NCBI GenBank assembly: GCA_036170495.1
Contig: JAVHPH010000252.1
DNA from: Azonexus sp.
Lineage (GTDB): Bacteria > Pseudomonadota > Gammaproteobacteria > Burkholderiales > Rhodocyclaceae
DNA length: 43,386 nt
Direction: 5' to 3' (one strand)
Part shown: positions 1-43,386 of the stretch, one piece after another
Numbering within the stretch: position 1 is the stretch's first letter
Layout of the letters: each line of letters opens with the position of its first letter
The notes under the pieces: model-generated
Told to the model about the DNA's origin: nothing
Database searches by the model: none
The model's input: only the letters and a program-made list of their open reading frames with translations
Made by a program: the position numbers and the translations under genes

Positions 1-413
1 TGACCGTTCTCGTCGGAGCCGACGGCGTGCATCTCGGCAAGGATGACGGCAACCTGATGGTGGCTCGCGCCCTGCTCGGACCGCACCGTATTCTCGGTGC
101 TTCGTGCTACGCCGACTTCACTGCCGCACAGGGGGCCGACGCAGCCGGTGTCGATTACGTTGCCTTCGGTGCCGTCTATCCGTCACCGACCAAACCGAAC
201 GCGTCGCTCGCCTCCGGCGATTTGTTTTTTGCCGCAAAAACCCGGTTGACCGTAGCAAGCTGCGCCATCGGCGGCATCACGCTGGCCAACGCGGCGCCGC
301 TCATCGCTGCCGGCGCCGACCTGCTCGCCGTCATCACCGACCTGTTCAGCGCGCCCGACATCGCGGCGCGCGCTGCCGCCTACCAACGTCTTTTCGAGGA
401 GCACTCCGCATGA
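1..413 (+). CDS. thiE: Thiamine-phosphate synthase, 5'-truncated by window edge
   Basis: Motifs [22 protein letters not shown] and AIGGI; the frame is open from the window start; stop overlaps the hemL ATG. Confidence 0.9.
220..256 (-). repeat. Dispersed 37-bp motif copy, inside thiE
   Basis: atttgttttttgccgcaaaaacccggttgaccgtagc; encodes [11 protein letters not shown]. Confidence 0.8.
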
Positions 414-1693
414 CCTCTCGCAACCAGCAACTGTTCGAACGCGCCCAACGCCACATTCCGGGCGGCGTCAATTCGCCGGTGCGCGCCTTCCGCTCGGTCG
501 GCGGCACGCCCTGTTTCTTCCAGAAGGGCGTCGGCGCCAAGGTTCAGGATGCCGACGGCAAGTGGTACACCGATTACGTCGGTTCGTGGGGCCCGATGAT
601 CCTCGGCCACGCCCACCCGAAGGTTATCGCTGCTGTGCAGGCCGCCGTCGTCGATGGCCTGTCCTTTGGCGCGCCGACCGAGAAGGAAGTCGACATCGCC
701 GACCTGCTCTGCGAACTGGTACCGTCGATGGACATGGTGCGTCTGGTTTCCTCGGGCACCGAGGCGACGATGAGCGCCATCCGTCTGGCCCGTGGTTACA
801 CCGGCCGCGACCTCCTGATCAAGTTTGAAGGCTGCTACCACGGCCATTCCGACGGCCTGCTCGTCAAGGCCGGCTCCGGCCTGCTGACCTTCGGCAACCC
901 GTCATCGAGCGGCGTCCCGGCCGGCGTGGCCGAAAACACCATGGTCCTCACCTACAACGATCCGCAGGAACTGGCCGATGCTTTCGCCAAGCATGGCGAC
1001 AAGATCGCCGCCGTCATCGTCGAACCAGTCGTCGGCAACATGAACCTGATCGCTCCGACCCCAGCCTTCCTGAACGCCATGCGCGAGCTGTGCACGAAGA
1101 ACGGCTCGGTGCTCATTTTTGACGAGGTGATGACCGGCTTCCGCGTCGGCCTGAAAAGCGCCCAGGGCCTGTTCGGCATCACGCCGGACCTGTCCACTTT
1201 CGGCAAGGTGGTCGGCGGCGGCATGCCGCTCGGCGCCTTTGGCGGCAAGCGCGAAATCATGGAACAGATCGCCCCGCTTGGTCCGGTCTATCAGGCCGGC
1301 ACCCTGTCCGGCAACCCGATCGCCACGGCAGCCGGTCTGGCTACGTTGAAGCTCATCCAGGCGCCCGGTTTCTACGAAGCCCTGACCGCCAAGACCAAGG
1401 CCCTGTGCGACGGCCTGGTCGCCGCCGCGAAAAAACACGGCGTCGCGTTCTCCGCCCAGAACATCGGCGGCATGTTCGGCCTCTATTTCGCCGAAAAATG
1501 CCCGGGCACCTACGACGAAGTGCTGGCCTGCGACAAGGAAGCCTTCAACCGCTTCTTCCACGCCATGCTCGACGCCGGCCACTACTTTGCGCCGTCGGCC
1601 TTCGAAGCCGGCTTCGTTTCGGCTGCCCATTCCGACGCCGACATCGCGGCCACCATCGCCGCTGCCGACGCCTGGTTTGCCACGCAGAAGTGA
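410..1693 (+). CDS. hemL: Glutamate-1-semialdehyde 2,1-aminomutase
   Basis: [30 protein letters not shown] and the PLP lysine motif FGKVVGGG; ATG at 410 overlaps the thiE stop. Confidence 0.97.
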
Positions 1694-2028
1694 ATTCCGG
1701 TTCCGCCTGGCTGATCCTCTTCGTCGCCGGCCTCTGCGAGGTCGGCTGGGCGGTCGGCCTGAAATACACCGAGGGTTTCAGCCGCCTGTGGCCATCGGCC
1801 GCGACGCTGGTGGCGATGACGGCCAGCGTCGCCCTGCTCGGCTGGTCGCTCAAAGTCCTGCCACTCGGCACGGCCTACGCGGTGTGGACGGGCATCGGCG
1901 CCGTCGGCACCGCGATCCTCGGCATGCTCCTGTTCGGCGAGTCGCGCGAGGTACTGCGCTTCGTCTGCATCGGCCTGATTGTCGCCGGCATCGTCGGCCT
2001 CAAGCTGGTCACGCCGGAAGGGCTTTAA
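1690..2028 (+). CDS. sugE: SMR-family exporter, SugE/Gdx subtype
   Basis: [25 protein letters not shown] and [13 protein letters not shown]; GTG overlaps the hemL TGA. Confidence 0.9.
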
Positions 2029-2089
2029 GCTCGCCGACGAAAAAAGCGCAGTAAGATTCCCGCAATAAAAACACAGGGGGAGCGGCGCC

Positions 2090-4297
2090 ATGCAGGATGT
2101 CTTCAAAAAGCTCTATCAGAGCGGCGACTTCTGGGGCGGCCTGGCCGCCATGCTGGTGGCCTTGCCTGCCGCCATCGCTTTCGGCGTCACCATCTATTCG
2201 GCCATTGCGCCCAGCCACGCGGCGCTGGGCGCCCTGGCCGGAATCATTGGTGCCGCCGTGATCGGCCTGATTACCTCCATTCTCGGCGGCACCGACCGTC
2301 TGATCAGCGCCCCCTGTGCCCCGGCCGCAGCGCTGCTCTCGGCTTTCGCCATCGAACTGGTCGGCCAGGGCGTGCCGGGCGGCAACGTCATTCTGATGCT
2401 GCTCATGCTCGGCGTGCTGGCCGGACTATTCCAGCTCCTTTTCGGCTTCGTCGGCATCGGCCGCCTGATCAAATACATCCCCTACCCGGTGGTCAGCGGC
2501 TATCTGACCGGGGTCGGCCTGCTCATCATCGGCAGCCAGGTCGGCAAACTGCTTGGCACGCCGACCGCCACCCGCTGGTTCGAGGCCGTATACACCCCCG
2601 CCCTGTGGGACTGGCGGGCCCTGGCCGTCGGCCTCACGACCATGCTCGTCATGTCGCTGAGCCCCGGCCTGACCCAACGCCTGCCCGGCACCATCCTCGG
2701 CATTGCTGCCGGCATTGCCTGCTATTTCGGCCTGGCGTGGCAAGATGAAAGCCTGCTCCACCTCGCCGCCAATAACCTCATCATCGGCCCGCTCGGCGCC
2801 AGCGGCGAAGGCTACATCCAGTCGATCACCGGCCGCTGGCACGAGATCGGCGATCTGCGTCTCGGCCAGGTCGCCGCCCTGCTCGGCAACGCCCTAACCC
2901 TGGCCGTGCTGCTCTCGATCGACACCCTGAAAACCTGCGTCGTCCTCGACCAATTGACGCGCTCACAACACCATCCGAACCGCGAACTGATCGCTCAGGG
3001 AATCGCCAATATCGCCTCCTCGTCGGTCGGCGGCATTCCTGGGGCCGGCACCATGGGCGCCACCCTGGTCAATCTATCGAGCGGTGCGATGACCCGCGCA
3101 TCAGGGCTGGTCGAGGGCGTCTCCGCCCTCGTTTTCGCGCTGCTCCTGAGCAGTTTTATCGCCTGGATTCCGGTTGCCGCACTGGCTGGCATCCTGATCG
3201 TCGTCGGCATCCGGATGATCGACCGTGGACCGCTGCGCTTCGTCCAGTCGTCGGCCACCGTTTTCGATTTCGGCGTCGTCGTCACCGTCGTCGTCGTCGC
3301 CCTGACCGTCGGCCTGATTGCCGCCTCGGCAGCTGGCGTCGCGCTGGCCATCATCCTTTTCCTGCGCGAACAGATTGGCGGCTCGGTTGTTCGCCATAAG
3401 TTCTACGTCAATCAGATGTCCTCAAGCTGGCATCGCCCCGAAGCCGAAACGCGTGTTCTCGAAAAAAAGGGCGACCAAGCGGTCATTTTCGAATTGCAGG
3501 GCAGCCTGTTCTTTGGCACCACCCAACAGCTTTACAGCCAACTGGAGCCGGAGCTGAAGAGCCGAAATTTCGTCATCCTCGACATGAAACGGATCCAGTC
3601 CGTCGATGTGACTGCCGCCCATCTGCTCAGTCAGGTTCGCGATTCACTGGCCGAACGCGGCGCCCTGTTACTGCTCTCCAATGTCCGGGAAAATCTGCCG
3701 AACAATCGTAATCTGCGCGAGTTCCTGGCCCAAACCGGCGTCACCGACAATCCGGAAAGCGTCCGCCTGTTTAGCGAACTGGACAGCGCCATCGAATGGG
3801 TGGAAGACCGTCTGCTCGGCGAGCGGGAACAAAACAGCCCGGAAACCGAGACCGCACTGGAGCTGCAGGAGATGGAGCTGTTCAAACATCGCAAGGACGA
3901 AACCTTGGCCGACCTGGAAAAACGGCTGGTCAAACGCCGCTATGCCGCTGGCGATGTCATCTATTCGCAGGGCGAGCCGGGCGACGCGATTTATTTGATC
4001 CGGCGCGGCGCGGTGAAGATTTTTGCCCCGCTCGGCGGCGGCCGCACCCGCCATGTCGCCACCTTTGGTCGTGGCGATTTCTTCGGCGGCCTCGCTTTCC
4101 TCGATGGCTTGCCGCGTGGCGATGACGCCATCGCCGCTGGCGACACGGAATTTTTCGTCCTCTCCGAGGACGAATTCAACACGATCTCCGAGGAACACAA
4201 GAAACTGGCGCTGACCCTGCTCCAGGCGCTGGCCCGTTCGCTTGCCCTGCGCCTGCGCCACGCCGACAACGAGAACGCCATGTTGCAGGAGTATTGA
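2090..4297 (+). CDS. SulP/SLC26 anion transporter with STAS and C-terminal cyclic-nucleotide-binding domains
   Basis: GD..GG...LVALP.AIAFG, IPYPVVSG and NRELIAQGIAN; STAS motif LQGSLFFG...ILDMKRI; cNMP motif QGEPGDAIYLIRRG...GDFFGG. Confidence 0.9.
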   Translation: MQDVFKKLYQSGDFWGGLAAMLVALPAAIAFGVTIYSAIAPSHAALGALAGIIGAAVIGLITSILGGTDRLISAPCAPAAALLSAFAIELVGQGVPGGNVILMLLMLGVLAGLFQLLFGFVGIGRLIKYIPYPVVSGYLTGVGLLIIGSQVGKLLGTPTATRWFEAVYTPALWDWRALAVGLTTMLVMSLSPGLTQRLPGTILGIAAGIACYFGLAWQDESLLHLAANNLIIGPLGASGEGYIQSITGRWHEIGDLRLGQVAALLGNALTLAVLLSIDTLKTCVVLDQLTRSQHHPNRELIAQGIANIASSSVGGIPGAGTMGATLVNLSSGAMTRASGLVEGVSALVFALLLSSFIAWIPVAALAGILIVVGIRMIDRGPLRFVQSSATVFDFGVVVTVVVVALTVGLIAASAAGVALAIILFLREQIGGSVVRHKFYVNQMSSSWHRPEAETRVLEKKGDQAVIFELQGSLFFGTTQQLYSQLEPELKSRNFVILDMKRIQSVDVTAAHLLSQVRDSLAERGALLLLSNVRENLPNNRNLREFLAQTGVTDNPESVRLFSELDSAIEWVEDRLLGEREQNSPETETALELQEMELFKHRKDETLADLEKRLVKRRYAAGDVIYSQGEPGDAIYLIRRGAVKIFAPLGGGRTRHVATFGRGDFFGGLAFLDGLPRGDDAIAAGDTEFFVLSEDEFNTISEEHKKLALTLLQALARSLALRLRHADNENAMLQEY

Positions 4298-4300
4298 TTA

Positions 4301-4592
4301 AACCTAGCCTGAATGTTGCACAAATTTTGACCCGAACCACCTCCGCGCTCCGTAGCCCATTTTTTCGATTTTGAGGCAATAGCTCCCCCCTCCCCCACGG
4401 GCGGGGTGATGCGTGTGAAGTCGTTGATGAGCGGGGTGGGTGGCCGCGTTTCGTGGGCCAGACGTGACGGGTTCATGGCGAAGCGGGCATGGGGCGCTGT
4501 CACCCATTGGGTGAATCACAGCGAAGGCACAAACGCCAGCTTTCATGCGGCTCGCAAAGAATGGATAAGCGGTCAACTGCGGTTTCTAGGTT
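4301..4592. mobile_element. Possible non-autonomous IS/MITE-like insertion
   Basis: ~290-bp stretch between convergent genes, bounded by the 7-bp inverted ends AACCTAG (4301-4307) and CTAGGTT (4586-4592); no credible ORF. Confidence 0.3.
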
Positions 4593-4630
4593 AAAGGAAC
4601 GTGACCGCCGATTCAGCCCGCTACGGGGCC

Positions 4631-4667
4631 GCCACGGTCAACCGGAAAAAATGGCCAATATTAAAAT
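4631..4667 (+). repeat. Dispersed 37-bp motif copy, intergenic, after the mgtE stop
   Basis: gccacggtcaaccggaaaaaatggccaatattaaaat. Confidence 0.9.
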
Positions 4668-4685
4668 GGCCGGCCGACCCCGAAA

Positions 4686-6128
4686 TCACATGAGCAGCAG
4701 CGTGGCCAAGCCGAGGAAGATGAAGAATCCGCCGGAATCGGTCAGTGCGGTGATCATCACCGAACCGCCCACCGCCGGGTCAGCGCCGAACTTCTGGCGC
4801 AACAGCGGAATGCCAACGCCGGCCGAGGCCGCCAGCAAGAGGTTCAGCGTCATCGCCGAGGTCATCACCAGACCGAGCTTGACGCTGCCGTAGAGCCACC
4901 ACGCGGCGATGCCGAGCAGGCTGCCCCAGATCAGGCCGTTGATCGTCGCCACGCCGAGTTCCTTGCGCAGCAGGCGGCGCATGGCGTCGGGCTGGACCTG
5001 GCCCATGGCGATGGCGCGGACGATCATGGTGATCGTCTGGTTGCCGGAATTGCCACCGATGCCAGCGACAATCGGCATCAGGGCGGCAAGTGCCACCAGT
5101 TTCTCGATGGAATCCTCAAAGGCGCCAATCACCCGCGAGGCAACAAAAGCCGTCACCAGATTGACCGCCAGCCAGGCCCAACGGTTTTTCACCGAGTCCC
5201 ATACCGAGGCGAAAATGTCTTCTTCCTCGCGCAGACCGGCCTGAGCCAGTTGTTCGTGCTCGGCTTCTTCGCGGATGTAGTCGACGACCTCATTAACGGT
5301 CACGCGGCCGACGAGCCTGCCGTCCGGGTCGAGCACCGGAGCCGAGACGAGGTCATAGCGCTCGAAAGCCTTGGCGGCCTCTTCGGCGAGGTCGTCAGGC
5401 TCGAACTCGACGAAAGCGGTCTGCATCAGCGTACCGACTTCGACGTCGACCTCATTGACCAGCAGAATGTTGAGCGGCAGCACGCCTTTCAGGCGCTCAT
5501 CGCGATCGACGACGAAAAGCTGATCAGTATGGTCGGGAAGTTCGTCGAAACGGCGCAGATAGCGCAGCACCACTTCGAGCGAGACATCCTCGCGCACGGT
5601 GACCATGTCGAAATCCATGATCGAACCGACCGACTCTTCGGGGTAGGACATCGCGGCGCGCAACTGCTCGCGCTCGGCGATGGTCAGGCCGCGGAATACA
5701 TCATCGATAACGCCTTGCGGCAAATCGGGCGCGAGGTCGGCCAGTTCATCGGCATCGAGCGTTTCGGCGGCAGCGACCAATTCGGTCCGCTCCATCGAAT
5801 CGATCAGGGTTTCCCGAACAGCATCCGAAACTTCGAGCAGGATTTCGCCTTCGAGCTCCGGATTGACCAGTTCCCAGACAATCAGGCGCTCGTCCTGCGG
5901 CAAAGCCTCGAGGATGTAGGCGATGTCGGCCGGATGCATCGGCTCCAACCTGGCCCGCAGCGAATTCAAGTGCTGCTTGTGGACAATGTCCTCGACCAGA
6001 TCGTGGTGCGGACCTTCCTGCCGGCGTACCAGCTCTTCAACCAGCTTGTGCCGGACGAGCAGGGTCTGCACCTCGGCGAGGCGCTCCTGCAAGTCTTCGG
6101 TATCGGTCAGCTGGGCTTCTTCGCTCAT
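4686..6128 (-). CDS. mgtE: Magnesium transporter MgtE
   Basis: N-domain HPADIA, CBS pair, and TM motifs MPIVAGIGGNSGNQ and DPAVGGSVMITALTDSGG; start taken as MSEEAQ. Confidence 0.95.
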   Translation of the reverse strand: MSEEAQLTDTEDLQERLAEVQTLLVRHKLVEELVRRQEGPHHDLVEDIVHKQHLNSLRARLEPMHPADIAYILEALPQDERLIVWELVNPELEGEILLEVSDAVRETLIDSMERTELVAAAETLDADELADLAPDLPQGVIDDVFRGLTIAEREQLRAAMSYPEESVGSIMDFDMVTVREDVSLEVVLRYLRRFDELPDHTDQLFVVDRDERLKGVLPLNILLVNEVDVEVGTLMQTAFVEFEPDDLAEEAAKAFERYDLVSAPVLDPDGRLVGRVTVNEVVDYIREEAEHEQLAQAGLREEEDIFASVWDSVKNRWAWLAVNLVTAFVASRVIGAFEDSIEKLVALAALMPIVAGIGGNSGNQTITMIVRAIAMGQVQPDAMRRLLRKELGVATINGLIWGSLLGIAAWWLYGSVKLGLVMTSAMTLNLLLAASAGVGIPLLRQKFGADPAVGGSVMITALTDSGGFFIFLGLATLLLM

Positions 6129-6222
6129 GGTGCGGCGCCGCAAAAGGTAGGGCATTTTAGCATCGGGCGAAGAGCCGGGTTCCGACAAAATTACGGCGGG
6201 AAACCCTTATCCCGGCAATCGT

Positions 6223-6918
6223 TCACGGCACTTCGGCGCCCGGCATACGGGCCAGAATAATCGCCGTCTTGCGCCCCAATCCGGGGGCATTGCGATTGCG
6301 GTCGTAGTAGCGCGGATTCGGTACCATGCCGGCCAGCCGCGCCGCCTGTTCCGGCCCGAGCTGGGCGGCGCTGGTGTTGTAGTAATGGCGGGCCGCCGCC
6401 TCGGCACCAAAAACACCGTTGCCCCATTCGATCACGTTGAGATAAACCTCGAGAATCCGCCGCTTGCTCCACAGGTTTTCCAGCATCAACGTAATGATCG
6501 CCTCTTCGGCCTTGCGGAAATACGACTTGGTCGGCGTCAGGAACAGGTTTTTAGCCAGTTGCTGGCTGATGGTCGAGCCGCCGGCCGCGAAACGCCCTCG
6601 CTTCTGGTTCTTTTCGAGCGCCTTCTGCATGCCTTCCCAGTCGAAGCCTTCATGGTCGACGAACTTGGCATCCTCGGCGGAGATGATGGCGCGCTTGAGA
6701 TGAATTGAAATCCGCGCGTAGGGCACCCATTGCTTTTTAAGTTGGGCATCGGGCAGCTTCTGGTGCAATTCGGTCAGACGAATTTCCATGAAACGGGTTT
6801 CGCCGGGGTTCATCCACCCCCAAAGCAACACCCAGCCAAGGAGCCACAACTGCCAGATCAGGAACAATCCGAGCATGCCCAGCACAGCCCATTTCAACCA
6901 ACGGCCAACGATTTTCAT
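6223..6918 (-). CDS. mtgA: Monofunctional peptidoglycan transglycosylase
   Basis: [42 protein letters not shown]. Confidence 0.95.
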
Positions 6919-7766
6919 GCGGCCAGTTTGGCTCTCAGGTCGGCCAACACCTGAGCGGTGGCCGGGCGCACGCCGCGCCAGACGAAAAAAGCTTCAGCTG
7001 CCTGCTCGACCAGCATGCCGAGCCCATCCGCGCGCATTGCTGCACCCTGCACGCGGGCCAGTGCCAGAAAAGGCGTTTCGCCTTGGCCGTACATCATGTC
7101 GTAGGCCAGACTGCCCGGCGCAAAGATTCCCGGCGGCAAGGGCAGGCTTTCACCGGAAAGGCTGGCTGAAGTGGCGTTGATAATCAGATCGAAGCTGTTG
7201 TCGGCGGTTTTTGCGAAATTTCCCCCGTTGACCGCGCCCCGCAGGAACTCCCCTTGGGGGATAGCCCTGTCCGAAAACGCCTTTGCCAGCAAAACGGCCT
7301 TGTCAGCGCTGCGATTGGCGATAAACAGCGACGCCGGCTGTTCAGCCAGCAGCGGCGCGATAACCCCGCGCGAGGCACCGCCGGCGCCGAGCAGAAGAAT
7401 GCGCTTGCCGGCCAGCGAAAAACCGAGGTTGTGCGTCATGTCGCGAACCAACCCGGCGCCATCGGTGTTGTCGCCGAAGATTTCGGCACCGTTGAAGGCC
7501 AGGGTATTGACCGCCCCGGCTCGCGCCGCGCGCTCGGACAGACGCGTCGCCAGGCGAAACGCCTCCTCCTTGAACGGCACGGTGACATTCGCCCCTTTGC
7601 CCCCCGCCGCTACGAATTCGGAAATCGCTTGTTTAAAGCCGTCGACCGCCGCAAGACGCGCTTCGTAGATCACATCCTGCCCACTCGCAGCGGCGAAGGC
7701 CGCATGAATGGCCGGCGATTTCGAATGGGCAATCGGATTGCCAAAGACGCAGTAAAGATCACTCAT
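6915..7766 (-). CDS. aroE: Shikimate dehydrogenase, with an apparent 9-aa in-frame insertion
   Basis: [39 protein letters not shown]. Confidence 0.95.
7207..7265 (-). repeat. Dispersed motif copy interrupted by a 27-bp hairpin insert (7235-7261), inside aroE
   Basis: gtttttgcgaaatttcccccgttgaccg[cgccccgcaggaactccccttggggga]tagc. Confidence 0.75.
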
Positions 7767-8659
7767 TTGCTGGCCGTATTGAGGGCATCACCCTGCGTGA
7801 AATACCAGGTCCGGGCAAAGGAAAGCACGGTCGCCCCACCCAATGCCTGCTGTGGAATGGCACCGAAGGGCGCCGACATCCGGAGGATACGCAGCGCCGC
7901 CTGATCAAGAATCTTGTGCCCGGACGAGCGCGAGATCTCGGCGCTGTACAGGCTGCCGTCCTCGGCGCGCAATTCAACGAAAATCACCACCGCGCCGTAG
8001 AGCTTGCCGCGCGCTTCTGGCGGATAGTTCAGCGTGCCGATGCGCTCGATTTTCTGTTTCCAGGCATCGAGATAGGCAGCCAGACCATATTCTTCAGTCC
8101 GTGCGCCAACAAATTTCTTGCGCGGCCGTTTGCTGTACTCGTCGGCCGTCTTGCTGATCTCGCCCTCGAGACGGGCCATCGCCCGCGCCGACTCGGCGAG
8201 GTCCAAGCCACTGACCACGGGCACGACCGGCGATGGCTGCTCGGTGGCCGTATTTGCCGCCGCGACGTTGCGCAGACTCTTCGCCTGCGCCAGCAGCCTT
8301 TGCTGGGCTGTTTCGAGTTCCTGGACGCGACGCTGCATCTGCTGAATGGCGTCGCCGTCGTTCTTTTGCGGCGAGGGCGGCAAGGGCGTCTTGGCCCGCC
8401 GGTTTTCATCAGTATTACCGCCGCCATCGAGATTGGCCTGAGCTAGCGCCTGAGCATCCGTCGGCTTGCGTGCGGATTTGGCGTTGACCAGGATGATGTC
8501 CATGGCCTTTTCACGAAAGGCCTGAGAAGCCTCCGGAAACTGGAAATTCAGGAACAGCAACAAGCCATGAAAAAGGACGGAGATGCCCAGTGCGAGCCAC
8601 AAGCGGCGATCTTGCTTCGCCGCGCGGGCTGCGCGCAGGGACGGTCTCTTCTTTTTCAC
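7763..8659 (-). CDS. TonB-family protein (N-terminal anchor, TonB_C domain)
   Basis: TM helix with SxxxH; C-terminal [11 protein letters not shown]...[11 protein letters not shown]. Confidence 0.85.
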
Positions 8660-10557
8660 TGCTCCTCACTCTCCGTGGCGTCGGCCAAATTGTTCTCGCC
8701 AAGCAGGCTCACGAAGCGGCAGCTAACTTCCGGCGCCAGCAGATCAAGACTCTCAATGGCCAGACGCACACGCTGGCCGGCCACCAGATCGGCCGGCAAG
8801 GATGGCACGCGGAGCAATAAGGGCAAATGGTCGAGCTTGACGCTCTGCTCACGGCGCACAGTCGCCTCGATTTCAGTCAACCCACGTTGCAGAATCCAGC
8901 GCAGACACCAATAACGCTCCATCTGGCGCTGAAAATCGGCATAAGCGGCGTATGTCAGCTCAAAATCGCGCATGGCGCCGAACAACTCGGCCGATTTCTG
9001 GGCAAAAGCCGGCGTTTCGCCCTTCAAACAGGCAATCAACTGCCATTGGTTGACCATATCGCAGTAACGACGCAGCGGCGAGGTCATCCAGGCGTATTGC
9101 GGCACGCCGAGACCTTCGTGCGGCAGCGGCGAGGTCGTCATGCGCACCTTGCCCTGCGTCTGCGCCCGGTACAGGCAGGCGACGTTCTTCTCGGCGAGCA
9201 GGCCGCCCCAGGTCGAGTTGGCGACGATCATGAGCTCGGCGACCAGCTTGTCGAGCGGACTGCCGCGCTTGCGTTCGGAAATTTCGACGGTGCAGCTATC
9301 CGGATCGGCCAGGTCGCCGCCGATTTCAAAGTTGTAGTCGTTGATGCCCTGCATCGCCGACGGCTTGCCCCGGCGGCCTTCGCAGGCGTTGGCGAAATGC
9401 CAGAGGTGCACCAGTTCGTCCTTGAACGGCTGGTCGGGCAGCGGGCCGTTGATCGTTTCGGCGTTGAACCACGGCTCGATTTCGTGGTGGCGCAGGTTGG
9501 CGGCGATGTGCACCATTTCCAGCCGCGACTCGTGGCTCAGTATTTCCAGCGAGTCATTGACCGTCAGGTAGAGCGAGACGGCCGGGCAATCGACGCCTCC
9601 GGCCAGCGTGTAGTTCTGGACCACGGCATCGGGCAGCATGGTGATCTTGTTGCCCGGCATGTAGACCGTGGACAGCCGGGCGCGGGCGATGCCGTCGAGC
9701 GGCGAGCCGTGCGCGATGGCCAGACCCGGCGCGGCAATGTGGATGCCGATGCGCGAACCGATGCCGGGCAGCCGGACGACCGACAGCGCGTCGTCGATTT
9801 CGGTGGTGTTGGCGTCGTCGATCGAGAAAGCGCGGACGTCGGCCTTCGGCAGATCGCGCGGCAACTTCGGCGCCTCAAGCAGCGGAAAGGCGACGCCTTT
9901 CGGGAACTGTTCGTGCAGGAAACGCCGGTAATGCAGGAAGTAGGGCGACTTGATGGCGCCGCACTTGAAGAGCATTTGCGCCGCCGTCAGGCCGGTTTCG
10001 GCACAGGCCGTCTCGAAGGCTTTGGTTTCCGGTTTGTTGCGGTCCGGGGCGTAAAGCAGGGCATCGGTCAGCGCGCCGATTTCCGGCGGCAGGCGGAATT
10101 CCTTCAGCTCGCCGATCCAGCCTTCCATCGCGAGCGCTTGCTGACGCTTTTTTTCAAGACTGGCCAGAGCAGCTGCGAGAATGTCGGCAGGCGCCTTGCG
10201 GAAGCGACCCTTGCCTTTGCGGTGGAAATAGACGGGCGCGGCGTGCACGGCAAGCAGCACCGCCGTCGCTTCGAGCGGGCTGGGCTCGTGTCCGTAGTAA
10301 TCACGGGCAAAATCAAGAAACGAAAATTCGCCATCGTTGACGCACTCCCAGAGGAATTCTGCTTCGATCTCTTCGGCCAGCGGTGTCGCCTGATCGAGCA
10401 AGGCAGCCGCCGACGGTTTCTCGAAACGCAGCAACACCGTTGCGGCCTTGATCTTGCTGCGCTTGCCGCTCGGCATTTCGACCTGCAACGAGCTGTCGTT
10501 GTCGGCCATGATGCTGCCGGCCTTGAAGCCGCCATCTTCTTCAAACAATACATTCAT
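8656..10557 (-). CDS. RNase II/RNB-domain exoribonuclease
   Basis: FSIDD..TTEIDDALS, IHIAAP and TSPLRRY; start taken as MNVLFEE. Confidence 0.9.
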   Translation of the reverse strand: MNVLFEEDGGFKAGSIMADNDSSLQVEMPSGKRSKIKAATVLLRFEKPSAAALLDQATPLAEEIEAEFLWECVNDGEFSFLDFARDYYGHEPSPLEATAVLLAVHAAPVYFHRKGKGRFRKAPADILAAALASLEKKRQQALAMEGWIGELKEFRLPPEIGALTDALLYAPDRNKPETKAFETACAETGLTAAQMLFKCGAIKSPYFLHYRRFLHEQFPKGVAFPLLEAPKLPRDLPKADVRAFSIDDANTTEIDDALSVVRLPGIGSRIGIHIAAPGLAIAHGSPLDGIARARLSTVYMPGNKITMLPDAVVQNYTLAGGVDCPAVSLYLTVNDSLEILSHESRLEMVHIAANLRHHEIEPWFNAETINGPLPDQPFKDELVHLWHFANACEGRRGKPSAMQGINDYNFEIGGDLADPDSCTVEISERKRGSPLDKLVAELMIVANSTWGGLLAEKNVACLYRAQTQGKVRMTTSPLPHEGLGVPQYAWMTSPLRRYCDMVNQWQLIACLKGETPAFAQKSAELFGAMRDFELTYAAYADFQRQMERYWCLRWILQRGLTEIEATVRREQSVKLDHLPLLLRVPSLPADLVAGQRVRLAIESLDLLAPEVSCRFVSLLGENNLADATESEEQ

Positions 10558-10564
10558 CGACGGA

Positions 10565-11134
10565 TTATAGCCCAGCGTATTCAATGATTTGCGGCACGAA
10601 GCCGGGAAATTGCGTGAAGCCGTGGTCACCGCCCGGCAACACCGTTTGCCGGCAGCCGGCGTAGAAATCCACGGCCTGCCGGTAATCCAGCACCTCGTCG
10701 CCGGTTTCGGCGAGCAGCCAGTAGCGCGCCGGCGTCGGCTGGCGCACTTGCGCTTTGAGCTGCGCGGCATGCGCTTCGGTGAAGGTGAAACGCTCGCCGG
10801 TATGGAAATTGGCGTGATCGCCGACGAAATTGGCCAGATTTATCCGGTCGACCGTAGCGGGATTGATCAGAACCGCGTTCAAGCCGTGCTTTTCCGCCAG
10901 ATGGTTGGCGTAATGCCCGCCGAGCGAACTGCCGATCAAGGTGACCGGCCCGCCGGCCTGTTCGATCAGGCGGCTGACACTGGCCACTGCTTCATCGGGC
11001 ACCGGCGACAGTTGCGGGCAGACAAACTGCGCGGCCAGCCCGCGCCGCGCCATCTCCTCGGCCAGCAACTTTGATTTCCACGAGGCCGGCGAGGAGCAGA
11101 AGCCGTGCAGGTAAAGGATCAGCCCGCGGTCCAT
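10565..11134 (-). CDS. YqiA/UPF0227 family alpha/beta-hydrolase (esterase)
   Basis: LYLHGF.SSP.S.K, GSSLGG nucleophile motif, GDEVLDY, GGDHGF. Confidence 0.9.
10826..10858 (-). repeat. Dispersed motif copy, inside the esterase gene
   Basis: gaaattggccagatttatccggtcgaccgtagc; encodes [10 protein letters not shown]. Confidence 0.8.
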
Positions 11135-11943
11135 TGCACCCAGCCGAAGTGGGCGGTCAGCAGGACGACAATGCCGAAGACGATGCGATACCACGCGAAG
11201 GGCGTGAAATCGTGGCTGGAAATGAAACGCAGCAGCCAGCGCACGCACAGAAAGGCCGAAATGAAAGCGGAAACGAAGCCGACGGCCCACATGCCAATAT
11301 CGTCGGCGTTGAGCAGGGCGCGTTCCTTGTAGAGCTGATAGACGGTGGCCGCGCCGAGCGTCGGGATGGCGAGGAAGAAGGAAAACTCGGTCGCCGCCTT
11401 GCGCGACAAGCCAAAAAGCAAGCCGCCGATGATTGTCGAGCCGGACCGCGAGGTGCCGGGAATCAGCGCCACGGCCTGGGCGAAGCCCATTTTCAGGGCG
11501 TCGAGCAGGGTCATTTCCTCGACCGTCTGGACGCGGATGGTGTGCTCGCGCTTCTCCGCCCACAGAATGACGAAGGCGCCGACAATGAAGCTGGTGGCCA
11601 CGGCAATCGGGTTGAACAGGTGGGCCTTGATCGCCTTGCCGAAGGTCAGCCCGAGGATGGCTAGCGGCAGGAAGGCGACGAACAGGTTGAGGATGAATTT
11701 TTGCGCCGCCTTGTCGCTGAAGGCGCCGCGCGCCACGACGAGCAGCCGCTCGCGATACTCCCAGACGACGGCCAGAATGGCGCCGGACTGGATGACAATC
11801 TCGAACAACTTGCCGCGATCATCGTTGAAATCCAGCAGATCGCCGGCCAGGATCAGGTGGCCGGTCGAGGAAATCGGCAGGAATTCGGTCAGCCCTTCGA
11901 CGATGCCGAGAATGAGGGCTTTAAGGAGAAGAATCGGGTCCAT
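11119..11943 (-). CDS. uppP: Undecaprenyl-diphosphate phosphatase
   Basis: [17 protein letters not shown] and [10 protein letters not shown]. Confidence 0.97.
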
Positions 11944-11988
11944 GGCGTGCAGCCTGCGCTTTTAGCAAGTTGGGGAGGCCGCATTCTA

Positions 11989-12228
11989 CTATCCCGGCTG
12001 TGTCAGAACTTCGAGTTCGGCTAGCCAGTTGAGCGCATGCTCGCGGGATAAGCCGCACATCTCGACCGACGGTTGCAGGCCAGCGCAGCAATCCGGCCGC
12101 TCCGGGCTAGCGAAAATCAGGCAACGAAATTCGCCATCGAGATGCCGGCAGGGCACCCCCGCCGCCTTGTTCAGCGAACTGATCGACGGCGCAATGCAAC
12201 AGGCGCCGCAATTGGGGCGGCAGGCCAT
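11989..12228 (-). CDS. YkgJ-family cysteine-cluster protein (alternative start 12264)
   Basis: [16 protein letters not shown]...C.HL...C.IF..PERP..C. Confidence 0.85.
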
Positions 12229-12310
12229 CGGTAACGGAACGGAGGAGCTGGGCTTTTCGGACATGCCCGATTGTCGCAGATTCGGCTTTTCCGTTTGGCG
12301 CCGATGACTT

Positions 12311-12373
12311 CCACACCCCAAGAGTGCTTCCTTCGGGGCGCGGTCAACCGGAAAAATCAGCAAAAAATGAAAT
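12311..12373 (+). repeat. Dispersed motif copy interrupted by a 27-bp hairpin insert (12314-12340), intergenic
   Basis: cca[caccccaagagtgcttccttcggggcg]cggtcaaccggaaaaatcagcaaaaaatgaaat. Confidence 0.85.
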
Positions 12374-12409
12374 GGGGGCCATCGGCCCCCAAGTGTCAAA
12401 AAAACCGAA

Positions 12410-12949
12410 TTAACGACCGGCCGGTTTGGCAGTATCAGCCGCCGCGCCGCGCGGACCATCGCCACGGCCGCGCGGCCCGCGCTCGGTCGGCTTCATTTCA
12501 GCCAGTTGCTTGCGTTGCTCCGGCGTCAGCACCTCGAATACCTGACGATCGGCCTTGGCCCGCGCCAGGGTCATTTCCGACATCGCCTTCGCTGCCTCGT
12601 CGGCCAGACCGCGCGCCTTGGCTTCGCTGTAATCCGGCGCCGAAGTCAGCGCCCGCAGATCAGTCTCAGCCTTGCGCAGGGCCTTGGCCTTGTCGCGCAT
12701 TACCGGCGCCTGGGCATGCATGATCTCGAAAACCTTGTCCTGCTGCGCCTCGGTCAGATTCAAGGTACGCAGATGCGGCGGCATCATGTTGCCACCCATC
12801 ATGTGGTGGCCCAACCCGCCAAGCGCCTCCATTCCACAGCCGTCATGACTGCCGTGACCGCCAAAGGCCGCGGCAGAAAGCGGAATGGCCAAAGCCACGC
12901 TGGCGGCAATCAGGAAACGTTTGATATTGGTGTTGGGGGTAGTTTTCAT
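12410..12949 (-). CDS. Spy/CpxP-family periplasmic chaperone, copy 1
   Basis: Signal peptide and two LTxxQ motifs (LNLTEAQ, VLTPEQR). Confidence 0.88.
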
Positions 12950-13043
12950 CTCTTCATCCTCTTGTTCAAATTAGCCGGCCCAAGCGGGCCTGGCGACAGG
13001 ACGAATACTCCCCCGAGAGCCTGTAAAGGTGGGTGACAGGGCT

Positions 13044-13058
13044 GTAAATGAAAGTAAA
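13044..13058. promoter_or_regulatory. CpxR-type direct-repeat box upstream of Spy/CpxP copy 1
   Basis: GTAAA-tgaaa-GTAAA matches the GTAAA-N5-GTAAA consensus. Confidence 0.75.
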
Positions 13059-13085
13059 TGGCGTAAGCGGATGAAAAGCGCGCTT

Positions 13086-13122
13086 GCTACGGTCAACCGG
13101 AAAAAACGGCCAAAATTGAAAT
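13086..13122 (+). repeat. Dispersed motif copy, 3 bp after the permease stop
   Basis: gctacggtcaaccggaaaaaacggccaaaattgaaat. Confidence 0.92.
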
Positions 13123-13125
13123 TCC

Positions 13126-14330
13126 TCACTCATGCCGCAGCGCCTCGATCGGATCAAGTTGCGCCGCCCGGCGCGCCGGCACGTAGCCGAAAATCACCCC
13201 GATCGCTGCCGAGAAGCCAAACGCCGTCAGGTTGATGGCCGGGTTGAACATAAACGGTATGTGCATCAGCGACGACAGTCCGAGGCAGGAGACAAAGGCC
13301 AGCGCCACGCCGACCAGCCCACCTAAGGCGGAGAGCACCACGGCTTCGATCAGGAATTGCCAAAGCACCTCGTTTTCCAGCGCCCCGATGGCCAGCCGGA
13401 TGCCAATTTCCCGCGTCCGTTCGGTGACCGACACGAGCATGATGTTCATGATACCGATGCCGCCGACGAGCAGGCTGACGGCGGCCACCGCACCGAGCAG
13501 CGCGGTCATCGTGCCGATGGTGCCGGAGAGCGTTTCGGCGATCTGCTTGGTGTCCATCACGTTGAAATTGTCGTCGGCGTTCTCGGCCAGCTTGCGCCGT
13601 TCGCGCAGCAGGCTGCGCAGCTGGGCGATGGCGACGGTCGCGTCGGTGCCGTCCTTGAGCGAGACCATGACATTGCCGATATCGAGCGAGCCGGTCAGCC
13701 GGCGTTGCGTCGTGCGCAGCGGCATCAGCACCGTGTCGTCCTGATCCTGGCCCATGCCGCCCTGGCCCTTGGCGACGAGCAGGCCGATCACCTCACAGTC
13801 GAAGGTCTTGACGCGGATGCTGCTGCCGACCGGATTACCGGCGCCGAACAGCTCCTTCCTGACGGTATTGCCGATCACGCAAACGGCCTTGCCAGCGCGC
13901 TCTTCGTCGTCGGAGAACTGACGCCCGGCGGCGATTTTCCAGTTGCCGGCGATGAAGTAGTCGTTGCTCGTGCCGCTCACCGTCGACGACCAGTTCTGCG
14001 TGCCGGCGACCAGCGTTACGGGGCTGCCGACGACGGGCGCCACGGCCTTGAGGCCATTGACCTGTTGCTGGATGGCCTCGATGTCGGCGATCTTGAATTT
14101 CGCCGCGCCGGCACTGTCGCGCCCCGGGCCAAGGCGCTGGCCGGGCATGACCATGAGCAGATTGCTGCCGAGGCTGGCAATCTGGTCGGAAACCATCTTC
14201 GTGGCGCCGTTGCCCAGCGTCACCATGGTGATCACCGCGCCGACGCCGATGACGATGCCGAGCACGGTCAGAAAGGAGCGCAGCAGGTTGCGGCGTATCT
14301 CGCGCAGGGCGAGCAGGAGTGCGTTCAGGA

Positions 14331-14334
<4 letters not shown>
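13126..14334 (-). CDS. MacB/FtsX-like ABC transporter permease
   Basis: RSFLTVLGIVIGV, GGIGIMNIMLVSVTERTREIGIR, PARRAAQLDPIEALRHE. Confidence 0.92.
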
Positions 14335-15029
<695 letters not shown>

Positions 15030-15044
15030 AGCAAGCTCGCCGGC

Positions 15045-15081
15045 ATTTCGATTTTGGCCATTTTTTCGGGTTGACCGTAGC
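15045..15081 (-). repeat. Dispersed motif copy, in an intra-operon gap
   Basis: atttcgattttggccattttttcgggttgaccgtagc. Confidence 0.92.
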
Positions 15082-15084
15082 AAC

Positions 15085-16371
15085 TCACTTTTTCGCCGCC
15101 TGATAGTCGGAAATCACCGCCGCATCCACCGGCAAATCGCCGCCCAGCACTTCGGTCTGGCGCCCGTTGCTGACGCCGGTTTTCAGCGCCACTGCCTGCG
15201 GCTGGCTATCGACCAGCACCCAGACCAGCCCTTCACCGCTGCCCGTGGCTGCCGCCGGGCGATTCTTCGGTGCCTCCGGCGGCGGCCCGGGCATCAGGCG
15301 GGCGACCAAGCCGCGCTCCTTCGCCGCCGCGCCCTCTCCCGGCGGCGTGAAACGCAACGCCGCGTTGGGCACCAACAGCACCTTTTCACGGCTCGCCGTG
15401 ACGATGGTAGCCGTCGCCGTCATCCCCGGGCGCAGCGCGAGATCATCGTTATTGACCCGCAGGATGGTCTTGTACGTCACCACGTTATCGGTCGTCGTCG
15501 AACCCAGCCCGACACGCTGAATGCTCGCCGGAAACTTGCGCCCCGGCCAGGCCGACACGGTGAAACTCGCCGTCTGGCCGGTTTTGACATTGCCGACATC
15601 GGCTTCATCGACCTTGACCTGCAACTCCATCTTGGCCAGATCCTCGGCCAGCACGAAAAGCACCGGCGTCGTCATCGCTGCCACCACGGTCTGGCCGGGC
15701 TCCACCTTGCGGGTCAGCACGACGCCATCGACCGGCGAACGGATGGTCGCCTTGCCGAGATTGGTTTCATCCGTTTTCGCCGTCGCCCGCGCCTGCACCA
15801 CGTCGGCCCGGGCGCTGGCCAGGCTGGCGATGGCCCGTTGCCGCGCCGCATCGGCCGTCTCCAGCTCGGTCTTGGCCGGCACCTTGCCGCCGGAAAGTTC
15901 GGCGACCTGCCGCATGCGATTCAGCGACGCCGTCGTTTCGGCCACTGTCGCCTGCGCCAGCGCCACCGAAGCCTCGGCCGCCGCCACCGCCGCCTGCGAT
16001 TTGGAAACAGCGTCCTTCAATTTGGCGGTATCGAGCTGGGCCAGCAACTGGCCTTTCTTGACCACATCGTTTTCCTGCACCAGCACGTTGGATAGAGTGC
16101 CGGAAAGCTCGGAACCGACATCGACCGACTTGGTCGGCTGCAAGGTGCCGCTGGCCGAAGCGGTAACCAGCAGATTCCCGAAAACCACCTCCTCGGTCGC
16201 GAACTGCCCGGCCGGCTGACCATTGCCGCCGGACACAACCAGCCACAGCACAGCCACGACGGCAGTGCCGCCGACTATCAGCCGCCGCCATCGCCGGCCG
16301 CTATCCTCGTGCTTGTTCTGGCTGAGCAGCGCAACGAGCGCCTCTGACGAGGTATCCGCACTATTTGTCAT
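15085..16371 (-). CDS. MacA-like periplasmic adaptor (membrane fusion protein)
   Basis: ASGTLQP..VDVGSELSG, VKKGQLLAQLD, IRSPVDGVVL, VDEADVG. Confidence 0.92.
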   Translation of the reverse strand: MTNSADTSSEALVALLSQNKHEDSGRRWRRLIVGGTAVVAVLWLVVSGGNGQPAGQFATEEVVFGNLLVTASASGTLQPTKSVDVGSELSGTLSNVLVQENDVVKKGQLLAQLDTAKLKDAVSKSQAAVAAAEASVALAQATVAETTASLNRMRQVAELSGGKVPAKTELETADAARQRAIASLASARADVVQARATAKTDETNLGKATIRSPVDGVVLTRKVEPGQTVVAAMTTPVLFVLAEDLAKMELQVKVDEADVGNVKTGQTASFTVSAWPGRKFPASIQRVGLGSTTTDNVVTYKTILRVNNDDLALRPGMTATATIVTASREKVLLVPNAALRFTPPGEGAAAKERGLVARLMPGPPPEAPKNRPAAATGSGEGLVWVLVDSQPQAVALKTGVSNGRQTEVLGGDLPVDAAVISDYQAAKK

Positions 16372-17873
16372 GTTCGATCACTTTCAGGGGCCGGCTGCCA
16401 GCCGCCGCCAAGCGCCTTGTAGAGCTGGATCAGCGTGGTCAACACGGCCGACTGGGCGGTGGCCAGCGAATCCTCGGCCGTCAATTGGGTGCGCTGGGTT
16501 TCCAGCACTTTCTGGAAGTCGGCGAGGCCGGCTTCGTACATCTGTCGGCTCAAGGTCGCCGCGTTGCCCGCCGAAACGGCCGCCGCTTCGCGGGCGATCA
16601 CCCGGTCGCGGGCCTGCGCGTGCGCGGTCAGCGCGTTTTCGACCTCTTCCAGCGCCGTCAGCACGGCGCTTTCGTAGTCAGCCAGCGCCGCTTCCTGCAC
16701 CGCCGTCTGCAAATCGACGGCGCTGCGCAGCTTGCCGCCGTCAAACAAGGTCGCCGCCAGCGTGCCGCTCAGGGCGCGCACCAGACTGTCGCTGCTACCC
16801 AGCGCGCCGAGGCTGTAAGCCTGCCAGCCGAACGAGCCACCCAGCGACAGGCTGGGAAAGCGCGCCGCCTGCTTCTGGCCGATGCGCGCCGTTTCCGCCG
16901 CCAGCGTGCGTTCGGCGACGATCAAATCGGGCCGCTGGGTGAGCACATCGGCCGGGATGCCGGTCGCGACCGTCGGCGGCGCCACCGGCCGGGCCTGCGC
17001 GGCCAGCAATTGTTCATGCAAGGCGCCGGGTTGCCGGCCAAGCAAGGTGGTCAGGCGGTTTTCCGCCGCCGCCAGCCCGACCTCAAGATCCGGCATGCCG
17101 GCCCGCGTTTGCTCGCGGTTGGTCCGCGCCTGCTCGACGTCGGCGCCACTGGCCAGCCCGGCCTGCTCGCGCCATTCGGTGATCTGCGCCGTTTCGGTCT
17201 GGCTGGCCAGATTGGCCCGGGCAATCGTCAGACGCAACTGGTAGGCGCGGAACTCGACATAGTTCTGCGCCACCTCGGCAACCAGCGAAACCCGGACGTT
17301 TTCCAGACTGGCTTCGCTCGCTGCCAGATCGGCGCTCGCCGCCTCGACCGCCCGACGCGTGGCACCAAAAAGATCGAGCTCCCAACTGGCGTCGAAACCG
17401 GCGTCGTAGAGCGTGCGCGTCGGCAGGGCGCTGACTGCCGTTGCGCTCTTCGTCCGGCTAACGCCAGTCGACGCCGACACTTGCGGAAAATAGCCGCTCA
17501 CCGCCTGCGCCCGACTGGCCCGCGCCTGCCGCAAACGGGCCTGCGCCGCCTTGAGGTCGAGGCTGCCGGATTGAGCGGTGGCGATCAGCTCATCGAGCGC
17601 CGGATCGCCCAATTGCCGCCACCACTCACTTTGCGAATTCGGGCTGTTTTTCCGGTTGACCGTGGAAGCGGTGGGAACGGTGGAATTCGTTGCCTCTGAC
17701 CGAGAGTCACCCGCCTTGGCCGCCAGCCAACGACTCGGCATGGCCCACTCGGGCAACTGATAATCCGGCCCGACCGAAGGCAGGCTGGAACAGGCGCTCA
17801 GCGAGCCGACGGCGAGCAAAACAACAAGCGACAAGCGCCAATTCGGCGCCCTTATTAATGACGTGGTATTCAT
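16368..17873 (-). CDS. NodT/OprM-family outer-membrane efflux lipoprotein
   Basis: Lipobox LSAC, WWRQLGDP, SWELDLFG, RPDL..AE and LYKALGGGW. Confidence 0.92.
   Translation of the reverse strand: MNTTSLIRAPNWRLSLVVLLAVGSLSACSSLPSVGPDYQLPEWAMPSRWLAAKAGDSRSEATNSTVPTASTVNRKNSPNSQSEWWRQLGDPALDELIATAQSGSLDLKAAQARLRQARASRAQAVSGYFPQVSASTGVSRTKSATAVSALPTRTLYDAGFDASWELDLFGATRRAVEAASADLAASEASLENVRVSLVAEVAQNYVEFRAYQLRLTIARANLASQTETAQITEWREQAGLASGADVEQARTNREQTRAGMPDLEVGLAAAENRLTTLLGRQPGALHEQLLAAQARPVAPPTVATGIPADVLTQRPDLIVAERTLAAETARIGQKQAARFPSLSLGGSFGWQAYSLGALGSSDSLVRALSGTLAATLFDGGKLRSAVDLQTAVQEAALADYESAVLTALEEVENALTAHAQARDRVIAREAAAVSAGNAATLSRQMYEAGLADFQKVLETQRTQLTAEDSLATAQSAVLTTLIQLYKALGGGWQPAPESDRT
17630..17665 (-). 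repeat. Dispersed motif copy, inside the lipoprotein N-terminal linker
   Basis: tttgcgaattcgggctgtttttccggttgaccgtgg; encodes STVNRKNSPNSQ. Confidence 0.8.
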
Positions 17874-17919
17874 CCGGATATTTTCACCGCCTGCGATCTT
17901 CACAGGTGTTAAACGATGT

Positions 17920-17960
17920 AAAAAGGCCCGCCGCGACCACAAATTGAGCCGCGGCGGGCA
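17920..17960 (-). terminator. Intrinsic terminator-like hairpin after Spy/CpxP copy 2
   Basis: Stem gcccgccgcg/cgcggcgggc followed by TTTTT on the minus strand. Confidence 0.6.
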
Positions 17961-18010
17961 AGGGGTAGATCACGTGGCAACAGCCCTTCAAGCTGCAGCC
18001 AAAACCTTGA

Positions 18011-18502
18011 TTAATCGCCGGGAGGCGGACGGCGCTCACCACCGCGCCCGTCCATAGGCGCCTTGCCGGCGGCCTTCAGCTTGGCCAGTTGGCTGCGCTG
18101 CTCGACAGTCAGCACCTCATAAATCTGGCGCTCGGCCTTGGCCCGGGCCAGCGACAGGTCAGCCATCGCCCTGGCCGCACCATCAGACAACGCGCGCGCC
18201 TTCGGCTCGGTATATTCAGTCGACCACACCAGCTTACGCAGCGACTCCTCGGCATTACGCGCCGCCTTCACTTTCTCGCGCTTAGCCGGCGCCTGCCCGT
18301 GCATGATCTCGAAAACCCGGTCGCGCTGCGCCTCACTCAAATCCAACTGGCGCAAATACGGCGGCATCTTTTCCGATTCCGTAGCCGGCCCGACACCGCA
18401 ACGATCACCCCGCTGACCAACCCCCAGGGCAGCCAACGGCAGCACCAGCGAAATCGCAGCGGCAATCAGAAGCCGCTTCAAACTCAATTTTGGAAAATTC
18501 AC
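18011..18502 (-). CDS. Spy/CpxP-family periplasmic chaperone, copy 2
   Basis: Paralogous to 12410-12949 (MPP.LR.L.L.EAQ.D.VFEIMH.QAP, VLT.EQR); GTG start at 18502 assumed. Confidence 0.85.
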   Translation of the reverse strand: MNFPKLSLKRLLIAAAISLVLPLAALGVGQRGDRCGVGPATESEKMPPYLRQLDLSEAQRDRVFEIMHGQAPAKREKVKAARNAEESLRKLVWSTEYTEPKARALSDGAARAMADLSLARAKAERQIYEVLTVEQRSQLAKLKAAGKAPMDGRGGERRPPPGD

Positions 18503-18590
18503 ATTCAGCCCTTTGACTTCAAGTTTCGAGGGGTACCCAACGACAGGACGAATACTCCCCCGCGGCACGGTTAAGGCGGGTTAGCGGGCT

Positions 18591-18605
18591 GTAAATGAAC
18601 GTAAA
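18591..18605. promoter_or_regulatory. CpxR-type direct-repeat box upstream of Spy/CpxP copy 2
   Basis: GTAAA-tgaac-GTAAA. Confidence 0.75.
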
Positions 18606-18687
18606 TGGTGTAACAACATTCGCATACCAACCCGACCGACCCAGGTTAGACTTAACGAGTCGTCATCAACTCTTAGGTACTGGCAGC

Positions 18688-19482
18688 ATGGCATCTAGGC
18701 TCTGGACCCGTGAGCAACTCAAACTTGCTTTCCACCTGTACTGCCAGCTTCCATTCGGCAAGCTACATTCGCGCAACCCGGAAATTATTCAGCTTGCTGA
18801 ACTGATCGGCCGCACGCCATCGGCTGTTGCCATGAAGCTAGTCAATTTCGCCAGCCTTGATCCGGCGATTACCAGCACTGGCCGCAAAGGCCTTGATGGC
18901 GCATCAAACCTCGACCGCGAAATCTGGGCCGACTTTCACGCCGACTGGGAAGGCTTGGCCCTTGAGTGCGAGAAACTCCGCGAGCAATTTGGCCTAATTC
19001 CTACGGTCGACCGTCAGGAAGAGGAAAAAACCGACGACTTCGAGATTCCCTACGATTTCACCGGCGAAACCCGCCGCGTCTTTACCGAGCAACGCATCAA
19101 GCAAAACTTTTTCCGTCGCGCTGTTCTCGCCAGCTACCGAGGCCGTTGCTGCATGTCCGGCCTCTCCGAACCACGCCTGCTGATCGCCAGCCATATCGTG
19201 CCGTGGAGCAAGGACAAAGCGAACCGACTGAACCCAAGCAATGGCCTTTGCCTTTCGGCCATCCATGACCGCGCGTTCGATCAGGGGCTGATTACGTTGA
19301 GCGACGACTGGAAGATCGTTCTTTCGGAAGAACTGCGTAAGCGCGACGAACCCTTCGTTCGATCCGTTCTAACGCCACTGGAAGGCCGCGCCATCGAGAT
19401 TCCGGAGCGCTTTGTTCCAGATGCAGCCTTTCTTCAGCGCCATCGAGCTGAAATCTTTCTGGATAATCGCTCGGCGAGCTAG
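18688..19482 (+). CDS. HNH endonuclease (predicted restriction endonuclease) with an N-terminal HTH-like domain
   Basis: R..Q..FR..VL..Y...CC, ASHIVPW and NGLCLSAIHDRAFDQG; N-terminal LAELIGRTPSAVAMKL. Confidence 0.88.
   Translation: MASRLWTREQLKLAFHLYCQLPFGKLHSRNPEIIQLAELIGRTPSAVAMKLVNFASLDPAITSTGRKGLDGASNLDREIWADFHADWEGLALECEKLREQFGLIPTVDRQEEEKTDDFEIPYDFTGETRRVFTEQRIKQNFFRRAVLASYRGRCCMSGLSEPRLLIASHIVPWSKDKANRLNPSNGLCLSAIHDRAFDQGLITLSDDWKIVLSEELRKRDEPFVRSVLTPLEGRAIEIPERFVPDAAFLQRHRAEIFLDNRSAS
18985..19016 (-). repeat. Degenerate motif copy in the HNH interdomain linker
   Basis: caatttggcctaattcctacggtcgaccgtca. Confidence 0.65.
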
Positions 19483-19484
19483 CC

Positions 19485-19847
19485 ATGACAGAATTCAGCA
19501 TCTTCGACTACCTCTATTGCGATGGAAGCAATTACAAGTCTTGGGGTAGTTTGCTGCTGGAAGGGCTCGCCACTGAAACAGACCTCGAACCACTTCGTGC
19601 CCGCCTTGAAAGCGGCGAGTTTTTCATCGCCGAGCAAGTTGGCATTCCACCTCTCTATGCGGAGCTGTGGCAGTTCAGCGACGGCCCCACCGAAGATGAC
19701 CACGTCTGGCATACCTTCCACGAACTACGTCAAGCAGAGGCGGAAGACCTCTCCGGCGAGCCTTGGGGAACGGTTTCTGAACTCATCGCGCGTTTCAAAT
19801 CGGTGAATACATGGAATGAACAGTTATCGCCGCACTGGGATATCTGA
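19485..19847 (+). CDS. Hypothetical acidic protein, 120 aa
   Basis: ATG 2 bp after the HNH stop; protein-like composition; motifs YLYCDGSNYK and EDDHVWH. Confidence 0.75.
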   Translation: MTEFSIFDYLYCDGSNYKSWGSLLLEGLATETDLEPLRARLESGEFFIAEQVGIPPLYAELWQFSDGPTEDDHVWHTFHELRQAEAEDLSGEPWGTVSELIARFKSVNTWNEQLSPHWDI

Positions 19848-20222
19848 ATGCAAAAAACCACCGTCTTTCACGAGGACGTCTTCTACGAGCATTTCCGCCC
19901 ATTCAGGCACCCGTTGGCACGCTTCGATATTTGGGGCGGGCATGGACTTGAAACTTTTGGCAACGATTTGCAGCTAGCTTTTAACCACGACGAAAACCAT
20001 GTTTGGACAGTCGTGGACGGGGAATTAGGCACAGAGCAGTGGATCATCCCCGGCTTTCATCGCGTCAATCGCATTTGTTTTCTTCTGACAGAAATCGCGC
20101 ACTTCGATGCGCCCATTGAATTCCGAATCAAACGCGGACCTCGCTCACTGACGCCAATTGGTCTGGCGCGTCGAATTACCACGCTCAAGCGAATTCTGAC
20201 TGCGAACAAAGCCAAAGACTGA
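19848..20222 (+). CDS. Hypothetical protein, 124 aa
   Basis: ATG directly abuts the upstream stop; motifs LETFG, VWTVVDGE and GFHRVNR. Confidence 0.75.
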   Translation: MQKTTVFHEDVFYEHFRPFRHPLARFDIWGGHGLETFGNDLQLAFNHDENHVWTVVDGELGTEQWIIPGFHRVNRICFLLTEIAHFDAPIEFRIKRGPRSLTPIGLARRITTLKRILTANKAKD

Positions 20223-20234
20223 ACGTCACGGCAA

Positions 20235-20318
20235 ATTTCAATTTTGGCCGTTTTTTCCGGTTGACCGTAGCAATCACCAATAAGCAAAAAGACGGCTGAT
20301 CCAGCCGCCTTTCTTTTG
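20235..20318. repeat. Left copy of an ~84-bp direct repeat (dispersed motif plus terminator hairpin)
   Basis: Motif at 20235-20271; the following 47 bp match 21100-21146 at 40/47 positions by manual alignment. Confidence 0.85.
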
Positions 20319-20343
20319 TCACACCGCCGCTTACGGCCAATTT

Positions 20344-20700
20344 TCAACCGCTCTCCGTTGGCGGTAGATGCCGTTCCAGATCCATGCTGTCATGCAGGAG
20401 GCGAAGCACGTCGATCTGGTTTTCCTCCTCGGTGCCACCCACCCGGAACATGATGAAGTGCCGGCCTTTGCGTCCGTTGCGAGCAACGTGGAGCGTCCGG
20501 ATGTTGCCGCCGATTTCGGGGCGCTCCTTGACGCCAAGGATGTCTGGGCCGGCGGCTAGCGTTTTGAGCGCGGAGGCGAGTGTTTCGGCATAAACCCGCG
20601 CCTGCGCCGAACCGAAGTTCTCGACAGTCCACCGCAGAATTTGCAGGTAATCCGCCTCGGCGGCGGCTGAAAGGCGAACCGTCCAGTAAGTTCCGGCCAC
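20344..20700 (-). CDS. parE: ParE/RelE-family toxin
   Basis: VRLSAAAEADY..I...T...FG.AQA..Y and H.I.FR....IDVLRLLHDSMDL. Confidence 0.88.
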   Translation of the reverse strand: MAGTYWTVRLSAAAEADYLQILRWTVENFGSAQARVYAETLASALKTLAAGPDILGVKERPEIGGNIRTLHVARNGRKGRHFIMFRVGGTEEENQIDVLRLLHDSMDLERHLPPTESG

Positions 20701-20978
20701 TATGCGCCGACCGTTGCGGCGGCCAGCGTGGCCAGATGCCGGCCTAGTTCGTCCGCGGAATCAAAGCTGCGGTAAGCGCCAGCGTCGATGTCGGCGATGC
20801 CGATCCGGGCGGCTTCGCGCAAGGCGGCCAAGCGCACTTCATCTTCCGCTTCGCGACGCTCGACCAGCCGCAAGCCTTCGCGCAATACTTCGCTGGCATT
20901 CTGGTAGCGGCCGGTAGTCACCAATTGCTCGACAAAACTGGCTTGATGATCGGTCAGGACTACATTTCGGGTCGGCAT
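20700..20978 (-). CDS. parD: ParD-family (ribbon-helix-helix) antitoxin
   Basis: MPTRNVVLT and GRYQNASEVLREGLRL; overlaps the toxin start. Confidence 0.9.
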   Translation of the reverse strand: MPTRNVVLTDHQASFVEQLVTTGRYQNASEVLREGLRLVERREAEDEVRLAALREAARIGIADIDAGAYRSFDSADELGRHLATLAAATVGA

Positions 20979-21003
20979 GAGCGGCTCCTTCGACAAAGTT
21001 TCA

Positions 21004-21024
21004 TGTTGGCATACTATGCCAACA
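21004..21024. promoter_or_regulatory. Putative ParD autorepression operator
   Basis: Perfect inverted repeat TGTTGGCATA-c-TATGCCAACA about 25 bp upstream of parD. Confidence 0.7.
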
Positions 21025-21062
21025 CTTCGCCAGCGACAATACTACGGGCACAGAGGCCATAT

Positions 21063-21146
21063 TTTCCAAAATTGGCCGATTTTTCCGGTTGACCGTAGCA
21101 TTCCCCAAAAAGCAAAAAGGCGGCTGATTCAGCCACCTTTCCTTTG
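21063..21146. repeat. Right copy of the ~84-bp direct repeat (dispersed motif plus thiC terminator)
   Basis: tttccaaaattggccgatttttccggttgaccgtagc followed by the hairpin aaaaaggcggctgattcagccaccttt. Confidence 0.85.
21113..21146 (-). terminator. Intrinsic terminator downstream of thiC, potentially bidirectional
   Basis: Stem aaagg(c/t)ggctg...cagcc(a/g)ccttt flanked by A and T runs. Confidence 0.7.
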
Positions 21147-21167
21147 CTACGAGGCGCTTAGCGAAGC

Positions 21168-23270
<2,103 letters not shown>

Positions 23271-23343
23271 TCAAGAATTCTCGAAACCAGCCGAAATATC
23301 GTCGACAAGCGCCATAATCCATAGAGAAAACGGGGGAACCACC

Positions 23344-24810
23344 ATGCGCCTACTGATGATCGCCAGTCTGCTGGTCGCCCTGCCTTTCGGTGCTGCCGCC
23401 GCGCCCGCCTGGCAAACCATTTCAGCCGAACCGGGCAAGCGCATCGAACTCAACCGCACGAGCCTGAAACGCGATGGCAACATCGTTGAGGCGCAAGGTC
23501 GCGTCGTCCTCGAAAAGGAACTGGTGGATGGCCGTACCGGCGCCCCCTACCGCGTCATCGAGGCATTCACCCGCTATGACTGCACGACACGCAGCGCCAA
23601 CACGATCAAGCGCGTTTTCAAGAAGAATGAAAATGACATTGTCCGTGAAGAAAACATCAAAGGCGCCGACCTGCCGGTGCGCACCGGCACACTGGACGAC
23701 AAGGTGTTGCGTGAAGTCTGTCGCCCGCCCAAGGAGGGCGCCGCCGAGATTGCCCAGAAGGCCAATGAGGCAGCCGGCCAGCTGAAAGCCGCCAACGAGG
23801 CGATGCTCAAGAAGGAAATGGCCAAGGCCGAAAAGCCGGAGGCCGTGAAAGCCAGCGACGCCCCTCATGGCGCGGCTCCGCTGAAGGAAAGCGCGATTCC
23901 GTCGATCCGGCCGAACCTCAAGGCGGCCATGGAAAGCGCCAAGGAAGCGGCACCTCCCGCGCCACCACCGGCACCCGCGCCGGCCAAGGTCGCTGCGCCA
24001 AAATCAGCAACCGTCATCGTTCACACCAGCCAAGCCCCAACACCCAAGCCGAAAAAAGCGCCCAAACCTCAGAGCGCCCATCCCGAAGGCTACATGCTGG
24101 AACTGGCCCACAGCGAACCGGTTATCCAGCACGCACAGATCCACTGGGATTACGAAGGTGTCGGCGGCCCCGAAAACTGGTCGAAAATCGACCAGGACAA
24201 CAAGGTGTGTGCCATCGGCCAGCGGCAATCACCGATTGACATCAAGGATGGCATCAAGGTCGATCTGGAGCCGATCAAGTTCAATTACCAGCCGTCCACT
24301 TTCCGCATCATCGACAACGGCCACACCGTTCAGGTCGAAGTCGGCGAAAGCTCGATCTCCCTGACCGGCAAGACCTACGAACTGGTCCAGTTTCATTTCC
24401 ATCGGCCGTCGGAAGAAAAAGTAAACGGCCAGCGTTTCGACATGGTCGCCCACCTCGTGCACAAAGCCGACGATGGCCAGCTCGCCGTCGTCGCCGTGCT
24501 GCTCGAACGCGGCACGGAGAACCCGTTCATCCAGACCTTATGGAACAACCTGCCGCTGGAAAAAAACCTGCCGGTCGCCCCGCCGGAAACCGCCATCAAC
24601 CTCAACGCCCTGCTCCCGGCCTCACGCAATTACTACACCTACATGGGCTCGCTAACCACGCCACCGTGCTCTGAAGGCGTGCTGTGGCTGGTCATGAAGC
24701 AGCCCGTACAGGTTTCGGCTGACCAGATCAATATCTTCAGCCGGCTCTACAAAAACAACGCCCGGCCCATCCAGCCCTCCGGCGGCCGTCTGATCAAGGA
24801 AGGCCGTTGA
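23344..24810 (+). CDS. Exported alpha-carbonic anhydrase with a long N-terminal domain and a Pro/Ala/Lys linker
   Basis: Signal peptide; C-terminal HWDYEG, QSPIDI, NGHTVQ, QFHFH, AHLVH, GSLTTPPCSEGV and NARPIQ. Confidence 0.9.
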   Translation: MRLLMIASLLVALPFGAAAAPAWQTISAEPGKRIELNRTSLKRDGNIVEAQGRVVLEKELVDGRTGAPYRVIEAFTRYDCTTRSANTIKRVFKKNENDIVREENIKGADLPVRTGTLDDKVLREVCRPPKEGAAEIAQKANEAAGQLKAANEAMLKKEMAKAEKPEAVKASDAPHGAAPLKESAIPSIRPNLKAAMESAKEAAPPAPPPAPAPAKVAAPKSATVIVHTSQAPTPKPKKAPKPQSAHPEGYMLELAHSEPVIQHAQIHWDYEGVGGPENWSKIDQDNKVCAIGQRQSPIDIKDGIKVDLEPIKFNYQPSTFRIIDNGHTVQVEVGESSISLTGKTYELVQFHFHRPSEEKVNGQRFDMVAHLVHKADDGQLAVVAVLLERGTENPFIQTLWNNLPLEKNLPVAPPETAINLNALLPASRNYYTYMGSLTTPPCSEGVLWLVMKQPVQVSADQINIFSRLYKNNARPIQPSGGRLIKEGR

Positions 24811-24827
24811 CCGGCCGGCAGCCGCGA

Positions 24828-24863
24828 TGGTAACTTAATGACCGAAAAGTCATTAAGTTACCA
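24828..24863. promoter_or_regulatory. Putative TetR operator
   Basis: Perfect 15-bp inverted repeat TGGTAACTTAATGAC-N6-GTCATTAAGTTACCA ending at the base before the TetR ATG. Confidence 0.8.
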
Positions 24864-25508
24864 ATGTCCGCCACCCCCGCCCCCCGCAAGCGCCGCAAGG
24901 AAGCCCGCCCCTCCGAGCTACTCGAGGCCGCGCTTCATTTGTTCGTTGAAAAAGGCTTCACCGCGACCCGTCTGGAAGACGTCGCCGCACGCGCCGGCGT
25001 CTCAAAAGGGACGTTGTATCTTTATTACGAGAACAAGGATGCGCTGTTCAAGGCGGTGATTCAGGAAGGGATCATTCCGGTCATTGCCGAAAACGAGGCG
25101 ATCGCGGCCAAACATAGCGGGTGCAGTTTCGAATTGCTGGAGCTTCTGCTCCAAAACTGGTGGACAAAAATTGGCCAGACCGCTTTTGCCGGCATCCCCA
25201 AGCTTATCGTGGCCGAAGCACGTAACTTTCCCGAATTGGCTCGTTTTTATTACGAAAACGTCATCAGCCGTGGCCGCGCACTGGTTGCCAGCGCCCTGCG
25301 CCGCGGCATGGACAGCGGCGAATTCCGTACCATGGACGTCGAAACCACCGTCGACGTGGTTATCGCCCCCATTTTGATGCTGCTGATCTGGCGCTTTTCG
25401 ATGAACTGCTGTCAGAGCTGCGAGAGCGATCCGCAGACCTATTTGCGCATCCACATGGACCTGCTGCGCCAGGGTTTGCGCCAGCCGAAAAAAAAGAGTC
25501 AGGTATAA
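24864..25508 (+). CDS. TetR/AcrR-family regulator
   Basis: LLEAALHLFVEKGF..TRLEDVAARAGVSKGTLYLYY.NKDALF. Confidence 0.93.
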   Translation: MSATPAPRKRRKEARPSELLEAALHLFVEKGFTATRLEDVAARAGVSKGTLYLYYENKDALFKAVIQEGIIPVIAENEAIAAKHSGCSFELLELLLQNWWTKIGQTAFAGIPKLIVAEARNFPELARFYYENVISRGRALVASALRRGMDSGEFRTMDVETTVDVVIAPILMLLIWRFSMNCCQSCESDPQTYLRIHMDLLRQGLRQPKKKSQV

Positions 25509-25529
25509 TTTTAATTTGTCGGAATCAAT

Positions 25530-25549
25530 ATATTAGCTCATGCTAATAT
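25530..25549. promoter_or_regulatory. Palindromic operator-like site upstream of pcm
   Basis: ATATTAGC-tcat-GCTAATAT in an AT-rich gap; TATAAT at 25504-25509. Confidence 0.55.
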
Positions 25550-25570
25550 TCAGTCTGCGGAGACCCACCC

Positions 25571-26224
25571 ATGAACATCGAGCAAGCGCGCTTCAATATG
25601 ATCGAACAGCAGATCCGTCCCTGGGATGTTCTGGATCCGCAGGTTCTCGACCTTCTTTTCGTCGTCAAGCGCGAAGATTTCGCCCCGCCGGCCTATCGCA
25701 ACCTGGCTTTTGCCGACATGGAAATTCCGCTCGGTGATGGCCAGATGATGCTAGCCCCGAAGATCGAAGCCAAGATGCTGCAAGAGCTGGGCCTCAAGAA
25801 AACCGACAAGGTTCTTGAGATCGGCACCGGCAGCGGCTATATGGCCGCCCTGCTGGCCGCCCGCGCCGAACACATCGTCACCGTCGAATGTCGCCCGGCG
25901 CTGGTCGAGATGGCCAGGCAGAATCTCGAGCGAGCCGGCGTCACCAACGTCACGATTGAACTCGGCGACGGCGCCAACGGCTGGTCCCAGCGCGGACCTT
26001 ACGACGCCATCGTCGTTTCCGGCTCCCTTCCCGCCGTTCCTGACGCCCTGCTCAAACAGCTGCGCGTCGGGGGCCGTCTAGCCGTGATCGTCGGCGAAGC
26101 ACCGGTCATGGAAGCCCAGCTGATCACCTGCACGGCTGACGGCATCTACAACACGGTCAACCTGTTCGAGACGGTCATTCCCGCCCTCGACGGCTTCGCG
26201 GCCAAGGAAAGCTTCTCCTTCTGA
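25571..26224 (+). CDS. pcm: Protein-L-isoaspartate O-methyltransferase family protein
   Basis: ARFNMIEQQIRPW, VLEIGTGSGY, GPYDAI. Confidence 0.88.
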   Translation: MNIEQARFNMIEQQIRPWDVLDPQVLDLLFVVKREDFAPPAYRNLAFADMEIPLGDGQMMLAPKIEAKMLQELGLKKTDKVLEIGTGSGYMAALLAARAEHIVTVECRPALVEMARQNLERAGVTNVTIELGDGANGWSQRGPYDAIVVSGSLPAVPDALLKQLRVGGRLAVIVGEAPVMEAQLITCTADGIYNTVNLFETVIPALDGFAAKESFSF

Positions 26225-26547
26225 TGCAACAGGTTCGCGCCCAACAACTGGCTGAATGGCTGGCCGACGAGAGCCGGCCCAGCCCCGTTCTGCTCGATGT
26301 GCGCGAGCCATGGGAAATCGAGCTTTGCCAGATTGCCGGATCGCAGTGCATCCCCATGCATCTGGTGCCGATGCGGTGTGCCGAGATCAACCCCGAGCAG
26401 GACATCGTTGTCATCTGCCACCACGGCGGTCGCAGTATGCAGGTCGCCATGTTTCTCGAGCGCAAGGGCTACGCGGCGGTCTATAACCTGATGGGTGGCG
26501 TCGAGTCCTGGGCGGGTGAAGTCGATTCCAACATGCGTCGTTATTGA
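26224..26547 (+). CDS. Rhodanese-like sulfurtransferase
   Basis: LLDVREPWE, catalytic loop CHHGGRS, NLMGG. Confidence 0.9.
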   Translation: MQQVRAQQLAEWLADESRPSPVLLDVREPWEIELCQIAGSQCIPMHLVPMRCAEINPEQDIVVICHHGGRSMQVAMFLERKGYAAVYNLMGGVESWAGEVDSNMRRY

Positions 26548-26554
26548 GGTAGGC

Positions 26555-27880
26555 ATGAAAAAACTCGCTTGGCTGCTCGTCTCCCCGTTGTTGGCTTCGC
26601 CGCTGTTTGCTGCAGACCTCATCCAGGTTTATCGCGACGCGCAGGACAACGACCCGACCTTCGCCGCGGCTCGGGCAACGCTTGATGCCGGCCGCGAAAA
26701 AGCGCCGCAGGGCTTGGCCGGCCTGATGCCCAGCCTGACGCTGTCGGGCAACACGGTGTGGAACAAGAACGAGATTTCGACCCACAACGGCCCGACCCTG
26801 TCCAAGCCGCAATACAACTCCAACGGATACCAGCTGACGCTGTCACAGCCCCTGTTCCGCTGGCAGAACTGGGTGTCGTACGACCAGTCGAAAATGCAGG
26901 TAGCACAGGCCGAGGCCAATTTCGTGCAGGCTCGCCAGGATCTGATCCTGCGCGTCGCGCAAGCCTATTTCGACGCGCTCTACGCCATAGAGAACCTCAA
27001 GGCCGTGCGCGCCAACAAGACGGCCATCGCCCAGCAACTGGAATCCGCCAAGAAGAATTTCGAAGTCGGCACCGCGACCATCACCGACTCGCATGAAGCT
27101 CAGGCCCGCTACGATCTAGCTTCGGCACAGGAGATTGCCGCCGAAAGCGACTTCGAGGTGAAGCAACATGCCTTGCAGGCGATTATCGGCAAGACACCCG
27201 GCCCGCTGGCCACCACGCGCAAGGATGCCGAACTGACCATGCCGCAGCCGAGCGACATGAGCCAGTGGGTCGCTGCCGCCGAAAAGGACAGCATCACCGT
27301 GCAGGTCCAGCAGGCTGCAGCCGACATTGCCGCCCGCGAGGTGGACAAGCAACGCGCCGGCCATTACCCGACGCTTGATCTGGTCGCCAATCAGGGCCAC
27401 TCGAAAACCTTTGCCGCGGCTTACGGCCTGGCCGATACCGATTACACCAATGTCGGCCTGCAGCTCAATATTCCGCTGTTCCAGGGCGGCCTGACCGTTT
27501 CCCGCCAGCGCGAGGCTGCTGCCAACCGCACGGCGGCGCAGTCCGGCCTTGAGGCCGCGCGCCGTGGCGCTGCACTGTCGGCGCGCCAATATTATTTAGG
27601 TGTAACCAATGGACTGGCTCAGGTCAAGGCCTTGAAGGCCGCGTTGGTCTCCTCCCAGTCAGCCCTCGAATCGAACAAACTCGGCTATGAAGTCGGCGTG
27701 CGCATCAATATCGACGTACTGAACGCCGAAAATCAGGTTTACGTTACTCGCCGCGATCTGGCCAGGGCAACGCTCGACACGCTGCTGGCACAACTACGCT
27801 TGAAGGCGGCAACCGGTTCCTTGGGCGAGGAAGACGTCGCCCAGATCAACGCCCTGCTCGATCCGTCCAGCGCGCTATAA
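26555..27880 (+). CDS. tolC: TolC-family outer-membrane channel
   Basis: Signal peptide, QDLILRVAQAYFD, FEVGTATITD and GYEVGVRINIDVLNA. Confidence 0.92.
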   Translation: MKKLAWLLVSPLLASPLFAADLIQVYRDAQDNDPTFAAARATLDAGREKAPQGLAGLMPSLTLSGNTVWNKNEISTHNGPTLSKPQYNSNGYQLTLSQPLFRWQNWVSYDQSKMQVAQAEANFVQARQDLILRVAQAYFDALYAIENLKAVRANKTAIAQQLESAKKNFEVGTATITDSHEAQARYDLASAQEIAAESDFEVKQHALQAIIGKTPGPLATTRKDAELTMPQPSDMSQWVAAAEKDSITVQVQQAAADIAAREVDKQRAGHYPTLDLVANQGHSKTFAAAYGLADTDYTNVGLQLNIPLFQGGLTVSRQREAAANRTAAQSGLEAARRGAALSARQYYLGVTNGLAQVKALKAALVSSQSALESNKLGYEVGVRINIDVLNAENQVYVTRRDLARATLDTLLAQLRLKAATGSLGEEDVAQINALLDPSSAL

Positions 27881-29105
27881 GCGCCAGCATCCGCTGAGCC
27901 GCGCCCTGATGGGCGCGGGCGAACGTTCCCGCCGCTGTGCGCATTTCGGCCAATTTCATTTTTTGGCCAAAAATCCGGTTGACCGTAGCAGCGAGCATTT
28001 CCGGGCTATCGACGCGTAGCGCGGCACCGGCCGCGATGGCATCCTCGGTCGCCTGCTTGAAATTGAAAGTGTGCGGCCCGACAACGACCGGACAATCGCA
28101 AGCCGCCGCCTCGATGAGGTTCTGCCCGCCCAGCGGCAGCAAACTGCCACCGATGAAAGCCAGATCGGCCAGCGTGAAATAGGCCGCCATCTCGCCCATG
28201 CTGTCGCCGAGCCAGACCTGCGTGTCGGCCGCCGGCAGGGCCACGCTGCGCCGAACGCTGCGCAGCCCCTGCTGCTCGAGCAAAGCGGCCACTTCGTTGA
28301 AACGCTGCGGATGGCGCGGCACCAGCACAAGCAAGGCGTCGGGAATGGCAACCTTGCGCCACGCATCGAGCACTAGCGGCTCCTCGCCTTCGCGTGTGCT
28401 GGCCGCTAGCCAGACCGGCCGCTGGCCAATCGCCGCCCGCCATTCGTGGCCGAGGGCGAGTTTGTCAGCGGGCGGAGTGACATCGAATTTGAGATTGCCG
28501 CAGACCTCGACGGCGGTCGCACCCAATTCGGCGATCCGTTCGGCGTCACCCGCTGTTTGCGCAGCGACACCGGCCAGCGCCGAAAACGCCGGTCCGGCCA
28601 GCGCCGAAAATCGCCCGTAACCGCGGGCTGAGCGCACCGAAAGACGCGCGTTGGCGAGAAAAATCGGCACTTTGCGGCGCTTCCCGGCAGCCAGCAGATT
28701 AGGCCAGATTTCGGTTTCCATGAGCACGCCGAAGGCCGGAGAAAAATGGTGGAAGAAACGGTCGACCGCACCGGGATAATCGTAGGGCAGGTAGGCCTGA
28801 ATGACCTTGTCGCCGTAGACCTGCTGCCCGGCGTCGCGGCCGGTCGGCGTCATGCCGGTGAGCAGGATGCGATGTTCCGGCCAGCGCGCCTGCAGTCCTT
28901 CGATCAGCGGCTGGGCAGCGCGGGTTTCGCCGACCGAGACGGCGTGCACCCAGATCAGCTTGGCCGGCACTGGCTGGCGATAAAAACCGTAGCGCTCGCC
29001 GAGATGCTGGCGATATTCCGGTTGCTTGCGGCTGCGCCAGAGCAGGCGGAGCCAGATCAGCGGCGTGATCAGGTAAAGCAGCAGCGAATAGAAAAAACGC
29101 GCCAT
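27846..29105 (-). CDS. waaA: Kdo transferase
   Basis: IWVHAVSVGE, ETEIWPN, GNLKFD, VPRHPQRF, GGQNLIE. Confidence 0.95.
   Translation of the reverse strand: MARFFYSLLLYLITPLIWLRLLWRSRKQPEYRQHLGERYGFYRQPVPAKLIWVHAVSVGETRAAQPLIEGLQARWPEHRILLTGMTPTGRDAGQQVYGDKVIQAYLPYDYPGAVDRFFHHFSPAFGVLMETEIWPNLLAAGKRRKVPIFLANARLSVRSARGYGRFSALAGPAFSALAGVAAQTAGDAERIAELGATAVEVCGNLKFDVTPPADKLALGHEWRAAIGQRPVWLAASTREGEEPLVLDAWRKVAIPDALLVLVPRHPQRFNEVAALLEQQGLRSVRRSVALPAADTQVWLGDSMGEMAAYFTLADLAFIGGSLLPLGGQNLIEAAACDCPVVVGPHTFNFKQATEDAIAAGAALRVDSPEMLAATVNRIFGQKMKLAEMRTAAGTFARAHQGAAQRMLALIARWTDRAGR
27953..27989 (-). repeat. Dispersed motif copy, inside waaA
   Basis: atttcattttttggccaaaaatccggttgaccgtagc; encodes ATVNRIFGQKMK. 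Confidence 0.9.
28741..28771 (-). repeat. Weak motif copy, inside waaA
   Basis: gaaaaatggtggaagaaacggtcgaccgcac. Confidence 0.5.
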
Positions 29106-30058
29106 CAGGCCAGCGCCGACTGCAATTCGGCGAGGACGGCAGCTGGCAAAGGAATCTGCTCCTTGCCGCCCAGATTGCGGTGAAAGCCAACGCCGAGAAC
29201 GCCGGTCAGGCCGGGATCGGTCGCCGTGTAGAGCGCGACGGTCGGTACCTTGAGGGCGACGGCGAGATGAGTCAAACCGGTATCGACGCCGACGGCAGCG
29301 CGGCCGCCAGCGAGCAGGGCGGCCAGATCGGCGATGTTCATGGCCGGCGCCGCCACGGCACCGGGAATCCCCGCCACCAGACGACTCGCCCGTTCACGCT
29401 CGACCGGGCTGCCGCCGGGCAGAACCGCGCTGATCCCAAGCGAGTTCAGTTGTTGCCCCAAGGCCAACCAGTTCGCTTCCGGCCACAACTTGTCGTCGCG
29501 ACTGGTCGCGGTCAAGAAGACGACATAAGGCCGATGCGGCAGCCAGGCAAAACCGACCGGCACCGCCTCGATACCGTAATCGGGCTCGCCATCGGCTGAA
29601 TAACCCAGCCCGGCAGCGGCCAGCCGACGGTTGCGAACGACGGCGTGCAGTTCGCGGGAAACGCTGAATTTCCGGTCGTAGAATCGGGCTGCCATCGGCT
29701 CGCGGGCCGAACTGGCGTCATAGCCCAAGGTCGGACCATTGGCCTGACGGGCCATCAACGCGCTTTTGAGCAAGCCCTGGGTATCAACGACCGCGTCGTA
29801 AGGCCCAGCCTGCAGGGCGCGCCTGAATTCGGCGATCTCCCGCCAGGTGGCTGCCTTGAAAATATTTTTTCGCCAGCGCCGGACAGCGACCGGAATGATC
29901 TTGCCAACCCCGGGATGCAGGCGCGGAATAGCAGCGAAGTTTTCTTCCACACACCAGTCGACCGTCGCATCCGGAAAGTACCGCCGGATGTCGCTGACCA
30001 CCGGCAGGTTATGGATAACGTCGCCGAGCGAGGAAGTTTTCACGATCAGAATGCGCAT
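29105..30058 (-). CDS. waaC: LPS heptosyltransferase I
   Basis: ILIVKTSSLGDVIH, DTQGLLKSA, VGVDTGLTHLA. Confidence 0.93.
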   Translation of the reverse strand: MRILIVKTSSLGDVIHNLPVVSDIRRYFPDATVDWCVEENFAAIPRLHPGVGKIIPVAVRRWRKNIFKAATWREIAEFRRALQAGPYDAVVDTQGLLKSALMARQANGPTLGYDASSAREPMAARFYDRKFSVSRELHAVVRNRRLAAAGLGYSADGEPDYGIEAVPVGFAWLPHRPYVVFLTATSRDDKLWPEANWLALGQQLNSLGISAVLPGGSPVERERASRLVAGIPGAVAAPAMNIADLAALLAGGRAAVGVDTGLTHLAVALKVPTVALYTATDPGLTGVLGVGFHRNLGGKEQIPLPAAVLAELQSALA

Positions 30059-30213
30059 CGACGGATAAAATCACGACTTTCGAAGCGGCAATTATAAATG
30101 CCGGCACGCCTCAGCCGCCTTTGATTGCGCGCTTCCGGCTGAATATGCACCAGCGTCATAAATTCGATGCTGCACTGCGATAAAATCGAGCAACTTTTCT
30201 TCTGGGCAATTCC

Positions 30214-31221
30214 GTGAAAATTCTTGTTACCGGCGCCGCCGGATTCATCGGTTCAACCGCCTCACTGCGCCTGCTGGCGCGCGGCGACGAGGTGGTCGGT
30301 CTCGACAACCTGAACGATTACTATGAAGTCTCGCTCAAGGAAAACCGTCTCAAGCGCCTGACCTCGCACCCGAACTTCCGCTTCGTCAAGCTCGACGTGG
30401 CCGACCGCACCAGCATGGACAAACTCTTCGCCGACGAGAAGTTCGACAAGGTCATCCACCTGGCCGCCCAGGCCGGCGTTCGCTACTCGCTGCAAAATCC
30501 GCACGCCTACATCGACAGCAATATCGTCGGCTTCACCCACATTCTCGAAGGCTGCCGGCACAACAAAGTGCAGCACCTGGTTTACGCCTCCAGTTCGAGC
30601 GTCTACGGCGGCAACACCAGGATGCCGTTCTCCGAGCACGACAGTGTCGATCACCCGGTCAGCCTGTACGCCGCGACCAAGAAGGCCAACGAGCTGATGG
30701 CGCACACCTACAGCCACCTCTACGGCCTGCCGACCACCGGCCTGCGCTTCTTCACGGTCTATGGCCCGTGGGGCCGGCCGGACATGGCGCTTTTCCTGTT
30801 CACCAAGGCCATCCTCGAAGGCCGCCCCATCGATGTCTTCAATTTCGGTAACATGCAGCGCGACTTCACCTACGTCGACGACATCGTCGAGGGCGTCATC
30901 CGCGTGCTCGACAAGAATGCTGCGGTCAACCCGAAATATGATGCGATTTCCGCCGACCCGGCGACCAGCAACGCGCCGTACCGCGTCTTCAATATCGGCA
31001 ACAACAACCCGGTGCAGTTGCTCGACTTCATCGGCGCTATCGAAAACGCCCTCGGCCAGAAGGCTGAAAAGCGTCTGCTGCCTTTGCAGGATGGGGATGT
31101 TCCGGCCACCTATGCCAACACCGATCTGCTCAACGACTGGGTTGGCTTCGTCCCGGGCACGCCGGTCCAGGAAGGCGTCAATCGCTTCATCGCGTGGTAT
31201 CGCGATTACTACCAGGTTTAA
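30214..31221 (+). CDS. NAD-dependent epimerase, UDP-glucuronate 4-epimerase-like
   Basis: [33 protein letters not shown]. Confidence 0.92.
30919..30950 (+). repeat. Weak motif copy, inside the epimerase gene
   Basis: gctgcggtcaacccgaaatatgatgcgatttc; encodes [10 protein letters not shown]. Confidence 0.5.
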
Positions 31222-31230
31222 GGATCAGCT

Positions 31231-33054
31231 ATGTGTGGCATCGTCGCGGCAGCAGCCGACAAGAATATCGTTCCGGTCCTCGTCGAAGGTCTGAAGAAGC
31301 TCGAATACCGAGGCTATGACTCGGCCGGACTGGCCGTCATCGCCGGCAACAGCATCGAGCGCGTCCGCTCGGTCGGCCGCGTTGCCGAACTGGAAACTGC
31401 CTCGGCCAACACCCTGGCCATCACCGGCATCGCCCACACCCGTTGGGCGACCCACGGCGTGCCCTGCGAACGCAACGCCCACCCGCACGTTTCCGGCAGC
31501 ATCGCCGTCGTGCACAACGGCATCATCGAAAACTACGAATCCCTGCGCAGCGAGCTGACCGCCCAAGGCTACGTGTTCACCTCCGACACCGACACCGAAA
31601 GCATCGCCCACCTCGTGCAGGCCACGCTGAAGACGGAGCCGGATCTGCTCAAGGCTGTGCAGCTCGCCTGCCAACGTCTGGTGGGTGCCTACGCCATCGC
31701 CGTCATCGACCACAATCAGCCCGGCAAGGTCATCGTCGCCCGCGAAGGCTCGCCGCTGCTGCTCGGTGTTTCCGATACCGGCAACTACGCCGCCTCCGAT
31801 GCCTCGGCCCTGCTGCAAGTGACGCGCAACATGGTCTATCTGGAAAACGGCGATATTGCCGAGTTGACCGCCAGCAACGTCAGGATCACCCGCCTCGACG
31901 GCACACCGGTCCAGCGTCCGGTGCATGTTTCCCAGCTGTCGGCCGCCGCCGTAGAGCTCGGCAACTACCAGCACTACATGCAGAAGGAAATCTTCGAGCA
32001 GCCCGAAGCACTGGCCAATACGCTGGAAATCGTCGGCGGCAGCAAAACCATCCAGCCCGGCATTTTCGGCGCCGAAGCCGGCAACTTGCTGGCCGATGTC
32101 GACTCGATCCTCATTCTCGCCTGCGGCACCAGCAGCCATTCCGGCTTCACCGCCCGCTATTGGCTGGAGCGCATCGCCGGCGTACCGTGCGCTGTCGAAA
32201 TCGCCAGCGAATACCGCTACCGCGTCTCGGTACCCAACCCGCGCCAGCTCATCGTCGCCATTTCCCAATCCGGCGAAACGGCCGACACGCTGGCCGCCCT
32301 GCGCCACGCCAAATCGCTCGGCCAGAGCAAGACACTGGCCATCTGCAACGTGCCGGAGTCGGCCATCGTCCGTGAATGCGCCCTGCGCTTCATCACCCGC
32401 GCCGGTCCGGAAATCGGCGTCGCCTCGACCAAGGCCTTCACCACCCAACTCGCCGCACTGTTCCTGCTGACGCTGGTTGCCGCCAAGGTCAAGGGTCGCC
32501 TGAGCGAAGAACAGGAAGCGACCTACATTCACCAACTGCGCCACCTGCCGGTCGCCGTCAACAAGGTGCTCGAGCTCGAAGACGAGATCAAAGCCTGGGC
32601 CCAGCGTTTTGCCGACAAGCATCACGCCCTTTTCCTCGGGCGCGGTCGGCACTATCCGATCGCCATGGAAGGCGCCCTCAAGCTCAAGGAAATTTCCTAC
32701 ATCCACGCCGAAGCCTATCCGGCCGGCGAGTTGAAGCACGGCCCACTGGCTTTGGTCGATGCCAACATGCCGGTCATTTCGGTCGCTCCGAACGACCAAC
32801 TGCTCGACAAGCTCAAATCGAATCTCAAGGAAGTCCAGGCACGGGGCGGCGAACTCTACGTTTTCGCCGATGCCGACTCTGAAATCCCGGAATCGGAAGG
32901 GGTGCACATCCTCCGCCTGCCAGAGCACTACGGCGAACTGTCGCCAATCCTCCACGTCATTCCGCTACAACTGCTGTCCTACCACGTCGCGCTGGTCAAG
33001 GGTACGGACGTCGATAAGCCGCGTAACTTGGCCAAATCGGTCACCGTCGAGTAG
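31231..33054 (+). CDS. glmS: Glutamine--fructose-6-phosphate transaminase
   Basis: [32 protein letters not shown] and C-terminal [11 protein letters not shown]. Confidence 0.98.
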
Positions 33055-33060
33055 GCAGGC

Positions 33061-33097
33061 ATTTCAATTTTGGCCATTTTTTCCGGTTGACCGTAAC
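33061..33097 (-). repeat. Dispersed motif copy filling the glmS-apaH gap
   Basis: atttcaattttggccattttttccggttgaccgtaac. Confidence 0.92.
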
Positions 33098-33098
33098 A

Positions 33099-33929
33099 AT
33101 GAGCACTTACGCCATCGGCGACATCCAGGGCTGCTACGACTCGCTGCAGCGACTTCTCGAGCGTTGCGCCTTCGACCCGGCCAGCGATCGCCTGTGGCTG
33201 GTCGGCGATCTGGTCAATCGTGGCCCGCATTCGCTGGCAACGCTCCGCCTGATCAAGTCGCTCGGACCAGCGGCCATCACCGTCCTCGGCAACCACGACC
33301 TCTATCTGCTCATGGTCGCCGAAGGCGGCGCCAAGTTTCGCGGCAAGGACGACACGCTGCAGGAAATCCTCGACGCGCCCGATTGCGCCGAGCTGCTCGA
33401 CTGGCTACGCCATCAGGCGATCTGCCACACCGAGGGTGAATACTGCCTCGTCCACGCCGGTCTGCTGCCGCAATGGACGGCGGCCCGCGCCCGCGAACTG
33501 GCCCGTGAGGTCGAAGCCGCGCTGCAGGGACCGAATTTCCGCGAATTCATCCTCAACCTGTGGGGCAGTGAACCGGCCGGTTGGTCGGACAAGCTGCGTG
33601 GCTGGCCGCGCCTGCGCGTTATCGTCAACGCCATGACCCGCATGCGCTTCTGCACGCTGGATGGCGTCATGGAGTTCAAGGTCAAGGGCAAACTGGCCAA
33701 CGCACCAGCCGGTCACATTCCGTGGTTCGACCTGCCGAACCGGAAAAGTGCCGAGGCCGTCCTGGTTACCGGCCACTGGTCGGCGCTCGGCCTGAAAGTC
33801 ACGCCGAATCTGCTGGCGCTCGACTCAGGCTGCCTGTGGGGTGGGCATCTGACCGCGGTCCGGCTCGAAGATCGGCAGGTGTTTCAGGTGAACTGCTCAC
33901 CAACGGAAGCCCTGCCGCTAAAGCGATAG
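33099..33929 (+). CDS. apaH: Symmetrical bis(5'-nucleosyl)-tetraphosphatase
   Basis: IGDIQGC, GDLVNRGP, LGNHD, GHWSAL, LDSGCLWGG. Confidence 0.95.
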   Translation: MSTYAIGDIQGCYDSLQRLLERCAFDPASDRLWLVGDLVNRGPHSLATLRLIKSLGPAAITVLGNHDLYLLMVAEGGAKFRGKDDTLQEILDAPDCAELLDWLRHQAICHTEGEYCLVHAGLLPQWTAARARELAREVEAALQGPNFREFILNLWGSEPAGWSDKLRGWPRLRVIVNAMTRMRFCTLDGVMEFKVKGKLANAPAGHIPWFDLPNRKSAEAVLVTGHWSALGLKVTPNLLALDSGCLWGGHLTAVRLEDRQVFQVNCSPTEALPLKR

Positions 33930-34644
33930 CCTCACGCGCATCAGCCGCCACCTGCTTGCGGTCTTCACCATTCATTCCGCGCACCGGCGTGGTCACCAGC
34001 CGGGCAATCAGGCGTTTTCGGCCAAGAATGGCTGCCGTACATTGCCCCATCGAAATATCGCCGTCGTAACGCGGGGCCAGGCTGCGCCGGCCATCGAGTT
34101 CCCAGTACGAGATCGCCACCGGCAACACCGGCCGCCCAGCGGTCAGCGCCGGCTGAATGAGCGCGGCATGAAAGTGCAGCAGGCAGCGGCCATCAGTGGT
34201 CGTTCCTTCGGGGAAAACGGCAACATGCTTCCCCTTGCCGAGAACCTCGGCCACCTGCTCGTTAATCACCTTCGCATGGCCACGGCTGCCGCGGCGCAAG
34301 AATATTGTGTCGTTCTTCGCCGCCAGCCAGCCGATCAGCGGCCAATACCGGACTTCTTCCTTCGAGACGAAGGCCGCCGGCAGCGCGGCGTTGATCACAT
34401 AGATGTCGATCCACGAAATGTGATTGGCGACCAGCAAGGCGCCCGGCACGGCATGCGTCAGATCGGCCTCGACCTCGACGCCAAGCGCGTCGAGCAAGGC
34501 AGCGGCCCAACTGGCCTTGAGCGCGAGACGCTGGCGGCCGCTGCACAACGGGAAAATGCACAGCGAAAAAAGCACCCCACTGATGACCAGCAGGGTGATA
34601 CGAAGTATGCGGAAAGCGCGAGTCGCTAAATTTGTCTGGCTCAG
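33799..34644 (-). CDS. Lysophospholipid acyltransferase (PlsC/OlsA-like); start uncertain (CTG 34644 or GTG 34575)
   Basis: ANHISWID, FVSKEEV and FPEGTT; directly downstream of the olsB-like gene. Confidence 0.85.
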   Translation of the reverse strand: MSQTNLATRAFRILRITLLVISGVLFSLCIFPLCSGRQRLALKASWAAALLDALGVEVEADLTHAVPGALLVANHISWIDIYVINAALPAAFVSKEEVRYWPLIGWLAAKNDTIFLRRGSRGHAKVINEQVAEVLGKGKHVAVFPEGTTTDGRCLLHFHAALIQPALTAGRPVLPVAISYWELDGRRSLAPRYDGDISMGQCTAAILGRKRLIARLVTTPVRGMNGEDRKQVAADAREAIALAAGLPLVSSSPETPADLRAGPRSDAHPTGSLSRAPADSA

Positions 34645-34649
34645 TCTAC

Positions 34650-35402
34650 TTATCCCAGATAATGCTTGGCATAACGGCCGGAAACCTTGGCCATCGGCAA
34701 CAGAATCGGCAGGTCGGCGGTATTGAAATCAGGATCCCAGGCCGGTTCACCGCAGATCCAGGCCCCCGCCCGCAGGTAGCCCTTGATCAACGGCGGCATT
34801 TCGGCCGGCCAATCCTGCTGCAGGGCGGCCAAAGGCAGCGGACAACGCGGGAAAACGCGGTACTCCTGCGGCCCAAGGTGATCGGCAACCAGCCGATTAT
34901 ACAAGCTGGCCGCAGCATGGCCGCCATCGGCCATGCTGATCGACGCGCAACCCATCAGGTAGTCGTAGCTGTTCTCGACCATAAATTGCGCCAGCCCCGA
35001 CCACAGCAAGGTAATCGTCGCCCCGGTCCGGTAATCGGGGTGAACGCAGGAACGGCCAATCTCAACCAGACGCGAACGCAGATGCTGAAGGCGGGTCAGG
35101 TCAAACTCGTTTTCGGAGTAATAGCCGATCAAGCGGGCATTTTCCGGCGTCAGTATCCGGTAGGTACCAACGATTTCGCTGGTCTGCGTATCTCGGACGA
35201 CGAGATGCTGGCAATACGGATCGTAAATATCGTGGTCGATGCCCGGGATGCGGCTCGGCAGGTTGGCGCCCATTTCACCGGCAAAAACGCGGTAGCGCAG
35301 ACGCTGCGCGTCGAGGATATCGCTCTGGCTGCGGGCAAAATCAACCGCCAGGCTCTTCTTTTCGGGACGGCTGCGACCAGCCGCCTTATGGATATTTTCC
35401 AT
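34650..35402 (-). CDS. GNAT N-acyltransferase, ornithine-lipid OlsB-like
   Basis: AQRLRYRVFA.E, D.D.YD..C.HL, VGTYRIL, EIGRSCVHPDYR and PPLIKGYLRAGA. Confidence 0.85.
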   Translation of the reverse strand: MENIHKAAGRSRPEKKSLAVDFARSQSDILDAQRLRYRVFAGEMGANLPSRIPGIDHDIYDPYCQHLVVRDTQTSEIVGTYRILTPENARLIGYYSENEFDLTRLQHLRSRLVEIGRSCVHPDYRTGATITLLWSGLAQFMVENSYDYLMGCASISMADGGHAAASLYNRLVADHLGPQEYRVFPRCPLPLAALQQDWPAEMPPLIKGYLRAGAWICGEPAWDPDFNTADLPILLPMAKVSGRYAKHYLG

Positions 35403-35499
35403 CTTTGTTCTCCTTGTAGTCGTGGGGAACAAGTCTGGACGAGCGTTGTTACATGCACTTTGCCCGAAGATGACGGCGATGTTTCATCGCTGCCTTTGA

Positions 35500-36432
35500 T
35501 TACCAAGGTTGTGCGCCGAACGCCTTGTGATAACGCCTGGCGATTTCCTCGCGGCTCGGCTGGTGGTTCTGGCCGCCGCGATGAGCGATCTTGATGGCCC
35601 CCATCACCGCAGCCAGACGGCCGGTCGTCAGCCAATCGAACCCGTTGGCAATGCCGTAGAGCAGGCCCGAACGATAGGCGTCGCCGCAGCCGGTCGGATC
35701 CAGAATTTCGTCGGCCGTGACACAGGGAATGGCGTGACGTACGCCATCGGCGTAGATATCGGAACCTTGGCCACCCCGCGTCACGATCAGCGCCTTCAGG
35801 CAGTTGGCCAGTTGCTCCAGGCTGCGACCGGTCCGGTCGCATAGCAACTTGGCTTCATAGTCGTTGAAGCAGGCGTAATCGGCGAGCTCAATGAAATCGA
35901 GGAGTTCGTCGCCATTGAACATCGGCAGGCCCTGGCCCGGATCAAAGATGAATGGCACCCTGGCATCGGCGAAGTCACGGGCATGCTGCATCATGCCTTC
36001 GCGGCCATCCGGGGCAACGATGCCGAGCTTGGCGTTGGCGCTCTCGACCTTGTTGAGATGCGAGAAGCTCATCGCCCCCGGGTGAAAAGCGGTGATCTGA
36101 TTGTCATCAAGGTCGGTTGTGATGAATGCCTGCGCGGTGAAACTACCACTGACCTGACGGACATGGGTACGCGGCAGGCCAAGCTGGTCGAGGCGGTCGA
36201 GATACGGCGCAGCGTCGTCGCCGACGGTGGCCATGATCATCGGCTCACCACCGAGCAGCATCAGGTTGTAAGCGATGTTGCCGGCACAGCCGCCGAACTC
36301 GCGACGCATTTCGGGCACCAGGAAAGCCACATTCAGGATATGAATCTGCTCGGGCAGGATGTGGTTCTTGAAGCGATCCGGAAAGACCATGATGTTGTCG
36401 AAAGCCAGCGAACCGCAAATCAGTGTTGTCAT
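35500..36432 (-). CDS. PfkB-family carbohydrate/nucleoside kinase (adenosine kinase-like)
   Basis: GSLAFD, GGCAGNIAY, FDPGQ, DPTGCGDAYR. Confidence 0.9.
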   Translation of the reverse strand: MTTLICGSLAFDNIMVFPDRFKNHILPEQIHILNVAFLVPEMRREFGGCAGNIAYNLMLLGGEPMIMATVGDDAAPYLDRLDQLGLPRTHVRQVSGSFTAQAFITTDLDDNQITAFHPGAMSFSHLNKVESANAKLGIVAPDGREGMMQHARDFADARVPFIFDPGQGLPMFNGDELLDFIELADYACFNDYEAKLLCDRTGRSLEQLANCLKALIVTRGGQGSDIYADGVRHAIPCVTADEILDPTGCGDAYRSGLLYGIANGFDWLTTGRLAAVMGAIKIAHRGGQNHQPSREEIARRYHKAFGAQPW

Positions 36433-36438
36433 GTCAGA

Positions 36439-37503
36439 TCAGGGATAAAAGATATAAAGGCGGTAACCCGAAGCGCCACTTTCCTTGGCCTCAACCCAGA
36501 GCTTGACGGCCATTTCGCCGTTGGCCGGGAAGGCGTCGGAAGTCGTGCCGGGGGGCAGATAATCGGCGGCATACATGACCCGCCGCGACACCACGGCATC
36601 ATTCGTGTCGGTCAGGCTCAATTCCAGTGCCGGCCACGCCTGGGCATAGCCGGCCCGGTTTTTTAACGAAGCTTGCAGCACGAACAGGCCACGGGCGTTA
36701 TCGGATTGCAGGTCAGAGGTTTCTATCGACACCAGGGCCGAATTTCGCGGCAAAGGGATGTCGACCGCAGCAAGTTCGTAAAGCCCGGCCGAACTAGGGA
36801 AGCGCAGCGAAATGTCGGTGCGAAAATAGAACAGTAGTTGGCCGAGCAGACCGATCAACAGCAAAACAGCAACGAGGACAAAGGGCCAGACCGCCCGCTG
36901 AGTCGATTCGTTATCGAAGCCGCCCAAACCGTCGCTGGCCAGCGTTCCGGCCAACCAGCGGTTGCTTGCGGTATCCGCCAGTTCGCGCGAGGCAACCAGC
37001 CCGGCCTGACGGGCCGCCTCGGTCGACTCCTCGGGAGACTCGACCAGGGGTTCGGCGAGCGGCTCCTGAATCAACTCCGGTTCAGTCGCAACAGGCTCCA
37101 CGGACAGCTCGACAGCGATGGGCGAAAAATCCTCGGGAACAACATTGGCGGGCTGTTCACGCTGTTCGTTTGGCGAAATCTCGGCGGAGCCAGACTCGTC
37201 AACGATTTTAACCGGCAAATCTGCGGGCCACTCAGCCAGCGACGCGTCCACTTCAACTTCCTGAGCCTCAATTTCCGGCTCATCGAGCGGAGTCTCAGGC
37301 TCCGGAGAACCCGACTCTTCGTGCGGAACCGGCTCCTCGACTGGCGGCGTCTCGATTAATGGCTCGTGATCCTCGCTGACCAATGCATCGAAAGCGTTGA
37401 ATACAGCCTGGCAGTGGCCACAGCGAACCTTGCCTGCTCTCAGCCGCAACTGCTCGGTCGTCACACGGAAAACCGTGCCGCAGACCGGACAGCGCGTCCG
37501 CAT
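36439..37503 (-). CDS. Zinc-ribbon plus DUF3426-type membrane protein
   Basis: TRCPVC.T.FRV...QL....GKVRCGHC, an acidic linker, one TM helix and C-terminal GYRLYIFYP; typical position after prmA. Confidence 0.85.
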   Translation of the reverse strand: MRTRCPVCGTVFRVTTEQLRLRAGKVRCGHCQAVFNAFDALVSEDHEPLIETPPVEEPVPHEESGSPEPETPLDEPEIEAQEVEVDASLAEWPADLPVKIVDESGSAEISPNEQREQPANVVPEDFSPIAVELSVEPVATEPELIQEPLAEPLVESPEESTEAARQAGLVASRELADTASNRWLAGTLASDGLGGFDNESTQRAVWPFVLVAVLLLIGLLGQLLFYFRTDISLRFPSSAGLYELAAVDIPLPRNSALVSIETSDLQSDNARGLFVLQASLKNRAGYAQAWPALELSLTDTNDAVVSRRVMYAADYLPPGTTSDAFPANGEMAVKLWVEAKESGASGYRLYIFYP

Positions 37504-38393
37504 CAAGGCTTGATTCCTTCCAGACACACCCAGTCTTCGCGCGTATCGGCCACCTGCATCGGTAGCCACTGAGCGTAGATGGCAATGATTTCTTCCGCCT
37601 GCTCGCGGAGAATACCGGACAGTGCCAGACGACCACCTGAACGGACATGCGCGCAGATTGCCGGGGCCAGAACGCGAAGTGGATTGGAAAGGATATTAGC
37701 CACGACGAAATCATATTCGCCAGCGGCCGGCATGGCCGAATCGGCAAACAACGCAACCACACCATTGCGCTCAGCATTCGAGCGGGCCGCGTCGACGGCC
37801 AGTGGATCAATATCAACCCCAGCGACACGACCAGCCCCAAGGCGAGCCGCAGCAATAGCCAGAATGCCAGAACCGCAGCCATAATCGAGCACGGTACAGC
37901 CTTCAAAGATATTGCGCTCGAGCCATTCCAGGCAGAGCCGGGTAGTTGGATGCGAGCCGGTGCCGAAGGCCATGCCCGGATCGAGAATCAGATTCACCGC
38001 CGCCGGGTCCGGCGTTTCGTGCCACGACGGGACGATCCACAGACGGCCCGAAACACGAATCGGGTCGAACTGCGACTGGGTCAGTTGCACCCAGTTCTGC
38101 TCTTCCACCGTTTCGACCGTATAGTTTGGCGCTTCGCTCAAGCCGATGGCCGCTATTACCTGGCCGAGAAGCGCATCGATATCGGCTTCTGCTTCAAGCA
38201 GGGCAACGATGCGCGAATGCGTCCAGCCCGAACTCGGCAGCGAACCGGGTTCGCCGAACAGCGGCTGTTCGTCCGGCGTACCGGCATCGGCATCCTCGAT
38301 ACTGGCCGACAGCGCGCCCGCTTCAAGTAGGGCATCGCAAATCGGCTCGGCATGCGACGCATCGGTCAGGAAACAAACACTTTGCCAGGCCAT
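37503..38393 (-). CDS. prmA: Ribosomal protein L11 methyltransferase
   Basis: LDPGMAFGTGSHPTT, VLDYGCGSGILA, VANIL. Confidence 0.96.
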   Translation of the reverse strand: MAWQSVCFLTDASHAEPICDALLEAGALSASIEDADAGTPDEQPLFGEPGSLPSSGWTHSRIVALLEAEADIDALLGQVIAAIGLSEAPNYTVETVEEQNWVQLTQSQFDPIRVSGRLWIVPSWHETPDPAAVNLILDPGMAFGTGSHPTTRLCLEWLERNIFEGCTVLDYGCGSGILAIAAARLGAGRVAGVDIDPLAVDAARSNAERNGVVALFADSAMPAAGEYDFVVANILSNPLRVLAPAICAHVRSGGRLALSGILREQAEEIIAIYAQWLPMQVADTREDWVCLEGIKP

Positions 38394-38396
38394 CGC

Positions 38397-39755
38397 TTAA
38401 AGCTTCACTTCGCCCTTGTCGGCGAGTTTTTGTTCGAGATAATGAATGCTCGTGCCGCCTTCGACGAAACGCGCGTCCTGCATCAGCTCCTGGTGCAGCG
38501 GGATATTGGTCTTGATGCCCTGAATGCTCATCTCGGACAAGGCGATGCGCATGCGGCGGATGGCCTGGTCACGGGTGTCGCCATAGGCGATGACCTTGGC
38601 GACCATCGAGTCGTAATGCGACGGTACCGTATAGCCTTGATAAATATGTGTATCGACGCGGATACCGGGGCCGCCAGGCGGGTGATAAAACTCAATCTTG
38701 CCGGGACAGGGAACGAAGGTGAAGGGATCTTCGGCGTTAATACGGCATTCAATGGAGTGGCCACGGAACACGATGTCCTTCTGCTTGTAGCGCAGCTTCT
38801 CGCCGGCCGCGACGCGAATCTGCTCCTGCACGATATCGACGCCGGTGATCATTTCGGTGACCGGATGCTCGACCTGAACACGCGTGTTCATTTCGATGAA
38901 ATAAAACTCGTTGTTTTCGTAGAGAAATTCGAAAGTACCGGCACCACGATAGCCGATTTTCCGGCAGGCTTCGGCGCAGCGTTCGCCGATACGGGCAATC
39001 AGGCGGGCCGGGATATGCGGCGCCGGCGCCTCTTCAATTACCTTCTGGTGACGACGCTGCATCGAGCAGTCGCGTTCGCCAAGGTAAATCGCGCTCTTGT
39101 ATTCGTCGGCCAGGACCTGGATTTCCACATGACGGGGATTTTCCAGGTACTTTTCCATGTACACCGCCGGATTATTGAAGAAGCTGCCAGCCTCCTGCTT
39201 GGTCATCGCCACGGCATTGATCAGCGCTGCTTCGGTGTGCACAACGCGCATGCCGCGACCACCGCCGCCACCGGCGGCCTTGATGATGACCGGGTAACCG
39301 ACGGCGCGAGCGATCTTGATGATTTCCTTCGGATCTTCCGGCAACTCGCCATCAGAGCCGGGAACGCACGGAACCCCAGCCTCCTTCATGGCATTCTTGG
39401 CCGACACCTTGTCGCCCATCAGGCGAATGGTTTCGGCTCTCGGGCCAATGAAAACAAAACCGGAAGTCTCGACACGCTCGGCAAAATCGGCATTTTCCGA
39501 CAGGAAACCATAGCCCGGATGAATGGCTTGGGCATCGGTGACTTCTGCCGCGGAAATAATGGCCGGAACGTTCAGGTAGCTTTGCAATGACGACGCAGGG
39601 CCGATACAGACCGACTCGTCCGCCAGCTTGACATATTTCGCGTCACGATCGGCCTCGGAGTGCACGACCACCGTCTTGATACCAAGCTCGCGACAGGCGC
39701 GCTGAATACGCAAGGCGATCTCGCCGCGATTGGCGATAAGAATCTTTTCAAACAT
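38397..39755 (-). CDS. accC: Acetyl-CoA carboxylase, biotin carboxylase subunit
   Basis: [38 protein letters not shown]. Confidence 0.97.
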
Positions 39756-39762
39756 GGCCATA

Positions 39763-40215
39763 TTAGCCAATCACAAAAAGCGGCTCACCGAATTCCACCG
39801 GCTCGCCATTCTCGACCAGGATGGCCTTGATTACGCCCGAAGCATCGGCTTCGATTTCGTTGAGCAGTTTCATGGCTTCGATAATGCACAGGGTTTCGCC
39901 CTGCTTGACGCTTTGGCCAACCTGAACGAAAGCTTCGGCACCAGGCGACGGGGAGCGGTAGAAAGTACCGACCATCGGTGACTTGACGATGTGGCCTTCC
40001 GGCAATTCGTCCTCGTCATCAAGCTTGGCCGCAGTTGCAGCCGGAGCACCCGGCACCATCTGGGGCGGCGCAGCGTAGTATTGCTGCGGCGCGGCGGCCA
40101 GGGTGCCGTAATGCTTGGCGATGCGAACCTTTTCTTCACCCTCCGTGACTTCCAGCTCTGAAATGCCGGATTCCTGTACGAGGTCGATAAGTTTCTTGAG
40201 TTTACGCAGATCCAT
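39763..40215 (-). CDS. accB: Biotin carboxyl carrier protein
   Basis: [18 protein letters not shown] and the biotinylation motif EAMKL. Confidence 0.97.
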
Positions 40216-40270
40216 GGAGACTCCCTTCTGTGTTGCGCCCGTCGGGCACAAGTGTCCGGCCCGAGCCGGA

Positions 40271-40750
40271 CTATTCAATATTGAGCTTGTTAAGCAGATA
40301 TTCGAGGGCAAGCAGGTAGCCCTCATGACCCAGCCCACAGATAACACCGATGGCCAAGTCCGAAAAATACGAGTGATGGCGGAATGGTTCCCGCGCATGC
40401 ACATTGGAAAGATGCACTTCGACGAAAGGAATCGCCACCGCCGCGAGGGCATCGCGCAGGGCCACACTGGTATGCGTGTACGCTGCAGGATTGATAATGA
40501 TGGCGCGGACACCCTGTTCGCGAGCGGCATGGATGCGCTCGATCAGAGCACCTTCATGGTTGCTCTGGAATGCCTCCAACTCGACACCAGCCGTTTCGGC
40601 GGCGCGCGCCAGCGACATGTTGATATCCGACAGGGTTACCCGGCCATAATGCTCAGGTTCGCGCGTGCCAAGCAGGTTCAGATTCGGCCCATGGATAACC
40701 AGGACACGAGGCTTTTCTACCGGCCTGGAAGCAGTTTTTCGCTTCGTCAT
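40271..40750 (-). CDS. aroQ: Type II 3-dehydroquinate dehydratase
   Basis: [30 protein letters not shown]. Confidence 0.96.
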
Positions 40751-40789
40751 AGCTGCAAGTTTGCCGCAAATAGCTGCAACTTGTCCAGT

Positions 40790-41380
40790 CTATTCCTTTA
40801 GTAAGGCGCGTAGTGCATCTGCCCTGATGCGCTCATGCGGACGCCCATCATGGTGTTTCAGGCTGACTCGCTCCATGTTCGGCGGCAGAATAATGAGATC
40901 TGCGTCAGCCGTGTCGGTTTCCATGCGCAGCACGGCCTCGACCCGCTCATTGCGTGATTCTACATGTGAGACGCTGATGGCGCGATTGAGCAGGAAGATC
41001 TCGACCTCCTTGGCGCTATCAGCGAAGAGCAAAATATCGATGTGCGAATGCTCGCTGGCCGTACCATCAAGGACCGACCCGGTCAGGTAGGGATTGAAAT
41101 CCGCCAGCAAATCGAGCAGCTCGAGCGCCGTATGGCGCATCAGCCCAATCATCTCCTCGTGTTCTTCGCCCTGATACAGACTCCGGTAGGCGCGCAGTTC
41201 GGCCTCGACCTCGGCGTTATCCGGCAAGGCGGCATTTTCAGACAGACCCAGTTGGCGGGCTGCCTTCTTTTTTGCGTGGTGGTAGTCGGCAATGCCATCC
41301 TCCGCCATCAGGCGGGCGGCGGCACTGGCGATGCTGGCCCGATTGCCGGGGCTCGTACGTTGCCGTTCATGACGGGCCAT
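40790..41380 (-). CDS. Conserved protein with a nucleotidyltransferase-like motif
   Basis: AARLMAEDG..DY..AK.KAA and GSV..G.....S.IDI. Confidence 0.75.
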   Translation of the reverse strand: MARHERQRTSPGNRASIASAAARLMAEDGIADYHHAKKKAARQLGLSENAALPDNAEVEAELRAYRSLYQGEEHEEMIGLMRHTALELLDLLADFNPYLTGSVLDGTASEHSHIDILLFADSAKEVEIFLLNRAISVSHVESRNERVEAVLRMETDTADADLIILPPNMERVSLKHHDGRPHERIRADALRALLKE

Positions 41381-41430
41381 GGTGACTCGATCAAGGTAAA
41401 ATCGCCCCCATTCTAACGGCTCGAACTGAA

Positions 41431-42777
41431 ATGCACATTCACATTCTCGGCATCTGCGGCACTTTCATGGGCGGCGTTGCCCAATTGGCGGTCGATTCGG
41501 GCCACAAGGTCACGGGCTGCGACGCCAACGTCTATCCGCCGATGAGCGACCAACTGCGCGGTGCCGGTATCGAGCTGATCGAAGGTTTCGAGACCGATCA
41601 ACTCAAGCTCGCGCCGGATGTCTTCGTGATCGGCAACGCCATTTCACGCGGCAACCCGCTGCTCGAAGCCATTCTCGACAAGGGCCTGCCTTACGTTTCC
41701 GGGCCGCAATGGCTGGCCGAGAACCTGCTGCAGGGCCGCTGGGTACTCGGCGTCGCCGGCACGCACGGCAAGACGACGACGGCCTCGATGCTGGCCTGGA
41801 TTCTCGAGGCGGCCAACATGGATCCCGGCTTTCTGATTGGCGGCGTGCCATTGAACTTCGGTGTTTCGGCCCGGCTCGGCGGCACGCCGTTCTTTGTCAT
41901 TGAGGCCGATGAATACGACACGGCCTTCTGCGACAAGCGTTCCAAGTTCGTCCATTACCGCCCACGAACGGTCATTTTAAATAACCTTGAATTCGATCAC
42001 GCCGACATTTTCAGCGATCTGGCCGCTATCGAAACGCAATTTCACCACCTCGTGCGCACCCTGCCACAATCCGGGCTGATCGTTTCCAACGCCGCCGAAG
42101 CCAGTCTGGACCGGGTTTTAGCGCGCGGTTGCTGGACGCCGGTGGAACGTTTCAACGACCCGGCAGGCTATTTCGTGACGGGGGACGACGCCCGCGGCGA
42201 ACTGGTTTTGCACTCGCCTGACGGCAAAGTTCGGCGGACGGTCTGGGGACTTTCTGGTAACCACAATCGGGCCAATGCCTGTGCCGCGCTGCTTGCCGCC
42301 CGCCATGTTGGCGTGCCGCTTGAGCAGGGGCTCGACGCTTTGTCGCGCTTCGTCAATGTCAAACGGCGCATGGAAGTGTGCGGCGAAGTGCGTGGCGTGA
42401 CGGTTTACGACGACTTCGCGCACCATCCGACAGCCATCGCGACGACCGTCGCCGGCTTGCGTCGCAAGGTTGGCAAGGCCCGCATCCTGGCTGTGCTGGA
42501 GCCGCGCTCGAATACGATGAAGCTGGGCACGATGAAGGCGCAACTGCCGGACAGCCTGCGCGAAGTCGACATGGCTTTTTGCTATGCCGGCAACCTCGGT
42601 TGGGATGCGCGCGAGGCGCTGGCGCCGATGGGCGAGCGCGCCGTCATTGAAGACGACCTGGCCCGACTAGTCGATCAGATCGTCATCGCGGCGCAACCGG
42701 GCGACCACATCCTGGTCATGAGCAACGGCGGTTTTGGCGGCATTCACGGCAAAATCCTGGCCGGGCTAACTGAGTAA
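41431..42777 (+). CDS. mpl: Murein peptide ligase
   Basis: MHIHILGICGTFMGG, GTHGKTTT, EADEYD, DDFAHHP, MSNGGFGG. Confidence 0.97.
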   Translation: MHIHILGICGTFMGGVAQLAVDSGHKVTGCDANVYPPMSDQLRGAGIELIEGFETDQLKLAPDVFVIGNAISRGNPLLEAILDKGLPYVSGPQWLAENLLQGRWVLGVAGTHGKTTTASMLAWILEAANMDPGFLIGGVPLNFGVSARLGGTPFFVIEADEYDTAFCDKRSKFVHYRPRTVILNNLEFDHADIFSDLAAIETQFHHLVRTLPQSGLIVSNAAEASLDRVLARGCWTPVERFNDPAGYFVTGDDARGELVLHSPDGKVRRTVWGLSGNHNRANACAALLAARHVGVPLEQGLDALSRFVNVKRRMEVCGEVRGVTVYDDFAHHPTAIATTVAGLRRKVGKARILAVLEPRSNTMKLGTMKAQLPDSLREVDMAFCYAGNLGWDAREALAPMGERAVIEDDLARLVDQIVIAAQPGDHILVMSNGGFGGIHGKILAGLTE

Positions 42778-42798
42778 AACTCGGCGTTTGGCCGAAAT

Positions 42799-42835
42799 CC
42801 CACGGTCAACTGGGAAATGGGGCCAAAAATAAAAA
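42799..42835 (+). repeat. Dispersed motif copy abutting a terminator
   Basis: cccacggtcaactgggaaatggggccaaaaataaaaa. Confidence 0.75.
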
Positions 42836-42867
42836 GGCGCGGCGAGGTTTCCCTCCCGCGCCTTTTT
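42831..42867. terminator. Bidirectional intrinsic terminator between mpl and maeB
   Basis: aaaaaggcgcgg...ccgcgccttttt. Confidence 0.85.
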
Positions 42868-42880
42868 GATCGAGCCTGGT

Positions 42881-43386
42881 TTAGCGCTCCATGGACTCCA
42901 CGACAGCGAGCGCCGTCATGTTAACCAGGCGACGCACGGTAGCCGTCGAGGTCAGCACATGCACCGGGCGGGCTGCGCCGAGCAAAATGGGACCAATGGT
43001 AACGCCTTCGCCACCGGTCATCTTGATCAGGTTGTAGGAGATGTTGGCGGCGTCGATGTTCGGCATGACCAGCAGGTTAGCCTCGCCCTTGAGCGGCGAA
43101 TCCGGATTGGCGGCGCGACGGAGATCTTCATTGAGCGCCGAGTCGCCGTGCATTTCACCGTCAACTTCCAGTTCGCCGCCCGACATGGCCAAGACCAGCC
43201 CGGCGGCGACACTCATCTTGCGGGCCGATTCGGAATTGCTGGAGCCGAAATTGGAATGCGAGAGCAGGGCAACCTTCGGATGGCTGCCGAAACGTTTGAC
43301 CTGTTCGGCCGCCATCAGCGTCATTTCAGCAATTTCCTGGGCGCTCGGATTTTCGTTCACATGCGTGTCGCAGATGAACAGCGAAC
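42881..43386 (-). CDS. maeB: NADP-dependent malic enzyme, C-terminal PTA-like domain (5' part outside window)
   Basis: PKVALLSHSNFGS, DGEMHGD.AL, ANLLVMPNIDAANISYN, GPILLG. Confidence 0.88.
   Translation of the reverse strand, partial: SLFICDTHVNENPSAQEIAEMTLMAAEQVKRFGSHPKVALLSHSNFGSSNSESARKMSVAAGLVLAMSGGELEVDGEMHGDSALNEDLRRAANPDSPLKGEANLLVMPNIDAANISYNLIKMTGGEGVTIGPILLGAARPVHVLTSTATVRRLVNMTALAVVESMER

Follow-up and report, generated by a model that had tools for sequence, protein, structure and literature searches.

Two Insertions of a 27-nt Element in the Window

The window, a stretch of 43,386 nucleotides from an Azonexus contig, contains aroE for shikimate dehydrogenase (6915..7766, minus strand) and a Spy/CpxP-like gene (12410..12949, minus strand, with a match under the family cut-off). 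At both loci one copy of a dispersed motif is split by a 27-bp insert, hereafter F1. Copy a (7235..7261, plus strand) lies within aroE and leaves the frame intact; the left part of the motif, with its A/T tracts and core, occupies 7202..7234 (plus strand) and the core continues at 7262-7265. Copy b (12314..12340, minus strand) is intergenic, with the Spy/CpxP-like gene upstream of it; here the left part of the motif is at 12341..12373 (minus strand) and the core continues at 12313-12309. The T-tract of this motif copy is immediately preceded by a GC-rich hairpin (12374..12390, minus strand), which, as read from the sequence, is probably terminator-like. The preliminary description had located both inserts correctly, and it was also right that they interrupt the core, agree at 20 of 27 positions and point the same way with respect to the motif. 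Both are found in identical form on contigs of run X1, although X1 is possibly the source sample and hence not independent support. Copy a adds nine codons to aroE in frame (net +9 residues), which appear as a gap of nine residues in the alignment of AroE with PDB 4omu. Neither copy has a stop in any of the six frames, so AroE and other core enzymes can gain a nine-residue peptide from F1.

Comparison with relatives revealed that removal of either insert restores the ancestral core. Empty alleles are present for both sites: the aroE core is uninterrupted in G001, G003, G004 and G013, and for the 12.3-kb gap G003 has precisely the allele without the insert. The insertions left no target duplication, at a resolution of one base. 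In relatives, the orthologous sites are either empty or have acquired F1 independently. The empty motif copy at 10822..10862 (plus strand) is filled by F1 at the orthologous site in G018, while six relatives are gap-free there and lack the motif; at the empty copy at 15045..15085 (plus strand), G007 has an F1 copy on the other strand, inserted at a secondary site a short way upstream of the core. A group II intron measures 1862 nt with F1 and 1835 nt without it, a difference of 27 nt. The suggestion of a minimal mobile unit is supported, as are the existence of many more copies, the empty alleles in relatives and the absence of target duplication. Runs X5, X7 and X12 gave no clean empty allele and are uninformative in either direction.

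The Landing Motif and Its Occupancy

The motif is ~40 bp long and non-palindromic, and consists of a short core and two helically phased A/T tracts. It is strongly over-represented and evenly spaced in the genome that contains the window (G000), with 848 copies in genes and spacers. Fifteen sites in the window score at least 22, among them an empty copy at 13082..13122 (minus strand) and further sites starting at 4667, 19036, 30955 and 42835 (minus strand) and at 17630, 20235, 21063, 22539, 27953 and 33061 (plus strand). All nine alignments of motif copies with motif-less orthologues are gap-free, and the same holds for aroE; the motif originated by substitution, not by insertion. Its occurrence, in two dialects, covers roughly half of a single betaproteobacterial genus. 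No replication-strand bias was found for the motif, F1 or F2 (a second 27-mer described below), while KOPS, in the form we assume for this control, was biased (291:103). The competence gene comEC does not discriminate, being present in 98 of 102 genus genomes, motif-rich or motif-poor alike. By its appearance, the motif is likely a candidate DNA-uptake signal of the Pasteurellaceae type. As that signal is described in PMC3458573, the two share a core with two phased A/T tracts, hundreds of evenly spaced copies in genes and spacers, the lack of strand bias and an indel-free origin, whereas the motif here is longer (~40 bp) and has another core.

A genome-wide search for further copies, as the preliminary description had proposed, yielded 18 copies of F1 in G000, an assembly of 89% completeness. 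All 18 have at most 4 mismatches to the 23-nt inner part of F1, there was no match at 5 mismatches, and the reversed control pattern gave no match in any of the 102 genus genomes, so that chance matches can be discounted. The motif is indeed a landing site: of the 18 copies, 13 interrupt it at one and the same base, against an expectation of 2.3% (854/36,982 CCG|YR sites) or, for intergenic sites, 6.2% (327/5,280), P ~1e-12. Eleven of the 18 are inside called coding regions. A further statistic, by which eight of eight coding copies lie at cores, was set aside, as the cores involved include degenerate ones. At the motif, F1 has a strongly fixed orientation (48 forward vs. 4 reverse among 79 examined).

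Fold of F1

The self-complementary ends had been taken as the working structure of the insert, and this did not hold. On 40 aligned, hand-picked copies, the end-to-end hairpin was 79.7% paired with a covariation of 0.07 and was matched by 201 of 500 shuffles, and it was rejected as the conserved fold. A fold with two hairpins, derived from the same copies, was 98.4% paired with a covariation of 0.41, matched by none of 500 shuffles. In copy a (plus strand) the first mini-hairpin spans element positions 5-11, with a 2-bp stem and a GCA loop, and the second spans positions 15-27, with a 5-bp stem and a TTG loop; copy b has a GAA loop and a second stem of the CA..TG subtype. None of the 40 copies disrupts an alternative longer hairpin, which shows no compensatory changes. 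Copy a by itself does not fold better than its shuffles (z 0.26).

The covariation is also seen in a wide set of 218 non-redundant copies, gathered with a search pattern that admitted only some variants. Positions 16 and 26 are C-G in 133 and A-T in 72 copies, and positions 6 and 10 are C-G in 185, T-A in 15, T-G in 13 and C-A in 3. In the loop, A9 is present in 218/218 and G7 in 211/218 copies, while position 8 is unconstrained. The conserved structure of F1 is therefore a pair of covarying mini-hairpins, one of which has a DNA-type GNA loop. According to PMC13037366, a stable DNA mini-hairpin is formed by GNA loops only, and the RNA counterparts are much weaker. The GNA loop with its free middle base, a signature of DNA mini-hairpins, thus points to single-stranded DNA as the working form. 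G-T wobbles are frequent in stem 2, which is compatible with RNA too, and an Rfam search with F1 gave no match.

Targets and Hosts of F1

Strict specificity for the motif, which had been proposed for the insert, fails in other genomes. In motif-poor G054, 11 of 18 F1 copies are inside a CGTC-type REP, and in the distant G168 a third repeat type holds F1 at 9 of 10 fetched loci. What the targets have in common is a purine|pyrimidine (R|Y) junction: 195 of the 218 non-redundant copies have it, as do 126 of the 146 away from the motif, and it is retained across unrelated targets, single-copy genes and one intron included. F1 is found inside REPs, short tandem repeats and F2, and it also occurs in tandem and nested in itself. 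A single bond can be entered by F1 in both orientations, which would fit a double-strand event equally well. In the wide set, the last base of F1 correlates with the target base on its left (P-value = 1.5e-5); the correlation is non-significant in the genus set (P-value = 0.37) and in G000.

Hosts of F1 span several bacterial classes, with ~2,400 loci as an estimate. Named host records include Paraburkholderia, Lysobacter, Sulfurisoma and Pseudoxanthomonas, and there are cultured hosts. No cyanobacterial record was among the 122 F1 loci from 4 of the 64 parts of the collection. Plasmids account for six F1 records, viral contigs for four and phages for none, and three plasmid contexts have no gene in common.

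The strictly motif-specific 27-mer is F2, which is unrelated to F1 in sequence and inserts one base to the left of the F1 point. Neither a fold nor covariation was detected in F2. The 3' end of F2 is approximately complementary to the motif core, and an internal guide was considered and rejected, as target covariation was absent or weak in a set that includes ~15 false matches. The same spot of the motif also takes an 18-nt insert upstream, as well as core duplications.

Search for an Enzyme or Parent Element

An excision scar had been offered as the alternative to a mobile unit, with longer elements of the same ends enclosing a transposase or recombinase gene. No longer element with F1 ends, with or without such a gene, was found in G000. 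There, each of the 12 exact right halves of F1 belongs to a complete copy, and the 53 loose left-half matches are, in our own reading, due to chance, bar one complete copy. Because F1 occurs in tandem and nested and its fold covaries, the 27-mer itself is the copied unit, and an excision scar is not supported. The 26 window proteins scanned include no mobile-element gene. G000 has one IS200-like Y1 transposase and one IS110, neither of which is linked to F1 or has its ends; the IS110 lies on a 1.8-kb contig without F1 (a by-eye reading of one locus).

Association with enzymes was also sought more widely. Neither F1 nor F2 was present within ~1.5 kb of any of 30 Y1 loci, and Y1 presence tracks F1 weakly among genomes whose kin are not independent (34/46 vs. 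35/56, P-value = 0.016). The RAYT model gave nothing above cut-off in five F1-rich genomes. The HUH/RAYT- or IS110-type enzyme put forward in the preliminary description keeps the rank of a candidate, no gene of these types having been found flanked by F1. Reverse transcriptase presence does not track F1 (38/56 vs. 31/46 genomes, P-value = 0.79), and RVT_1 is absent from G000 (89% complete). One F1 copy sits inside a group II intron. Group II introns that end near motif copies were set aside as probably incidental, since these introns follow terminators. IS608-type elements have a replication-strand bias. None was found for F1, at 7:8 in G000 and 16:18 in five complete genomes (small numbers).

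How F1 May Move

F1 is mobile, with a fixed unit length, two covarying mini-hairpins, an R|Y target, a host-dependent choice of repeats, nesting and tandems, and it probably ranks among the smallest mobile elements. On balance, we favour the reading that it is a gene-less micro-element which inserts repeatedly and without duplication at R|Y steps in abundant repeats, likely as a folded single-stranded DNA copy handled by a nicking-and-rejoining enzyme in trans, most likely of the HUH (Y1) type. F1 would be copied out as folded single-stranded DNA and its ends would be joined into a circle or multimer. At such a junction a G4/C4 hairpin would have R|C within its loop, similar to the target step, and one transesterase might cleave junction and target alike, with the junction purine coming from either partner. 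The target preferred in the genus would be the motif, a likely DNA-uptake signal, where DNA may be bound, bent or opened. HUH enzymes are described as acting on single-stranded DNA circles and recognizing hairpins (PMC6006769, PMC8266576), and TnpA-REP enzymes as cleaving at CT or CA (PMC8266576). The missing enzyme link, the missing strand bias and an R|Y step unlike the CT/CA of TnpA-REP count against this explanation.

The insertions might instead be patches: host machinery would cut repeats at a fixed bond (uptake or processing cutting the motif, REP nucleases cutting REPs) and general repair or ligation would fill in a nuclease-resistant 27-nt oligomer, with no element-specific transposase and with transformation spreading filled alleles. 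That unrelated inserts (F1, F2, the 18-nt insert and core duplications) meet at one spot, that the target follows the dominant repeat of the host and that enzyme association and strand bias are absent all fit such break capture, as does the parallel of SDR5, whose target HIP1 has been suggested to undergo directed cutting and to act in uptake. We consider it unlikely, however, as it leaves the exact-length copying-out of F1 unexplained and sits badly with an R|Y step kept over unrelated targets, single-copy genes and an intron included, and with the fixed orientation at the motif. An RNA-based route has reportedly been proposed for SDRs, and an F1 transcript cut to 27 nt could be reverse-spliced or reverse-transcribed in by a group II intron or another reverse transcriptase in trans. 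The G-T (G-U) wobbles of stem 2, the lack of target duplication and the copy within a group II intron agree with this, but GNA triloops are characteristic of DNA, reverse transcriptases and F1 are uncorrelated, RVT_1 is missing from G000 and Rfam has no match, which together make an RNA intermediate rather improbable.

An origin from a larger motif-targeting IS, ICE or IS110-type element, as its excision scar or its joined ends, would explain the precise position and the absent duplication, and IS elements are described as targeting REPs (PMC3733652). It is nevertheless very improbable: every exact right half belongs to a whole copy (longer forms were searched in G000), the IS200-like and IS110 loci lack F1 ends, and tandems, self-nesting and compensatory change indicate selection on the 27-mer itself. 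Ectopic gene conversion, by which a few ancient insertions spread over motif copies through motif homology, agrees with the identical base and orientation in G000 and is already largely refuted by locus-specific flanks that are intact up to the junction, by several F1 subtypes at the motif and by F1 in targets without homology to it. A broader extension of the micro-element reading, which we hold to be doubtful, is that F1 and F2 represent a general class of micro-transposons found across phyla, 20-40 nt of single-stranded DNA each, whose enzyme falls into none of the known transposase families. Their entry points would be transformation signals at which DNA opens, HIP1 in cyanobacteria and, in the present case, a DNA uptake sequence of a third kind. 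If so, uptake would cut or kink the bond marked by the two adjacent insertion points.

Relation to Known Systems

The closest known systems, compared by description, are the small dispersed repeats (SDRs) of Nostocaceae, and among them SDR5 in HIP1 comes nearest. Elhai et al. in 2008 are said to have described SDRs as 21-27 nt long, with compensatory structure and nested in other repeats and in themselves. SDR5 is 21 nt long and is inserted precisely between two bases of the hyper-abundant HIP1 (PMC4390886, PMC5861425, PMC13756078, PMC2884548, PMC3116915), and a 2026 paper still calls its function unknown. F1 shares with SDRs the size class (27 nt, 18 copies in G000, non-coding), precise insertion as shown by empty alleles, and the nesting and compensatory structure reported for SDRs. 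It differs in hosts, which are Proteobacteria and others, without a cyanobacterial record among the 122 loci, in targets, which are a non-palindromic 40-bp motif or REPs, and in evidence that leans towards DNA over RNA. The parallel with SDR5 in HIP1 suggests that such motifs may share a reactive bond. F1 makes the question of how elements of 21-27 nt move, raised with the cyanobacterial SDRs, directly testable: it offers a single sequence family whose fold is backed by covariation, whose target step is defined and whose hosts include cultured ones. The landing motif itself is a candidate uptake signal beyond Pasteurellaceae and Neisseriaceae.

REPs and REPINs with TnpA-REP (RAYT), and IS200/IS605 elements, resemble F1 as small folded single-strand units that insert without duplication, sometimes in frame in genes (PMC8266576, PMC3733652, PMC6006769). 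However, F1 inserts into REPs and is not one: it has no terminal GTAG/CGTC tag, two mini-hairpins instead of one stem, an R|Y instead of a C|T junction and no flanked transposase gene. With IS200/IS605 derivatives it shares duplication-free insertion and subterminal hairpins, but not the lagging-strand orientation bias (7:8 and 16:18, small numbers). Compared with Rickettsia palindromic elements and MITEs, F1 is far shorter and lacks both terminal inverted repeats and a target duplication; what it shares with them, as described in PMC3733652, is insertion in frame into translated sequence.

Alleles of the window insertions

The two 27-mers claimed for the window in the preliminary description are both present, as copies of the micro-element F1 at 7235-7261 (+) and 12314-12340 (-), identical at 20/27 positions and splitting the core of the dispersed motif at the same base. 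Both are unchanged in contigs of sequencing run X1, which may be the source sample. The former lies inside aroE, adding nine residues with the frame kept, and the latter falls in the gap between a Spy-like gene and its neighbour. Among the 18 genus loci aligned with aroE of G000 (the genome holding the window), the core is uninterrupted in four (G001, G003, G004 and G013), G015 is filled at this base by an F1 of another subtype, G018 contains F2, a different 27-mer, instead of F1, and G016 contains both. For the 12.3-kb gap, the orthologous site is exactly empty in G003, and in G001 and G007 (orthologue of 12314-12373) a short core duplication stands in place of F1. Because alleles at both places are empty or otherwise filled, the F1 insertions in the window are derived, not ancestral. 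The proposal of a minimal mobile unit that makes no target duplication stands: a structured 27-mer inserts precisely, repeatedly and without duplication at a purine/pyrimidine (R/Y) junction within repeats.

Distribution and targets of F1

Searching G000 returned 18 F1 copies at ≤4 mismatches and none at five. Thirteen, one of them 28 nt long, share one insertion base in a complete motif and a single orientation; one lies three bases downstream, one occupies a core-like site that lacks tracts, and three are elsewhere, including one within a GTAG-type palindrome. Motif sites make up 854 of the 36,982 CCG/YR sites in G000 and 327 of the 5,280 intergenic ones (by crude gene calls made for the present analysis), and 13/18 exceeds even the intergenic expectation (P-value near 1e-12). 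F1 is present in 69/102 genus genomes (control pattern, 0) and, outside the genus, in 5/300 other genomes of the class. The 4/64 parts of GTDB scanned gave 122 F1 loci (about 2,400 estimated overall), with Burkholderiales, Lysobacterales, Desulfobulbaceae-type and alphaproteobacterial hosts and one Gracilibacteria record; the named records in which F1 occupies this motif belong to Azonexus or Dechloromonas, and on this ground the window is assigned to that group. In G029 the four F1 copies all fall within 3.4 kb (C1:1499094-1502455), in what appears by eye to be a repeat-protein gene.

The motif is thus a landing site of F1, as proposed, but not an exclusive one, and F1 is a generalist in its targets. 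In motif-poor G054, 11/18 copies are at one bond of a CGTC-type repetitive palindromic repeat (REP; 8 in one orientation, 3 in the opposite), and in the distant genome G168 a third repeat hosts 9/10 fetched F1 loci. An R/Y junction is found in 195/218 non-redundant copies and in 126/146 of those off the motif, the position of the purine being ambiguous by one base. At selected loci of relatives, 79 copies (4 viral) comprise 48 forward at the motif (two of these calls doubtful), 4 reverse and 27 elsewhere. F1 and motif counts correlate modestly (rho = 0.34), and 30/51 motif-poor genus genomes carry F1. In the wide set, the last F1 base tracks its left-hand target base (P-value = 1.5e-5), with no significance in the genus set or G000. 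F1 also occurs within F2, as tandems, and within a group II intron (1862 nt with F1 vs. 1835 nt).

The G168 host repeat (L476-L485, L497-L527) is about 100 bp, degenerate and dispersed, and harbours most F1 copies of that genome; a difference between filled and empty copies is seen a few bases to the left of the insertion site, and the left base is G in 5/12 filled vs. 0/8 empty sites (P-value = 0.055). At L458 (G015:C36) F1 sits in a group II intron located after a terminator, and such an intron is a possible vehicle for F1 spread. At L453 (G058:C4) it lies in an apparent IS110 transposase gene (judged by eye) with another intron adjoining. A secondary site with an R/R junction, lying a short way upstream of the core on the opposite strand, is used in G007 (orthologue of window 15045-15085), L237 and L252.

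Structure of F1

Sequence variation supports two mini-hairpins: one spans positions 5-11 and has a GNA loop, the other spans 15-27 and has a loop of three bases. Positions 6 and 10 pair as C-G (185), T-A (15), T-G (13) or C-A (3), positions 16 and 26 as C-G (133) or A-T (72), A9 is invariant and position 8 is free. In this fold, 40 hand-picked copies reach 98.4% pairing and a covariation of 0.41 (0/500 shuffles), a test that is partly circular, since the fold was derived from the same data and the wide set from a restrictive pattern. The self-complementary ends of the preliminary description lost out as a conserved fold: an end-to-end hairpin is 79.7% paired in these copies, with covariation 0.07 (201/500 shuffles). 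RNAalifold favours a longer hairpin, broken in no copy but without compensatory change, which may be a second conformer.

The motif and its other inserts

The motif, a core with phased A/T tracts, supplies the commonest real 10- and 12-mers in G000, with 848 copies there vs. 0 in 839,374 shuffled positions; 15 sites are in the window. By the crude gene calls, 277/711 cores in G000 are intergenic. The motif occurs in two dialects, the core being followed by TRG or CAG, is enriched directly past gene ends, shows no strand bias (286:259), is less dense on low-GC contigs and is spaced more evenly than random (33 gaps <500 bp vs. 86; minimum 66 in 300 trials). Alignments to motif-less orthologues are gap-free in 9/9 cases, which means that substitution, and not insertion, gives rise to the motif. 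Of the 102 genus genomes, 51 have the motif in abundance and 98 carry comEC, motif-rich or motif-poor alike. By analogy with the Haemophilus uptake signal, whose architecture in the available text of PMC3458573 it matches, the motif is a candidate DNA uptake signal.

F2, unrelated to F1, inserts one base left of the F1 point, with about 27 copies in G000 (e.g., C373:5072-5098, -). It is almost strictly motif-specific: the 129 non-redundant copies include 120 in forward orientation at the motif and 6 placed after another F2, with no reversed copy. It occurs in 9/41 genomes examined, all within the genus, and the search for a stable F2 fold showed none. Copies with the first base changed and the core restored are more diverged than others (10 vs. 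18 copies, P-value = 0.006), as renewed selection for the motif would predict. F2 arrays reach four units. The first unit starts with GTRC in 6/14 arrays (L266, L419, L420, L421, L424 and G000:C457) vs. 0 of about 146 true single copies (P-value = 1e-7), and this type may be a subfamily entering only F2-filled sites.

An 18-nt insert, F3, stands between T-tract and core in seven near-identical G000 copies (C140 at 12204-12221; C392, C485, C78, C128, C188 and C344), with a C-GTA-G or C-GCA-G loop resembling that of F1. Tandem duplications of the motif core (18-19 bp, common linker) occupy 11 G000 sites and also occur in G001 and G007 at the 12314-12373 orthologue.

Possible mechanism and known systems

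Mobility of F1 is nearly certain. The intermediate would be single-stranded DNA with its ends joined: a single-stranded DNA form is suggested mainly by the GNA loop, as very stable DNA mini-hairpins are confined to GNA loops and their RNA counterparts are much weaker (available text of PMC13037366). Joined F1 ends (GA/CG, TG/CG, TA/CG and GG/CG, between G and C runs) would match the commonest target steps, and one trans-acting transesterase might cut both junction and target. HUH enzymes provide known chemistry for such cutting and joining (available text of PMC6006769, PMC8266576). Several results speak against the HUH/RAYT-type enzyme suggested earlier: neither F1 nor F2 adjoins any of 30 Y1 loci, Y1 presence is only weakly associated with F1, no RAYT match exceeded the cut-off in the five F1-rich genomes searched, F1 has no lagging-strand bias, and its cut site is unlike CT or CA. 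We regard the HUH assignment as close to evenly balanced, and the whole reading, a single-stranded DNA micro-element moved by a trans-acting and likely HUH enzyme, as slightly favoured. Its main rival is capture at breaks in host-cut repeats. Reverse transcriptases do not track F1 (P-value = 0.79). The sole IS110 match of G000 (C420, L042) comes from a 1.8-kb contig that seems not to belong to the bin, for which 4.4% contamination is reported.

The small dispersed repeats (SDRs) of cyanobacteria range from 21 to 27 nt and nest, and an RNA intermediate has been proposed for them. They are the closest known system to F1, as portrayed in the available text of PMC4390886, PMC5861425, PMC13756078, PMC2884548 and PMC3116915. 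F1 behaves like an SDR, but its recorded hosts are outside the SDR lineage (Nostocaceae). F1 is not a REP as these are described in the available text of PMC3733652 and PMC3184786, and F1 and motif strings are absent from four supplement files of PMC3733652. Open-access papers, with a minority of supplements, gave no match to the element sequences or the motif. The observation is real, and its SDR-like kind is already known but unexplained.

Other features of the window

The C-terminus of an ORF at 18595-19482 (+), in otherwise housekeeping surroundings, weakly matches a phosphorothioate-DNA restriction endonuclease model (E = 4e-15, under the cut-off). The Spy-like paralogues at 12410-12949 and 18011-18568 have a common 73-nt upstream segment (12994-13066 and 18541-18613, 84% identical).
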